This document shows positions 1 to 64,000 of a DNA stretch of 64,000 nucleotides, one piece after another. Source of the DNA: Candidatus Hydrogenedentota bacterium. GTDB taxonomy: Bacteria > Hydrogenedentota > Hydrogenedentia > Hydrogenedentales > SLHB01. Every line of letters starts with the position of its first letter. The first letter of the stretch is position 1. Where the stretch lies: assembly GCA_963668025.2 (NCBI GenBank), contig CAXXTH010000019.1:1-64000 (forward strand). Direction: 5' to 3'. A model generated the notes under the pieces. That model worked only from the letters and a program-made list of their open reading frames with translations, was not told where the DNA came from and did not search any database. Both the position numbers and the translations under genes were made by a program.

Positions 1-501
1 TAGCTTTCCCGTCCGCTTGGTTGTTTCCACCATCCGCCGGGCTTCCGAGAGCGAGTTGGACATCTCCTTCTCGCAATAGACATGAAGGCCTTTTTCCATG
101 CAGGCGATGGCGTGCTCGGCGTGCATCCAATCGGGCGTGGCGACAATGGCTGCATCGAGAGTTTCTTTATCGAGCATCTCGCGGTAGTCTTCATAGACAT
201 TCACGGGGTGGCCGAATTTCTTGAGCATGCCCGAGCTGCGGCGCTGGTTGTAGGCCCAAATATCGCAGACGGCCTTGAACCGCACGCCGGGGATGCGCAG
301 GCAGGCATCCATCAACACTTGGCCTTGTGCGCCCGCGCCAATCAGTGCGATAGCCAATTCGCCCGCGGGAGGTTGCGCGGTTTCTTGCGCTTGTGCGCCA
401 CGGCCCGCAAATGCCGCCAAGGCGCTTGCGGCCGCCGCCCCCGTGAGGAATCCGCGCCGTGAAACCGTTGTATCCGGATGCGTCGTTTGCTTGGTATCCA
501 T
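1..501 (-). CDS. Gfo/Idh/MocA family oxidoreductase with Tat signal (3' end runs off the window)
   Basis: Not in the ORF track. Manual minus-strand translation from ATG 501: MDTKQTTHPDTTVSRRGFLTGAAAA (Tat SRRGFL)...IALIGAGAQG...IVATPDWMHAEHAIACMEKGLHVYCEKEMS. GGAGG RBS upstream. Confidence 0.9.
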   Translation of the reverse strand, partial: MDTKQTTHPDTTVSRRGFLTGAAAASALAAFAGRGAQAQETAQPPAGELAIALIGAGAQGQVLMDACLRIPGVRFKAVCDIWAYNQRRSSGMLKKFGHPVNVYEDYREMLDKETLDAAIVATPDWMHAEHAIACMEKGLHVYCEKEMSNSLSEARRMVETTKRTGKL

Positions 502-955
502 CTGCCCTCCAGCGTTTGGCGGCTGCACACAGCTTAACCAAATCACGCCCTTTATTCCACGAGACATATTACACTAACAAAGCAGAATGGAACTTCCGCC
601 TTTTGGGGAATAGCCCGCCTTCTATTTTATTATAAGCAAGGAGGTTTGGGGGATCAACGCACAAGCGGTAAATCGCATTAAAAAACCGTTGTTTTCTGCT
701 CTTTATCGTTTATGTGTTTATCAAGCATAACTGAAATTCTGCTACTTGGCGGAGAACTAACCACCGGAGACGCCCGATACTCAAGGGGAAAGCCCCGTTT
801 CTTTGGAAGTGCGAATGGACGCGAATAGGTTATTTTATGCGCTTTTTTTATTTCCCGTGGCGCAGCGCGGATTGTATTTTATTGTATAAGAATCTGGCGC
901 GGGGAGCCAGCGCTGTTTATACTATTTTCTCGCCGTTGTTCAACAGGAGTATCAC

Positions 956-2116
956 ATGAATTCGGAGCATTTTTTTCTTGATCTGGCATTTGTGGTGGCA
1001 ATAGCGGGAGGGTTGTCCTGGCTGGCTTTGATGCTGCGCCAGCCGGTTATATTGGGTTATATCCTATGTGGAATTCTTGCGGGGCCATTTGGATTCGGCT
1101 TGGTGCATGGGATTCAATTTGTGGATGAGGTGGGCCGGGTAGGCATTGCGCTGCTGCTGTTTCTCGCGGGCATGACGCTCCATCCCGTCCGGCTGGCCCA
1201 ACTCTTCCGGCAGACGATGGTGGTTACCGCCGTGAGCAGCATCTGCTGTGCGCTGCTTGCGGGCGGTTTCGCATGGTTATGGCAGTTCGAATGGCGGGAA
1301 TGCGTGATCATCGGGCTTGCCTGCATGTTTTCGAGCACGATCCTCGTCGTCAAGCTCATGCCAACGACCGCCCTGCACCACCAACACATGGGCGCGATTT
1401 GCATCGCCATCCTCATCGCGCAAGACCTGCTGGCCATCGCCCTGCTCATGTTTCTAGCGGGGATGGCGTCCACCAGTTCCCAGTCGTTTCTGTTGCTTCC
1501 GGTAAAGGCGGTGGGGCTCATCTCGGTGGCCTTGGTTATTGAACAGTTTGTCTTGCGCTGGATGCTACATAAAAGCGATCGGTTCCACGAGACCTTGCTT
1601 CTCCTCAGCCTGGCCTGGTGTTTATCGTTAGCCATGCTGGCGGAATGGCTGGGCTTGTCGCTCGAGGCGGGGGCCTTTGTGGCGGGCGTGGCCATGGCGC
1701 GCAATCCCATCGCCTGTTTCCTGAGTGAACGCTTGAAGCCATTCCGCGATTTCTTTTTGGTGTTATTTTTCTTCGTCCTTGGAGCGCGCCTCAATTTATT
1801 TATCGCCCTAGGCGTCCTTGCGCCCGCCATATTGCTGGCGCTGTTGTTGCTGGCGGCAAAACCGTATATGTTCCGGCTGTTGTTGCTGCGTACGGGCGAG
1901 CCTCCCGCATTTGCCCAGCAAGCTGGTTTGCGCTTGGGGCAAAGCAGTGAGTTTGCCCTTATATTGGCCACGTTCGCGGCGCAGACCGGCGTTTTGGCCG
2001 AACGCGCCTCCCAATTCGTGCAGCTTGTAACCTTGATTACGTTGATCGCTTCTTCTTATATCGTGGTTTTCCGGCTGCCAACGCCGTTGGGACGCAAGGG
2101 CCTCCAGCAAGATTGA
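956..2116 (+). CDS. Cation:proton antiporter, CPA2 (KefB/KefC-like) family, no KTN domain
   Basis: Many TM helices; RQPVILGYILCG, FSSTILVVK, ILIAQD, GAFVAG, GQSSEFAL motifs; AGGAG RBS. Confidence 0.9.
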   Translation: MNSEHFFLDLAFVVAIAGGLSWLALMLRQPVILGYILCGILAGPFGFGLVHGIQFVDEVGRVGIALLLFLAGMTLHPVRLAQLFRQTMVVTAVSSICCALLAGGFAWLWQFEWRECVIIGLACMFSSTILVVKLMPTTALHHQHMGAICIAILIAQDLLAIALLMFLAGMASTSSQSFLLLPVKAVGLISVALVIEQFVLRWMLHKSDRFHETLLLLSLAWCLSLAMLAEWLGLSLEAGAFVAGVAMARNPIACFLSERLKPFRDFFLVLFFFVLGARLNLFIALGVLAPAILLALLLLAAKPYMFRLLLLRTGEPPAFAQQAGLRLGQSSEFALILATFAAQTGVLAERASQFVQLVTLITLIASSYIVVFRLPTPLGRKGLQQD

Positions 2117-2198
2117 TTCCGTGCTGGCCTTGCATGCGCCGTCTCTGTTAGCATGGGCGCTGGGGTAACGAAATTGCAGTTCACGAGGAGATGTATAC

Positions 2199-3701
2199 AT
2201 GGGTGAGTTTGTATTGGAGATGAAAGATATCGTCAAGCGTTTCCCGGGCGTGCTGGCGGTGGACCATGCCCAGCTCACGTTGCGGCCTGGCGAGGTGCAT
2301 TGCCTGGTTGGGGAAAACGGCGCGGGCAAATCAACGCTCATGAAGATTCTCTCCGGCGCGCTCCAAAAAGACGGCGGCGAGATCCATATGAACGGCGAAC
2401 CTATCCGAATCTCTTCTCCGCACCACGCCCAAGAACTCGGCATCGCTATGATTTACCAGGAGTTTAATCTGAGCCCTTACATGAGCGTAGCGGAGAATAT
2501 CTATTTGGGCCGCGAGCCACGCCTGGGCAAAACGCCTTTTGTGGATTGGCGGCGCATGTATGGCGGCGCGCAGGAGGTGCTCGAACGCATAGGCGTCCGC
2601 CTGGACGTGCGGCGCGCCATATACGAATGCAGCGTCGCCCAGCAGCAAATGGTCGAAATCGCCAAGGCGGTGTCATGCAACGCCAAAATCATCGTGATGG
2701 ATGAACCTTCGGCCACCTTGACCGACCACGAATTACGGGCGCTATTCGTGCTGATACAGGAACTGAAACGCCAGCAAATCGGCATCATTTATATCTCCCA
2801 TCGCCTTGAGGAAATCTTCGAGATCGGCGACCGTATCACCGTCATGCGCGACGGCCAATACATCGGCACGCATGCGGTCCGGGATTTGACCCGCGAGGGC
2901 ATCATTCACATGATGGTGGGCCGTGATCTGGCGGCGGAGTTTCCCAAAGAAACCTTTACTGTGGGCCAGGAACGATTGCGGGTGGAAGGCCTCACGCGGC
3001 GCGGGGTGTTCCAGGATGTGTCGTTTAGTCTGAATCATGGCGAAATCGTGGGGCTAACCGGCCTTGTCGGCGCGGGCCGCACGGAAGTCGCCCGTGCGAT
3101 ATTCGGCGCGGATCGCATTGATGCGGGCCGCATCCTATTGGATGGCCGCCCAATCCTGGTCCGTTCGCCGCAAGACGCCATTCGCCAAGGCATCGGCCTT
3201 CTCACGGAAGACCGCAAAAACCAAGGCCTGGTATTGGGCATGACTGTCCGCGAAAACACCACCATCGCCAATCTATCCAAACTGGTGAATCTTCTGTTCG
3301 TGAATCGTAAGAAGGAGCGCCAGGCCGTGGAAGGGTATATCAACAGCCTGCACATCAAAACCCCATCTCTCGAACAAACCGCCCAGAACCTCAGCGGCGG
3401 CAACCAACAGAAAGTGGTTCTCGCAAAATGGCTCTTCACGGAATCTAGGATCTTGATCTTCGACGAGCCGACGCGCGGCATCGACGTAGGGGCCAAGGCG
3501 GAAATTTATAAGCTCATGAACGAACTTATCCGCCAAGGCGTATGCATCCTCATGATATCGAGTGAACTGCCGGAAGTGCTGGGCATGTGCGACCGCATTC
3601 TCGTCATGCATGAAGGCCATATCGCGGGCGAGCTATCCCGTGCGGACGCCACGCAAGAAGGCATTATGCGCCTCGCGACAGGCATCGCCATAGCGGTATA
3701 G
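2199..3701 (+). CDS. rbsA: Sugar ABC transporter ATP-binding protein (RbsA/CUT2 type, two NBDs)
   Basis: GENGAGKSTL Walker A, IIVMDEPS, LSGGNQQKV, FDEPTRGIDVGAK. Confidence 0.92.
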   Translation: MGEFVLEMKDIVKRFPGVLAVDHAQLTLRPGEVHCLVGENGAGKSTLMKILSGALQKDGGEIHMNGEPIRISSPHHAQELGIAMIYQEFNLSPYMSVAENIYLGREPRLGKTPFVDWRRMYGGAQEVLERIGVRLDVRRAIYECSVAQQQMVEIAKAVSCNAKIIVMDEPSATLTDHELRALFVLIQELKRQQIGIIYISHRLEEIFEIGDRITVMRDGQYIGTHAVRDLTREGIIHMMVGRDLAAEFPKETFTVGQERLRVEGLTRRGVFQDVSFSLNHGEIVGLTGLVGAGRTEVARAIFGADRIDAGRILLDGRPILVRSPQDAIRQGIGLLTEDRKNQGLVLGMTVRENTTIANLSKLVNLLFVNRKKERQAVEGYINSLHIKTPSLEQTAQNLSGGNQQKVVLAKWLFTESRILIFDEPTRGIDVGAKAEIYKLMNELIRQGVCILMISSELPEVLGMCDRILVMHEGHIAGELSRADATQEGIMRLATGIAIAV

Positions 3702-3762
3702 CGCAAAATCCGCAAAGGCCAGGGTGTTCATATCAAGCGTATGGAAGCGCCCCAGTAATACC

Positions 3763-3873
3763 GTAGATTTTTGGCCGGCTGAAATAGCGTCTTATATTTG
3801 GCGGCCTTGTTTCTTCTCTTTTTCCGGTATTGATACCACATTTTGCATCTGATGACCGGCGAGGGCGTCGGTC
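3763..3873 (+). repeat. Degenerate partial copy of the MITE at 27440-27627
   Basis: gccggctgaaatagcgtcttatatttggc...ccggtattgatac...ttgcatct...gaccggcgagggcgtcggtc aligns colinearly with the left ~110 bp of the MITE; the terminal IR is decayed. Confidence 0.8.
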
Positions 3874-3967
3874 ATTTTTTTTACCAGGGCAAGGCTGGTT
3901 TGGGCGACCAGGCGGATGTGCGGTATAATATGAAGCAGCGGTGGGGCTTTTTTTGATAAGGAGCTCG

Positions 3968-5074
3968 ATGATGCGTCTCTGGACAAGCCTGGCGGTTTTA
4001 CTCTGTGTGGCCATGAGCGTTTCGGCGGAGAGCGCCCTGGATGGGCGGGTCATCACATTTGACGCCGGTTCATGGATGAGCCTGTATCCTCCTCTTGCGT
4101 TACCGTATGAAGGCGCACCACCCGAAGGCCGCATTCGAGCGGTGGAGGAAAGCACGGGCAAAGATTTTCCGGCCACCATCCGCAATGGGCAATTCGTATT
4201 TACGCCGGAAGGCGCCATGCCCAATACCCGCCATGCGTATCGAATTTATGTTGAACCTATCGACTTGCCCCCCGTCGTGCGTATCGAGAAAGCCGAAGCA
4301 GGAGGCGCACTGAATGTGTTCGTTGAAGACAAGCCGGTCGCGTCATACGCCTCCGGTGCGGAATTGCCCAGGCCCATTTTGAATCTTTTGACGGAGATAG
4401 GCGGGTCCCGCGTGGCGGATACGCTTTGGACCGGGTATGGCCTTGTCAATGGAGCCGCCTGCTGGAGTGACGGCCAGCAGAAAAGCGGGGAAACCACATT
4501 TGGCTCGGGCGGGGCGTATGGCTGGATACGGACAACAAAAGTCTGGCAAAACGCCCAGCAAACGCCGCTGCTGGATGAAACCAGTGAGTATCGATTTTAC
4601 GCCTGGGGATACGAGGGATGCCTGTTCGACGTGTTCATTGAGCTTTCCGCCACATATGGCGAGGTGCAATTCACGCCAGTGTCGGAGCAAGGGCTTATGA
4701 ATATCCGCGTGGCGGATTCCCTCAAAGACCGGCGGGAAGGCGGCCTGCCTGCGGCGGATGCGCCCCAGGAAACGGGCGGGTGGTGTGATGTTTCGGGAGC
4801 CTTTGGTGAAACCAAAGCCGGTGTAACCTTATTCGCGCTTCCCGCCAATCCGGGCCATCCTCCCGTATGGGGAGGCGCGGCGAGCGCCATGATTGCCGCC
4901 GACTGCTTTGGCCAAAAAGGCGGATATACGCTCAAGAAAGGCGAATCGCTCCAGCTCGGGTTCCGTATTTTCGTTCATGGCGAAGCTACGGCGGATGAAT
5001 TGAAAGGCCGGTATGCGGATTTTGCCACGCCGCCAAAGGCCATATGGGCTCCCGAGCCAGAAACGGGCGGCTGA
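3968..5074 (+). CDS. Secreted PmoA-like/DUF6807-like beta-sandwich protein (divergent)
   Basis: Signal peptide; RPIL...LWTGYGLVNG..CW, LLDE, GL.IRVAD, WCDVSG, P.NPGHPPVW and LKKGESL resemble this family. Confidence 0.6.
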   Translation: MMRLWTSLAVLLCVAMSVSAESALDGRVITFDAGSWMSLYPPLALPYEGAPPEGRIRAVEESTGKDFPATIRNGQFVFTPEGAMPNTRHAYRIYVEPIDLPPVVRIEKAEAGGALNVFVEDKPVASYASGAELPRPILNLLTEIGGSRVADTLWTGYGLVNGAACWSDGQQKSGETTFGSGGAYGWIRTTKVWQNAQQTPLLDETSEYRFYAWGYEGCLFDVFIELSATYGEVQFTPVSEQGLMNIRVADSLKDRREGGLPAADAPQETGGWCDVSGAFGETKAGVTLFALPANPGHPPVWGGAASAMIAADCFGQKGGYTLKKGESLQLGFRIFVHGEATADELKGRYADFATPPKAIWAPEPETGG

Positions 5075-5256
5075 CGCTGCTGCTGTAATCCATGGCCTTT
5101 GGGAATTGTGTTTGGCTCATGCAGTCCACTATCAGCCCATGGCCATTGAATCATTGGGTGCGCTATTCGTACAATCCCCTTGCGCTGGTGGAGGCGGAGT
5201 CCCGGCAGGAATGTAGTGTCCAACGCCGCCAAGGGGAGCGCACTAAAGGTGTCCAC

Positions 5257-5613
5257 GTGAGCAATGAAGTAAAAAAAACGGAAGCCGCGCCCGAAAACCG
5301 TTGCTGGCGGTGTTTGCATCCCATTGAGCCGGGCGACCGGTTTTGCCGCCATTGCGGCCGCAGGCAAGTGTCTCTTTCAGGCAAGCTTCTTTATCATCCT
5401 ATATCCATCATCATACTTACCCTTACGATACTCGGTCCGTTCGCGTTATTCCTGGTTTGGAAATCGCCGTTCATGAACCGGACGGAAAAGATTATTTTGT
5501 CGATAGGAATTGCTTTAGTTACCGCTGTAGTAATTTATGCATCTATATATATTGTGGTTATGATTTATCACGAATGGCAGAGCATCGATAGCATGTGGGA
5601 GCAGCTCAACTGA
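5257..5613 (+). CDS. Small zinc-ribbon membrane protein
   Basis: GTG start after AAGG; CWRC...FCRHCG ribbon followed by two TM helices. Confidence 0.7.
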   Translation: MSNEVKKTEAAPENRCWRCLHPIEPGDRFCRHCGRRQVSLSGKLLYHPISIIILTLTILGPFALFLVWKSPFMNRTEKIILSIGIALVTAVVIYASIYIVVMIYHEWQSIDSMWEQLN

Positions 5614-5628
5614 GGAAATAAGCTGCCT

Positions 5629-6561
5629 CTATCCGGTTTTCTTTCCAATTGGCAAGGCCGCCGCAAGGGCCTCTCCCACGGCCAAATGGCCTTGGGCGTT
5701 TAAATGCACGCCATCCACATAATTTTCCGGCCCTAGTTGCATCGAATCCGCCAGGTCGATGAAAGGGATCTCCGCCTCATGCAGCGCTGCGATGACTTCA
5801 TTCCGCAGGCTCGAATCTTCGCCCGGGGCGGGCGGAGCCAATACCACATGGAAATCCACCTGCCCATCTAATTGCGCATATAACTCAGCCAGTGATTGTA
5901 TGTTCAAAGGAATGCATTCGCGGCCCGGTGCGGTCCCGTCCGCCGATTCCGCGGGCGGCGGCCCCTCGAGCCATGCCCACCCAAGCCGCTTGCCCGCTTG
6001 CAGCCGGAACAGGCCCCATGCCGTTTCCATGGCGAACCAAGGTGTTTTCATTGGAAAGACCACGGAGTCGCGCGCCAAACACACGCGGGGGGCGCGCTCG
6101 AAATCGCGGGGAATGGCATACGCGAGCAGCACATCCGGCGCAAGCCCTCGAAGCCGCGTGCTATAGAGCGCGGCCATTTGCGCCACCGAGTAGCCGTTTA
6201 TGCCCGCGTTAATGACTTCCGCACCGCCAAGCCGCTGCTCGAGTATCGAAGTGAACAATTCTTCCTGCCGAATCCTCGGGCCGCCCCAGGTGACGCTATC
6301 TCCCAGCACTAAAACGCGCCGCATATCTCCGGAACGCGCATCCAAGGGCCGCGGATCGCGGACGCCCCAGTCATTTATCCGCACGTCATTGCCCATTATC
6401 CGTACGGTTTGGTTAGGCTTGAGGCGATATCCGGCCTCCGAATCGCATTCATACAGCACCATGGAACGCAGCCCCATCACGCGCAATATTGCCTCGAGTA
6501 AAAGAACCGTGGCGATGGCGATGTATATGACTTGCTTTATCTTAGTTTTAGAGTGATGCAT
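5629..6561 (-). CDS. SGNH/GDSL hydrolase family protein, N-terminal membrane anchor
   Basis: VLGDSVTWG, VINAGINGYS, DGVHLNAQGH. Confidence 0.88.
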   Translation of the reverse strand: MHHSKTKIKQVIYIAIATVLLLEAILRVMGLRSMVLYECDSEAGYRLKPNQTVRIMGNDVRINDWGVRDPRPLDARSGDMRRVLVLGDSVTWGGPRIRQEELFTSILEQRLGGAEVINAGINGYSVAQMAALYSTRLRGLAPDVLLAYAIPRDFERAPRVCLARDSVVFPMKTPWFAMETAWGLFRLQAGKRLGWAWLEGPPPAESADGTAPGRECIPLNIQSLAELYAQLDGQVDFHVVLAPPAPGEDSSLRNEVIAALHEAEIPFIDLADSMQLGPENYVDGVHLNAQGHLAVGEALAAALPIGKKTG

Positions 6562-7040
6562 GGGCTTCCCATTGTTCCGTCATTCGTTATAGCGAACGAT
6601 ATAATTATTCTATATCACTTTCTGTCGAAATATGGGTTTTTGCGATGATTATGCATAGAACTCAAATTAAATCAAATGGTTACGGCACCCCTAATCGCCG
6701 GGCAAGGCCCATCATTTTCTGGTAAACAGGCGAATTAGCCAAAAAGCAGCCATCATTATCATGTAATATGGAATGCGCAGGCACCACCTTTTTGGTGGAG
6801 TCGGGTCATTTTCAACGCAAGGCGCGGAAGTACGCAAAGTATCGCAAAGAATCCACTCTTCCCTATTCTCGAATGTGCGAATGAACAGTTCGAGAGTGTT
6901 TTTTTCGGATGCTTTTGCTTCAGATGGCTCATATGATGCGAAAATGCATTGCCATTCGTTCCGCCCGGCGCGCCTTATTGTGGATGATGGTGCGAAAATG
7001 CGTATACTATACACGTAAATCCAGTTGGAGGAGGTGGAGT

Positions 7041-8369
7041 ATGCCGTATGCGCATCGGTTTTTAGTAATGGCCTTATTAGGCGTATTGACAGGCTGGGCT
7101 TGTGCAGAGCAGGCCGCATGGGTGAGTGAAGCGGATGGCCGGGGTGCGCTGGAATGGCTGAAGCCCGGCGGAGAATTCCGCATGTTATCCGCGCCCGGCG
7201 AAACCGCGGCCGGCCCGCCGCAGGCGCTCACGGAGATCCGTCTCGAACCCAGCAGCGAACCAGGCAAATTCGCCGTCGTAGCCAATGGGAAAGGTGTCGA
7301 TTTGGCCACGGTCTATGTATCTAAAGAGGGGAAATGGGCCAACCTGGCTATGCTGTTGAATCTGCCGGTGACCGATATGCCCGAGTTTCTCGACGCCCCA
7401 GCAGACGCCAAACTGGATTTCGTGGGCTCGTTGTATGAGGGAAAAGTCGACGAGAAACATGCGTTCATCCTGGACCTCTCCCGCCAGGGAAATAATTTGG
7501 ACGGGGCGTACGCCTATCTGCATATTGGAGAGCCTATTGCCGTCAAGGGTGAGATCAAGCCAGATGGCGCTTTCCAGTTGACGGAATACACGGAAGACAA
7601 GCCAACGGGTGTTTTCGAAGGCGCGCTGAGTCTAGACGGCCGTTCCTTGTCGGGTACATGGAAAAATGAGGGCGAAGAGGGCGCACTGCCTTTCAAGGCG
7701 CAACGATTTGCCGTGCGCGAAGGCGAGGAACGCACGGAGAAAATCGCAGGCGTCGAGACCAAGACCACGCTGGCCTGGCCGATCTTCGAGGCGATGGGCG
7801 GAGTGAAAATGGATGCCCTGAACGCCGCCGTTAAAAAGACGGTGCAGGATGCGTACGCCCAATTCCGCACATCCACGGAAACGGCCTTGAATGCCGTGGA
7901 ATCCGGCGAAGAAGAACTCCCCGAAATGAGTTTTGATATGTCCTATTACATGGTGACATTTCATTCCCCCTCGATGGCCAGCATGTTCTATATGACATAT
8001 GAATACTCGGGCGGTGCGCATGGCATGAGTTCATTCACCCCCTATAATGCGCGCATCTCCGCGGACGGGTCTATTGCCAGGCTGGCTCTAAAGGACTTAT
8101 TCAATACGGAAAACTATCTGGAGCCGCTATCGGCTTTCGTCCTGGATGTCCTCGAAAAGGCTGAGGCAAGTTTTGTGGTGGACGGCACGGTGGCTTCGTT
8201 CAGCGCCGAGGACCTGGCTAGTTTCACGCTGTCGCCCCGAGGCGCCACTTTCCATTTCGATCCTTATGCGGTGGCTTCTTATGCGGAAGGCACTTTTGAT
8301 GTCGTCGTGCCATTCACCGAGTTGAAAGAGCTGTGGAATCCAGAGCTCATCAAGGCCTTAGGCGGATGA
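7041..8369 (+). CDS. Secreted DUF3298/DUF4163 (RsiV/PdaC-like) domain protein
   Basis: GGAGG RBS, signal peptide; YEYSGGAHG and FDPYAVASYAEG motifs. Confidence 0.8.
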   Translation: MPYAHRFLVMALLGVLTGWACAEQAAWVSEADGRGALEWLKPGGEFRMLSAPGETAAGPPQALTEIRLEPSSEPGKFAVVANGKGVDLATVYVSKEGKWANLAMLLNLPVTDMPEFLDAPADAKLDFVGSLYEGKVDEKHAFILDLSRQGNNLDGAYAYLHIGEPIAVKGEIKPDGAFQLTEYTEDKPTGVFEGALSLDGRSLSGTWKNEGEEGALPFKAQRFAVREGEERTEKIAGVETKTTLAWPIFEAMGGVKMDALNAAVKKTVQDAYAQFRTSTETALNAVESGEEELPEMSFDMSYYMVTFHSPSMASMFYMTYEYSGGAHGMSSFTPYNARISADGSIARLALKDLFNTENYLEPLSAFVLDVLEKAEASFVVDGTVASFSAEDLASFTLSPRGATFHFDPYAVASYAEGTFDVVVPFTELKELWNPELIKALGG

Positions 8370-8396
8370 TACGGGGGCGCATCCCGCCAAATGTCT

Positions 8397-9845
8397 TCAG
8401 CAATATAATCTTCCGCGTATAGAGGCAAACGCATCGAGAGCGCGTGCGCGCGCGGCTTCATGGTCAACGATGGGAAAAGGATACGTTTTCCCGAGCGCGA
8501 CGCCCGCACGCGCCAGCTCGGATGCAGGGGCCTTCCATGGTTTGTGAAGCCATGCATCTGGCAGGGCCGCTAATTCGGGAATCCACCGGCGCACATACAC
8601 ACCTTGGCGGTCGTATCGTTCGCCTTGGGCCACGGGATTGAAGATGCGGAAATAAGGAGCGGCGTCCGCACCGCACCCGGCGGCCCATTGCCAGCCGAAT
8701 GAGTTATTCGCGAGGTCTGCATCCACCAGCGTATCCCAAAACCACCGTGCGCCAGATTGCCATGGGAGAAGCAGGTCCTTGGTGAAGAACGAGGCTGTGA
8801 TCATACGGACGCGGTTATGCATCCAGCCCGTAGCCCAGAGTTCGCGCATACCGGCGTCAATGAGGGGAAAGCCCGTATGCCCAGCCCGCCATGCATCCAG
8901 CGCTTCCCTGTCGTCCCGCCAAGGGAAATGGGCGAATTCGGGCCGAAGCGGTTCTGCTGGCGTATCAGGAAAATGATAGAGCACATAATGGGCGAATTCG
9001 CGCCATGCAAGCTGGCGCAGGAAAGCTTCGGCGGAAGCATGCGCATGGGGAGGCATGCCCGCAGTACGTTCCATGATGGCATGCCAAATCTGCTTAGGGC
9101 TAATCTCGCCAAAGTGGAGATAGGGCGATAAACGCGATACGCCGTCATCGCCGGGAAAATCCCGTGTCTGGGCGTATTTCTCCATGGCACCCGCGCACCA
9201 TGCATCCAATTGGCGCTGGGCGGCGGCTTCGCCGGGCGTCCAGGCTTCGCGAATGCTTGCGTCCCATGGAATCTTTGGCCGAAGCGATAAGGCCTCGAGC
9301 GGTTCACTGTCTGGCCACACCGGAGGAGGCGGAATGCATTCAGGCGCGGGGATGGGAGGGGGCACGTGCATCCGCTGCATGAATGCGCGCCAATAAGGCG
9401 TAAAGACTTGGTAAGGCTTGCCTTGCTTGTTCAGCAATTCACTTGGTTCCGCGAGGAGGGAGGCGTTAAATCCGCGCACTTCGAATCCCCGCTGCTTAAA
9501 ATAGGTGCAAGCCTGTTCGCCAGCGCAGCGTGCGGCAGGTTCATAGCGCCAGTTAAAATAGAGCGCATCGGCGCCGAGTTCAGCCGCCAAGTCATCAAGG
9601 GCGGCCAGGCAAGGCCTGTGGCGAATGATGAGCTCTGAGCCTCGGGTGCGCAAAGATTCACGCAGGCATGCGAGCGTTCCTTCCATCCATACGCGGGAAG
9701 CGGAGCCCATGGGCCAGTTGCCTTCGCCTTCAAACGGCCAGATGAACACAGGGGCCACGGGATTGCCTCGTGCGATAGCGACCGCCAGCGCCGGATTATC
9801 GCTGAGACGAAATCCCGTATTCAGCCATAGCATCGTACAAGGCAT
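8397..9845 (-). CDS. phrB: Deoxyribodipyrimidine photolyase (class I CPD)
   Basis: RLSDNPAL, SRLSPYLHFGEIS, GWMHNRVRMITASF, DADLANNSFGWQW, PYFRIFNP. Confidence 0.95.
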   Translation of the reverse strand: MPCTMLWLNTGFRLSDNPALAVAIARGNPVAPVFIWPFEGEGNWPMGSASRVWMEGTLACLRESLRTRGSELIIRHRPCLAALDDLAAELGADALYFNWRYEPAARCAGEQACTYFKQRGFEVRGFNASLLAEPSELLNKQGKPYQVFTPYWRAFMQRMHVPPPIPAPECIPPPPVWPDSEPLEALSLRPKIPWDASIREAWTPGEAAAQRQLDAWCAGAMEKYAQTRDFPGDDGVSRLSPYLHFGEISPKQIWHAIMERTAGMPPHAHASAEAFLRQLAWREFAHYVLYHFPDTPAEPLRPEFAHFPWRDDREALDAWRAGHTGFPLIDAGMRELWATGWMHNRVRMITASFFTKDLLLPWQSGARWFWDTLVDADLANNSFGWQWAAGCGADAAPYFRIFNPVAQGERYDRQGVYVRRWIPELAALPDAWLHKPWKAPASELARAGVALGKTYPFPIVDHEAARARALDAFASIRGRLYC

Positions 9846-10017
9846 GGCGTTTTTCCTTATGTACGAAATCCGCCTTTTTGATATATTCTATCAAATATAA
9901 TAATCCTTACGCTAAAAAAAGCACTAGTTAAGAATATATGGCCGTGTTGCAGGGATGAATGCAGCGATTTTTGGCAATCATGCCGAATACAGACGCTTTT
10001 TCTTGATTTTTATTAGA

Positions 10018-10046
10018 TTGGAATCAGTGATTTGTTTTGGTATAAT
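10018..10046 (+). promoter_or_regulatory. Putative sigma70 promoter of the mre operon
   Basis: TTGGAA-N17-TATAAT with extended -10 TG. Confidence 0.6.
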
Positions 10047-10085
10047 CCGGCCTCAAATATGGGTATTCCCTTAATTTAGGTTTGA

Positions 10086-11171
<1,086 letters not shown>

Positions 11172-11210
11172 CCGGATTCGGATGCCCGAACCGGTGTAGA
11201 CAGGTGGGCT

Positions 11211-12146
11211 TTGCCGCTCTCTCGCCGAATAACTGAAAACCGGCCCACGATTCTATTCGCGGCCCTCGTACTCATTTCGCTACTCGCGCTTGCTTACGGA
11301 GCCCAGGGCAACTGGGTCATCCAGCAAGTGCGTACGGCTGTGTCTGTTGTGTCAACTCCTTTTTTGCGGGCGATGACCGGCGCCGTCCAATCGCTGGATT
11401 ACGCCGCTGATTTTTTTTCGTCGTATAATGCGTCCCGCCAGAAAGTGCAAACCCTAGAGGCGGAGCTGGTCCAACGGGTAGCCGATTCGGTGGCCCTTGA
11501 GGATGTGCGCACGGAAAACGCACGGCTGCGCCATATGCTGGATTTTAAGGACCGGGAAAGCCGCCTGACGCTGAAGCCGGTGAAAGTCCACGTGATCGGC
11601 CGCTTTGAAGGCACCCTCAGTATCGACCAGGGCTGGGCGCAGGGCGTTCATGAGGCCATGTGCGCCATCAGCCCCGATGGAAGCATTGTGGGGGTTGTAG
11701 CCAAAGTCGAGCGTTCACAATCCTTCATCTATACCCTCCACCATACGGATTGCCGGATTGGCGCTATCATCAAGCGCAACCGCGCCCATGGCATTGTGCG
11801 CGGCAGCGGCAACGATTTCAGCCACATCTGCCGTATGGAGTATATTGACAGCGGCGATGAGGTGCTCGAAGGCGATCAAGTCGTCACGAGCGGCGGGGCC
11901 GTTTATCCGAGCGGTTATCCGATTGGAACGGTGATTGGCCCGCCTCAAGGCGAAGGTTCGCTGCTCATGACGGCCCTAATCAAGCCCGCCGCGGATCCGT
12001 ATCGCCTGGATGAAGTGTTTTTGGTGGAGCGTGTCCAAGCGACGGAGGAAGAATTATCGGGCGAGTACGCCGCTCCTGATCATGGCGAGCCGCCGGAAGG
12101 CTTCTTGCCGGAAACGGAATCTATCCAAGAACGCCTGGCCCCGTGA
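11211..12146 (+). CDS. mreC: Rod shape-determining protein MreC
   Basis: N-terminal TM, coiled coil ENARLR, GDQVVTSG..YPSGYPIG; follows mreB. Confidence 0.93.
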   Translation: MPLSRRITENRPTILFAALVLISLLALAYGAQGNWVIQQVRTAVSVVSTPFLRAMTGAVQSLDYAADFFSSYNASRQKVQTLEAELVQRVADSVALEDVRTENARLRHMLDFKDRESRLTLKPVKVHVIGRFEGTLSIDQGWAQGVHEAMCAISPDGSIVGVVAKVERSQSFIYTLHHTDCRIGAIIKRNRAHGIVRGSGNDFSHICRMEYIDSGDEVLEGDQVVTSGGAVYPSGYPIGTVIGPPQGEGSLLMTALIKPAADPYRLDEVFLVERVQATEEELSGEYAAPDHGEPPEGFLPETESIQERLAP

Positions 12147-12180
12147 CGGACGAAGGCAAAAATAGAATGAACCTGGCGCC

Positions 12181-12696
12181 ATGAGAAAGAACATCATATG
12201 GGCCGTTATCGTCATCGCGGCGGGGCTTTTGCAGGTGACATGGCTTGAAAAACTGAAGCTCCCATTGACGGGCAATACCCTGCCGGATCTAATGGTCTTG
12301 CTGGTGATTTATTTTGCCCTGATGGATGGCCCCGAGCGCGCCATGTTCACGGGCGCTTTGGGCGGATTATTCAGCGATGTCCTCAGCAATTCCGTGCTGG
12401 GGCACCATATTTTATGTTATGTGGTGATCGGATATGCCGCCGGGCGCATGAGCGGCCGCCTGGTGACGTATCATCCGGCGGTGAAAGCGGGGCTCGTGCT
12501 CATTGCAGGCTTGGCCAAGGGGCTTTTATCCACGGCCATCTTATATATACAGCGGCCCGATTGGCCAGCGCTCCATGAATTGGCCGCCAATGTGGTGCCT
12601 GGCGCGTTCTATACGGCCATCATCACACCCCTCGTGTTCTGGATACTCGGCCAACTGTTACGGCGTTTCGTCCCGGCGGCTGAAGCGGAGGCCTAG
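12181..12696 (+). CDS. mreD: Rod shape-determining protein MreD
   Basis: Hydrophobic 171 aa, PDL and GLFSD motifs; synteny. Confidence 0.9.
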   Translation: MRKNIIWAVIVIAAGLLQVTWLEKLKLPLTGNTLPDLMVLLVIYFALMDGPERAMFTGALGGLFSDVLSNSVLGHHILCYVVIGYAAGRMSGRLVTYHPAVKAGLVLIAGLAKGLLSTAILYIQRPDWPALHELAANVVPGAFYTAIITPLVFWILGQLLRRFVPAAEAEA

Positions 12697-12697
12697 C

Positions 12698-14692
12698 ATG
12701 CCCAATCCGTCTAAAGAGAAACGCTTCGATGGTTTCTCGAATCGCACCAAATGGTTTTCGACCACCCTTATTTGCGCATCCGTAGTGATCATCTTGCGCC
12801 TGGCGTTCTTGCAGCTCATGCAAGGCGACATTTACGCTAATCAAGCGGACAGCCAGCGTATTTACCCTATTCAGCTCAAGGCCCAGCGGGGCCCTATCTT
12901 CGGGCGCGACCGCAGTATCGTGCTGGCGAGCAACCGGGCGGCGTGTGACTTGATCTTAGTGCCGAAAGAATGCGAAGGCCAGGAGGAAGCCGTATGCCGC
13001 CGGCTCGAATCCTTAATCGGAATCAACGCCAGCAATCTCATCGCGGAAGTGAAGCGAAACGAAAGAAAAAAGTTCACCCAGATCCCCGTCAAACGAGACA
13101 TCAGTCGGCGCGAGCTCACTCGAGTAGAGGAAATGGCGTTCGCGCTGCCGGGTGTTTTCACGGTGGTCAGTTCCCAGCGCCGGTATCTGTATAAAGAAAC
13201 GGCGGGCCAGATCATGGGCTGGATCAATGAAATTGGGAAAGACGAGCTGGACCGCATGCCGGGCTATTCGCGTGGAGACGTGATCGGGCGCGATGGCCTC
13301 GAAAAATCGTATGAAAACAGCCTGAAGGGCAAAGACGGCCAAATGTGGGTCAGCCGGTATAACATGGGAACGCCCATGCTCCGCACGGATTCATATGGCA
13401 ATCCGCTGATGACGCCAGACCAGCATGGCCGGAAAGTCACTTGGGACCAGGTGGGGCGTGAGGTGACGCTCGAGTACCGGGATGATCCGACGCCGGGCCG
13501 GCCCATTTTCGTGACCTTGGATATGGATTTGCAGGCGAAGGCGGAGGAAGTGCTGCGCAACGCAGTACAAGCAGGCGCGGAAAATGAAGCGGTGCGCGGG
13601 GCTATCGTGGTGCTCAACGCGAATACAGGGGAGATTCTGGCCATGGCCAGCCTGCCCGGTTATGACCCCAACGTGTTCGTCGACGCGGCGGGCAGCGTGC
13701 GCGACTCAGAGGGTCTTTCGCCGCGCGAGCGCTTGCTTTCCCATGATTCCTTGAAACGCATGCGCAACCGGGCGTATCAGGAGCGGTATCCTCCTGGCTC
13801 GATTTTCAAAGTCATGATGGCAGTGGCGGCCCTCGAGGAGGGCGTCATCAATGAGCATACGACTTTCTTCTGTCCTGGCCATTTCAGCCTCGGCAATACG
13901 CGCTGGGCGTGCTGGAGCAAAGGCGGGCATGGCACCATCGCCGTGGAAAACGCGCTGGCGTTTTCGTGCGATGTGTTCTTTTACAATGTAGGGCTGAAGC
14001 TGGGCATCGAGCGCATCAAGAAATGGTCCTCGCTGCTGGGCCTTGGCGAACTCACGGGTGTGGATTTGCCTCGTGAGGATACGGGCCTTGTGCCTTCACC
14101 GGAGTGGAAAGCCGCCTTTTATCCCAATTTAAATGAATGGGACCGGGCATGGCAGCCAGGTGAAACCGTAAATTTGGCCATCGGGCAGGGCCACTGCGCC
14201 ATTACGCCGCTCCAAGCGGCCGTTATGGTGGCCGCCATTGTGAACGGCGGCCATATTGTCCGCCCGTATCTCAATGCCGGAGAAAACCCGGTGGTATCCG
14301 AACAGATCATCAGTGATAAGACGCTCGATATCGTCCGCCGCGGCATGCTCAAGTGCGTGAATAAAAAAGATCCTCCATCAGGCACTGGGAAACTGGCTTA
14401 CATTGAAGGGCTCGACATTATCGGAAAGACCGGCACGGCGCAGGTGGTCAGCAAGAGCGCTTACGAAAACCTAAAAGAAGAGAAAATTCCATATGCTTTG
14501 CGCGACCATGCCTGGTTCGTAGCGGGCGTATTGAACCAAGATCCTCCCATCGCAATAGCGGTGCTTTTTGAACATGGATTGCATGGCAGCGCGGGCGCCA
14601 CCCCGCTGGCGCATGATGTCATCGAGTATTTCTATCAACAGCGGGCGGCAGCGGATAGTATGCGCGTGGCGCAGCGGAGTGAAACGCCATGA
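12698..14692 (+). CDS. mrdA: Penicillin-binding protein 2
   Basis: PPGSIFK (SxxK), SCD (SxD variant), KTGTAQ; ATG 12698 is 1 nt after the mreD stop. Confidence 0.95.
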   Translation: MPNPSKEKRFDGFSNRTKWFSTTLICASVVIILRLAFLQLMQGDIYANQADSQRIYPIQLKAQRGPIFGRDRSIVLASNRAACDLILVPKECEGQEEAVCRRLESLIGINASNLIAEVKRNERKKFTQIPVKRDISRRELTRVEEMAFALPGVFTVVSSQRRYLYKETAGQIMGWINEIGKDELDRMPGYSRGDVIGRDGLEKSYENSLKGKDGQMWVSRYNMGTPMLRTDSYGNPLMTPDQHGRKVTWDQVGREVTLEYRDDPTPGRPIFVTLDMDLQAKAEEVLRNAVQAGAENEAVRGAIVVLNANTGEILAMASLPGYDPNVFVDAAGSVRDSEGLSPRERLLSHDSLKRMRNRAYQERYPPGSIFKVMMAVAALEEGVINEHTTFFCPGHFSLGNTRWACWSKGGHGTIAVENALAFSCDVFFYNVGLKLGIERIKKWSSLLGLGELTGVDLPREDTGLVPSPEWKAAFYPNLNEWDRAWQPGETVNLAIGQGHCAITPLQAAVMVAAIVNGGHIVRPYLNAGENPVVSEQIISDKTLDIVRRGMLKCVNKKDPPSGTGKLAYIEGLDIIGKTGTAQVVSKSAYENLKEEKIPYALRDHAWFVAGVLNQDPPIAIAVLFEHGLHGSAGATPLAHDVIEYFYQQRAAADSMRVAQRSETP

Positions 14693-15972
14693 AGGTGCGC
14701 GGGCGGGAAACTAATATCGAAGGGCGCATCGGCGTCTTTGACATCCAGAACCTGAAGCATGTGGACTGGATATTAGTGGCGCTCACGCTGGCGCTGGCGC
14801 TGATTGGTTTACTGACTTTATACAGCGCCACGTATGGCGATTCATCGAGCCTGGATGTGGACAATGGCGCGCATTCATTTCTCGGTAACATCAAAGAGTT
14901 CCTCGACGGATGGTTTGGGAAACAGCTTCTCTTTTTTTTCTGCGGCCTATTTCTGGCCATACTCCTCATATGCTTTGACTACCGTTTTTTAGTGGCCTTG
15001 GGCCCTGTTGTTTACGCCGTGTTTGTCATACTTCTTGTGCTGGTGCTGTTTATCGGCGTGGAAGTAAAGGGGGCGAAGCGGTGGTTTGATCTGGGTTTCA
15101 CTGGTTTGCAGCCTTCTGAGTTTACAAAAGTGGCTTTGGTATACATGCTGGCCTGGTATCTGTCGCGCATCGGGCCGAATATCAGCCGCCTATTCTTTTT
15201 TCTGCTTGCTTTGGCTTTCGCGGGCATTCCCTTCATATTAATATTCCTCGAACCCAGCTTGAGCGCGGCCCTAATATTAGGCCCGGTAGCCCTTGTCATG
15301 GTGTTTGTGGCCGGATGCCGCTGGTGGCATTTGGGCATCTTATTTCTTCCCGCGATTCTCCCGGCCCTGTTTGTGTATATGCAACTCAATGAGTATCGCG
15401 GGCTCATCGAGTCCATGGGGCAGGAGGAAGGCTCCAAGGCCTACATGGACAAGGAATATCCCCTTGGCCTTAAACTCACGAATAAGCAACTTGACCGCAT
15501 CCTGATGTTCCGCGAACCGGAACGTGATCCGCTCAGTAAAGGCTATCATGCCATTCAAGCGCGCATCACGGTCGGAAGCGGCCAGTTTGTCGGGAAAGGG
15601 TTCTGCAACGGCACCCAAACGCATATGAGTTTTCTACCGGAATTTCACAATGACTACATCTTCGCCCTATTGGCGGAAGAATGGGGATTTGTGGGCGCGA
15701 CCACCGTGACCGTGTTGTTTCTCCTCTTTTTCTTACGCGCCTTATCGGTGGCCCAATCGTGCCCAGACACCGCAGGGAGCATGCTCGCAGTAGGCAGCAC
15801 GACGATTTTGGCGACGCACGCCTTCATCAACATCGGCATCACCGTGGGCCTGCTCCCGGTGACGGGCATGCCGCTGCCGTTTCTGAGTTATGGCGGTTCG
15901 TTTTATTTCACCACCATGCTTTGCGTGGGCACGCTCATGAGCGTGTATGTGCGGAGGCGGTTCTTTGAGTAG
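14689..15972 (+). CDS. rodA: SEDS glycosyltransferase RodA
   Basis: GAKRWF..QPSEFTK, FLPEFHNDYIF, GMPLPFLSYGGS; ATGA overlap with mrdA. Confidence 0.95.
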   Translation: MKVRGRETNIEGRIGVFDIQNLKHVDWILVALTLALALIGLLTLYSATYGDSSSLDVDNGAHSFLGNIKEFLDGWFGKQLLFFFCGLFLAILLICFDYRFLVALGPVVYAVFVILLVLVLFIGVEVKGAKRWFDLGFTGLQPSEFTKVALVYMLAWYLSRIGPNISRLFFFLLALAFAGIPFILIFLEPSLSAALILGPVALVMVFVAGCRWWHLGILFLPAILPALFVYMQLNEYRGLIESMGQEEGSKAYMDKEYPLGLKLTNKQLDRILMFREPERDPLSKGYHAIQARITVGSGQFVGKGFCNGTQTHMSFLPEFHNDYIFALLAEEWGFVGATTVTVLFLLFFLRALSVAQSCPDTAGSMLAVGSTTILATHAFINIGITVGLLPVTGMPLPFLSYGGSFYFTTMLCVGTLMSVYVRRRFFE

Positions 15973-15993
15973 GGGCATGCGGGGAGGCCCCTC

Positions 15994-16650
15994 ATGATTC
16001 GGATGCGCATCCGATACTCCCGAAGCGGGCAGGCTGCGGGATTGTCCTTTCGTGATTGGTCCGTTGTGCTGCATGAGGCGCTGTCCCGGTCTGATACGCC
16101 CTTGGCGCGGCCGGAAGAAAAAGGCCGCCCCCGTCTTACGCTAGGCCCTCCGTTGGGAGACGGCCACACCAGCCGCGCGGAATATCTCGACATCGAGTTG
16201 GACGCGTTGATATCCGCCACGGAGCTGGCCGTGCGCTTGGCTCCGTATTGGCCTACAGACTCGAGCATCCTTTGGCTCCGCCGCATCCCCGAGGCGTCGC
16301 GCCATTTGCGTGCCTCGTTCGCGGCATATTGGTATACTATACGCGGAGAGTTTTCCCGTGATGCGGCGGCCCGGTTTCGCCAAGCGGAATCCTGGCCCCT
16401 TCTTCAGCAACGCAAAGGGCGGGAGCGCACACTGGATCTCAAGAAAAGTGTTCCGTGGCTGGAAGTCCAGCCCGGTGAAATCATTGTGAAAATTAGGGTG
16501 CGCGCGGAGGGCATGCCGAAACCGGAGGAGATTGTTCAATCCGTGTTTCAACTGGGGCAGGATGCAAACAGCGGATTCAGCATCGAGCGAACCGCCTGTG
16601 AATTCCTCCCTATCCCCTACCCGCGCACACAGATTATGGAGTGGGAATGA
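15994..16650 (+). CDS. DUF2344 / radical SAM-linked protein
   Basis: RPRLTLGPPL.G..SRAEYLD motif; typical position between rodA and rng. Confidence 0.75.
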   Translation: MIRMRIRYSRSGQAAGLSFRDWSVVLHEALSRSDTPLARPEEKGRPRLTLGPPLGDGHTSRAEYLDIELDALISATELAVRLAPYWPTDSSILWLRRIPEASRHLRASFAAYWYTIRGEFSRDAAARFRQAESWPLLQQRKGRERTLDLKKSVPWLEVQPGEIIVKIRVRAEGMPKPEEIVQSVFQLGQDANSGFSIERTACEFLPIPYPRTQIMEWE

Positions 16651-18164
16651 GAGATTTCGTCATTAACGTCTCATCACTAGAGACCCGCATCGCCCAAATA
16701 GAAGAAAAGCGGCTGGTCGAACTCACCATCGAACGGCAGGAAAGCCGAAGTGTCGTGGGCAATATCTACAAAGGCAAAATCGAGTCCGTTGTTCCGGGCA
16801 TCCAAGCCGCCTTTGTAGACATTGGCTTCGAAAAGAACGGTTTCCTGTACGTATCCGACATTGCGGCGGCGTCGCTCTCGAGCGAATTCGATTTCGAGGA
16901 GGGCACCGCGAAGCCCCGCAAACAAAACAGGCGCGGCGCGAGCCCAAGCATCGAGAGCCTGGTCAAAAAAGGCCAGAGCATCATGGTCCAAGTGAGCAAA
17001 GACACCTTGGGCACGAAAGGCGTCCGCCTCACGAATTATTGCACGCTGCCGGGCCGCTATTGCGTCCTCATGCCCACAGTCAACAATTTGGGCATTTCGC
17101 GCAAAATCGAGGATGATAAAGAGCGCGACCGCCTGCGCAAGATCGTGCAATCCATCCGCCCCAAGAATGCCGGCCTTATTCTGCGCACAGCCGCCGAAGG
17201 CAAGGAAAAGAACGAATTTGAAACGGATGTGCAGTATCTCGAAAAAGTCTGGCAGAAGGTCAAAAGCAAGATGGAGTCCACCAAAGCGCCTTGCTTGCTC
17301 CATGAAGACATGGGGCCCATTTTGCGCATGGTGCGGGACGCCTTCACCAACGATGTGAAATCGCTCACCATTGATTCGGAGACGGAATACGAGCGTATTC
17401 TCAGCTTCTTGGATAATTTCGCTCCAAGCCTGAAGAAACGGTGCAAGCTCTACAAGGGCAAAATGGGCCTCTTCGAGAAGATGGGCCTTGAAACGGATAT
17501 CATAAAAGCCTTGCACCGGCAGGTGTATCTCAAGAGCGGCGGCTACATCTGCATCGACCACACCGAGGCCCTCGTGGCCATTGATGTCAACACGGGGCGG
17601 TTTACGGGCACGGCGCATCTTGAGGAGACGGTTTTCCGAACCAACCTCGAGGCCGCCGAGGAAATCGCCCGGCAAGTGCGCCTGCGCGATATCGGCGGCA
17701 TCATCGTTATTGACTTTATCGACATGCGCATCGAGAAGAACAAGAAGGAATTAATCCGCAAGCTGGCGGAATGCCTCAAGTATGATCGCGCCAAAACCAC
17801 TATTTCCGAGATCAGCGAGCTGGGCATGATCGAGATGACCCGTAAACGGGTTAAACATAATCTGCTCAAGGCCCTCTCCCAGCCCTGCCCGTATTGCGAC
17901 GGCACGGGCATGGTGCGCTCGGTGACCACCATGACCTTTGAGGCGTTGCGGCGCATACAGAGCTTATTCTGCTCTTCCAAAGAAAAGCGGGTCATCTTGC
18001 AAGTCCATCCGGATGTCGCCCGCCGCCTCGAGCAGGAAAACAAAGAGCTACTGGATGAACTCGCCACGCGCTTCGAGCGTGAGATCACCTTGGAAGTGAT
18101 GACGGAATTCCATATCAGTGAGATCAAAACATTGAGCGCCCGCACCCGCAAGGAAATAAAATAA
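16647..18164 (+). CDS. rng: Ribonuclease E/G family (RNase G-sized)
   Basis: GNIYKGK...PGIQAAFVDIG S1 domain, IDVNTG, RDIGGIIVIDFIDM, CPYCDGTG. Confidence 0.95.
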   Translation: MRDFVINVSSLETRIAQIEEKRLVELTIERQESRSVVGNIYKGKIESVVPGIQAAFVDIGFEKNGFLYVSDIAAASLSSEFDFEEGTAKPRKQNRRGASPSIESLVKKGQSIMVQVSKDTLGTKGVRLTNYCTLPGRYCVLMPTVNNLGISRKIEDDKERDRLRKIVQSIRPKNAGLILRTAAEGKEKNEFETDVQYLEKVWQKVKSKMESTKAPCLLHEDMGPILRMVRDAFTNDVKSLTIDSETEYERILSFLDNFAPSLKKRCKLYKGKMGLFEKMGLETDIIKALHRQVYLKSGGYICIDHTEALVAIDVNTGRFTGTAHLEETVFRTNLEAAEEIARQVRLRDIGGIIVIDFIDMRIEKNKKELIRKLAECLKYDRAKTTISEISELGMIEMTRKRVKHNLLKALSQPCPYCDGTGMVRSVTTMTFEALRRIQSLFCSSKEKRVILQVHPDVARRLEQENKELLDELATRFEREITLEVMTEFHISEIKTLSARTRKEIK

Positions 18165-18176
18165 GAAGGTAGTATT

Positions 18177-20291
18177 TTGCCTTTGAACCAGAAATCCAAA
18201 AAAACAGAGGGGGGGGAATCCCCGAGCGGTTTATATATCAAACCCTTGCTCCGTGTATTGCTGGCGTGCGCGGCTTCGGCAAGCGCCGTGGATGTGCTGG
18301 CGGGCTTGGCGGCCCGTCCCGAGTGTTTCACGCGCTACGCATCGCTTTCCAAATGCTTGCAGGTCTGGGCATGCCTGTATGTTCTAGCCATCGTGTTATC
18401 CATGATTCCATGGGCTTTCACGGTGCGAAACCGCCCTGCCAGCGCGCGCGTGCTGCGGTTTCTCGCAGCCGCTGTCCTTGGCGCGGACGCGGCGTTCATT
18501 ACCGCCCGGCTATTCGGACTGCTTCCCCTGGGCGGCTTGCTGGATGGCCAGACGCCCTTCACAACGGGCCTCCACGCCGTATTCGCACTCTCTACGGGTT
18601 TCGCCATCGCTTGGGCGGTGCTTTGGCGCACGCGGCGTTTTCAGTTCAATAGCTGGTGCAAGCTTGCCAGCGCGCTCGAAGGGCTTTCGATTCTTTTGCT
18701 GGAGATAATGGCGTTCGCATGGCTCTTTGGGGCCGCGCCAGCCGCCCGCTGGAGCCATAACCCCGTGTCCATTGCCGTTTGCGCGCTTATGCTGGCGGGA
18801 ACCGCATGGTTCTACATCCGCTACGGCATCCGTTTGCATGTAATTCTGGCAAATGGCGTCTTTGTTTGCTTTGTGGCCTTTGGCGCTACGGCGCCCTTGT
18901 TGCCGAGCCAGGCGGGCGCTTTACCGCCCATCACTTCTTCGACTGCTCCTGGCGCGCCAAACGTGTTTTTGATCACCATCGACGCCTTGCGTCCGGACGC
19001 TCTCTCTTGTTACGGCGGCGCGAATCCTACACCGAACCTGGACGCCTTCGCACAAGACTGCACGCTTTTCCAGAACGCCATATCAGCGGCTCCTTGGACA
19101 GCGCCTTCGCTTTGCTCGATCCTGACGGGCATATCACCTTTCGCGCACCGCATAACTTATAATTCGCCACCCTTGCCGGAGAGCTTCGACACCATCGCCG
19201 AGGCGTTTTATCGTACGGGCTACCACACCGCCGCTTTCGGCAACAATCCTTTTTTGCTCCCCTACACCAATATCAACCAGGGTTTCGCGGAATACCAATG
19301 GTTCCCCCGGGATGTGTTCGGCCAGCCTACGTGCGGCATGGCCGCATGGCGGTTACTGCAAAAAGAGAAAACCATCGCAAGCGCCGATGCGGCGGACCTT
19401 GTGCGCATGGGCATGCAACATTTCGGACATAAACGTGAAAAGCCCCTTTTCGCATGGTTCCACATCTTGGATCCCCATATCCCGTATGCCCCCCCTACTG
19501 GGTATGGGCCTGAAGGGGAGCCGCCTCCCTATTTGGGCTTTTCCTTCGATGAAATTGATGTGGTGCGCGCGGGGCGCAGCAGCCAGAGCATCGTTCAGCG
19601 CGCTTGGCTTCGCACGCTCTATAACGGCGAAGTGCGTTACACGGACGCCCAATTGGGCTTGTTTTTCGCCTTTCTCAAACAACACGGCTTATATGACAAC
19701 AGCCTCATCATCGTATCGAGCGACCATGGCGAGGAGTTTTGGGATCATGGCGGTTTCGAGCATGGCCACTCGGTTCATCGCGAAGTGGTGCGGGTGCCGT
19801 TGCTGATCAAAATGCCGGGAAACGCTGGCAAAGGAAATAAGGTAGATATCCCCGTGAGCACGGAAGGTTTAAAAGCCACCTTTCTTGACTTATGCGGGAT
19901 TGCATACGACGCCACTTCGGTGGATACGCCTTCCTTCGCCGCCTTGCTTGGGCCGGACGCCGCGAAATATGCGCCCGCGCCCATTACGTCCTCGATGTTG
20001 CTGTATTATGAAGACCGCGAATCGGTCCGGTTTGATCATTTTATGTATACCCATTATATCGATTCGAACCGCGAAGAGTTTTACGATACCGCGAAAGACC
20101 CATTTGAAAACCGCAACCTGGTGTTTGATGCGCCGCTTGAAATGGAGAAAGGCCGGGAATTGCTCGAAGAAGCCCGGCGGAACGGTCTGGCGCGCCGCCA
20201 ATCCCTCGGCATGCCCGCCGAAAACGACGATTCGGTGGCGCTCGATCCCGCGACCAAGGAAAGATTGAGAAACCTTGGCTATTACCAATAA
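18177..20291 (+). CDS. Membrane-anchored sulfatase-like (alkaline phosphatase superfamily) protein
   Basis: About 6-7 N-terminal TMs; PNVFLITIDALRPD, DPHIPY, SSDHGEEF, LRNLGY; nucleophile position reads WTAPSL. Confidence 0.85.
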   Translation: MPLNQKSKKTEGGESPSGLYIKPLLRVLLACAASASAVDVLAGLAARPECFTRYASLSKCLQVWACLYVLAIVLSMIPWAFTVRNRPASARVLRFLAAAVLGADAAFITARLFGLLPLGGLLDGQTPFTTGLHAVFALSTGFAIAWAVLWRTRRFQFNSWCKLASALEGLSILLLEIMAFAWLFGAAPAARWSHNPVSIAVCALMLAGTAWFYIRYGIRLHVILANGVFVCFVAFGATAPLLPSQAGALPPITSSTAPGAPNVFLITIDALRPDALSCYGGANPTPNLDAFAQDCTLFQNAISAAPWTAPSLCSILTGISPFAHRITYNSPPLPESFDTIAEAFYRTGYHTAAFGNNPFLLPYTNINQGFAEYQWFPRDVFGQPTCGMAAWRLLQKEKTIASADAADLVRMGMQHFGHKREKPLFAWFHILDPHIPYAPPTGYGPEGEPPPYLGFSFDEIDVVRAGRSSQSIVQRAWLRTLYNGEVRYTDAQLGLFFAFLKQHGLYDNSLIIVSSDHGEEFWDHGGFEHGHSVHREVVRVPLLIKMPGNAGKGNKVDIPVSTEGLKATFLDLCGIAYDATSVDTPSFAALLGPDAAKYAPAPITSSMLLYYEDRESVRFDHFMYTHYIDSNREEFYDTAKDPFENRNLVFDAPLEMEKGRELLEEARRNGLARRQSLGMPAENDDSVALDPATKERLRNLGYYQ

Positions 20292-20430
20292 ATGATGCTT
20301 CATCAGAATACTTATGAACGCCCAAGATTTGCAGGAAGGACCGCATTTCAACAGGCGTCTCCCAATGTGGCGATGCCGAATGTAGCCCCTTCCAATCCTG
20401 TTGCCCAGAAGCCCAGAAGCCCAGAAGAAT

Positions 20431-20772
20431 CTACAGGAGATTGGGGCAAATGCCCTGCACCCACTGGCCGAAGCATTCCAGAAAGGCATGGGGGTCGAGG
20501 GCGGAAAAGACCCGGTTGAAGGTGTCGTGCGAGGGGATGCCGCCGGGCAGCTCCAGGAAGCCCTTCAGCCAATCCTCCCGGAGCCAGCCGAAGCGCTCCA
20601 TATCCGAAAAGCTCTCCCCGCCCACGAGGGCTGAGCATAGCCCAATCACCAAGATGTCAATGAAGTTGTGCCTGCGGGTTCGGTCCATGCGGGGATCGGG
20701 CAGGCCCGCGAAACACTCGATGATAGGCTTGGGATTTCTTTTCAGTGGCCATGGCTTGCTCCTTTCATTCAT
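20431..20772 (-). pseudogene. ISAs1 transposase N-terminal fragment
   Basis: LPDPR...RH...DILVI.LC...G.ESF.DMERFG...WLK.FLELPGGIPSHDTFNRVF; the ATG with RBS (20752) is out of frame with this segment, and the DDE domain is missing. Confidence 0.88.
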
Positions 20773-20823
20773 GCGCCGAAGCGCTGTTGACTCTAGTATA
20801 TAGCATTCTATATATTAAAATCC

Positions 20824-21123
20824 ATGAAGCACACCAAAAAGATGCAAGCGTTGCTGGAGCGCATGGCGCAGATTAAGCGGATGGAGCGCGGGAAGCTCTG
20901 TCAAATGGGCGGGCGTCCCCACTTTAACCACCAGAGCTGGGAGAACGAGAAGAACGTGGTTCGCTATGTGCCGGCGCGCGAAACCGAGTTCCTAAAAGAG
21001 GTCATCAATGGCTACCAGGCTTTCATGAAGCTGGCTGAACGCTACGTGGACGAAGTCATCAAGCAAACCCGCCGTGAGCGCGCAAAGACCTTCCCCCAAG
21101 CGAAAAATCCCAGGCCACGTTGA
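20824..21123 (+). CDS. DUF6788-like small basic protein (IS-associated)
   Basis: MERGKL...HFNHQSWENEKNVVRYV...I..YQ.FM.L pattern resembles the ISKra4 ORF at 22524-22904; TTGACT-N18-TATATT promoter 7 nt before the ATG (probably leaderless). Confidence 0.7.
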   Translation: MKHTKKMQALLERMAQIKRMERGKLCQMGGRPHFNHQSWENEKNVVRYVPARETEFLKEVINGYQAFMKLAERYVDEVIKQTRRERAKTFPQAKNPRPR

Positions 21124-21219
21124 CAGAAAAAATCATGCACAACAGGATAAATCGACTCTTGAGCACTATTAGATGCGTAAGCCCTGACCCCTGTGGGCCT
21201 GCGTCAAAAAAGTGGGTTT

Positions 21220-22641
21220 TCATCCGGTTCTTTGTTCCCAATACTCCTCGAAGCGATTGGATTGAATAAGGCATCGCAACGCCGTAATGGCATTTGCGCC
21301 ACGGACGGTCCATTCCATACCGGAGTGCTTCATACGCTGGCCAACGACCGTCCTGCACGCCGCTTCAATGACTCCCGAGCCAACGAATAGTCCCTTGGCA
21401 AAAAAATCGTTGTAGCGCATGCGTTCTTTGTTCGTCTCAAAATAGCCGATGGCGGTAACGGCTTCTTTGGCATCCGGCCCATTGTTTGGCAACAGCACGG
21501 CGGCTTCTTCCACGATGGTTTCGATCTTTCCCTCATCCAGATCGTCCCACCATTTGCCCTTGTACAAGGCCAAACGTTTTTCGTCGCGTCCAAACAACAA
21601 TTTGCACAGGTTCCCGAGATGCTCGCGCGCGTGATACAAGTCGACTACGTGGATGGCGGCGTGAAAATGGGTTTGTACGATGTTTCGTATCCATTCGGCC
21701 CCATCGGTGAGGCATACGACGCGTTTGGCCCTGAACAATCCGCGGCGGACGGCCTCGGCGTAGATGCGCCATTGAAACTGTTCGGACGTCTCGATGGCGC
21801 CCACGAAACTGGCGGAGCCCCTATCCCGGATGGGGCGGCCTTTTTCGTTGAAGGCGGTTTGAGAAAAAACGCATCCGATTTTCACCTCGCGGGTTTTGGG
21901 CTTGCCGTTTTGATATTTTCCCTTGCGGCCTTCGAGCGCCTCGGGCACCATGGGAACGCCGCTGCCGTCGAACTCGATGTAAAGGGTCTCGATAGTTTTG
22001 GCGGCATCGGGAGGCGGCGGTTCCTGGAATCGGATACGGTCCCGTTCTTGCGCGAACCAGTGGGCGGCTTGCTGGCCGGTCTGTTCCGCGATACGCTCAC
22101 AGTCCTTGCGGCTGATCACGAGTCCGGCGGCTGCTTTCAGTTGTTGCGACACCCTTTTGAATGGGGCGTCGCTGGCGAAATCCGCCACGAGACGCCGCAC
22201 GCCCGGCGAATAGCGCGTGTTGGCGACATCGAGCTCCTCGTCGCCGGGATACCGCCATTTGCCGCACCGGGGGCACCGGTAGGCGGTGCGCGTAAAGCGG
22301 ATCTTGCCCAAAAGAGTGACGATGGTTTTTGTCTTCAGGCCACGGCTTTTCATTACCGCCATGCATGAGCAACGCGCTTTTTCCCCGCGCCGGCCCACGC
22401 CCACCTTTCTTAAAAAGGCATCGAGCGCCTTGGCCCCTCCCATGAGGGCCGCGCCGCGCAGGGCTTGTTCCAATGCTTCGAGATCCGTTCCCGCCGCGCG
22501 TTTTGCCGCGTTGAAAATCCGCGTTACTTCGGCGTCTTTTTCGATGGCGGCTTGCGTTTTTTTTTGAGGGCGTCTTGTTCGGCGCTCTGCATCCGTTCCA
22601 GTTCGCCCAGTTCTTGGGCCACCGACTCGAATTGTCTGCAT
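21220..22641 (-). CDS. ISKra4 transposase, catalytic ORF (probably expressed by frameshift from the upstream ORF)
   Basis: YIEFDGSGVP, LTDGAEWI, VDLYHAREHL, GSGVIEAACR, RMKHSGMEW; CxC/CxxC zinc motifs. Confidence 0.9.
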   Translation of the reverse strand: MQTIRVGGPRTGRTGTDAERRTRRPQKKTQAAIEKDAEVTRIFNAAKRAAGTDLEALEQALRGAALMGGAKALDAFLRKVGVGRRGEKARCSCMAVMKSRGLKTKTIVTLLGKIRFTRTAYRCPRCGKWRYPGDEELDVANTRYSPGVRRLVADFASDAPFKRVSQQLKAAAGLVISRKDCERIAEQTGQQAAHWFAQERDRIRFQEPPPPDAAKTIETLYIEFDGSGVPMVPEALEGRKGKYQNGKPKTREVKIGCVFSQTAFNEKGRPIRDRGSASFVGAIETSEQFQWRIYAEAVRRGLFRAKRVVCLTDGAEWIRNIVQTHFHAAIHVVDLYHAREHLGNLCKLLFGRDEKRLALYKGKWWDDLDEGKIETIVEEAAVLLPNNGPDAKEAVTAIGYFETNKERMRYNDFFAKGLFVGSGVIEAACRTVVGQRMKHSGMEWTVRGANAITALRCLIQSNRFEEYWEQRTG

Positions 22642-22904
22642 ACATCCCGGAAACGTTTATAGTTTTCCTCATCCTGACGCGCGCGGTTCAATTCTTGCTC
22701 GCCGCAAATGCGTTCGCTCACGGTCTTATTGTTTTTCTTGCTTGTCCATAAGTAATAGGGTCCGCGTAACTCTCGCGTTTTTTTCCCGTCCTTGATAGAG
22801 GGAAACCATTGTTCATTGAGGGATCCTTTTCTCAAGGTTCGTATTTCGCCCAATTGATCGAGCAAGTCCAAGCGTTTTTCTTCCAGCGTGCGTTTATTGG
22901 CCAT
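22524..22904 (-). CDS. ISKra4 upstream ORF (DUF6788-like)
   Basis: AGGAG RBS; RKGSL...GPYYLWT.K.NNKTVS; ends just past an A9 tract and overlaps the transposase ORF in the -1 frame. Confidence 0.85.
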   Translation of the reverse strand: MANKRTLEEKRLDLLDQLGEIRTLRKGSLNEQWFPSIKDGKKTRELRGPYYLWTSKKNNKTVSERICGEQELNRARQDEENYKRFRDVCRQFESVAQELGELERMQSAEQDALKKKRKPPSKKTPK

Positions 22905-23084
22905 GATTGGTTCTCCTCTCTATTTATTGTAGTAATCTTACTACATACATCGGGCCAAAAAAAGGGGGGGGGGAACGAAAACCCACTTTTTTGACGCAGG
23001 CCCCTTGTTGTCCACCTTGTTTGACTTGCCATCTGCTTGTTTGCTACGCTACCCGACACGTTTTTGCACGGAGGCCACTAGGGC

Positions 23085-23675
23085 GTGGATAAATTATTAA
23101 TTCCCGTTTCGTCCATCCAGATGGGTGGGCTTCGGTTGAACGTGTCTGTTCCTGAGGCGCAACTGCGCCCCGAGGGAGCCGAGCCTGTCGATGCGGGCGC
23201 GATTCGCATCCAGGGCCGCATTGAGGATGTGGACGGCGATTATCTGTTTCGCGGCACGGTCTCCGGTGTGTTTTCGCGCCCATGTGATCGATGCCTCGAA
23301 CAAGCGGAAGCGCCGTTTGAAGTGGAGGCCACTTGGTTGTTTGTGGAAGGGCCGCCACGCAGTCCGCTGGATGAACTAGCGGATGAAGACGAAGTGGATG
23401 AAGAAGATGAAACCAGCGCGTTGCGCGCTGGATCATATGAGGGTACAGAGTTGGATCTGGCTCCCCTGGCTTGGGAGGAGATTGTGCTGGCTTTGCCCTC
23501 GAAATGTGTGTGCCGTGCGTCTTGCGCCGGTCTTTGCCCGCATTGCGGGGCCAATTTGAATCTGGGCCCCTGCACCTGCCGGAAAGACGCGGATGCAGGC
23601 GAATTTGAAAACAAGGGCTTGGCGGGGCTCAAAGAATTGTTCCCCGGCCTCGATTCCCCTGCCGACGAGGAGTAA
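23085..23675 (+). CDS. yceD: DUF177 / YceD family protein
   Basis: CDRCL and [17 protein letters not shown]; directly upstream of rpmF. Confidence 0.92.
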
Positions 23676-23680
23676 GTTTC

Positions 23681-23863
23681 GTGCCCGTACCGAAGAGAAG
23701 AACTGGAAAGACCCGCAAAAATACGCGCCGCGCCCATCATGCATTGAGCCGGCCGAATTTAGTGGAATGCCCAAGCTGCGGAGAAAAAAACCTGAGCCAC
23801 CGCGTGTGCCCTAAATGCGGCCACTACAAGGAACGGCTTGTGGTCGGTATGGAAGGCGAGTAA
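23681..23863 (+). CDS. rpmF: 50S ribosomal protein L32 (Zn-binding type)
   Basis: [12 protein letters not shown]...[17 protein letters not shown]. Confidence 0.97.
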
Positions 23864-23899
23864 ACGCCGTTGTTCCGGACGGCCTGGAGGTCATAGGCC

Positions 23900-25930
23900 A
23901 TGCGTATTGCGCTTGACGCCATGGGTTCCGACCGTTCGCCATTCACGGAAGTGAAGGGAGCGGTCGAGGCAAGCTTGGCGGATGGGCATCTCGATATCGT
24001 GCTCGTCGGAGACCAACGTATCCTCGAAGAAGAGCTGGCCAAATACCCTAGCCGACCTAACATCACCATCCGCCATGCTTCGGAAGTGATCCGCATGGAT
24101 GATTCCCCTGCCCAGGGCGTCCGCCAGAAGAAGGATTCGTCTCTTCTGGTGGGCATGCGCATGGTCAAAAATGGGGAGGCGGACGCGATTGTCAGCGCCG
24201 GGAATACCGGGGCCGTGCAAGTCGCCGCCCGCATCATTCTTGGGCCCATCCGGGGCGTGGCCCGCTCTGCCATTTGCCAGCAGTTCCCATCGTTGAGCAA
24301 TCGCAATGTGCTGCTCATCGATCTGGGGGCCAACGTGGATTGCAGCGCCCGGCATCTATGCGAATTCGCGGAGATGGGGGTCGTATATGCGGAGCGCGTG
24401 ATGCGTTGGGAGCACCCACGGGTCGGCCTGATTAATATCGGTGAAGAACAACTCAAGGGCAACGACCTAGCGAAAACCGTTCACCGCAATCTCAAAGCAG
24501 CGGAACATATTAACTTTATCGGCAATGTCGAACCTATGGCGATTTTCCGTGGGGAAGTGGATGTGGCCGTATGTGATGGATTTATCGGCAATCTGCTGCT
24601 CAAATCGAGTGAAGCATCGGCATATTTCGTTCGCAAGAGCCTCGAACGCGAGATGATGTCCGGCTGGCTCAGCCGTTTCGGCGCGCTGCTATGCCTGGGG
24701 GCCTTCAAGCGCGTGAAACAGCGCGTGGACCCGAACGACATGCCCGGCGCTCCCTTGTTGGGCGTCAATGGCACGGTCATCATCACCCATGGCTCCGTGA
24801 AATCACCAGGCATCGCCAACGCCGTGCGCGGGGCGGGCCGGGTAGTCGAGATGCGGATCAATGACCATATCCGCCTGGAAGTGCAGAAATTGCGCACCAC
24901 GGAAGCCTGCCTCAACCGTACGCAGAGTGATGAAGCCGGAGATGAGGAAGCCGCCGGCTCTGAGGGGACTGGCCAGGAAGGAACTTTCAGCATGCCAAAT
25001 GGCTCACAAGATGCTCCGCGTAAGGAACCGACTGATATGAAAAGCGGCGCGGCCTATCTGTTCCCAGGCCAAGGCAGCCAGTCACCGGGCATGGGGCAGG
25101 ATTTATACCAAGAAGCGCCGGAAGAGCGCATTTTTTTCGATGAAGCCGCGTCTTGCCTGCCCGGCTTGCTGGATATCATGTTCAAGGGCCCCGCTGAAAA
25201 GCTGGCGCAAACGCAAATCGCCCAGGTGGCGTTGTTGACCGTCGAGATTGCGTTAAACCGCCGCCTGCGGTCGCGCAGCCTCGAACCTGTCTATTGCGCG
25301 GGACATAGCCTCGGCGAATTCTCCGCGCTCGCGGGAGCGGAAGCACTCAGCTTCGAGGAAGCCCTGCGCCTCGTGCGGGCGCGCGGCAAATGCATGGCGG
25401 AAAACGTGCCTGAAGGCGGCATGGCCGCCGTCATGGGCCTCTCATCGGAGCAAATCGAACAAGCGCTGCCACGAGGCGTGGTCGTGGCCAATTATAATGG
25501 CCCAGAACAAACCATTATTTCCGGTTCATTGAGCGGCATGTCGGCGGCGGAAGAAACCTTGAAAAAGGCCGGGGCCAAACGCATCATCCCGTTGCCGGTT
25601 TCCGGGCCGTTCCATTCGCCATTGATGGAAAAGGCCGCGGAAGCCTTCGAACGAGAACTGCGCACCGCCGAAATCCGGCCTCCAAAATACCGGTTTATTT
25701 CTTCCGTGACCGGCGAAGAAGCAAAAGAGCCGGAAGCGATTCGTTCAATCTTGATGCGCCAGATTTGTTCGCCCGTACGTTGGACGGACGTGATGCGTAA
25801 ACTAGGTCCCATTCGCGCCTTCGAGGTGGGGCCAGGACGCGTCTTGCAAGGGCTCGCGAAACGGATGGAAGGCGCGCCGCGCATCGAATTGGTGGGGACA
25901 TTGCAAGCAGCAAATACCGTGGAGGTGTAA
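23900..25930 (+). CDS. plsX-fabD: In-frame fusion of phosphate acyltransferase PlsX and malonyl-CoA:ACP transacylase FabD
   Basis: RIALDAMG.D, SAGNTGA, DLGANVD, VCDGFIGN (PlsX); acidic linker; FPGQGSQ, GHSLGE, SGPFHSPLM, EVGPGRVL (FabD, from Met at 25037). Confidence 0.9.
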   Translation: MRIALDAMGSDRSPFTEVKGAVEASLADGHLDIVLVGDQRILEEELAKYPSRPNITIRHASEVIRMDDSPAQGVRQKKDSSLLVGMRMVKNGEADAIVSAGNTGAVQVAARIILGPIRGVARSAICQQFPSLSNRNVLLIDLGANVDCSARHLCEFAEMGVVYAERVMRWEHPRVGLINIGEEQLKGNDLAKTVHRNLKAAEHINFIGNVEPMAIFRGEVDVAVCDGFIGNLLLKSSEASAYFVRKSLEREMMSGWLSRFGALLCLGAFKRVKQRVDPNDMPGAPLLGVNGTVIITHGSVKSPGIANAVRGAGRVVEMRINDHIRLEVQKLRTTEACLNRTQSDEAGDEEAAGSEGTGQEGTFSMPNGSQDAPRKEPTDMKSGAAYLFPGQGSQSPGMGQDLYQEAPEERIFFDEAASCLPGLLDIMFKGPAEKLAQTQIAQVALLTVEIALNRRLRSRSLEPVYCAGHSLGEFSALAGAEALSFEEALRLVRARGKCMAENVPEGGMAAVMGLSSEQIEQALPRGVVVANYNGPEQTIISGSLSGMSAAEETLKKAGAKRIIPLPVSGPFHSPLMEKAAEAFERELRTAEIRPPKYRFISSVTGEEAKEPEAIRSILMRQICSPVRWTDVMRKLGPIRAFEVGPGRVLQGLAKRMEGAPRIELVGTLQAANTVEV

Positions 25931-25932
25931 CG

Positions 25933-26679
25933 GTGATCGAATTCCAGGGCAAAGTGGCGCTGGTGACGGGTGGCACGCGGGGTATTGGCCGGGCGTGTGC
26001 GTCCATCCTGGCGGAGTGCGGTGCGCGCGTGGCTATTTGCGGGCGCACGGCGGAGACTTCCCAAGCGGCGGCGGCGGAATTAGCGGCGGCTACGGGCGGC
26101 GAAGTGCGCGGCTACGGATGCGATATCGCCAGCGCCGAGGCCGTGAATGCCATGGTCAAAGCCATTGAAGCCGATTTAGGCCCTATCGCCATCCTGGTCA
26201 ACAACGCGGGCGTCACCCGCGACACGCTCCTCATGCGCATGAAAGACGATGACTGGAACGCCGTCTTGAACGCCAATCTCACGGGCGCATTCCACTGCTG
26301 CCGCGCCGTGGCGCGAGGCATGCTCAAGGAACGCTGGGGACGCATCATTAATATCTCGTCCATCGTCGGCGTCCGTGGCCAAGCAGGGCAAGCCAACTAT
26401 GCCGCTTCCAAGGCGGGCCTCATCGGTTTTACCAAGTCGCTGGCGCGTGAATTGGGCTCCAGGGGCATCACGGTCAACGCCATCGCCCCAGGCTACATCG
26501 ACACGGATATGACGGCGGTCCTTTCAGATGAGCTTAAACAAGCCATCGTCCAGCAAGTGCCCATGGGAAAAGTGGGCGCGGCGCAAGATATTGCGGCGGG
26601 AGTGAAGTATCTGGCCAGCGAAGGCGCGGCTTACGTGACGGGAGCCGTGCTGCATATCGACGGCGGCCTGGCTATGTAA
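25933..26679 (+). CDS. fabG: 3-oxoacyl-ACP reductase
   Basis: TGGTRGIG, NNAGVTRD, YAASKAG; synteny. Confidence 0.96.
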   Translation: MIEFQGKVALVTGGTRGIGRACASILAECGARVAICGRTAETSQAAAAELAAATGGEVRGYGCDIASAEAVNAMVKAIEADLGPIAILVNNAGVTRDTLLMRMKDDDWNAVLNANLTGAFHCCRAVARGMLKERWGRIINISSIVGVRGQAGQANYAASKAGLIGFTKSLARELGSRGITVNAIAPGYIDTDMTAVLSDELKQAIVQQVPMGKVGAAQDIAAGVKYLASEGAAYVTGAVLHIDGGLAM

Positions 26680-26708
26680 CATATCGTTTATACGGTTCAG
26701 ATAAAGCA

Positions 26709-26743
26709 ACAGCGGCGGAAATCGTACCGGTTTCCGCCGCTGT
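26709..26743. terminator. Hairpin between convergent genes (probable terminator)
   Basis: Perfect 13-bp stem ACAGCGGCGGAAA/TTTCCGCCGCTGT. Confidence 0.7.
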
Positions 26744-26761
26744 GATGTTTATATTTGCTGT

Positions 26762-27211
26762 TTAGTAAGGCCGCAACGCTTCCACAATCCGCCACGTCTG
26801 GGTCTCACCCGGAACTTCTGAAGTAAAAATCCATTTCCAGGAAGCATTGCCGAAAGGCACATTAAAACGATAAACCGCCAATCGAGATTCCAACGACGCG
26901 CCCGCAGGCGTATTGAAGATGGCGCGCAAGTCATAAATACCGTCAGGGATGGTATTTAACGTATATTGGTTGTCCACGCCGCTCGCGCCGGGCTCTGAAG
27001 TAAGAGGCGGCTCGCAGAGTTGATTGCTGCCCCAATTCAGCACCGTGGATTCATCGCAATCTATCGGCTTGATGTTGAGTTCAGCCATATCCGTAGCCGC
27101 GTTGTTGATTACCTGGAGATTGTTGCCCGTGGAAGGCGGGCAGCCCACCAAACTGGTAAGGGCCAAGCCAACAAGCATCGTGAGCGTGAGTGTTTTGCCA
27201 AATCGCGCCAT
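26762..27211 (-). CDS. Hypothetical lipoprotein
   Basis: Signal peptide ending in lipobox LVGC; beta-rich body (GIYDLRA). Confidence 0.75.
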   Translation of the reverse strand: MARFGKTLTLTMLVGLALTSLVGCPPSTGNNLQVINNAATDMAELNIKPIDCDESTVLNWGSNQLCEPPLTSEPGASGVDNQYTLNTIPDGIYDLRAIFNTPAGASLESRLAVYRFNVPFGNASWKWIFTSEVPGETQTWRIVEALRPY

Positions 27212-27439
27212 TCGTATCATTCCCTTTATCTACACCCCGTAAGCCCTCTCCCACGGAGTTCGCATACCCTATGCGGACGGCTCTTTCAATTCGCCGTTCC
27301 CCCCGTGACAACACCTCACGGAATACAGCGATTTTCTGCTTCGGAGTATAGCAGCCACATACAAAGCCGTCAATAATTATTTCCTTTCATTTCGAGGCCT
27401 GAGTCCATTCGTTTGCTTGTCCAGAAAATGTCAAAAGTT

Positions 27440-27627
27440 GTAACACTTTAGCCGACTGAAGTAGCGTCTTATATTTGGCAGTCTTGTTTATTTCCTTTCG
27501 CCGGTATTGATACATCCTGTTGCATCTAACGACCGACGAGGGCGTCGGTCCCATACTTTTTAAAGTAATCACAGTGTGGGACCGGCGCCCTCGCCGGTCT
27601 TTCTTCACCACTTGGCTAAAGTGTTAC
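27440..27627. mobile_element. 188-bp non-autonomous MITE with IS66 ends
   Basis: Ends GTAACACTTTAGCC...GGCTAAAGTGTTAC match the IS66 at 40287-41815; perfect 8-bp TSD CAAAAGTT (27432-27439, 27628-27635). Confidence 0.92.
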
Positions 27628-27699
27628 CAAAAGTTTAACATCGTTGGCAGAGGGTTGTCTCTGTGTCGAATTTGTACGCCAGCTCAAGGAGAGCACTTG

Positions 27700-29763
27700 A
27701 TGCTTCCGTTTTTTTCCGTCTGCCCGGCGGGTATCATCCGGACGGCAATTCACCGTTTATGGGCCTGTATCGCTTTATTATGGATTACTCCGCTGATGGC
27801 AGTCGCGCAATCGGCCGCGCCTGCCATCCCGAAATCCACTCACGAGGAAATTACGCACATGAGGCATTGGGAAAACGGTGACGGAGACGGCAGCATTCAC
27901 GTTCTAGGCAACGGCAAACTATGCGCGTATGAGCAGGGTCCCGAGATCATACAACTCTTCGGGCCGCCATACAGCACATCATCGTTTACGCGCCTGTCCA
28001 TTCCCCCTGGCCAAGGCGTCAGCGCCGATTCCTCACGCAAAATGGGAACAGCGATCTGGATTCATACGCTCCAGAGTGCCGATGCCGTGATCGGCGACAT
28101 GACCGATTATGTCGATAGTGAACTGCCCGCCTTCACCCGCGAAATCGAACTGGCCGCTCCGCTTACGCTCGTACTTCAACTCGATGCCGATATCAAGATT
28201 GATATCAATACGTCTCGTTGGACGGAACGCTTCCCAGATCAAGCGTTGCGCTTTGCGTTGCTGGCGACTGCGCCCAGGGGCCGCGCCATTTACAATGACT
28301 ATCCAATGCCGATCGAAACCGCCTCGCAGTTTTTGGCCGCTGGTTCGCTGACTGTAACGGCCGGCACGCAGCCCAATCAATGGGTGCTCCGCTTAGAGCC
28401 AGGCCGCAGTGTGCTGTACTTCGTCGGCGGCCCACGTTACCCCCAATGCACCGCGCAGGCCGAAACGCTCCTATTTCTGCCGCCCGGCGCTTCCTTTGCC
28501 CGAACCGAAGCATATTGGCGCGCCTTCACCGCCCGCCGCCACGATTTCGCCGCCCGGATTCCGGAAGGAGCCCCCGAACGGGAAGGATTCCTTCGCGCCG
28601 TCGACGATGTGGCGACGATCATCAAGGCCCAGCAAGGGGCTGAAGGAGGTGTTCTCGCTGGGAGCAATTACCACTTGGGCTACATTCGCGATCAATATGG
28701 CGATTCCCGCTGCCTTCTCGCGCTCGGTTACCTCCCCGAAGCGAAGCGTATCATCGAGCATTACTGGGAGATCTGGCGGCATTACGGCCAACTGCACAAC
28801 GCCCACGGCATCGGCGTCGATGGCATCTTCCATGTCCACGAAAACGACGAGGTGGAGATCACTGGTTATCTGATTATTCAGGCCTTCGATTATTTCAAAG
28901 CTTCAGGCGACGAAGCGTTTCTACGTGAAATAGTGCCGATGCTCGAATGGGCCTGGGAGGCGCAAAAGCGCAACTTGCTCGGCGACATGCTCCCCTTCAA
29001 CGGCGATGAAACCTACGTAGCTGGCGGCATTCTACCGCGCTCGGCGCTCAACGACGGTTCCGCCGAAGCGACGATGCTCTTCATCACCGGCGGCGGCCTG
29101 TTACTAAATTGGGTGGAATCGAACAAAGTATGGGACACCGCGCGCCTATCCGAAAATCGCGCCGTGCTCGAGCGTGCGCAGGCGAATTACAAAAAGAATT
29201 TCATCATCGACAGCCGATATATCACCAACAATCCCGCCCGCCAGACGATGGGCGAAATGCCCCGCTTCCGCCACGGCGTTTGCGAGGGAGGGGATGCGTT
29301 CGGCTGGACCGAACGCACGGCCCAAGGGCGTTACCTGTGCCCTACCTGCTTTGGGCAGAAGGATCTCCCCGCCGCCGACCCGACCGCCTATTCAATCAAT
29401 TCGGTCATTCTGATGCCGCTGTATGTCCATTCAACGCTCTTTAGTTCAGAAGAAATCCAAACGCTTGCCACCCAACTGGTGGCCAATTATCAATCAACGG
29501 GCCGCCTGCCCTCACGCCCAGACGGCAACATCGCCGTCGGCTATGATTATGGCCTTCTACTCTATACGCTGACTGCCCTAGGCGACCCCGCTGCCAGCGA
29601 GATCTACAAGAAGATGATGGAGGCCATCGACCCCACCGGCGCGTGGGTCGAGTATTACATTGATGGCAAGCCGTCTGGCACACGTTGCCGCCCATGGGAG
29701 AGCGGCATCAATCTAGAAGCCGCGATCCACTACCTGGACGCAAAGTACTCACGCAAAGATTGA
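27700..29763 (+). CDS. Secreted six-hairpin glycosidase-like protein (GH15/GH63-like fold)
   Basis: AAGGAG RBS, signal peptide, YIRDQY, Y..ASGD..FLRE..PML, FNGDETY, PWESG; exact family uncertain. Confidence 0.65.
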   Translation: MLPFFSVCPAGIIRTAIHRLWACIALLWITPLMAVAQSAAPAIPKSTHEEITHMRHWENGDGDGSIHVLGNGKLCAYEQGPEIIQLFGPPYSTSSFTRLSIPPGQGVSADSSRKMGTAIWIHTLQSADAVIGDMTDYVDSELPAFTREIELAAPLTLVLQLDADIKIDINTSRWTERFPDQALRFALLATAPRGRAIYNDYPMPIETASQFLAAGSLTVTAGTQPNQWVLRLEPGRSVLYFVGGPRYPQCTAQAETLLFLPPGASFARTEAYWRAFTARRHDFAARIPEGAPEREGFLRAVDDVATIIKAQQGAEGGVLAGSNYHLGYIRDQYGDSRCLLALGYLPEAKRIIEHYWEIWRHYGQLHNAHGIGVDGIFHVHENDEVEITGYLIIQAFDYFKASGDEAFLREIVPMLEWAWEAQKRNLLGDMLPFNGDETYVAGGILPRSALNDGSAEATMLFITGGGLLLNWVESNKVWDTARLSENRAVLERAQANYKKNFIIDSRYITNNPARQTMGEMPRFRHGVCEGGDAFGWTERTAQGRYLCPTCFGQKDLPAADPTAYSINSVILMPLYVHSTLFSSEEIQTLATQLVANYQSTGRLPSRPDGNIAVGYDYGLLLYTLTALGDPAASEIYKKMMEAIDPTGAWVEYYIDGKPSGTRCRPWESGINLEAAIHYLDAKYSRKD

Positions 29764-29899
29764 CATGATACGCACTAGATGATGAATCTACATGATACGA
29801 CGTTCCGTAACCTCCGGGAGGAGTCGTTCGGATGAATGGGAACAGCTTTGGCGGCAAGAAAATGCGTGCGGCGGCGAAATACTCGAGAAAGGTAAGCAT

Positions 29900-31657
29900 A
29901 TGCGTACCCGATCATTAAAAGTGATGGCGCTGGCGAGTTTCATCGTCTTTTCGTCCGCCGCACAAGCACAGCCCAATATCACCACGAAGGCGATTACCGA
30001 AACCGATGGAGCGTATCCAGGCGCGGAAGCGCATGTGGCGGTTATCGTAGACATCCCTGAAGGATGGAAGGTCAACGCCAATAAGCCTTTGGATAAAAAC
30101 CTAATCCCGACGGTATTCAGTATCGAGCTGCCGGAAGGATTCACGTTGTCGAGCGTCATTTATCCTGAACCCAAGACGCACCGCCTCGCGGGCCTGGATG
30201 AAGATATGCTGGTGTATCAGGGCCAGATCGTGATAGGCGCGGCCATTCAAATAGCGGCGTCCGCCGCACCGGGCGAATATCCGCTCAAAGGCAAGCTCCG
30301 TTATCAAAGCTGTAATGACACCCAGTGTTATGCGCCAGCAACATTGGATGTGTTGTTCACGCTTAGGGTCGTTCCCGATGGAGCGCCGCTGGCCCGGCGG
30401 CACGAAGACATTTTCGGCAAATTCTCCTTCAGCGAACCGTCTACGCCGAAAGGCCCCGCCACTCCCGCCGCCGCGCCGGACATGGGGCCTAAGGACGCCA
30501 TATCGTTGGATGCTTTCCAGGCGCTCGCCGGCAGTTTCACGGTGGCGGGCCGTAACTCCGGATATATTAGTTCGAATATCTTCCTCGATTGGCTCGAACG
30601 CGCCGAACAGGGAGACCAAACCGCGAGTGAGCTCGGTGCGTTCGCGGGTAAGAGCCTGTGGCTCGTGGCGCTGCTGACGTTATTGGGCGGCGTGCTGCTC
30701 AACCTGACGCCTTGCGTATTGCCCCTGATCCCTATCAACCTGGCCATCATCGGCGCGGGAGCCAGCGCCCAGTCACGCGGGCGCGGATTCGCTCTCGGGG
30801 CGGCGTACGGCGCGGGCATCGCCATTGCCTACGGCGTCCTGGGGGTGTTGGCCGCTATAGCGGGCACGGCGTTCGGCGCGCTCAACGCCTCGCCGTGGTT
30901 CAACCTCGTCATTGCGGTCCTGTTCGTGCTCCTGGTGCTGGCCATGTTCGACGTATTTCTCATCGACCTGTCGCGTTTCCAGTCCAAGGTGGCTATTGGC
31001 CCGAAGAAAGGGAGCTACGTGCTGGCTTTCGTGATGGGCTGCATCGCGGCGCTGCTCGCGGGGGCCTGTGTCGGCCCCGTGGTCATTAGTGTCGTGCTGT
31101 TCGCGCAGAATCTCTATGCCAAAGGTTCGATGTTGGGCTTGGCGCTGCCATTCCTGCTCGGTGCGGGCATGGCTCTCCCGTGGCCGTTCGCGGGCGCGGG
31201 CATGGCCCTGCTGCCTAAACCGGGCATGTGGATGGAGCGTGTAAAATGGATTTTCGGCGTGCTCATCCTGCTGCTGGCGTTGTGGTATGGCGCGGAGAGC
31301 TACCAGTTATTCCGTGGCGCGGATGCCGTGGACACACGCGGCGCGCATGTAAGCAGCAGCCTGGACGAAGAAGGATGGTCCCATTCGCTGGCCGAAGGCC
31401 TCGAACGCGCCAAACAGGAGGGCAAGCCCGTATTCATCGATTTCTGGGCGTCGTGGTGCAAGAATTGCCTCACCATGGACAAAACGACGTTTAGAAACGC
31501 CGCCGTGAAGCAGAAACTCGATGGATACGTGAAGATCAAATTCCAGGCGGAAGACCTGTCCGCCTCGCCCACTAAGGAGATCATGGAACGCTTCGGCGTG
31601 GGCGGGCTGGGGTTGCCGGTGTATGTCGTGGCGCGGCCAAATGAGCCGGGAATTTGA
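29900..31657 (+). CDS. dsbD: DsbD-like thiol:disulfide interchange protein
   Basis: N-domain YQSCNDTQCY, TM domain LTPCVLP...ACVGP, LPKPG.WM, thioredoxin WCKNC. Confidence 0.9.
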   Translation: MRTRSLKVMALASFIVFSSAAQAQPNITTKAITETDGAYPGAEAHVAVIVDIPEGWKVNANKPLDKNLIPTVFSIELPEGFTLSSVIYPEPKTHRLAGLDEDMLVYQGQIVIGAAIQIAASAAPGEYPLKGKLRYQSCNDTQCYAPATLDVLFTLRVVPDGAPLARRHEDIFGKFSFSEPSTPKGPATPAAAPDMGPKDAISLDAFQALAGSFTVAGRNSGYISSNIFLDWLERAEQGDQTASELGAFAGKSLWLVALLTLLGGVLLNLTPCVLPLIPINLAIIGAGASAQSRGRGFALGAAYGAGIAIAYGVLGVLAAIAGTAFGALNASPWFNLVIAVLFVLLVLAMFDVFLIDLSRFQSKVAIGPKKGSYVLAFVMGCIAALLAGACVGPVVISVVLFAQNLYAKGSMLGLALPFLLGAGMALPWPFAGAGMALLPKPGMWMERVKWIFGVLILLLALWYGAESYQLFRGADAVDTRGAHVSSSLDEEGWSHSLAEGLERAKQEGKPVFIDFWASWCKNCLTMDKTTFRNAAVKQKLDGYVKIKFQAEDLSASPTKEIMERFGVGGLGLPVYVVARPNEPGI

Positions 31658-31795
31658 TTCTTTATCACAAAAAAGCCAAGCCACAAGAATTGTATGAGGT
31701 ATGTGAAGCAAAACCTCTCATCTTGGCTGCTCTTTACCTATTCGCATTCATGGGCGTCTATTAACCGCAGGAAAGCATCTCTGTGTTTCTCTATG

Positions 31796-31835
31796 GCCTC
31801 TGTGGTGAATGCTCTGAAAGCTTCACCACAGAGGC
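31796..31835. repeat. Intergenic inverted repeat (CACCACAGAGGC type)
   Basis: Perfect 14-bp IR GCCTCTGTGGTGAA/TTCACCACAGAGGC between convergent genes. Confidence 0.7.
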
Positions 31836-31850
31836 TTGGAAATATATTGC

Positions 31851-32687
31851 TTATTGCGCCGCGGGTGCGGCGAAAGACGCTTTCTTGATGTAGTCCAGTC
31901 CGGGGAATGAGGCGTCCAGGAACGCATTGCCCTGGCGCTGAATCTCGCCTTGCTTGCGGGTGGGCTGGTCTTTATATTTCGAGTTGAACTTATCCACTAC
32001 GTCCATACCCATGACCACCTTGCCGACCGGGGCAAAGCCGGGTTCGTAGGTGTCGAGCGGCTTGTTATCGCCAAAGTTGATGAACACCTGCAAGGTGCGC
32101 GTGTTGGGGCCTGCCGCCGCGAACGAGATCGTGCCGCGCGTGTTGGATTGCTTCACGGGGTCGTCTTTCATGCGCTGGCTGGTCCATTTCGAGCCCACGG
32201 CTGGATCGGCGGGGATGCCCCATTGCACCACGAATCCGGGTACGACTCGGAAGAATTTCGCGCTGTTCCACACTCCATCGCGCACCAAGTCATAGACACG
32301 TTGTGCACCCAATGGCGCCCAATCCTTGCGGAACTCGGCGACGAAATCACCATTCGAGCACTCAAATTTCACATAGAACACGTCGGGAATACCTCCATCG
32401 GGGCCTGTGGGCGGAGTATCGAGGGCTGCATACGCCGAAGCCGTGGCGGCTGCGGGGGCAGGCGCATTGCTTTCGGGCGCGGGCTGGGCCGCTGGGGTCT
32501 CGGTGGATGCTTGTGGCGTGTCTTTACTAGCGTCGTTCACGGGCTGCTCCTTCAGACGACCTTCCGCCGCCAGCGCTTGCTTCAGCGTATCGATCGTCAA
32601 GCGGTTAGGTTTAAAACTATAGAAATACCATCCCGCCGCGCCCGCCGCGATGATGAGCACGAGTACGATGATGATTTTTCCGGCCAT
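31851..32687 (-). CDS. Cyclophilin-type peptidyl-prolyl isomerase, membrane-anchored
   Basis: FFRVVPGFVVQWG, SNTRGTISFA, QVFINFGDN, FAPVGKV. Confidence 0.9.
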   Translation of the reverse strand: MAGKIIIVLVLIIAAGAAGWYFYSFKPNRLTIDTLKQALAAEGRLKEQPVNDASKDTPQASTETPAAQPAPESNAPAPAAATASAYAALDTPPTGPDGGIPDVFYVKFECSNGDFVAEFRKDWAPLGAQRVYDLVRDGVWNSAKFFRVVPGFVVQWGIPADPAVGSKWTSQRMKDDPVKQSNTRGTISFAAAGPNTRTLQVFINFGDNKPLDTYEPGFAPVGKVVMGMDVVDKFNSKYKDQPTRKQGEIQRQGNAFLDASFPGLDYIKKASFAAPAAQ

Positions 32688-32856
32688 GATTGTCTTCTCC
32701 TCTTTTCGTGTGCGGTTCTGCTATTGCCGTTTCCATTGATGTTTTTCGTATCTTGCAGCGGCAAAACGCACCGCACTCACTCAGCCAGCATGATTCGTCT
32801 CCAAAAATCATGCTCCAGATATTGTCATTCCCGCGAAAGGGGATGATTGCATACTA

Positions 32857-33927
32857 TTACTCTTCCAGTTCGCCATGGGGAAAAGACCCCAATACTTTCA
32901 ATTCCTTGCATTGGGTTCTCAACTCTTCCAGCGCTTCCAGGATGGGCGGGTCTTCCGCATGCCCTATCATATCAATAAAAAATACATATTCCCATGCCCG
33001 GCGCTGCGATGGGCGCGACTCGATGCGTGTTAGATTGATGTTGCGCGACGACAACGGAGTAAGCAAGCTGAACAGCGCGCCGGGATGGTCTTGGATAGCG
33101 CAGAGGATAGCGGTCTTGTCTTGTCCCGTACGCTTGGCCATTTGATGGCCGATGACGAAAAAACGGGTGAAGTTGTGCGACGCATCCTCGATGCCTGGCA
33201 CGAGGATGCGGATATCATACATCTCCGACGCCAGTTCGCTGGCGACAGCCGCCGCGCCGGGTTCTTTGGCGGCGATCTTGGCCGCCTCGGCGGTGCTGGC
33301 CGTCTCGATTTGCTGGGCGTTGGGCAGATTCGCCTTGAGCCAATTTCTGCACTGCACAAGCCCCTGGATTTTCGAGTATACCTTGGTGATGGACTCGATG
33401 GGGCCGTTCGACAACAGATTTTGCTTTATGCGCATCATGACTTCATTGACGATCTTGAGGTCGGACGAGAGGAACCGGTCCAGCGTATCGCTCACGCCGC
33501 CGCCCATCGAGGTCTCGGCGGGAACGACCCCGTAATCCACGCGCTTGCGCTCGACTTCCGTGAAGATATCGTCGATAGTGGCGAGCGAGTGGTATTCCGC
33601 ATGGCGTCCGAAGATGCGCATGGCAGCCAGATGCGTGAATGTGGCGGGTGCGCCGAAATACGCAATATCGACAGGCTTTTCGAGGGCCCGAATGGCGCTG
33701 ATGATCTCGCGGTATATGGCCTTGACGGCCCCCGGCGGCAAAGGCCCCGGATTGAGTTCGCGCAAGCGGTTAAAAATAGCCTTTTCACGCTCAGGCACGT
33801 AATACACGGAGCCGCCAGAACGCTTGATCTCCCCGATATCGAGGGCGCGGCGGGCGCGCTCGTTCAACAGCTCCAACACCTCGGCGTCAATGGCGTCGAT
33901 TCGTTCGCGCAATTCATCGAGCTTCAT
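32857..33927 (-). CDS. pheA: Chorismate mutase / prephenate dehydratase (P-protein)
   Basis: LDELRERIDAID CM domain, NFTRFFVI, INLTRIESRPS ACT domain. Confidence 0.96.
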   Translation of the reverse strand: MKLDELRERIDAIDAEVLELLNERARRALDIGEIKRSGGSVYYVPEREKAIFNRLRELNPGPLPPGAVKAIYREIISAIRALEKPVDIAYFGAPATFTHLAAMRIFGRHAEYHSLATIDDIFTEVERKRVDYGVVPAETSMGGGVSDTLDRFLSSDLKIVNEVMMRIKQNLLSNGPIESITKVYSKIQGLVQCRNWLKANLPNAQQIETASTAEAAKIAAKEPGAAAVASELASEMYDIRILVPGIEDASHNFTRFFVIGHQMAKRTGQDKTAILCAIQDHPGALFSLLTPLSSRNINLTRIESRPSQRRAWEYVFFIDMIGHAEDPPILEALEELRTQCKELKVLGSFPHGELEE

Positions 33928-33930
33928 ATG

Positions 33931-36063
33931 CTACGCGTCCTCCAATACTTCCAACGGAGCTGCTTTGACCATAAAATCGCGGGAGCGCCCGGTCTTGAAA
34001 CGCACTCGGGCTTTAAGCTTGTCACCTGAACCCGCAGTAAACATCACGACGCCCTCGCCAAATTTCGCGTGGCGCACGCGCATGCCAATATGGAACGCAC
34101 CGGGTTCGGCGGCCTTAGCTCCCGGTTTGGGCGTGGCTGCTTTATGCGCGGGCTCTTTATCGCGTCCCGCCAGGCCCAATTGCGTCCGGGGGATCTCCCG
34201 TATGAACCGCGAAAGTTCCCGCCGCGAATTTTCGCCATACAGCATGCGCTCGCGCGCCGCCGTGAGCGTGAGCGTTTGGCGCGCACGGGTCATAGCCACA
34301 TAACACAAGCGGCGCTCCTCCTCGACTTCTTCGTCGGAATGCAGCGAGCTGGCATGGGGCAGTAGTCCCTCTTCCAACCCTATCAAGAAAACATGCGCGA
34401 ACTCAAGGCCTTTGGCGCTGTGGCAGGTCATGAGCGTCACGGCGGGCGTATCGGGATCCCAATCGTCCACATCGGTCATGAGCGCCAAATCCTGCAAGAA
34501 GGATTCGAGCCCCATCTCGCCTCCGGCATCGCGCCGGGCGCAGGCCGATATGAATTCATCCACCAGTTCCTTGCGGGAACGGAAATCCTCCTCGCCGCGC
34601 CGCATGAATTCAATGTAGCCCGTTTTATCGAGCAGATGCTTCACCAAATTCGCCAGCCCCTCCTCGCGCTTGGCCTCAAGGGCCAAGTCATCTAGGAGAT
34701 GCACCAATTCAGCGGCCGATTGGCGCGCACGGGGCGCAAACGTCTGGTCGCTTTCGATCTCGCGCAACACCGCCAGCAGCGGGCAATTTCGCGCCGCCGC
34801 GTATTCTTCCAGGCGCTCCTGGGTCGAGGCCCCAATGCCGCGCGTGGGCACGTTGATGATACGCCGCATCGAGACATTGTCCGCCGGATTCACCAGCAGG
34901 CGGAGGTAGGCCAGGATGTCTTTTATCTCCTTGCGGGCATAGAACTTAACGCCTCCAACGACCACATAGGCGATACTTTTCAGGCGGAACGCTTCCTCGA
35001 TGGCCCGGGCCTGGCTGTTCGTACGATACAACACCGCCGTCCGGCCCCGTTCGACGCCCAATTTGCCGATGGCCTCCGCCACGAAATGGGCTTCCTCTTC
35101 GCTATCCGCCGCTTCGTAAAACTGCACCGGTTCGCCGCCTTTTTGGGCGGTCCATAACGTTTTGCCGAGCCGTTGTTCGTTGTGCGAGACGACGGCGTTA
35201 GCGGCGCTTAGAATCGGCGCGGTGCTACGGTAATTCTGCTCGAGGCGGAATACCTTGGCGGAAGGGAAATCCTTCTCGAAATCCAGGATATTGCGAATGG
35301 TCGCACCCCGCCAGCCATAAATGCTCTGATCTTCGTCCCCTACGACAAAGAGGTTGCCATGGCTTTCGGATAACTGGCGCGCAAGCAGATATTGCACCCG
35401 GTTCGTATCCTGGTATTCGTCGATATGGACATATTGATAGCGGCGCTGGTAGCGCTCACGCACCTCCGCGTGTTCCTGGAACAAGCGTACGGGCAGCACG
35501 AGCAGATCATCAAAATCCACCGCGGACGCGCGAAACAGGGCTTCGTGGTAGCCATGCCAGAGGTGGAGGAAGGTCATTTCCTCGAGCGTGGCGGCGTCCT
35601 CGGGCTGGGGCGTGCGGAACTCCTGTTTTTGCAGGCTGATCCAGGCCAAGGCGTCACGCGGCGATACGGCGGTCCACTTCGCATCGAGCGCGCGGATAAG
35701 CTGTTTCACAAGCGACATCTGGTCGGAATCATCGAGCACCGTAAATACCTTCGGCCTGCCCAGGTGCTCGATTTCGCGCCGCAAGATGAATAGCCCGAAA
35801 GAATGGAATGTGCCCAGCCATGCCCCAATGCGCTCTCGTCCGAGGCGGACCGCCACGCGCTGGCGCATTTCCTCGGCGGCCTTGTTGGTGAAGGTCAAGG
35901 CAAGGATATGCCGGGGGTCCACCCCTTGCTCGCCAATCAGCCAGGCGAGGCGCTCGACGATGACGCGGGTTTTACCCGAGCCAGCGCCAGCCAGCACCAA
36001 AGACGCCCCATCGCCGTCCGTGGCTGCCCGCAATTGGGCTTCATTCATTTCCGGCACAAGCAT
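33931..36063 (-). CDS. pcrA: UvrD/PcrA SF1 DNA helicase
   Basis: LAGAGSGKTRV, DEYQDTN, VGDEDQSIY, QNYRST, HSAKGLEF, EERRLCYVAMTRA, C-terminal Tudor-like HAKFGEG. Confidence 0.96.
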   Translation of the reverse strand: MLVPEMNEAQLRAATDGDGASLVLAGAGSGKTRVIVERLAWLIGEQGVDPRHILALTFTNKAAEEMRQRVAVRLGRERIGAWLGTFHSFGLFILRREIEHLGRPKVFTVLDDSDQMSLVKQLIRALDAKWTAVSPRDALAWISLQKQEFRTPQPEDAATLEEMTFLHLWHGYHEALFRASAVDFDDLLVLPVRLFQEHAEVRERYQRRYQYVHIDEYQDTNRVQYLLARQLSESHGNLFVVGDEDQSIYGWRGATIRNILDFEKDFPSAKVFRLEQNYRSTAPILSAANAVVSHNEQRLGKTLWTAQKGGEPVQFYEAADSEEEAHFVAEAIGKLGVERGRTAVLYRTNSQARAIEEAFRLKSIAYVVVGGVKFYARKEIKDILAYLRLLVNPADNVSMRRIINVPTRGIGASTQERLEEYAAARNCPLLAVLREIESDQTFAPRARQSAAELVHLLDDLALEAKREEGLANLVKHLLDKTGYIEFMRRGEEDFRSRKELVDEFISACARRDAGGEMGLESFLQDLALMTDVDDWDPDTPAVTLMTCHSAKGLEFAHVFLIGLEEGLLPHASSLHSDEEVEEERRLCYVAMTRARQTLTLTAARERMLYGENSRRELSRFIREIPRTQLGLAGRDKEPAHKAATPKPGAKAAEPGAFHIGMRVRHAKFGEGVVMFTAGSGDKLKARVRFKTGRSRDFMVKAAPLEVLEDA

Positions 36064-36184
36064 ACCCCTTTTCCATACTGCGTTCTGGCAAAATAGTGCG
36101 TTCTTGAGATAAATTCCTATGCAAACCAGCATCTAGCCTATTTTTTAGACGGGAGAGCGTTGCACCCACCCTCCCACCTTCTCG

Positions 36185-36207
36185 CATAGGTGAGACGCCC
36201 ATGCCAC
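36185..36207 (-). repeat. Single degenerate REP-like unit (family B)
   Basis: Reverse complement GTGGCATGGGCGTCTCACCTATG resembles GTAGCATGGGCGTCCCGCCCATG at 44716-44763. Confidence 0.6.
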
Positions 36208-36366
36208 GGGAATTAAAAACTTCATGGGATGATATATTCGCGGTATATACCCCGTGTTGTGGGTTGCGGCTTGGCCGAGTTGGGCATTTTTTTATTTTTT
36301 CACAAAGCCAAAAGATCGTATGACACCCAGCCCTCGAATTCAAGCACCAAGACCTCTCAAAAACAC

Positions 36367-36393
36367 TCAAGTTTTAGCTCCAACTGCCGATAG
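36367..36393 (+). promoter_or_regulatory. Sigma28 (FliA)-type promoter
   Basis: TCAA-N15-GCCGATAG against consensus TAAA-N15-GCCGATAA; GTTT follows the -35. Confidence 0.75.
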
Positions 36394-36442
36394 ATATGAT
36401 AAGTAAAAGATGCTGACGGATCAGAAAAAGTAAAAGCCAAGG

Positions 36443-36769
36443 ATGGCGGCCATGAACATCACATCTCTTCAGACAAGTGCTTCCTCAAATGGACAATCAA
36501 TTCTGGCTTCTAAAGCAACCCTTAGCCAAAAATCATCTACCGCATCGGCTAACGATTCTTCAGACGCCAGCACATTGTCCATTTCTACAGAGGCCCAGGA
36601 AGCAGCTTCCGCTCAAAACGCCTCTAATGAGCGCCAAGCAGTATTAACCTTGCTCAGCAAGGTGTTTGAGGCATCCACTCAGGCAATCGCTGACGCTTTT
36701 GCCAACACCCCTTCACAGTACACAGGTTCATCCGGCGCGGTAGGCGGCATGTTGAATCTGGCGGCGTAA
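36443..36769 (+). CDS. Small Ser/Ala-rich protein, YjfB-like (putative motility-regulon protein)
   Basis: AAGG RBS, sigma28-type promoter, own terminator; C-terminus G.VGGMLNLAA and an internal TLSISTEAQ segment. Confidence 0.6.
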   Translation: MAAMNITSLQTSASSNGQSILASKATLSQKSSTASANDSSDASTLSISTEAQEAASAQNASNERQAVLTLLSKVFEASTQAIADAFANTPSQYTGSSGAVGGMLNLAA

Positions 36770-36815
36770 GGACAACTTTCCGGCAAAACAATTGCTGGAA
36801 TGGGCGGCCGCAATG

Positions 36816-36859
36816 AATACGGAGGAGCAGGGCAGTTCATGCCTTGCTCCTCCGTATTT
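36816..36859 (+). terminator. Rho-independent terminator split by the intron
   Basis: 19-bp stem (one G-U) AATACGGAGGAGCAGGGCA/TGCCTTGCTCCTCCGTATT; the T-tract continues at 40111-40114. Confidence 0.85.
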
Positions 36860-38261
36860 GTGTGCCAAGCATGGCGCGGATCTAAGGGGTGTAAGTCCCC
36901 TGCAAGCCCTGATGGTGGGAATTGCTAGCCAAGAGCAAGGGCGTCGCCGCGAGGCGGGGTCTGGAGGAAGCAGGAGGCAAAAGTCGGACTCGACGCACAG
37001 AAACCGGATAGAAGGCCGGGGTGGCGGGGCAAGCCAGCAATGGATGGCGACGCCCAATAACCATTCGGACACACACCTTGGTAAATCCGGCGAGGCCCGG
37101 CGGAAAGAGGCGCGTCTTACCTTGGGAGACCTGTTCATCTGTCTGGAAGAGCCAGACTAGCGGGATGGCAACATGTCGCGAGGGGTGGGCAGGAGTCAGC
37201 CGAGGCCATAATACCCGCAAGGGGAAGGGCCGAATCGATCATTCAAGGAGCAGCATTGAACGTCTCGTGGGATAGGGAGCGGCAGGAAGTAGCAGGTTGC
37301 CAGATGGAGTTCCCACTGGAGTCGGCTTGCCACGGCGCAATCGGAGAAGGCGGAACCGAATCGGATGCGTTCGAGGCGCGGCAACTATCCCCGGCGGCGA
37401 ACAAGAGGCGAGCCTTGACGCAAGACTTGATGGAACGGGTCGCGAGTCTTGCGAACCTGACGGAAGCGGTACGCCGGGTGCAACGGAACAAAGGCGCGGC
37501 GGGTGCGGACGTCATGAGCGTACGCGACCTGAAGCGTTGGTTTCCGGAACACTGGCGGGGACTGCAAGAGGAACTGACGGCAGGGCGCTACCGTCCCCAA
37601 CCGGTGTTGGGAGTGCAAATCCCCAAGCCGGGCGGGGGGATGCGGCAACTGGGCATTCCGACGGTGGTGGACCGAGTCGTGCAACAAGCGCTCTTGCAGG
37701 CTCTCGAACCGCTTCTAGACCCGGCCTTCTCGGAAAGCAGTTATGGATTTCGTCCAAGGCACAATGCACATCAGGCGCTGCGGCAAGCCAGCACGTACGT
37801 AAGCGAAGGCCGCTGCATTGTTGTGGACATGGACCTGGAAAAATTCTTCGACCGGGTCAACCACGACATCCTGATGGCGCGCGTGGCGCGGCACGTGTCA
37901 GACAAACGCGTACTCCGACTCATCCGCTGGTTTCTTGAAGTCGGCATGATGCAGAACGGCGTATGCATCGAACGATACGAAGGGACCCCGCAAGGCGGTC
38001 CTCTATCGCCGCTGCTGGCCAACCTGCTCTTGGACGACCTGGACAAGGAGTTGGAGAAACGAGGGCATCGTTTTTGCCGCTATGCGGACGACTGCAACAT
38101 TTACGTGCAGACGATACGCGCGGGAGAACGTGTCCTGACATCGGTCACGCAGTTCCTTGAGGGGAAACTGAAACTACGGGTGAACCGCGAGAAGAGCGCG
38201 GTGGCGTTCGTGGGAGAGCGGAAATTTTTGGGTTATCGCTTGCTGGGTGGGGGGCGATTGG

Positions 38262-39607
38262 CATAAGCGCTAACCTTATTTGATGTCTCCTGACGAATCT
38301 TCTATACTGGGTGCATGGAAGCAGCGTGGAATGAGAATTGGCAGTGTTTACAGCGTTTTCTCCCTGCTGGATGGGAGGACAAGGCTCGTGAATTGGGCGC
38401 GTGGCACCGCAAGCCTCGTTCTATATCGTCGACGGAATCGCTCCTGCGCTTGCTGTTGATCCATTTGGCGGATGGGTGTTCTCTGCGTGAGGCTGTCGTT
38501 CGTGCTCGAGAAGGGAATGTGGCGTCCGTGTCGGATGTGGCACTTCTTAAGCGGTTGCGTGCTTCGGGGGAATGGCTGCGGTGGATGGCCGTAGAGATAC
38601 TTCAACGTCGCGCGGGACCGTGCGTTCGGCCTGCATGGCTGGAGTATTACCGTGTTCGCGTCGTGGATGCGAGCGTTGTCTGCGAACCGGGAAGCACGGG
38701 AACGGACTGGCGCGTTCACTACAGCCTATGTTTATACGGTCTTCAATGCGATGAGTTTCATATTACCGGCCCGAAGGTTGGAGAGAGTTTCGCGCGATTC
38801 CGAGTCTCGCCTGGCGACCTATTGCTCGGAGATCGTGCTTATGGGCATCTCAAAGGTTTTCGTTATGTGCTCGGCCATAACGGGAACTTTCTGACGCGTC
38901 TTAAGAATAAAGCCTTCAGTCTTCGGAATGGCGCAGGGAACACCTGTCCACTGGCTGGATTGGTGGCGTCTCTAGAGGTAGGGGAAGTGGGTGATTGGGC
39001 CCTGATTGGCCAGGCAAAGGGGCAGGAGGAGCTGGCGCTACGGATCTGTGCGCTGCGTTTGAGCGAGGAAGCCGCCGCGCAAAGCATCCGCCGGGCGAAG
39101 AAAGAGCTAAGCAAGAAGCAACGGAGTCTGGATCCCGAAACGCTTGTGCTGCATCGCTACGTCATACTGGCCACATCCTTGCCGGATTCAATATCGCCGC
39201 ACCAGGTTATCGAGTTGTACCGGGCGCGCTGGCAGGTGGAGTTGGCCTTCAAACGGATGAAGTCGATTATGGGATTGGGACACTTGCCAAAGGAAGACGA
39301 GGAGTCGGCCAAGGCTTGGCTCCACGGCAAAATGCTTGTCTCCTGCCTTGCCCAGGCCATTGTTGATGAGGGGCGCTTTTTTTCCCCCTGGGGATATCCA
39401 CTGTGACGATATCTACCGCGAGGCCTCCTTGTGGCGCGAACTCTCTTTCGCCTTGCACCTCCTTCGCCAAGCGGTCAATCCGACGCTTGGATTATCCGAA
39501 TGCATCAGCCAGTGGCGGGAAATCGCGAGAGATCTGGCAGAGCCCCCAAGGAAGCGAATGCAACAGTTGCGTGGTTTGATGGAGGCAATATAAGGTTAGC
39601 GCTTATG
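38262..39607 (+). mobile_element. IS4-family insertion sequence, 1346 bp
   Basis: Perfect 18-bp IRs CATAAGCGCTAACCTTAT; perfect 11-bp TSD GGGGCGATTGG (38251-38261, 39608-39618). Confidence 0.95.
38315..39406 (+). CDS. IS4-family DDE transposase
   Basis: VVDAS, LGDRAY, YRARWQVELAFKRMKS (YREK motif). Confidence 0.93.
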   Translation: MEAAWNENWQCLQRFLPAGWEDKARELGAWHRKPRSISSTESLLRLLLIHLADGCSLREAVVRAREGNVASVSDVALLKRLRASGEWLRWMAVEILQRRAGPCVRPAWLEYYRVRVVDASVVCEPGSTGTDWRVHYSLCLYGLQCDEFHITGPKVGESFARFRVSPGDLLLGDRAYGHLKGFRYVLGHNGNFLTRLKNKAFSLRNGAGNTCPLAGLVASLEVGEVGDWALIGQAKGQEELALRICALRLSEEAAAQSIRRAKKELSKKQRSLDPETLVLHRYVILATSLPDSISPHQVIELYRARWQVELAFKRMKSIMGLGHLPKEDEESAKAWLHGKMLVSCLAQAIVDEGRFFSPWGYPL

Positions 39608-40156
39608 GGGGCGATTGGGCATCGCGCCCAAGAGCCTCGACCGGGCGAAAGACCGCATCCGCGACATCACGCGACGCAACCGCGGCGACGCCAAAGTGCG
39701 CCAGATGATTGAGGAGCTCAACAGCTTCCTGAGCGGCTGGATAACCTACTATCGGTTTGCCGAAGCAAAGGGCCATCTGGAACGCCTCGGGGAATGGATG
39801 CGGCGCAAACTGCGCTGCGTCATCCTCAAACGCCTCAAGCGCACGAAAACCATAGCGGACTTCCTTAGAAAACTAGGCGTGCCGCAATTTCAGGCGTGGA
39901 TACTCGCAGGGTCCGGGAAGGGCTGGTGGCGCAAAGCGGGGAGTCCTCCCGCGCAACACGCCATGGACAAACAATGGTTCGCGAAACAAAAACTGATAGA
40001 CCCGGTTCAACGGTACGAAACGTTCAAAAATGACCGAAACCGCCGTGGTACCGAGCAGGTATGCCCGGTGGTGTGAGAGGGGGGGACCGTGAGGAACCCC
40101 CCTACTCGATTTTTGAGCTGGCCCCAGGGTCATTGCATTAAAAACAACCTCGGATT

Positions 40157-40221
40157 GGCCTCAAGAGGCGCAAAAAACGCAAAATCAATTCATTTTTGTG
40201 TCTTTTGCGCCTTTTGTGGCT
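40157..40221. repeat. Palindromic intergenic repeat (family C)
   Basis: GGCCTCAAGAGGCGCAAAAAACGCAAAA...TTTTGTGTCTTTTGCGCCTTTTGTGGCT; similar to 55163-55231. Confidence 0.75.
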
Positions 40222-40286
40222 CATTATCAGGAAATGTCAGGAAATGTGGGGAGTGGCGTTTCAGATAGGTTTGGACAAACAAACAC

Positions 40287-41815
40287 GTAACACTTTAGCC
40301 GTCTGGCGCAACTATAAGTAGCGTTTCGGTATAATATAGTTACAAGATGTTGTGGTTTTGGGCCAAGACGCCATGATGACGGCAATAAGTGGCATTCCCA
40401 TTGGGACCGCTGCTCTCGGAGGAGCAAGCCCGTGCAATCTATGCATTGGGCGAAGATGCCGTGGTGTTTGCCCTGTTGGCGCAATCCAAGCTGCTGTCGG
40501 AGCAGCAGGCCGAGGCGGCGTCCACTTCCCACCAAACGCCCTCCACCCCTTCGGGCATGCAGCCAGTTTACGGGAAACCCCAGACGCCTGTGCGCGGCAA
40601 GAAAAAGCCGGGACGCAAAATGGGCCACCCCGGCAGCCGCCGCGTGCCGCCCGAGCGCGTCGACCGGCGCGAAACACACCGCGCCAAGGTGTGTCCCGAC
40701 TGCGGCGGGCCGCTGGACCGCTGCACGGAAACCCGCACGCGTTACACTGAAGACATCCCCGAAGACATCCGCTCGGAAGTCACCGAACATACCATTCACC
40801 GCGATTGGTGTCCGCGATGCAAGAAGAAAGTCGAACCGGTCGTAACGGCGGCTTTGCCAGGCGCGACCCTGGGCAACCGGGTGCTCGTCCTCAGCGCGTG
40901 GCTGCACTATATGTTGGGCAACACGCTCTCGCAAATCGTGGAGGTCTTCGATTTCCACCTGCTTTTCCAGGTCACGCCGGGCGGGCTGCTGCACATGTGG
41001 CGACGGCTGGCGGAGGTTCTCTTGCCTTGGTACGAGGCCATTCACCAAGAGGCGCTGAACTCGGCGGTGCTCAACGCCGACGAGACCGGCTGGCGCGTGA
41101 ATGGCAAGACCCGATGGCTGTGGTGTTTCGCCACCAAAGGGCTGAGCTTTTTCTTGATCGACCATTCGCGGGGGAGTCCGGCGCTGCAGCAATTCTTCAC
41201 GCAGGAGTTCGCTGGAACGCTGGTCGCCGACTTCTGGGCCGCGTACAACGCCGTGGCGTGCGCCGCCCGGCAGAAGTGCCTGGTGCATCTGTTGCGTGAA
41301 CTCGAACACGTGGAGAAATACAAGTCGCCCAGTCCGGCCTGGCCCGCCTTCGCCAAGAAGCTGCGCCGCCTGGTTGGCGACGCCATCCGCCTGCGGCGGC
41401 GGCGCGGCGAACTCGAACCGGAGGCGTACGAATCGCGCCGTGGCTGCATTGTCCGGCGCTTGCGGGAATTGTGCGATACGCCGTGGGAAGACGCCAACGC
41501 CAAGCGCCTCATCAAGCGGCTGCGCCGACACCAGGATGAACTCTTCACTTTTCTCGGCCAATCCGATGTTCCCTTCGACAACAACCTGGCGGAACGCTCC
41601 ATCCGTCCCGCCGTGATCCTGCGCAAGAACAGTTACTGCAACCGCAGCGACCAAGGCGCCGCCATACAAGCGGTGCTCATGAGCGTCTTTTTTACCCTGA
41701 AAAAGCGCGGGCAAAATCCCGTCAGCACCGTCTGCGCCGCCCTCGTCCACTACCTCAAGACCGGCCAATTGCCTCCCCTGCCACCGGAAAACCTGCCAAT
41801 CGGCTAAAGTGTTAC
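40287..41815 (+). mobile_element. IS66-family element, single-ORF (ISBst12-like), 1529 bp
   Basis: Perfect 15-bp IRs GTAACACTTTAGCCG; flanks ACAAACAC/TAAAACAC match at only 6 of 8 positions. Confidence 0.92.
40389..41807 (+). CDS. IS66 transposase TnpC
   Basis: TPSTPS...KKPG.K.GHPG, CPDCG/CPRC zinc finger, ADETGW, VADFWAAY, QKCLVHLLRE, DNNLAERSIRP. Confidence 0.94.
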   Translation: MAFPLGPLLSEEQARAIYALGEDAVVFALLAQSKLLSEQQAEAASTSHQTPSTPSGMQPVYGKPQTPVRGKKKPGRKMGHPGSRRVPPERVDRRETHRAKVCPDCGGPLDRCTETRTRYTEDIPEDIRSEVTEHTIHRDWCPRCKKKVEPVVTAALPGATLGNRVLVLSAWLHYMLGNTLSQIVEVFDFHLLFQVTPGGLLHMWRRLAEVLLPWYEAIHQEALNSAVLNADETGWRVNGKTRWLWCFATKGLSFFLIDHSRGSPALQQFFTQEFAGTLVADFWAAYNAVACAARQKCLVHLLRELEHVEKYKSPSPAWPAFAKKLRRLVGDAIRLRRRRGELEPEAYESRRGCIVRRLRELCDTPWEDANAKRLIKRLRRHQDELFTFLGQSDVPFDNNLAERSIRPAVILRKNSYCNRSDQGAAIQAVLMSVFFTLKKRGQNPVSTVCAALVHYLKTGQLPPLPPENLPIG

Positions 41816-41889
41816 TAAAACACAAATACTCTGACGAGAGGAAAAAGCACTGCTTTTTTAATGTGATCGTCCTGGAGCTGGCCCAAATT

Positions 41890-41918
41890 TTGTGCATTCC
41901 TGCTCCCTCTGATACATT
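41890..41918 (+). promoter_or_regulatory. Putative sigma70 promoter of the IS1634-like gene
   Basis: TTGTGC-N17-TACATT with extended TG, followed by GGAGGAGG RBS. Confidence 0.5.
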
Positions 41919-41935
41919 GAAATGGAGGAGGGGGC

Positions 41936-43531
41936 ATGTTTGTACGAACGAAAAAACGCGGCGACAGCAGTTATGTATCGATTGTCAAGAACCAGCGGGT
42001 GGATGGGAAAATAATCCAAACCGTCATTGCTTCACTGGGGCGGCTGGATCACCTGGGGGTATCCGGCGAACTGGAAGGGCTATACCGTTCACTTCAACGC
42101 TTCATAGAAAATCCAGAAGCCCAGGAAGCGCCTGCATCCTCCGCAAAAGAGGCTCCCCCCATAACGGTATTGGACGCACATTCCACAGGAGTCCAACATG
42201 CGTTTGCCGCGTTATGGCGCGGCGCCGGTTTGGACCGCTTGTTTGACGGGAAGGCCCCGAACCAGGCGGGGCTGCCTGCGGCATTTGGACAGGCCGTATA
42301 CGCCCACACGCGGGATCAGTTTACCGGAGAACAACACATCCTTCATGACCTCGTGGAGCGCTACCGCGCCCTGGGGGCGCTTGGCCGTCCCATCGCCCAG
42401 CCAAGCGAGCGCGCGAATGGGCTTCCTCCCGGCGTCAAAGCCGCCAGCGCCTCCGTGCAGTATGTTCATGAAACATTGGAGCAAGCATTTCTTCAACATC
42501 GAGTTTCGCAACAGCCAGACGGCATGCGAGGCGTTTTTTTATGTCCCGTTCCGCTGGCGCTGGAAAATACGGGAACTGCTCATCCAAATGGACGCCTTGC
42601 GCTCGTACTGGCGTTTGATTTGGACGGCTGGCCCTTGGGCGTACGGGCGTATCCTGGGGGCGCTACGCTGCGGCGCGACCTGGAAGGTTTCGCACGCCAT
42701 TTCCAACAAGCATATGGCGCACGCCAGATCGGCCTGGCCGAAGCGGAGCCTGGCTATGGGCTTGGGCCATCTTTAACAGGCGGCGCATACATCCATGCGG
42801 AGCCGTTGCGCCATTCTCATGCTCCAAACCGGGGCGGGCTGGCCCGGCTCACTTCCTTCACCTCGCTGGCCAGTGCGCCATTTGGCGCACACTGGGCCTG
42901 GGCGGAGAGGATTTCAGAAGGAAACCGCTGGCTTCTTGCCTTTGATGAAACGCTTGCCGCACAAGAGGCGCTTGAACGCCAGGCGAACATGGCGGCGCTT
43001 CAAGACGCCTTGGATGCAGGCGATACGGCGTTCCTCCTCCATCCCCGGCGCAGGCCATGGGTGCGCGCTCATGGGACGCGCGTTTCCATCGATACGGAGC
43101 GCATGGCGGAAGATGTATTATATGACGGCAAGTGGCTTGTGCAAGGGCCGGAGGACTGGCCGGTCCGTGATGTTCAAACAGGTTTTATATGTGCATGCGA
43201 AGCGGCAGCGTTGTCAGCCCGCTTGTCGGCCTGCATGGGAAGGCATGCTTTGCTTCATGGCAGCGGCGCGGTGATACGCGGACAGGCCTTTTGCGCCTTT
43301 CTTGCGCTGTTCCTGCGCCGGGAGTTGATGGGCAAGCTTGCGAGCCAGGGCAATACAATGGCCTGGAATGAAGTGCGAGAAGCCTTGGACTCCCTAATCG
43401 AGGCAGGCGTGGTCCAGCAGGATCGCCGCAGGGTGCTCTATTCGGAACCAAACGCCATGGCGCTCGATGCCCTCAAGGCTTGCGGCGCGGCATGGCCTTT
43501 ACCGGAAGCAGCAGCGCTGGGGAGAACCTAG
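41936..43531 (+). CDS. IS1634-transposase-derived protein, apparently lacking the DDE triad
   Basis: MFVRTKK...YVSIV.NQRVDGKIIQTVIASLGRLD, YDGKW and IRGQAFCAFLALFLRREL are IS1634-like; the catalytic motifs are replaced. Confidence 0.8.
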   Translation: MFVRTKKRGDSSYVSIVKNQRVDGKIIQTVIASLGRLDHLGVSGELEGLYRSLQRFIENPEAQEAPASSAKEAPPITVLDAHSTGVQHAFAALWRGAGLDRLFDGKAPNQAGLPAAFGQAVYAHTRDQFTGEQHILHDLVERYRALGALGRPIAQPSERANGLPPGVKAASASVQYVHETLEQAFLQHRVSQQPDGMRGVFLCPVPLALENTGTAHPNGRLALVLAFDLDGWPLGVRAYPGGATLRRDLEGFARHFQQAYGARQIGLAEAEPGYGLGPSLTGGAYIHAEPLRHSHAPNRGGLARLTSFTSLASAPFGAHWAWAERISEGNRWLLAFDETLAAQEALERQANMAALQDALDAGDTAFLLHPRRRPWVRAHGTRVSIDTERMAEDVLYDGKWLVQGPEDWPVRDVQTGFICACEAAALSARLSACMGRHALLHGSGAVIRGQAFCAFLALFLRRELMGKLASQGNTMAWNEVREALDSLIEAGVVQQDRRRVLYSEPNAMALDALKACGAAWPLPEAAALGRT

Positions 43532-43546
43532 CCATTTCAGGAAGGG

Positions 43547-44563
43547 GTGACGCACATGACCAACCGTGAACGGGTGATTGCCAGCCTCCGGCATGAACAG
43601 CCGGATCGCACGCCATACCATATCGAGTTAACCTTCAAGGCGCGGGAACGGCTTATCGCTCATCCCAAAGGCCCCGAAGCCCTGGAGCGCCTCAGCAACT
43701 GCTGCTACAAACTCTCGACGGAAATACCAGGCCAGGCATGGCGGGAAGTGCGCCCGGATATCTGGGAAGACCAGTTCGGCGTGCGGTGGAACCGCTCGGT
43801 CGATAAAGATATCGGCGTTGTGTGCAACCAGGTGGTCCGCGAAGACAACTTGGAATCCTATGTGTTTCCTGATCCCCATGATGCGGAGCGCTGGGAGTGG
43901 TATCCAGACGCCATCGCTGTCAGCGCTGGGCGTTTCGTGCTGCCGGAACTGGGCTTCAGCCTGTTCGAGCGGGCGTGGACGCTGTATGGCATGGAAAACC
44001 TGCTGGTCGCCATGGCGTCGAATCCTTCCTTCGCCCATAAGCTCTTCGACCGTATTCTCGAATACAACCTGGCCATTATCGGGCATGCCTGCTCGTACGC
44101 TATTGACGGCATGGAGTTTGGCGATGACTGGGGTTCGCAAAGCGGCCTCATCATGGGCGCGGAGCTTTGGCGTGAATTCATCGGCCCCCGCGTGCGCCAG
44201 ATGTACCAGGCGGTGCATGCGCACGGCAAATACGTCTTCATCCATAGCTGCGGCAAAGTGGATGAATTGTTCTCCGACCTGATCGAATCCGGGCTGGACT
44301 GCTTCAATCCCTTCCAGCCGGAAGTCATGGACCCATTCGAGATGAAACGGCGGTACGGCGCGCGCCTGAGTTTCTGGGGCGGCGTCAGCACCCAGCGCAC
44401 GCTCCCCTATGCCTCGGAAGAAGCGGTCAAAGAAGAAGTGCGGCGTTTGCTGCGCGAGGTAGGCAAAGACGGCGGCTACATCGCCGCACCTGCCCACGCG
44501 GCACCCGGCGACGCCAAACCGGAAAATATTATCGCCATGATCGAAGCGCTGACGGAGCAATGA
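43547..44563 (+). CDS. Uroporphyrinogen decarboxylase / MtaA-CmuA methyltransferase superfamily protein
   Basis: MTNRERV..SL.HEQPDR.P, GDDWG.Q, FIHSCG, FWGGVSTQ, GGYIAAPAH. Confidence 0.85.
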   Translation: MTHMTNRERVIASLRHEQPDRTPYHIELTFKARERLIAHPKGPEALERLSNCCYKLSTEIPGQAWREVRPDIWEDQFGVRWNRSVDKDIGVVCNQVVREDNLESYVFPDPHDAERWEWYPDAIAVSAGRFVLPELGFSLFERAWTLYGMENLLVAMASNPSFAHKLFDRILEYNLAIIGHACSYAIDGMEFGDDWGSQSGLIMGAELWREFIGPRVRQMYQAVHAHGKYVFIHSCGKVDELFSDLIESGLDCFNPFQPEVMDPFEMKRRYGARLSFWGGVSTQRTLPYASEEAVKEEVRRLLREVGKDGGYIAAPAHAAPGDAKPENIIAMIEALTEQ

Positions 44564-44566
44564 ATT

Positions 44567-44629
44567 GCAGGGTGGGACTTGCCCAGCCGTTTATAGCGGA
44601 ACGCTACGGTGGGGCAAGCCCCACCCTAC
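44567..44629. repeat. REP-like doublet (family A)
   Basis: GCAGGGTGGGACTTGCCCAGCC ... GGTGGGGCAAGCCCCACCCTAC; the right unit is identical to 59043-59064. Confidence 0.85.
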
Positions 44630-44715
44630 GGGACTTTTACCATAAAAATGAACAATACAAATCACTAGAGCGATTCAAGATTGGATATAACGATGAAAAT
44701 GGATTCTACTTTACC

Positions 44716-44763
44716 GTAGCATGGGCGTCCCGGCCATGCGCATGGGCGGGACGCCCATGCTAC
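44716..44763. repeat. REP-like doublet (family B)
   Basis: GTAGCATGGGCGTCCCGGCCATG-cg-CATGGGCGGGACGCCCATGCTAC; GTAG tetranucleotide plus hairpin. Confidence 0.85.
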
Positions 44764-44811
44764 ATCGCCTGAAATCTTCTTCGGACTGTACGGGTCTTAA
44801 CAGGAAAACTT

Positions 44812-46650
44812 ATGCACTATCTAGCTATAGACGGCGGCAGCACGGCCACCCGGGCCGGGCTGTATTCGGAATCCGTGGAATTGCTCACGGAAGCCGAAGG
44901 GCCGCCCAGCAATCCGCTGGCGTACGGCGCTGATGCCTGTATCGAGGTAATCCGCGAATTGGCGGCTCAACTGGGTGTGCTAGCCAGTCCACATCCGCTA
45001 CGCGTGGCGGCGGGTATCTCCGGGGCGTCGAAGCCCTCGATACGCGACGCCCTCGCGCCGGTGTTATGCGCCGCATTACATGCGGATTGGGCCGTCGTGA
45101 CGGATGATTTGCGGCCTATTTTGTACGCCAATGTAGGGGAAGGCCCAGGAGCCGTCGTGGTGGCGGGCACGGGTTCGAGCGTGGTAGCCCAAGCGGCAGG
45201 CGGCCAGACGCTTCTCGCCGGTGGGCGCGGGGCGGTTTTTGGCGATGATGGCGGGGCCTACGCCTTGGCGGTGGCCGGTTTGCGCGCCGCCGCGGACGCC
45301 ATAGATGGTATAGGGCCAAATACGGCGCTGGCGGCTGCATTGCTGGCGGGAGCGAAACTCGCCCAGTTCTCGGAATTGCCCGCGTGGACGTTGAACGCAT
45401 CAAAACGGGAAATCGCATCCCTTGCGCGAGTGGTGTTGGATTGCGCGTCGCAAGGCGATGCGCTGGCTAAACAGTGCGCCGATGAACAAGCGGAGCGCCT
45501 CGCCGCACAAGCAGCCGCCGCGCACCGGCGGCTGGCATTGCCGCCAAACACGCCTTTTTTACTACATGGCGGGCTTTTCGAGCATGCGCCCGAATACCGG
45601 GATGCTTTCACGCATGCGCTCGAACGGCTGATGCCAAACGCGGCCATCCGCGTTCCTGGCTTGCGCGGCCATCGCGCGGCAGCCGAACTGGCGCGGACAG
45701 CAGAATTGCCCGGCTGGTTCCTGGGCAGCGCGGCGCGGCGCGGTGATCTGCCCGAGAAGAGCGAACTGCCGCCCACGGAAATGCGCGCCACTAGCCATCC
45801 GCCACTCGACCGGTTAAGCGCGTTGGAAATCGTCCATGCGATGAACCGGGAAGACCACCGGGCCGTCGAGGCTGTCGCGCATGAAGCAAACATCATTGCA
45901 AAAGTCATCGAGCGCGTGGCGGCGGCGTTTCGCGCGGGTGGGCGGCTCATCTATATGGGTGCGGGCACCAGTGGGCGGCTGGGCGTGCTGGACGCATCGG
46001 AATGCCCGCCCACGTTCGGCGTGCCGCCGGAACTGGTCATCGGCATGATCGCCGGGGGCGACAACGCCTTGCGAAAGAGCATAGAAGGCGCGGAGGATAA
46101 TCCCGCTGAAGCGGTGGCGTCCATCGAAGCTTTATCGCCGCCCATCGGCCCGAACGATGTGCTGGTAGGCATCGCCGCCTCGGGCACGACGCCTTATGTC
46201 CTTGGCGCATTGGCGTATGCGGAGGCGCGTGGCGCGGAGCCGGTGCTTTTGTGCTGCAATCCCGCACAGCGGGGTGCGGCGCGGATGGTTATCGCCCTCG
46301 ATACGGGCCCAGAAGCTCTCACCGGCTCGACGCGCCTCAAAGCAGGCACCGCCACGAAACTGGTATTGAACATGATTACGACGGGAGCTATGGCGCGTTC
46401 CGGCTACATATATGAAGGCTTGATGGTGCGGGTGCGCCCTGTGAACGCGAAGCTGCGCCAACGTGCAGCCCGGATCACCGCCACACTGGCAGGCATGGAC
46501 GAAGAAACCGCTGGCGCATTGCTCGAACGTGCGGACGGCGAGATTGGCGTTGCGGTGCTCATGGCCCTGCGGAGATTGTCCGTGGAGGATGCCACGGAGC
46601 GCTTCGCCCGATGCGGCTATGACCTTCGCGCCGCACTGGATGTTTTGTAA
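44812..46650 (+). CDS. murQ: Fusion of BadF-type amino-sugar kinase (MurK/NAGK-like) and MurNAc-6-P etherase MurQ
   Basis: IDGGST.T, AGTGS, GG.G..FGDDGG (kinase); GAGTSGRLGVLDASECPPTFG, AASGTTPYV, GSTRLKAGTA (MurQ). Confidence 0.9.
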   Translation: MHYLAIDGGSTATRAGLYSESVELLTEAEGPPSNPLAYGADACIEVIRELAAQLGVLASPHPLRVAAGISGASKPSIRDALAPVLCAALHADWAVVTDDLRPILYANVGEGPGAVVVAGTGSSVVAQAAGGQTLLAGGRGAVFGDDGGAYALAVAGLRAAADAIDGIGPNTALAAALLAGAKLAQFSELPAWTLNASKREIASLARVVLDCASQGDALAKQCADEQAERLAAQAAAAHRRLALPPNTPFLLHGGLFEHAPEYRDAFTHALERLMPNAAIRVPGLRGHRAAAELARTAELPGWFLGSAARRGDLPEKSELPPTEMRATSHPPLDRLSALEIVHAMNREDHRAVEAVAHEANIIAKVIERVAAAFRAGGRLIYMGAGTSGRLGVLDASECPPTFGVPPELVIGMIAGGDNALRKSIEGAEDNPAEAVASIEALSPPIGPNDVLVGIAASGTTPYVLGALAYAEARGAEPVLLCCNPAQRGAARMVIALDTGPEALTGSTRLKAGTATKLVLNMITTGAMARSGYIYEGLMVRVRPVNAKLRQRAARITATLAGMDEETAGALLERADGEIGVAVLMALRRLSVEDATERFARCGYDLRAALDVL

Positions 46651-46963
46651 ATCGGACAGGCCAACCACAGCTAGAATGGATACAAATCACAAGCCAGTTG
46701 ACTGGCTCGTTTAGCAGCCACGGAACTCACAGGAGTTTACCTGTTTATCTTTTAAGTCTCTTGTACTACTATTTTTGCAAATCGCGGAAAAAATAGAGTT
46801 GTATTATACTTGATATTTTACAACTCGATATAGACGGGCATTTTCAGCGCAGAAGCGCGGAGAACGCGGAGCTCCGCCTATATCCGAATGGCGAAATCAC
46901 AATATCATTGAAACCATATCGAGATGATTCATTCGCAGTCATTGAATATGTGGAGAACAATAC

Positions 46964-48103
46964 ATGAGCAGCGATTATATCCCCTTCAACCGGCCTTGCT
47001 TCGAGGGTAAAGAACTGGCGTATATCACCGAGGCGGTCGGCAGCGGCAAGATCTCGGGCGATGGGGCCTTTACGCGCAAGTGCGAGTCGTTTCTCGCGGA
47101 AAAGCTGGGCGTTTTAAAAGCGCTGCTCACCACCTCCTGCACGGACGCCCTCGAAATGGCCGCTATCCTCGCACGCATCGAGCTGGGCGACGAAGTGATT
47201 GTGCCGTCGTTCACCTTCGTCTCGACGATCAATGCCTTTGTCTTGCGGGGATGCACACCCGTGTTCATCGATTCCCGCCCCGACACGTTGAACATGGACG
47301 AGGCCCAACTCGATGCCCTTATCACGCCACGCACCAAAGCCATCGTGCCGGTCCACTATGCGGGCGTGGGATGTGAGATGGACATGATTCTGCCGCTCGC
47401 CGCCCGCCATGGCATTCCCGTGATCGAGGACAACGCGGGGGGGCTGTTGGGCAAGTACCGGGGCCGTTATTTAGGCTCGCTGGGCCATATGGCCACGCAG
47501 AGCTTCCATGAAACGAAAAATTTCACTTGCGGCGAGGGCGGCGCGCTGCTCATCAACGATCCAGCCCTTATCGAGCGGGCGGAGATCATCCGCGAAAAAG
47601 GCACCAACCGTAGCCAGTTCTTTCGCGGGCAAGTGGATAAATATTCCTGGGTGGATGTCGGTTCGAGTTTTTTGCCTTCGGATGTCGTGGCGGCATTTCT
47701 GTACGCCCAGCTCGAATTCCATGAACGCATCCAAGCCAAGCGCAGACAGGTATGGGACGCCTACCAAACCGGCCTGGCGGATTGGGCGCTCGAGCAGGGC
47801 GTGCGCCTGCCCATCATTCCAAGCCATTGCGAGCAGTCGTACCACATGTTTTATATGCTCATGCCTTCGCTGGACGCCCGGCAACGGTTAATCGCCCATC
47901 TCGGCGCACGGAACATATTAGCCGTGTTCCACTATCTCCCGCTGCACCTCTCTACCATGGGCCAGCGCTACGGGGGGCGTGTGGGCCAGTGCCCCGTGGC
48001 GGAAGATGTGAGCGACCGCCTCATCCGGCTGCCGTTCTATAATGACCTGCCCATTGAAGACCAATGCCGCGTGATCGATGCTGTCCAGGATTTCCGGACA
48101 TGA
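46964..48103 (+). CDS. wecE: dTDP-4-amino-4,6-dideoxygalactose transaminase (DegT/DnrJ family)
   Basis: IPFNRP, TTSCTDALEM, SFHETKNFTCGEGG, REKGTNRSQFFRGQVDKY. Confidence 0.93.
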   Translation: MSSDYIPFNRPCFEGKELAYITEAVGSGKISGDGAFTRKCESFLAEKLGVLKALLTTSCTDALEMAAILARIELGDEVIVPSFTFVSTINAFVLRGCTPVFIDSRPDTLNMDEAQLDALITPRTKAIVPVHYAGVGCEMDMILPLAARHGIPVIEDNAGGLLGKYRGRYLGSLGHMATQSFHETKNFTCGEGGALLINDPALIERAEIIREKGTNRSQFFRGQVDKYSWVDVGSSFLPSDVVAAFLYAQLEFHERIQAKRRQVWDAYQTGLADWALEQGVRLPIIPSHCEQSYHMFYMLMPSLDARQRLIAHLGARNILAVFHYLPLHLSTMGQRYGGRVGQCPVAEDVSDRLIRLPFYNDLPIEDQCRVIDAVQDFRT

Positions 48104-48195
48104 TGCGTCCATATTGACAGGGGCCTATGCCGATCTGCGATACTGCAAGAAAGGTCGGATGCCTCTGAATATAACCCAAATAAAGGAATATACAT

Positions 48196-48696
48196 ATGAA
48201 ACTTGTTGCGTTTAAGGAACTCAGCCTGGAAGGTTTCCTTCCGTATGGCGCGTATGTGAACCTAATCAATCCATCGACGGAGAAGATCGGCGAGGAGCCG
48301 ATAGAGTTTTACCGCGATATGGCCTTGCTCGGACTTGGCGGCAACACGAGCGTTTCGTTTTCGATTTGCCATGTCCTCAAACGTGAGCCGGTCATAAACG
48401 TGATCGAATATCATACCGCGTGCGGCGAAGGCATTTTGCCAATCGATGGCGATGTCCTCATCCATGTCGCCCCCGCCACACCCAATGGCGTAGCGCCATT
48501 CGACCGCATTGAGGTTTTCCGGGCGCCGAAGGGCACGCTTGTGACCATCAAGCCCGGCGTATGGCATCATGCCCCCTTCGCTTATCAGTGCGACATAGTG
48601 AATACGCTCATTGTCCTCCCCGAACGCACGTACGCCCACGACTGCATAGTAGTCGAGATTCCAGAAAGTGAACACCTGAAGATTGAAGGGGCGTGA
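48196..48696 (+). CDS. Ureidoglycolate lyase (AllA)-like cupin
   Basis: F.PYG, EYH...E, PGVWHHAP. Confidence 0.75.
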   Translation: MKLVAFKELSLEGFLPYGAYVNLINPSTEKIGEEPIEFYRDMALLGLGGNTSVSFSICHVLKREPVINVIEYHTACGEGILPIDGDVLIHVAPATPNGVAPFDRIEVFRAPKGTLVTIKPGVWHHAPFAYQCDIVNTLIVLPERTYAHDCIVVEIPESEHLKIEGA

Positions 48697-48736
48697 CCGC
48701 CTAAACGAGCTTTATGCTGGGATTTTCCGCGCGGCG

Positions 48737-49675
48737 CTATGGTGTGTGCCGCGCGGAATCAATTGATTTTAACCAGGCGACGGCATCACCCACCACTTGA
48801 TTGAACATTTTCGGATCGAGGCCGATATGGTCGCCCGCATACCAGCGCTGTGATTTTGGTGCTTGTGCGGCGGCGAAAAGGGCTTCGGCGGCTTTCGTGG
48901 GGATAAGGGAATCATCGAGCCCATTCTGGAAGAACAGGGGGCGCGGGGCTATCCTCGCGATGCTTAGAATGGGATCGGCGGGTTTCATGAGCCACGCCGT
49001 GAGCATGCGCGCGGGATAATTCCATATGCCCAGCTCGTGATGCGCGGCTTGGCTATCGAGCAGAAGCGGCAGGCTGCCTCCTCCGTATACCAAGCCCATC
49101 GCTTGAATGCGCGAATCACCTGCTGCCGCAGTGGCGCCTACGATAGCGCCATAACTCGCCCCTAAGAGATAAATGCGGCTGGCATCTATATCTGGCCGCG
49201 TTTGCAGATAATCAACAAGCCTGCGCGTTTCCGCTACCGTAAGGGCGGGGCGCTGGCGGAATGCCATAGCGGAATCCCAAATATCCGGTTCTTTCAAAAC
49301 ACGAGAGCCGCACATAAGCTGGTCGAAGGTGGCCATGGCGAATCCGGCTTCAATAAAAGGCGGCGCAATGGCGTTGAGGAAATGACGGCCCTGATTGATG
49401 CCATGCAGGAAGACGACGCAAGGCGCGGGGCGCGAGGCGTCGGGCGGAAGCGCCAGCGCCGAAGGAATGGGCCCACAGGGCCCATCTATGGAAAAGAGAA
49501 CGTGATAATAGGCCCCGCGCATTTCATCGGATTCAAGGCGGAACGAAACAGGTTCTGTCGTGGCATACCCGTCAAAGTAATGCGTATCCGCGTTTGATTT
49601 CCACGCAAAAATGGCCACAATCGACAAAACAATGGCGATTGCGGCCAAAACACAAACCCACTTCAACATCCGCAT
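48737..49675 (-). CDS. Secreted/anchored alpha/beta hydrolase
   Basis: VFLHG, GASYG nucleophile elbow, DSLIP, GDH. Confidence 0.85.
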   Translation of the reverse strand: MRMLKWVCVLAAIAIVLSIVAIFAWKSNADTHYFDGYATTEPVSFRLESDEMRGAYYHVLFSIDGPCGPIPSALALPPDASRPAPCVVFLHGINQGRHFLNAIAPPFIEAGFAMATFDQLMCGSRVLKEPDIWDSAMAFRQRPALTVAETRRLVDYLQTRPDIDASRIYLLGASYGAIVGATAAAGDSRIQAMGLVYGGGSLPLLLDSQAAHHELGIWNYPARMLTAWLMKPADPILSIARIAPRPLFFQNGLDDSLIPTKAAEALFAAAQAPKSQRWYAGDHIGLDPKMFNQVVGDAVAWLKSIDSARHTP

Positions 49676-49735
49676 TACCTATTTATCCTGAATGAGCAGG
49701 CGCGATTTGCTCATGCTCGTTTGCGAGAAGCGACG

Positions 49736-51637
49736 CTATTCATCTTTCATGTTGGGATTGATGCTGTTCCAGAACGTAGGCGGCGCCCCGGTATCAGGGA
49801 GATCATATTGGATGCCCAGCTCTTTCAAGAGCACCCCTTCCGCCAGCCGCAGATCCACGATTGCTTTCTCATATGAAATCGTGGACTGCAATTCCTGGGT
49901 TTGCGCGGCGGTGAGATCACTTTGGATGCGCAGCAGTTCGAAGCTGGTGGTGACCCCGAGGCGCAAGCGCTTTTCTTCCGCAGCCACATTGGTTTCCTGT
50001 AGCCGGCGCGCCTGTTTGTTGCTCTCAACCAATATCCGGCTGGTGCCCACGTTGCGCAAAGCCATGCGGACATTAAGCATGGCGTCTTGTTTGGCTTTTT
50101 CCAGGCGCGCCTGCATTTCACGCTTGTCGAAGACCGCCCGTTGATATTGCCCGCGCCCTGTTTTATTGCCCAGCGGCACGCTTCCTTGCAGGCCCACGGA
50201 ATATGAATTATCTTTCCGCTCGGTGATGCCGTCCCAGATTTTGCTTGCTTCCGCGCCGCGTCCGCCTTGGCCAAGCGTACCCGAGAGATCGACTTGCGGC
50301 AGCATCGCGTTTTTAGAGCGCTTGCGTTCGATTTCCGCGCTATCAATCGCCGTTTCCGCACTGCGGATATCCGGCCGGTTTTCGATGGCGAGAGCGACGC
50401 TTTTATCCTCATCCAGCTCGATATCGCTCAGGCTGGGGCGATCCACGGGATCGAGCATGTTCCGAGACAGCATCTCGCCATCACGCATGTTAATCACGTT
50501 TTTTAAACGATCCGCCGCGTCGCGGGCCTGTGAACGGGCCGAGATAAGGTCGCTCTGGCGCGTGGCCACCCCGGCCTTGGCCTGCACGACCTCGAGGGCG
50601 GCTCCGGTGCCGATCCTGTTGCGTTCCTCGTTGATTTGCAACAACCGCTCGGCATTATCAAGCGCTTCCTGCTGCACCTTGATATATTCAACGGACCCCA
50701 CGAGATCCCAATAGGCGCGCACCACTTCGGCAATGGTGTTCATGACTTGCAGTTCCACTTGATCATCCGCTTGCAGCCGGCTGTTTTTCGCCATACGGAT
50801 CTGGGCAAGGTTGTAATCTTTACCGTAACCGCGCAGGAGAGGCTGGGTGACTTTCAACGTTAAATCGCCATTCCAGTCCGGTTTGAAGCTGTTATACGTC
50901 GTTTTGTCCCGGCTCATATCAAGGGTGAGCGTATACTGTGTTCCCCATTTCAATTTTCCAGAAAGCGAGGCCTGCCCGCCATCGTGCTTGGATTTCACGG
51001 ATTCCAAACCGCCATACCGGATGATTTCCGCTGAGTTGGTCTGCTCCACCTCCGCATAGGTGTAATTCGATCCCAAAATAGGGTCAAACTCGCCTTGGGC
51101 CGCCAAGATGTCCATGTCGGATTTCATGGGAGTGAATTGGATAATCTGGATATCTTGATTGCGTTCAAGGGCCATCCGCACGCAGTCATCGAGTGATACG
51201 CGGACGGATTCCCGCTGGGATTCTTCTTGTACAGCTTTATTGAGCTGTTCCAGCTCGATGGTGTCCAGCTTCAAGCGCAATCTAGCGCCGCCGCTTTTTC
51301 CAGGAAGCGCGCCCCGGTTGGGATCGAGCTGTTCATCCACACTCAGCACGCCTTTGCCATTCGTAGGCGCTTCACCGGCGGGAGCGGGGCTTGCTGTATC
51401 GGATACGGGTTCCGGCGAAGACTCCGCCGAAGCCGCTTCCGCCTGGTCCGCTTGAGCGAGCCGCCGCAATTCCGCGCCTACATCGCCTATAGGCTCTACT
51501 TTGTTATTCTCAGAAGATTGAGCTTGCCAATCCGATGCGGAAAGAGGAGCCGTATCATCGGCGGCCAAAGCGATAGTTGCCATGGGAAACACGCAAACCA
51601 TGATCCATACGGCCAGTGCGAATCGCGCAGAATTCAT
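49736..51637 (-). CDS. TolC family outer membrane efflux protein
   Basis: AGGAGG RBS, signal peptide, QPLLRG, AYWDL, NRPDI, LPQVDL helical repeats. Confidence 0.88.
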   Translation of the reverse strand: MNSARFALAVWIMVCVFPMATIALAADDTAPLSASDWQAQSSENNKVEPIGDVGAELRRLAQADQAEAASAESSPEPVSDTASPAPAGEAPTNGKGVLSVDEQLDPNRGALPGKSGGARLRLKLDTIELEQLNKAVQEESQRESVRVSLDDCVRMALERNQDIQIIQFTPMKSDMDILAAQGEFDPILGSNYTYAEVEQTNSAEIIRYGGLESVKSKHDGGQASLSGKLKWGTQYTLTLDMSRDKTTYNSFKPDWNGDLTLKVTQPLLRGYGKDYNLAQIRMAKNSRLQADDQVELQVMNTIAEVVRAYWDLVGSVEYIKVQQEALDNAERLLQINEERNRIGTGAALEVVQAKAGVATRQSDLISARSQARDAADRLKNVINMRDGEMLSRNMLDPVDRPSLSDIELDEDKSVALAIENRPDIRSAETAIDSAEIERKRSKNAMLPQVDLSGTLGQGGRGAEASKIWDGITERKDNSYSVGLQGSVPLGNKTGRGQYQRAVFDKREMQARLEKAKQDAMLNVRMALRNVGTSRILVESNKQARRLQETNVAAEEKRLRLGVTTSFELLRIQSDLTAAQTQELQSTISYEKAIVDLRLAEGVLLKELGIQYDLPDTGAPPTFWNSINPNMKDE

Positions 51638-51883
51638 AGATGCCTCCTGATTGCCTTTCCGCCCATGGCGGAAAACGCACATAGCTTCCCCCGCCAGGCT
51701 GCCATCCTCTTGGACCGGTGTTGTTCTCCCCCGGTTTCACCGTGCAATCCCACGGCGTTACGCCAAGCGGCCTTGAACTGCTTGCAGTGTACTATGCGGT
51801 GGAACGGTTATCAAACACCACGCCTGACCGGCGCTGGCGCAAAAAAAAATCCACCTGATGTAAAGGTGTGAGATAGCAAACGG

Positions 51884-53227
51884 TTAGCGCTGGTTTTCCC
51901 CAGCGTCGTGGGGGGCGTCCATCAAGCCAAAGAGCATTTCCGCCTCGGCGGCGACATTCCCGTCGATGAGCGCCCGGGCTTTCACTTTGCAGGCGTTGCG
52001 GCGCATCTGAAGCATCTCCGCTTCCACCACGAGTTGATCACCCGGGATGACGGTGCGGCGGAACCGGGCGTGATCAATGCCTAGAAAAAAGGCGATCTTG
52101 CCTGGATAGCCAATGGGGTCGCCGCCAAACACCAGTACGGAGGAAACCTGGGCCATCACCTCGACAATCAACACGCCCGGCATGACCGGCATGCTGGGCC
52201 AATGCCCCTGGAAGAACGGCTCATTCACCGTGACGTTCTTGATCCCTACCGCCCTTTTCAATGGTTCATACGAAAGAATGCGGTCCACCAGCAAAAACGG
52301 GTAGCGATGGGGCAGCACGCGCATGATCATATTGACATCAAGGGCAGGCTCGGTAGGCGTTTTTTGAGTCAAAGCATTTTTTTCTCCCTTGCGCGCCATC
52401 AAGGACTGCTTGATCTGCTGGGAGAATTTCACATGCATGGCATGCCCGGACTTGACGCCTATCACGTGGCCTTTGACTGGGCGGCCAAGGAGGTACATAT
52501 CGCCTAATAAGTCTAATATTTTATGGCGGACAAACTCGTCCGGAAATCGAAGGTCGTCATTGAGAATAGCGTCATCGCCGATCACGACCGCGTTCTCGAG
52601 GCTGCCGCCCCGAATCAACCCTTTATCTTGCAACATCTTAACCTCCCGCAGAAAACAAAAGGTCCTCGCGGGAGCGATGTCTTTCTCGAACGTTTCGGGG
52701 GTGATGACAAAGGAGGCGTATTGCGTGCCCACGGCCACGTGGTCATAGGCTATCGTCATGGTCATGCGCAGGTCGTCCGAGGGGAGCACGCTGAGCGTAA
52801 CATCATCGCTCTTGTAATAAACCGGCTGGGTGATCTTGATATACTGGCGCTCCGCGTCCTGCTCGACCAAACCCGCGCCTTTAAGCGTCTGCATGAATTG
52901 GAGGGAGCTTCCATCGCCCACCGGGGTCTCATTGGCGTCGACTTCGATATCGATGTTGTCAATGCCCAGCCCGGCGATGGCCGCCAGCACATGCTCGACG
53001 GTATGCACCTTGACGCCATTTATGCCGATAGTGGTTCCTCTGGAGACATCCACCACGTGATCAATATCCGCCTTTACCGCAGGACGTTCAGGCAAATCGA
53101 CACGGTAAAAGGTGACCCCACTATTGGGTTCGGCGGGTTTGAAGGTAAGGGTGGTGAGATTCCCGGTATGGAGGCCAATGCCCGAGAAAGCCGCCTCCTT
53201 AGCTATCGTTTTCTGACGTTCTTTCAT
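51884..53227 (-). CDS. lpxC-fabZ: Bifunctional LpxC / FabZ
   Basis: GIGLHTG, TVEHVLAA, HKILDLLGD (LpxC); LPHRYPFLLVDRI, FFQGHWP..PVMPGVL (FabZ). Confidence 0.96.
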   Translation of the reverse strand: MKERQKTIAKEAAFSGIGLHTGNLTTLTFKPAEPNSGVTFYRVDLPERPAVKADIDHVVDVSRGTTIGINGVKVHTVEHVLAAIAGLGIDNIDIEVDANETPVGDGSSLQFMQTLKGAGLVEQDAERQYIKITQPVYYKSDDVTLSVLPSDDLRMTMTIAYDHVAVGTQYASFVITPETFEKDIAPARTFCFLREVKMLQDKGLIRGGSLENAVVIGDDAILNDDLRFPDEFVRHKILDLLGDMYLLGRPVKGHVIGVKSGHAMHVKFSQQIKQSLMARKGEKNALTQKTPTEPALDVNMIMRVLPHRYPFLLVDRILSYEPLKRAVGIKNVTVNEPFFQGHWPSMPVMPGVLIVEVMAQVSSVLVFGGDPIGYPGKIAFFLGIDHARFRRTVIPGDQLVVEAEMLQMRRNACKVKARALIDGNVAAEAEMLFGLMDAPHDAGENQR

Positions 53228-54257
53228 TCAGCCGCTTTTCCAATTCCTCTATCCGGCGTTCCATTTTACGAAGAGTGCGCAATGCATCCGGCAACCGGTG
53301 CAAACTGGCCTTCTGGCGTTTTTCCACTTCGTGGTCCACTGCGGGAAATCCCGATACAACCCGGTGCGGCGGGACTGACTTCGTCACGGCACCCAAGGCA
53401 GCCACGACCACATGGTCGCCTACTTCGAGATGGCCCCCCACGCCGCTGCCTGCGGCCAGAGTCACATGATTGCCGATCACGGCGCTTCCCGCGACTCCGA
53501 CATTGCCGCACACAATACAGTGCTCACCAATCTCGGTATTGTGTCCAATTTGCACGAGATTGTCAATCTTGGTGCCGCTTCGCACGATGGTCTTGCCAAA
53601 TGTGGCGCGATCAATCGCGGTATTCGCCCCTATTTCCACATCGTCGCCGATTTCGACAATGCCCGTTTGGGGGATTTTCTGATGGGCTCCATTCATTGGC
53701 ATGAACCCAAAACCATCGCTGCCAATGACCGCGCCGCAGTGGATAATGCAACGCGCGCCAATCCAGCAGCCTTCACGGATGCTGGCGTTCGGATAAATAA
53801 TCGTGTCTTCGCCGACGACGCATCCCGGGCCAATATAGACATTGGGGTAAAGAATGGCCCGGCTGCCAATCACCGCGCCTTCTCCGACATACGCGTGCGC
53901 GCCCACGGCGGCGTCCGCGCCCAATTGCGCGCCGCTTTCTACAACAGCCGCCGGATGGATGCCCTTGGGATGCCGTATTTCGGACGGTTGGTAACGCTGG
54001 AGTACTTTTGCGAATGCGATGTAGGGATTAGCGACCTGGATGATCGTTTTCGAGCCGCTTGAAGAGACTTCGCTTCCGACCAATACCGCGGCGGCCGGGC
54101 ATTGCTCGGCCAGCCGCAAATATCGAAACTCACTCACAAAGGTCAGATCCCCCGGAACGGCCTGGCGTATGCTGCTCAGACCCGTTACCGGAATGCATCC
54201 GTCTCCAACGATTCGCCCCCCAATAAAATCCGCTATCTCTGCTACCGATACGTTCAT
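53199..54257 (-). CDS. lpxD: UDP-3-O-acylglucosamine N-acyltransferase
   Basis: Hexapeptide repeats, IGSDGFGF, KIPQ.G.V, IDRAT, KIDNLVQIGHN. Confidence 0.96.
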   Translation of the reverse strand: MNVSVAEIADFIGGRIVGDGCIPVTGLSSIRQAVPGDLTFVSEFRYLRLAEQCPAAAVLVGSEVSSSGSKTIIQVANPYIAFAKVLQRYQPSEIRHPKGIHPAAVVESGAQLGADAAVGAHAYVGEGAVIGSRAILYPNVYIGPGCVVGEDTIIYPNASIREGCWIGARCIIHCGAVIGSDGFGFMPMNGAHQKIPQTGIVEIGDDVEIGANTAIDRATFGKTIVRSGTKIDNLVQIGHNTEIGEHCIVCGNVGVAGSAVIGNHVTLAAGSGVGGHLEVGDHVVVAALGAVTKSVPPHRVVSGFPAVDHEVEKRQKASLHRLPDALRTLRKMERRIEELEKRLNERTSENDS

Positions 54258-54311
54258 GCTCGTGTCCCGGCGCACTTTAGGGGTTGCCGCAATGATTTGG
54301 AAGCGAAGACC

Positions 54312-54881
54312 CTACTTCGCCGTATTCATGCGGTCCACAACCTTCGATGTCATGTCGATATTTCCGGCATAATATAAGACACCGGAAGAGCTCTGCGGAT
54401 CCCCTTCAAGAATCATATCGTAGTTCTCCGTACGACCGATTTCTTGAATGACCGCGTCGATCTCGTCTTTCGCGTTTTTCACTAAAATGCCGAATTTGCT
54501 GTCCATTTCGGCCTGCATCCGCTCAAAATCCGAGCGCCACTTAATCGCTTTACCATTGATATCCTGTTCTTTTAGAGCCTTATCCGCATCCGACAACGAA
54601 GCCTCATTCGCCTTATATTGATCGCGAAGGGTTTTCACCTCATTTTCCAGGGCGTCTAACGCCGCTTGGTTTGTTTTGAGGTCGGCTTCGAGTTTTTTCG
54701 TCTCCGCCTGGAATTTGGTATAGCTTTCCATGACTTTCTTGCGGTCTACGATGCCGATTTTTTTCGCGCCATCCGCGCTCGGTGAACCACTATTTTGTGC
54801 GGATACAAGCGCGGGAAGCGCCACGACACTCACGGCCGCCAGCAATAAGATACCTACGCTCAACTTTACACGATTATTCAC
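54312..54881 (-). CDS. skp: OmpH/Skp periplasmic chaperone
   Basis: Signal peptide, KIGIVD, coiled coil, IDMT..V; upstream of lpxD. Confidence 0.88.
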   Translation of the reverse strand: MNNRVKLSVGILLLAAVSVVALPALVSAQNSGSPSADGAKKIGIVDRKKVMESYTKFQAETKKLEADLKTNQAALDALENEVKTLRDQYKANEASLSDADKALKEQDINGKAIKWRSDFERMQAEMDSKFGILVKNAKDEIDAVIQEIGRTENYDMILEGDPQSSSGVLYYAGNIDMTSKVVDRMNTAK

Positions 54882-55162
54882 GGTATGGCTCCCACTCATA
54901 AGGGTTTGCAGCGCTCTCCAAAAACCACCGGCCAAGTGGCGCGGAAAGCCGCATATACAGTATTTCCTCTTCCTGCACGACCTGCAGCTAGATGGGCAAA
55001 AAGTATATCATTCCCGTATGCCTGGTGCAACAAACAGTTTCTTCCCTAAATCGCCGGATAAGGCTGTTGTATCTTACTTGATATCGTTGCAACCCGATAT
55101 AGGCGATCCTGTTAGCGCGCGGAGGACGCGGAGTTTCGCGGAGCAAAGGTCTCCAGAAAATT

Positions 55163-55231
55163 GGCCACAAGAGGCACAAAAGACGCAGGAAAATGAATTT
55201 TTTCCTTGCGTCTTTTGTGCCTCTTGTGGCT
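55163..55231. repeat. Palindromic intergenic repeat (family C)
   Basis: GGCCACAAGAGGCACAAAAGACGCA...TGCGTCTTTTGTGCCTCTTGTGGCT long inverted repeat. Confidence 0.8.
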
Positions 55232-55260
55232 ATTTTTTGCTCCGCGTTTAGGAAGCCGCT

Positions 55261-58200
55261 CTATTCGTTCATATACACATGCACCACGGCTTCCTCATCT
55301 CCCGGCCGCATGCTTTCCTGGAACGGGAACACGTAGGGGGCCGTATCCCCCGGCTGGCCGTTCACGGCGATGCGTTGTATGCTCGAGCCGCTGCCGTGAA
55401 AACGGAGCGTGAAATGCCGCCCTTGGTAATGGAGATTTTCGATGGTGGCGCCGGCGTACTCGAGTGGGATATGAGGCTCCAAATACAGGCCTCGATAGTC
55501 GCATTGCACGCCGAAGATGCCCGACAGCACGCCTAATCCATATATCAACCCGTCTTCGCTGAGCGATTGATCGCTGCCGCAGGGCAGGTCGAGGGGGGAC
55601 ATTTGGCTAGTTCCCTGGAACATGGGCAATGGGCGCGATTCGGGCACGCCGTGTCCCACATCGAGATCGCCCCGGCCATAACGCGCTAGAAATTGGCCAA
55701 GCTTTTTCCAGGCGCTTTCCGGTTCAGCCGAGTGGGCCCGGTTGTACAGATCATAGCCCGCCACCCAGTATTGGATCTGGCCGTTCTCCATGCCCGGTGG
55801 AATGCAGAAAGGATTGAAGGGGCCTGCATAATACCGTTTCGGACCTTTGCCGTCCCGATAGACGCGCGTCGAGTTCCCGTCGAGGGTGTTGAAGGTGATG
55901 ATCCCCGTTTCTTCGCTGGAAATGTGGTCGCGCCAGGCGTAGGCATGGGGATCGTGATTGATCCATTCGTACACCTTTTGCGTATGCTCTTTCGGTAGCA
56001 GATTCAAGGCGATGGCCATGAGGTTGATGTCGGTGAATCCGGCATCCACCACCGCGCCATCCTGGGCGATCCAGGAAATCAGCCGCCCACCGGGTATGGG
56101 CGCGCCTTGATTGTCTTGCAGATCGCCTTCGCGCCAATAGGTTTCGAGCAGCGCTTGTTTCAGTGTTTCCGCTTGGGCGGCATAATTGTCCACCTGTTCT
56201 TTGCGGTCCATCGCCCGCTCGATGCGTGACAGGGCCTCCGCCGCGCCTGCGGCGTACATCTGGATGAATGCGGACTTATGTCCGATCTGCCAGCCGTCCC
56301 AATAGCTGCTCGAACAGTTCTGGTCGATGCCGTTGTATTTTTCGGGCAGGACAATGACGCCGGAGTTATCGCACATGGTGAGATAGAACTGAATTGCCCG
56401 CTCCATATTCTTGATTTGTTCCTCGATGAATGGGCGGTCGCCGGTCACGAGATAATACTGTTCCGCCGCCAAGATGATCTGGGCGTTGGTCTCGAAGATA
56501 TAGCCGCCATTCCAGCCGAAGCGCCCCGGCGTGGAGGAAAGGCCGCCATAGGGCACTTTCCATCCGAAGCCGTTGTCCTGCTCTCCGTTCGAGTAGGATT
56601 CAAGCTTGGTTTTGAAGTGCTCCCGCGTGTCGGCCCATTTGACTTTCCCGTTGAAGCGCGAAATGAGGGATTGCCACCAGGCCGTGATGTTATAGCCGAA
56701 GACCTGCGGGCCGCTGAAACAATGTTGCATCCAGAAATGCTGCAAAACACGTTCCTGTTCCGGCGCGTGAGGCAGGCGGATGCGGATGAAGCCTGAGGCG
56801 GGCGGAGGAACATCCGCGGCTTTCAAGAATCGCACCTCTGCCGCTAAGGTCTTCGTTTCCCCCGGTTTCAATTCGTCGCCGATGGTGTTGTGGTGTTCCC
56901 AAAAGGTCCGCGTGGCCGTCATGCCCACCTTCTGGATCCCCTGGGGATGATCGAAAAGGCGGTTGGGCTGGTTGACGGCCTTGGAATCCGTATTGGTCTC
57001 TGGCAGGAAGTGGAAATCAAGGGCGAAGTGTTTACCCGAGTCTTGCGCTGGAAACGCCAGGATATCGTAATCGGTGAGTGCGGGCCGCATGGGCTGGAGG
57101 TCCATGAAGCCCATGCGGTAGCCGTCCCATCGCGTGGCGTCATGGTCCCAATCGTCGCGCCGGAACCAGCGAAAGGTGTCCTCGGGAAAATCGAAATGCC
57201 AGCCCAAATATGGCGGGCGGCACGGCTGGAGCGCTGTGTAGACACTCGTTAGCCTCAATGTGTCCGGGGCCGCCAACTCGATGGTCCAATTGCAATCGAA
57301 GAAGGCTTCCTGCGTTTCCGGGTCGCGCAGGAGGACGTGCCGGACCTCCATGCGTGTATCGCTGGGGCGCTCGATTTCGGCCTCCGATGGGTCGGCGGCC
57401 AGGTAGCGGTCATCTGTATCTTCCCAATCCAACGAGCGGGGCCATTGCGAACCACCGGTGAAATAGATCCGCCGCTGAGGGCCGTCGAGGAGGTCTTCTC
57501 CGAATTGGCGCTGGGCGGCGGCATCCCAATGCAGGCTCGTGATGGCGGCTGTGGCGGGATCATAATCGAGCCTAAGCCCCTGGTTTTCCAGCGAAACGGC
57601 GGGGATAGAAGAAGGAACGGAAGGCTGTGGCGTTTCCGTTCCCGCCAGTTTTTTGGAAGTGATCTCTATTCTTTCTTCGTACAGCGAGGCGGCGATTGTG
57701 GGCGGCGCTGCAAGATATTGATAAAACGCCTCCACCTGTGTTGCTGCAGTTTCCCGGCAGGAACGGCCTGCGATGTAGTAAGCCGCGAGCGTGCCGTGCT
57801 TAAAAGGCTCGACGGTTTCGACCCACGCGGGCGACATGGGATGCTGGCCATCGACGCGGAAGCTGGGGTCATGGAACGGCCCTTTCAGTGTGGCGGGGTC
57901 GAGGATGGCGGCCAGCCAGAAGCCGTCTTTATCCCAATAGACCAGGCCGTAATGGGTCTTCATGACCGGCCAAGGCCCCTTTTCCCGCCATGCGCCGCCG
58001 TAATAGCAGGCGGATGGCGGCTCGGTGTTGTGGGTGGGGAAGGATGAGCTCGAGCCGCCCAGCCAATAGCCTTCGCCGCCCCATGGATACGGTTTTTCGC
58101 CGCTGGCGAAGTATTCGCGCGTGACCCGCACGCCGGGGAATCCCTTCCAAAACTCGTAGGCGGTGCGGATTTTCGCTTCCGGCCGTTCGACGCTCCGGGC

Positions 58201-58821
58201 CACAAGGGAAACAAGCTGGGCCTGGCCGTTGTTGAAGGCCGATTCCATGCCATAAGTGGGGTCCGCCTCGAAGTCCGGGGTGGCCATCCGTCGCAGCGTC
58301 CCGTCCACGGGTATGTCAGCCGCGCACCACCAGCCATAGACGTATTCCTTGCGGCCCTGTATGTTGAAACCGGTGTCATGCAACAGGGTTACGTAGCTGG
58401 GGTATTCCTTGAGGATGAATGCATCCGTTTCCGGGTTCTTGACGCGTACGAGAAAGCGGTTGTAGTCCGTATTCAATGAAGGGTCCGTGGCAGCGTCAAT
58501 AGGGGCCTGGCTGTTAATGACTACATGCAGCATGTTCCTGCACGCTTCGGGGATCTCGTCCCAGGGCCATGTGAGGATATCAGCGGAAGCGTCCGCACTG
58601 GGAATCGTATAGCGGGCAGCGGGGACGGCGATGTATGCGCCCGTGGAATCTTGATAAGCCAGCATTGTAGCGCCGTCAGGGCATTCGGGCGGGATGGCCC
58701 AGCGTCCAAGCGCCCCGGAAGGCGGCGGGGCGTGGAACTGGATGGCGAGTTGATACGTTTCCGTGTATGCGCCGTACGTTGCTCCCGCCAAGGCGGCCAA
58801 CAAAACGATATTGCGTATCAT
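55261..58821 (-). CDS. Large secreted multidomain glycoside hydrolase-like protein (C-terminal six-hairpin barrel)
   Basis: AAGGAG RBS, signal peptide; YYLVTGD..F, SSYWD, GIFG....GL...PH.P...L.YQGR pattern of GH78/GH116/GH65-like barrels; family uncertain. Confidence 0.7.
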   Translation of the reverse strand: MIRNIVLLAALAGATYGAYTETYQLAIQFHAPPPSGALGRWAIPPECPDGATMLAYQDSTGAYIAVPAARYTIPSADASADILTWPWDEIPEACRNMLHVVINSQAPIDAATDPSLNTDYNRFLVRVKNPETDAFILKEYPSYVTLLHDTGFNIQGRKEYVYGWWCAADIPVDGTLRRMATPDFEADPTYGMESAFNNGQAQLVSLVARSVERPEAKIRTAYEFWKGFPGVRVTREYFASGEKPYPWGGEGYWLGGSSSSFPTHNTEPPSACYYGGAWREKGPWPVMKTHYGLVYWDKDGFWLAAILDPATLKGPFHDPSFRVDGQHPMSPAWVETVEPFKHGTLAAYYIAGRSCRETAATQVEAFYQYLAAPPTIAASLYEERIEITSKKLAGTETPQPSVPSSIPAVSLENQGLRLDYDPATAAITSLHWDAAAQRQFGEDLLDGPQRRIYFTGGSQWPRSLDWEDTDDRYLAADPSEAEIERPSDTRMEVRHVLLRDPETQEAFFDCNWTIELAAPDTLRLTSVYTALQPCRPPYLGWHFDFPEDTFRWFRRDDWDHDATRWDGYRMGFMDLQPMRPALTDYDILAFPAQDSGKHFALDFHFLPETNTDSKAVNQPNRLFDHPQGIQKVGMTATRTFWEHHNTIGDELKPGETKTLAAEVRFLKAADVPPPASGFIRIRLPHAPEQERVLQHFWMQHCFSGPQVFGYNITAWWQSLISRFNGKVKWADTREHFKTKLESYSNGEQDNGFGWKVPYGGLSSTPGRFGWNGGYIFETNAQIILAAEQYYLVTGDRPFIEEQIKNMERAIQFYLTMCDNSGVIVLPEKYNGIDQNCSSSYWDGWQIGHKSAFIQMYAAGAAEALSRIERAMDRKEQVDNYAAQAETLKQALLETYWREGDLQDNQGAPIPGGRLISWIAQDGAVVDAGFTDINLMAIALNLLPKEHTQKVYEWINHDPHAYAWRDHISSEETGIITFNTLDGNSTRVYRDGKGPKRYYAGPFNPFCIPPGMENGQIQYWVAGYDLYNRAHSAEPESAWKKLGQFLARYGRGDLDVGHGVPESRPLPMFQGTSQMSPLDLPCGSDQSLSEDGLIYGLGVLSGIFGVQCDYRGLYLEPHIPLEYAGATIENLHYQGRHFTLRFHGSGSSIQRIAVNGQPGDTAPYVFPFQESMRPGDEEAVVHVYMNE

Positions 58822-58912
58822 ACAAAACTCCTTCCCTCGTTTCAGGCGGCCATGATTCCACATAAAGCAATATATAACAAGTAGTTACGACACAAATTTT
58901 CACGAACTTCAT

Positions 58913-59064
58913 GTAGGGTGGGGCTTGCCCCACCGTTCAGATAAACGTCAATGCCGCAAAGCATGCCCAGCCATATCATAAAGCCACCTTTCTCGCCACC
59001 CCCTTTCGCGGGAATGACAATGTGATGGTTGAAAACAAAATTGGTGGGGCAAGCCCCACCCTAC
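58913..59064. repeat. REP-like doublet (family A), 108-bp spacer
   Basis: Perfect 22-bp IR GTAGGGTGGGGCTTGCCCCACC (58913-58934 / 59043-59064). Confidence 0.88.
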
Positions 59065-59157
59065 ACGAATCCCGTGCGTTTTAGGGTCTGGTTCCCCTGT
59101 AAAAATTGAGCAATTTGATAAGTATAGAGATAGCGTTAATCGAGCTAAAAAATCTTG

Positions 59158-59243
59158 TTGACAGTATAGGTGGAACGTGGTAGATTATCAAGTAACGCGC
59201 GTACAGTAAGCGCGTAGCGCAAGCGCGTACTGCATGCGCTTCA
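59158..59243 (+). promoter_or_regulatory. Sigma70 promoter followed by four tandem LacI-operator-like boxes
   Basis: TTGACA-N17-TAGATT; then TAACGCGCGTAC, GTAAGCGCGTAG, GCAAGCGCGTAC, GCATGCGCTTCA at a 13-bp period. Confidence 0.7.
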
Positions 59244-59262
59244 TAACGTGAGGCTGCGAAAG

Positions 59263-60345
59263 ATGACCGAGACAAATACCGATAATCGAACCGTCACCAT
59301 GAACGATGTGGCCAAGCGCGCTGGGGTGAGCCGGGCGACCGTATCCCGCCTGCTCAGCAATGCTCCTTTGCCGATCAGCGTCACCGAGGCCACGCGGCAG
59401 CGGGTATTCAGTGCGGTCAAAGAGCTGGGCTACCGCCCTAACCGGATCGCGCAAAGCTTGATGACCAAGAAGACCTGCATCATGGGATTGTCCATGCCCC
59501 AGTTTTTCCCGCCGAACATCAAGGACCGGCGCATGATTTCCATGCAATCGACGAGCGTGGGGGATCTGGTGTGTGGCGTCCAGTCGGTGGCCCAGCCCCG
59601 GGGCTACGACATCCAGTTGTTTATGCGGTATGAGTACGACCGTGGCGACGGCCCGCCCCATGGCGCGGACACCTTGGATTTCGTGGAAGGGGTGGTCTAT
59701 TGCACGCCTAATCCGCGTTATGATCGGTATTCCCACATTCTCGACGCCAACGTGCCGCTGGTCATGGTGGGCCCCAACCCGACCGAGCTGCCCATCACGT
59801 CTGTATGCGTCGACAATGTGCAGACGCTCTACCGTTTGACGAATGCCTTGATCGCTAAAGGATACCGCCGGATCGGGCTGATCCTTCCGGAAGATAGCGA
59901 CACGATTCTCAGCCGGTTGCGGTATCAGGGGTATCGGAAAGCGCATCTGGAGGCGGAAGTGCCGATTTATCCCCACCTGGTGGTGCCCGGCCATTTTGTC
60001 GGTGATGCGGGGGCGGTTCTAGCGGACGCCGTGCTGGATGGCGGCGTGAAGCCGGAGGCGATCATCGTGGGCCGCTCGGATATCGCCGGAGATGTATTGG
60101 GGCGCATCAAAGAACGCGGCCTGAGGTGCCCGGAAGACATCGCGCTGGTGGTCTATGGAAATGATCATTTATTCGATTTTACGGAGCCGCGAATTACGGC
60201 GGTTGAAATAGGCCGTTTCGAAATGGCGGCGGCGGCGGCCCGGCTGTTGATCGAGGAAATTGACGGCGACGCGGAGCCGGGGCGTGAAGAGTTTATCGAG
60301 CCACATTTGGTGCGGCGCGAGTCGTGCCTGCTGGACGCATTCTAA
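59263..60345 (+). CDS. LacI family transcriptional regulator
   Basis: VTMNDVAKRAGVSRATVSR HTH, LGYRPN hinge, PEDIALV, LVRRES. Confidence 0.95.
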   Translation: MTETNTDNRTVTMNDVAKRAGVSRATVSRLLSNAPLPISVTEATRQRVFSAVKELGYRPNRIAQSLMTKKTCIMGLSMPQFFPPNIKDRRMISMQSTSVGDLVCGVQSVAQPRGYDIQLFMRYEYDRGDGPPHGADTLDFVEGVVYCTPNPRYDRYSHILDANVPLVMVGPNPTELPITSVCVDNVQTLYRLTNALIAKGYRRIGLILPEDSDTILSRLRYQGYRKAHLEAEVPIYPHLVVPGHFVGDAGAVLADAVLDGGVKPEAIIVGRSDIAGDVLGRIKERGLRCPEDIALVVYGNDHLFDFTEPRITAVEIGRFEMAAAAARLLIEEIDGDAEPGREEFIEPHLVRRESCLLDAF

Positions 60346-60413
60346 GGAGGCATGTGTTTTTATTATTCACATTAATTGGGCGGTTGAATCTACACAAGTA
60401 GGAGGATGGTTTT

Positions 60414-61523
60414 ATGACGTACAAAAAGAAAGGTGGTTTTACATTAATCGAGCTGCTGGTGGTGATCACCATCATAGCGATTCTGGCCGCTATTTTGCTG
60501 CCTGCGCTGGCGCGGGCGCGCGAGGCGGCGCGGCGGGCATCCTGTTCGAGCAATCTCAAACAATGGGGCATCATCTGCAAGATGTATGCGGGCGAGAACA
60601 ACGGCCTGTTCCCCGGCGGCGGAGGTTACAAGATCGCAGGCTGGTGTACATGGCGGGGAGTGAACAGCGCCGAGTTATATCCGGATTATTGGAACGATCC
60701 GAATATTATGATTTGCCCGTCCGATGCGCGGGCAGGCATGCCTGGTTTCGTGAGCGTATGGGGGCTGGGCAGCGACTGGCCCATGATCGAGGAAGATGTC
60801 ATCGAACAGCTCAATAGCTTGAAGGATGGCGTGGATGCGGATGCGGCCAAGGCGGTTCGTCATTCTATTCTTTCCTTCCCAATTTCGTATGTCTATGTGC
60901 CATATGCCGTAAAGAACTCCAGCCAGTTGTTCCATGTATTTCATGTGCTGTCGGCGAATGCCGCCTGGGGCGAAGACTGGAATGCCAGTATAAAAGAGCA
61001 AGTTTGGCAGCCTAAGATCAAAGATGCGGGCGGCCCGGATAGTTGGAACTGCACGATCTATTTTTACAAGAACGGTGAAGTGGACATTCCATCATCTTTA
61101 GCCACATCGCACTGGATCTGGCGATATCCTAACACTACCGCCAAGGCGGGAATCGATGATGATGGCAATCCCATGCCGAGCTCTTATAGCCGCCTTAAGG
61201 AAGGGGTCGAGCGGTTCTTCATCACGGACATCAACAATCCCGCTTCTGGCGGCACGGGCCAGAGCACGCTCGTTACCATGTATGACGCCTGGGCCAGGGA
61301 GGACAATGCGAATGCGGCGACATACGGGAAGGGCGCGGTCATGTTGTTCAATCATCTTCCAGGAGGTTCGAACGTTCTCTACATGGATGGGCATGTCGAG
61401 TTCAAGCGGTATTCGAAGGGTGCGGGCATTCCATTTGATTCGCCTGAAAAAGGAGCGACAGGCCAGGCGTGCGTCGGTTCTCAATTTAGCCAATGGTCGG
61501 GTGAATATGGCGGTATTGGGTGA
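60414..61523 (+). CDS. DUF1559 prepilin-type N-terminal cleavage / H-X9-DG protein
   Basis: [62 protein letters not shown]. Confidence 0.93.
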
Positions 61524-61602
61524 GAACGGGCGGCGCGCATGTGTGCGCCGGCTCCGGTTTCCTATCCAGTTCCACCATCCGTGGGTCTAACAGGAGAGAA
61601 CA

Positions 61603-63096
61603 ATGAGGAGAAGAACGATGAGAATCAGTAATGTACACAGGGGAATGGGCCTTCTCTGTGCGGCAGCCGCGATGGGGATATGCCTTCCACTTGCCGCGTC
61701 CGCGGCAACACTCGAAGTGACGCATTCGCCGGGAGCAGAGCAATATGACAGTGTGAATGCGGCGCTAGCGGTGGCGACGGATAACGATGTTATCGAAATC
61801 ATCGACAACAGCGCGGCGTTTGTCGAGGCGGTGGTGGTTGACGGAACCACGTTGTCCAAGAACAACCTGACACTACGCGGCCAAGCGGGCCTTGATCCGA
61901 AGCCTGTTATTCAAGGCCCTTCTTCCCCAGAGTCAACGACATGGGATCTCGGCATGACGATGGTGTTTTCCTATGGCGGGGCCAATGTCGATAATCTGCA
62001 AGTAGCCAATATTCGTTTCGAGGCGAACGGCGCGGGCACATGTGTGGACGCCCGCTTCTGGAACGGGGCCACCTTCGATAATTGCGAACTGATCGGCGGC
62101 GTATTCAATTCGGTCCGCAGCCAGGTAGCCTCTACTTTGAATAACTGTTACCTCGAAGGCGGATACAACATCGTCGAGCATTTTTTTGGCGGGCCGCTCG
62201 CATTGAACAACTGCACGGTGCGCGGCGGATCCAGCGGCGCAATGCTCTTGCATAGCGGCACGCTCAATGTGGATAGCTGCTATATCGCGGGCGAAGCGGG
62301 CTGCGCCATCAACTGCGATAACAACGCGGACTGGGGTGATGTGTATTTGAACCTGTCCAACAGCGTCATCACCGATTTTTCGAGCAGCGCAAATAATCTG
62401 ATCCCGATTCAAGCGTCGCATAACAACCCATTCCATATGACCATCGACAATTGCGATCTTATCGGTGGCGAGGGCGATGCCAGCAACACCAATACTGGCG
62501 CGGCGATTATTTTCATGCGGGATTTCGATTCCGTAACGATTACGGACACCATCTTTTTTAATATTTCCAGTGTGGCTTACGCTGTCGTTGACAACCATGT
62601 CGGCACACTAAACGAAGACTACAATTTCTACAGCAAAGCCCCGAATAATCTGGCGGACCAGGGCTTCGCCATGGGCGCGCACTCGGTGGACGACCGCGAT
62701 GGCGCCAATCCCTTGTATGTCGATCCGCTGAACCTAGATTTCCGCCTGCTGGCCACTTCGCCTGCCGCGACATTGAATAGCACGGGCACGCCAGGGTTTG
62801 CAGGTTCGCAAGGCGTGGAAGAGGTGGTTGATACGGACGGCGATGGCCTCGCGGACTCCGTCGAGACGGATACGGGCGTGTATGTGAGCGTGTCCGATAC
62901 GGGCACGGACCCGAATGACGCGGACTCCGATGATGATACTTACAACGATGGGGCGGAAGTGGCTGCTGGCACGGACCCGAATGATCCACTGTCATATCCA
63001 GGCGGCGGAGAGGGATTGCCTGTGGCAGGCTTGCTGGGACTATCCGTATTAGCGGGCGTGATGGCAGCGGCGGCTGCACGGCGAATCCGGAGCTAA
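61603..63096 (+). CDS. Secreted beta-helix protein with Ca-binding DxDxDG repeats and a C-terminal sorting-like tail
   Basis: Signal peptide, pectin-lyase-like repeats, DFRLLATSPA, DTDGDGLAD / DSDDDTYNDG.E...GTDP, tail LPVAG-TM-RRIRS. Confidence 0.8.
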   Translation: MRRRTMRISNVHRGMGLLCAAAAMGICLPLAASAATLEVTHSPGAEQYDSVNAALAVATDNDVIEIIDNSAAFVEAVVVDGTTLSKNNLTLRGQAGLDPKPVIQGPSSPESTTWDLGMTMVFSYGGANVDNLQVANIRFEANGAGTCVDARFWNGATFDNCELIGGVFNSVRSQVASTLNNCYLEGGYNIVEHFFGGPLALNNCTVRGGSSGAMLLHSGTLNVDSCYIAGEAGCAINCDNNADWGDVYLNLSNSVITDFSSSANNLIPIQASHNNPFHMTIDNCDLIGGEGDASNTNTGAAIIFMRDFDSVTITDTIFFNISSVAYAVVDNHVGTLNEDYNFYSKAPNNLADQGFAMGAHSVDDRDGANPLYVDPLNLDFRLLATSPAATLNSTGTPGFAGSQGVEEVVDTDGDGLADSVETDTGVYVSVSDTGTDPNDADSDDDTYNDGAEVAAGTDPNDPLSYPGGGEGLPVAGLLGLSVLAGVMAAAAARRIRS

Positions 63097-63148
63097 ACGG
63101 AACGGCATTAGCCAAGTTAACTGCACAAAAATCACGTTAGCATCCATC

Positions 63149-63180
63149 GAGGGCCGCCGGCTGGCCGGCTGGCGGCCCTC
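63149..63180 (+). terminator. GC-rich hairpin after the secreted-protein gene
   Basis: GAGGGCCGCC/GGCGGCCCTC 10-bp stem; weak T-tract. Confidence 0.55.
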
Positions 63181-63379
63181 TTCAACAAGAAAGCATGCTA
63201 GAAAACGTATCCGCCCAAGAGTGGAGCAGGCAAGCCATCAGACGGAAAACCTGAGTTTTGCAGTGCGGCAGCTTGCTGCCGCTTTGGGCGTGTGGATTTT
63301 CATCGCATATCCCTTGGTGATAGGTGGCGAGGTGAATTCGCGCAAACCGCTCTAGAAACCAGCAAAGGAGGTGTAACTC

Positions 63380-64000
63380 GTGAAATGTGTGTTGTTCAAG
63401 CCCGAGAAGCGATTCGCCTCGCTCGCATCACTCCCATTATATGGACTTATTCTACTGTGCATGATGTGTTGCACGGCGGGCCACGCGCAACGCTGGGATT
63501 TTGAATCTGGCCTGGACGGGTGGGAAGGCTTTGGCACGGTGGCTTCGGCTGAGGCGGTGGATGGGGCCATGCAAATCACTTATCCGGCGTCCCAGTTGTC
63601 CGGCGCGCCGGGGGCCGTGCGTTCGGGCATTAGTTTTAACAGCGCGGATTATCGTTACTTAGCGCTGGACATCGAGATTCGCAATGCGCCTACGACCGCG
63701 CCCGTCACGTGCCTGGTTTGGTGGATGCAGACGGCGGGCGGCACGAATGGCGGCGTGGGGGCGCGCACGTTCCAGGTTAAGCCTATCGCGGGGCGGCAGC
63801 CAGTGTTGCTCGATATGCTTGCTTCCGGCGATCTATTCGATGCATGGGCGGGGCAGATCATCCAGCTTCGAATTGAAACACCCTGGGAATATGACGCTTC
63901 GAACATGGGGGATGCGTGGAAAGACGCCGTCACGTGCGTGGACCGCATCGAGCTCTCCACGACGCCGGGCATACCAGAGTATCCGGCGGATTCGGAGTGG
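63380..64000 (+). CDS. Secreted protein, 5' part only (possible carbohydrate-binding domain)
   Basis: Not in the ORF track. AAGGAGG RBS, GTG start MKCVLFKPEK...LLCMMCCTAGHA-QRWDFESGLDGWEG; appears open to the window end. Confidence 0.75.
   Translation, partial: MKCVLFKPEKRFASLASLPLYGLILLCMMCCTAGHAQRWDFESGLDGWEGFGTVASAEAVDGAMQITYPASQLSGAPGAVRSGISFNSADYRYLALDIEIRNAPTTAPVTCLVWWMQTAGGTNGGVGARTFQVKPIAGRQPVLLDMLASGDLFDAWAGQIIQLRIETPWEYDASNMGDAWKDAVTCVDRIELSTTPGIPEYPADSEW

Follow-up and report, generated by a model that had tools for sequence, protein, structure and literature searches.

A full-length, catalytically degenerate homolog of IS1634-subfamily transposases, probably maintained by selection, in a Hydrogenedentota genome

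Introduction

Why does a reading frame that resembles an IS1634 transposase from end to end, and that appears to have lost the catalytic residues of the family, remain open in a bacterial chromosome? The question is raised by ORF531, a frame in a window of 64,000 nucleotides from a Candidatus Hydrogenedentota bacterium (contig CAXXTH010000019.1, positions 1 to 64,000). The initial annotation of this DNA described the frame as a transposase set up like a host gene and selected for a new role. We examined the sequence, predicted fold, genomic context and relatives of ORF531, and weighed selection for a protein against other reasons for the open frame.

Results

Frame, homology and predicted fold

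ORF531 encodes 531 amino acids without interruption (41936..43531, + strand), as initially described, while the five alternative frames of the same stretch contain 7–16 stops each. The colinearity with IS1634 transposases also holds from end to end. One IS1634 subfamily aligns with ORF531 over 98% of its length at 28% identity, and 46 of the 51 homology-search matches are colinear with it, covering 98% of ORF531 at 22–29% identity. The alignment with P0001 has an E value of 1e-53, and 34 of 59 residues are identical at the N-terminus. The retained motifs are the N-terminal MFVRTKK...LGRLD, YDGKW, and IRG..FC.FLAL.LR.EL.

Curated family models hardly detect this relationship. No Pfam family matches ORF531 at E ≤ 0.1, including DDE_Tnp_1 (PF01609), which is carried by 50 of the 51 homologs. 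The NF033559 model gives 51.3 bits (E 9.1e-14, best stretch at residues 305–403), under its curated cut-off of 100. The homology is too weak for these models. The AlphaFold2 model has a pLDDT of 85.5 and a pTM of 0.80, a confidence that derives from an alignment built on intact homologs, and its top Foldseek matches are Tn5 transposase chains (E 1.6e-3). A sequence-profile search of the PDB gave only two reductase matches, both at chance level, and the ESM Atlas search led to IS1634-type clusters only. ORF531 is thus similar to IS1634 transposases (NF033559; IS4/Tn5-like DDE fold) in length, domain order and predicted fold, and differs from them in its score below the cut-off, the replaced first Asp and Glu, the deleted SKDHRPD segment, the lack of inverted repeats (IRs) and the single copy.

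The codon adaptation of ORF531 is low (12th percentile among 1783 long ORFs). In the tree, which comprises 45 of 80 rows and leaves out P0116 and three quarters of P0001–P0049, ORF531 sits on a terminal branch of 3.58 changes per column, where the median is 0.8. A branch of this length is compatible with relaxed constraint no less than with a new function.

Table 1. Coordinates of ORF531, its putative functional sites and the neighbouring features in the window
Feature	Position	Strand	Basis
Group II intron: D1–D4 RNA, RT ORF 37256–38266, maturase end 39615–40076	36943..40111	+	Domains, copies
IS66-family element, 472-aa transposase, ends GTAACAC.../...GTGTTAC, inside a dispersed ~200-bp repeat	40287..41817	+	Pfam, copies
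'Family C' dispersed ~200-bp repeat, right part (left part 40115–40286)	41818..41874	.	Genome copies
Unique 61-bp leader with SD-like GGAGGAGGGGG and weak TTGTGC-17-TACATT	41875..41935	+	Sequence
ORF531, full-length, catalytically degenerate IS1634-subfamily (Tn5-like fold) transposase homolog	41936..43531	+	Alignment, profile, structure model
N-terminal module, residues 1–55, presumed DNA (IS-end) binding	41936..42100	+	16/18 columns; Tn5 analogy
Cys203 codon, column of first catalytic Asp	42542..42544	+	Alignment
Glu271 codon, at or near second catalytic Asp column, placement alignment-dependent	42746..42748	+	MAFFT
Ala424 codon, column of catalytic Glu	43205..43207	+	Alignment
C-terminal module, residues 441–521, including IRGQAFCAFLALFLRREL, presumed dimerisation	43256..43498	+	16/23 columns; Tn5
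UroD/MtaA-like gene, alternative start GTG 43547	43556..44563	+	Pfam, orthologues

Catalytic residues and uneven constraint

The catalytic residues D, D and E are intact in 69 of 79 full-length homologs. In ORF531, the corresponding columns hold Cys203, Glu271 or a gap, and Ala424. The family motif VFFDTTS reads VFLCPVP, the motif LW.VE..FR reads ACEAAALSAR, and the SKDHRPD segment is deleted, all in agreement with the initial annotation (FFDTTS to FLCPVP, W.VE..FR to CEAAALSA, and SKD.RPD absent). A second deletion removes a 16-residue family segment, LHRL..PGSDRA..KW. The reported change of VADRG to LAEAE is dependent on the alignment; since MAFFT aligns the column of the second Asp with Glu271 or with a gap, this Asp may have been replaced conservatively by Glu. 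The anticipated loss of D/D/E is therefore seen for the first Asp and the Glu, and less clearly for the second Asp. Judging from the alignments, the catalytic site of ORF531 is lost.

The constraint was evaluated over the 192 columns whose conservation among the 69 intact homologs reaches 80%. ORF531 retains 16 of 18 such columns at the N-terminus and 16 of 23 at the C-terminus; for the four regions in between, the figures are 12/42, 11/51 (catalytic core), 11/31 and 6/27. The retention is clearly uneven across the regions (chi-square p = 1.4e-7), with 40 of 51 columns in the catalytic core and 21 of 27 in the region around the Glu changed or deleted. No core deficit like this is found in six distant intact members. 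The N-terminal region is the best conserved, as had been claimed, and the C-terminal module is likewise kept. By this measure, the N-terminal module is retained to the degree of active family members. In Tn5 transposase, the N-terminal part binds the DNA ends and the C-terminal part dimerises. By analogy, residues 1–55 of ORF531 presumably bind DNA (IS ends), and residues 441–521 presumably participate in dimerisation.

Copy number, IS ends and orthologs

In the 6.1-Mb genome, ORF531 gives a single protein match, and its DNA occurs once. Of 28 inverted-repeat pairs, none is terminal. The IR core of the family, CATCTTCTACAG, is found as CATCTTCTACA(G/C) at the loci of all six intact relatives, where five left-side copies lie about 160–180 bp before the start codon and the IS flanks reach about 165–180 bp upstream and 70–130 bp downstream. 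The core is absent from the flanks of ORF531, and genome-wide, with up to one mismatch, it is not enriched (20 matches vs 20.8 expected). Both IS ends are thus missing at ORF531, down to 61 bp upstream and 15–24 bp downstream. The absence of terminal IRs noted initially is confirmed by these searches, and near-identical copies with IRs, which would have spoken against domestication, are not found in this genome. ORF531 shows none of the terminal repeats, target duplication and multiple copies that mark an IS. The lost ends and the single locus indicate that it is a transposase-derived, immobile sequence.

Single-copy syntenic orthologs, the other feature to be checked, are found neither in 40 relatives nor in 134 further genomes of the phylum, including 53 from the same family; the genus is represented by one genome in this comparison. 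Two partial matches (G075 and G056) were rejected as orthologs, being 57–85% identical to intact-type proteins and situated at contig ends, and the real matches in the phylum are ordinary IS fragments at contig ends and nothing else. Among the best 150 of 794 matches from 1.84 billion representatives searched, none exceeds 33% identity. The parent IS type is found in two genomes of the same order and not in the genome of ORF531. Sequencing-run matches come from five runs in three studies, none of them an RNA run. The X1 and X2 contigs do not differ from the window, and X4 barely reaches ORF531. X5, which belongs to another study, spans 42542–43180 with a single difference in 636 bases, a hint that this organism is also present elsewhere.

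Upstream elements and leader

ORF531 adjoins a cluster of mobile elements, at its edge. An IS carrying a DDE_Tnp_1 transposase ORF (38315–39406) interrupts the group II intron in this cluster, and the multi-copy stretch of this IS ends at ~39610. The 'family C' repeat stops 61 bp ahead of the ORF531 start, and in the eight other copies with the right part matched, the ends fall 61–77 bp before the position of the ATG. The idea that this repeat is a lost IS end was rejected, as it is a dispersed repeat of ~200 bp.

The sequence GGAGGAGGGGG (41924–41934) lies directly 5' of the ATG at 41936. Since the 11-mer ATGGAGGAGGG is common to this leader and to the intact IS relatives L041 and L042, where it also precedes the start codon, the ribosome-binding site was probably inherited from the IS. 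The strong site reported initially is present. A consensus scan of 41700–44900 found no sigma-70-like site; TTGTGC-17-TACATT at 41890–41918, presumably the promoter of the initial annotation, matches the consensus at only 3/6 and 4/6 positions. With a weak promoter candidate and a probably IS-derived ribosome-binding site, the description as a host-like gene is overstated.

Other degenerate lineages of the subfamily

Two further DDE-degenerate lineages, the P0053 and P0054 types, persist in metagenomes. In the P0053 type, the first Asp is Ala in all three variants and the Glu is Lys in both variants that reach the position. It has a conserved RlpA-like upstream neighbour and no IR core, and its dN/dS is 0.15, 0.21 and 0.26 for three pairs. 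These values point to purifying selection at a conserved chromosomal site. In the P0054 type, the Glu is Arg or Gln; its three full-length members share 78–89% identity and are 39% identical to the nearest intact relative. Because degenerate P0053 relatives bear the marks of purifying selection and occupy a conserved site, domestication within the IS1634 subfamily is, on sequence evidence, a demonstrated possibility.

Both types resemble ORF531 in subfamily, full length, lost catalytic residues, lack of a Pfam DDE match and shared changes such as N337D. They have conserved close relatives, whereas ORF531 has none and is only 24–27% identical to them. A single clade of seven degenerates including ORF531 is not rejected and fits better (lnL +9.87, p-AU 0.84). 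N337D occurs in 7 of 10 degenerates with a residue at that position and in 1 of 69 intact members, and H450Q in 4 of 11 and 0 of 69, respectively. N337D was rejected as a clean shared-derived marker and is no proof of one origin, because P0141, which is nested in another clade, also has it.

Neutral drift and other explanations for the open frame

Neutral substitution was simulated on ORF531. At 0.1 substitutions per nucleotide, only 28 of 2000 runs remained free of stops; the frame stayed open in 1/2000 at 0.25 per nucleotide and in 0/2000 from 0.5 upwards. When drift was carried to 60% identity, 1/2000 runs kept it open. Since simulated drift nearly always brings stops, the frame is not a neutral leftover and is incompatible with neutral drift. 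We give an even chance to the explanation that ORF531 descends from an IS1634-subfamily transposase, is catalytically dead and immobile, and is kept by selection as a protein. On balance, selection probably maintains it as a transposase derivative without catalytic activity. Against this stand its orphan status, long branch, low codon adaptation, adjoining mobile elements and the promoter that was not found. The initially proposed selection for a new role thus agrees with the lost site, the immobility and a frame open beyond drift, and is not backed by any ortholog found.

The downstream gene offers a different reason for an open frame. ORF531 may be a functionless relic whose frame stays open only to avert polarity on the UroD/MtaA-like gene: with the promoter upstream of ORF531, an untranslated leader of 1.6 kb would have a polar effect on transcription of that gene. 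The 15-bp spacing given initially applies to GTG 43547; the ORF531 stop is 24 bp before ATG 43556, at which the alignments of the orthologues start. Neither gap leaves space for a promoter, and the scan of 41700–44900 returned no promoter-like site. The gene has a Pfam URO-D match, with MtaA/CmuA below the cut-off, and in each of 7 relatives its orthologue is located behind a co-directional ORF, with spacings from −7 to 61 bp. It is likely the downstream member of an ORF531 operon. The neighbours of the orthologues differ between relatives. No neighbour from the window is found within 1.5 kb of them, and in the 10-kb flanks, PheA-like and UvrD-like genes occur ~8 kb from the orthologue only in G013, in the other orientation. 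The very long terminal branch and low codon adaptation of ORF531 also fit a relic. However, if only the openness of the frame were selected, there would be no reason to expect N-terminal (16/18) and C-terminal (16/23) modules as well kept as in active transposases beside a core reduced to 11/51, and purifying selection on amino acids of the P0053 type would be left unexplained. We regard a polarity-preserved relic as unlikely.

ORF531 could instead have arrived or been inactivated recently, from an unsampled divergent active IS1634 lineage, and be functionless with decay just starting; most of its divergence would then have been acquired while the element was still mobile. Its orphan status, its place among mobile elements and the parent IS type in two genomes of the same order are in line with such an origin. 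An active lineage, however, could not have carried three unrecognisable catalytic motifs and the alterations in the core (40/51) and around the Glu (21/27). Both IS ends are already missing on either side, and even 0.1 neutral substitutions per nucleotide seldom spare the frame. A recent origin is accordingly improbable. A non-autonomous element that remains mobile with help in trans from an active relative is scarcely credible. Four bona fide IS1634-family copies do reside in the genome (337 bits to NF033559), but they are only 29% identical to ORF531 over 115 N-terminal residues, and ORF531 itself is single-copy without terminal repeats.

Discussion

If ORF531 is maintained as a non-catalytic protein, it would retain a Tn5-type transposase fold, bind DNA via the N-terminal module, perhaps as a dimer through the C-terminal helices, and act without cutting, as a repressor or DNA-binding factor. 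Alternatively, it might be an inhibitor that occupies the ends of incoming parent-family ISs or poisons their transposase; the lack of a cognate IS or IR in the genome points against such a role. ORF531 would probably be translated from the Shine-Dalgarno site that it inherited and share a transcript with the UroD/MtaA-like gene.

A broader and rather unlikely extension is that ORF531 belongs to an old, fast-evolving class of non-catalytic IS1634 derivatives that guard genomes against the parent IS, a protein-based form of anti-transposon immunity. Genes of this class would be present in single copy, lack IS ends and occur here and there among bacteria. Its members would keep the end-binding and dimerisation modules and occupy the parent IS ends (core CATCTTCTACAG) or poison the transposase; an arms race, and not decay, would then account for their fast divergence and patchy occurrence. 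The fit of a single clade, the recurrence of N337D and H450Q and the low dN/dS of the P0053 type (0.15–0.26) are consistent with this extension, as is a parent IS not found in the ORF531 genome yet present in the order.

Non-catalytic transposase forms that block transposition include Tn5 Inh and the KP-type repressors of the P element, which are truncated products of elements that the same genome carries in active form. The working model for ORF531 resembles them in transposase origin, absence of catalysis and retained interaction modules. In contrast to these truncated proteins with an active parent in the genome, ORF531 is full-length and has no IS ends, and its genome has no parent-type IS or IR. 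Eukaryotes offer well-documented cases of DDE transposases turned into host proteins. To our knowledge, the clear cases of domestication in bacteria concern other enzyme classes, such as TnpB-derived repressors. TldR proteins are described as TnpB-derived, nuclease-dead bacterial repressors in which catalysis was repeatedly lost and which serve as DNA-binding regulators (PMC13622181). To that extent, TldR parallels the function proposed for ORF531, a bacterial transposon enzyme kept for DNA binding after loss of catalysis. TldR differs in belonging to the RuvC/TnpB superfamily and in being RNA-guided, whereas no guide RNA is expected or seen for ORF531. PiggyMac and Pgm-likes and Kat1 are eukaryotic domesticated DDE transposases, some with catalytically inactive partners. 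They are immobile single-locus DDE derivatives like ORF531 and are kept by selection; unlike ORF531, they occur in eukaryotes, with conserved orthologues and demonstrated functions. A search of titles and abstract openings found no report of bacterial IS1634- or IS4-type derivatives that lack catalysis.

If the frame is instead preserved by polarity, ORF531 would show that selection against polarity can keep a long dead frame open. The preferred reading, maintenance as a non-catalytic protein, implies that bacteria may reuse dead transposases as DNA-binding proteins. Should ORF531 and the proteins of the P0053 and P0054 types prove functional, a class of DNA-binding proteins of transposase origin would be hidden by annotation pipelines behind the labels "transposase" and "hypothetical protein", and it would provide a tractable system for how bacteria restrain insertion sequences.

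Homology and catalytic site of ORF531

ORF531, a degenerate homolog of IS1634-subfamily transposases, is the uninterrupted 531-aa frame reported in the initial annotation (Table), and the remaining five frames across the same stretch contain 7 to 16 stops each. The protein matches zero Pfam families at E ≤ 0.1, and it scores 51.3 bits with the NCBIfam IS1634 model, whose cut-off is 100. Among 5.8 billion proteins, a word-seeded search found 51 matches, 50 of which carry PF01609; the best covers 98% of ORF531 at 28% identity. In 1.84 billion representatives, an exhaustive HMMER search found 794 matches with E ≤ 1e-3, of which none reached E ≤ 1e-30 and no full-length one exceeded 33% identity. 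ORF531 aligns colinearly with IS1634-type homologs from end to end, and it shares 34 of its first 59 residues with the homolog P0001, versus 28% identity for the entire protein.

The catalytic columns (D1, D2, and E of the DDE triad) were typed in 79 full-length homologs of 480–650 aa; the three residues are intact in 69 and not in 10. In ORF531, D1 is Cys203 (VFLCPVP for VFFDTTS), E is Ala424 (ACEAAALSAR for LW.VE..FRS), and both SKDHRPD and a 16-residue segment upstream of it are deleted. D2 is either Glu271 (LAEAEPGY for VVADRGM) or a gap, depending on the aligner. The earlier statement that all catalytic motifs are replaced is thus borne out at D1, E, and SKDHRPD but is aligner-dependent at D2. 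The AlphaFold2 model from 60 aligned sequences has a pLDDT of 85.5 and a pTM of 0.80, a confidence that depends on the intact homologs aligned. In the PDB it resembles Tn5 transposase chains most closely (E 1.6e-3, TM 0.30–0.36) and the ISCth4 transposase next. The replaced D1 and E agree with the proposed loss of D/D/E.

Features of ORF531 and its surroundings
Feature	Position	Strand	Remarks
Group II intron	36943–40111		Itself interrupted by another IS
DDE_Tnp_1 transposase ORF of the IS inside the intron	38315–39406		
~200-bp dispersed repeat, left and right parts	40115–40286 and 41818–41874		Split by IS66 copy
IS66 element	40287–41817		Interrupts the ~200-bp dispersed repeat
GGAGGAGGGGG	41924–41934	+	Directly before ORF531 ATG
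ORF531	41936–43531	+	Uninterrupted, 531 aa; ATG start; frame +2 counted from window base 1
UroD-like gene	43556–44563	+	Pfam URO-D E 4.3e-25; MtaA/CmuA models matched below cut-off
REP-like unit	44714–44763 (also 44566–44629)		Palindromic, ~50 bp; just 3' of UroD-like gene; well over 100 genome copies
612-aa fusion	44812–46650		BadF/BcrA-type ATPase (sugar-kinase-like) domain + SIS domains (GKRP/MurQ-like)

Copy number and lost IS ends

Searches of the 6.1-Mb assembly gave a single protein match to ORF531 and no further DNA copy of it. The source genome (G000) also contains four copies of a bona fide IS1634-family element (337 bits; 608-aa transposase), at G000:C19:190392–192035 and at three other places. 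ORF531 is 29% identical to this element over 115 N-terminal residues only and therefore descends from a different subfamily, whose intact members were found in MAGs labelled Ignavibacteria, Burkholderiales, Acidobacteria, Syntrophobacterales, Deltaproteobacteria, and, in two cases, 'uncultured bacterium'. The terminal inverted-repeat core CATCTTCTACA(G/C) is present in 6/6 full-length loci of these intact members. Five left-side copies lie about 160–180 bp 5' of the transposase start, and the right-hand copy, in the four loci where it was found, lies 70–130 bp past the stop. Around ORF531 the core is absent at up to 2 mismatches, and none of 28 inverted repeats is a terminal pair; genome-wide, the core occurs at chance level (20 matches at ≤1 mismatch versus 20.8 expected). 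The initial annotation saw no terminal repeats, and ORF531 is indeed a single-copy gene without them, not one of many near-identical copies.

Unique DNA upstream of the ORF531 ATG is limited to 61 bp. The dispersed repeat beyond it has an internal palindrome, about 15–20 copies at 75–90% identity across the genome, and no match in Rfam. The IS66 copy is ~93.6% identical to 12 other genome copies, and its 472-aa transposase frame is still intact. The 3' 610 bp of the IS inside the group II intron match 10 other genome places at 100% identity, and the same IS also lies, at a different position, inside another copy of the intron on contig C17 (G000:C17:958015–959880). Since the IS ends are absent and the unique upstream DNA is so short, ORF531 is a transposase gene cut down to its coding region, bordering a pile of mobile elements and abutting a host gene.

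Signals and the downstream gene

The host-like signals proposed for ORF531 held in part. The ribosome-binding sequence is present before the ATG, but the consensus scan of 41700–44900 found no sigma-70-like site; the site presumably meant, TTGTGC-17-TACATT at 41890–41918, matches the consensus at 3/6 and 4/6 positions. The 11-mer ATGGAGGAGGG also precedes the start codon in the intact IS loci L041 and L042, which represent one lineage only, so that the simplest reading of the strong RBS would be a feature inherited from the IS. SD-like 4-mers precede 1333 of the 2950 long ORFs of the genome.

GTG 43547 lies 15 bp past the ORF531 stop, matching the spacing first reported, and ATG 43556, the point where orthologue alignments of the UroD-like gene start, lies 24 bp past it. 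The UroD/MtaA-like family is much expanded, with 40 matches in this genome and comparable counts in a number of relatives. This copy has an orthologue in 7 relatives, with different genes upstream each time.

Neutral decay or selection

We simulated neutral substitution on ORF531 with its own base composition, in 2000 runs per level. At 0.1 substitutions per nt (81% identity to the start), the frame stayed open in 28/2000 runs, at 0.25 (60%) in 1/2000, and at 0.5 or more (38% or less) in 0/2000. We also took as family-conserved the 192 columns in which ≥80% of the 69 intact homologs agree, and counted those kept by ORF531. It keeps 16/18 in the N-terminal 60 residues and 16/23 in the C-terminal part, with 12/42 in residues 61–195, 11/51 in the D1–D2 core, 11/31 in the insertion domain, and 6/27 around E, five of which are YDGKW. 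Retention is unequal among the six regions (chi-square p = 1.4e-7), with nearly all of the family signature gone from the catalytic core. The N-terminal region is thus best conserved, as first noticed, and the C-terminal part is also kept. Six distant intact members keep 26–41/51 core columns and 14–26/27 E-region columns.

The chief alternative is that selection acts only to keep the frame open, avoiding polarity on the UroD-like gene, whose orthologue is a downstream operon member in 7/7 relatives. This would not account for the regional pattern, and we therefore consider it unlikely. A frame open by chance and recent inactivation are disfavoured because neither predicts that pattern. The simplest reading would be that, once catalysis was lost, the N- and C-terminal modules stayed under selection for a long time. 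Against it stand a terminal branch of 3.58 changes per column versus a median of 0.8, in a quick tree with 45/80 rows, and the low codon adaptation of ORF531 (12th percentile among 1783 long ORFs; GC1/2/3 = 0.70/0.50/0.60). The case that ORF531 is a selected non-catalytic protein is circumstantial, and we regard it as evenly balanced.

Orthologues and other degenerate relatives

ORF531 has no match in 40 relatives, 24 of which belong to the same family. The phylum search of 135 genomes including the source genome (53 others of the same family) gave matches in only four other genomes, two of them marginal (E 7e-4). The remaining two were rejected as orthologues; they are contig-end fragments and, being 57–85% identical to intact-type proteins, ordinary IS copies. 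The single-copy syntenic orthologs suggested as a check were thus found neither among the 40 relatives nor among the 134 other phylum genomes, searches in which the source genus is represented by one genome. A sequencing run of another study contains 636 bases of ORF531 with one difference, which shows that the source organism is present elsewhere too but is too little divergence to use; no RNA run was among the matching ones.

Among the 10 full-length representatives that match best, four have no Pfam DDE match and lack one or more catalytic residues. In the homolog P0053, D1 is Ala and E is Lys. A metagenome scan gave five loci of this type (L044–L048), comprising two full-length variants and one ended by a contig edge, at 88–90% DNA identity; one ORF occupies L044:16–1668 on a metagenome contig. 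Two variants do not differ in their first 100 bp, and the rest is ~10% diverged. AFLAITA is found in all variants, and Lys at E in both that reach the column. Upstream, 1.4 kb of flank is conserved at 82.5% identity and includes a divergently oriented RlpA-like DPBB gene; a short downstream stretch is common across a ~2.1 kb indel, and the IR core is absent at 1 mismatch or fewer. Nei-Gojobori dN/dS is 0.15 (551 codons) and 0.21 and 0.26 (331 codons), with 0.12–0.37 in the former catalytic core. Judged by these comparisons, purifying selection acts on the P0053 type, an immobile IS1634-like gene with a degenerate catalytic site.

In P0054, E is Arg; its relatives are two full-length proteins (89% and 78% identity) and one partial protein (81%). 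Within this type (P0054, P0218, P0219, and P0220; 78–89% identity among members), E is Arg or Gln in 4/4 and SKDHRPD is replaced in the 3/3 reaching the segment; the nearest intact proteins are 36–39% identical. P0057, on a 10.6-kb contig, is an orphan like ORF531, with a best match at 29% identity.

On the tree (45/80 rows), the degenerate label requires at least 4–5 changes, and every degenerate row is long-branched. The AU test did not reject a joint clade of ORF531, P0053, P0054, P0057, P0063, P0102, and P0129 (p-AU 0.84), and the constrained tree is better by 9.87 log-likelihood units; this seven-member group was named after tree inspection, and long branches attract each other. Asn is changed to Asp at ORF531 position 337 (window 42944–42946) in 7/10 degenerate homologs with a residue there versus 1/69 intact ones, 65/69 of which have Asn. 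At position 450, His is changed to Gln in 4/11 degenerate homologs versus 0/69 intact ones (His in 69/69). Since P0141, nested in a separate clade, shares the Asp at the 337 column, this residue may reflect convergence, not common ancestry.

Possible role of ORF531

In Tn5 transposase, the N-terminal module binds DNA and C-terminal helices mediate dimerisation. By analogy, the N-terminal module of ORF531 would bind DNA and its C-terminal helices would dimerise, giving a DNA-binding protein without cleavage activity. Such a protein could act as a repressor or DNA-binding factor, or could inhibit the parent IS type, which is present in two genomes from the same order but was not found in ORF531's own genome by protein match or IR-core scan. 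There is no common gene partner: ORF531 adjoins the UroD-like gene and the P0053 type adjoins RlpA-like and ParB_N-like ORFs, a difference that favours an independent role over that of a dedicated operon regulator. Full-text searches, judged from titles and the starts of abstracts, found no literature on bacterial derivatives of IS1634- or IS4-type transposases that lack catalysis. Transposase domestication is already known as a phenomenon; what appears to be a new form of it is the DDE-less, IS1634-derived one in bacteria, of which one lineage has dN/dS 0.15–0.26.
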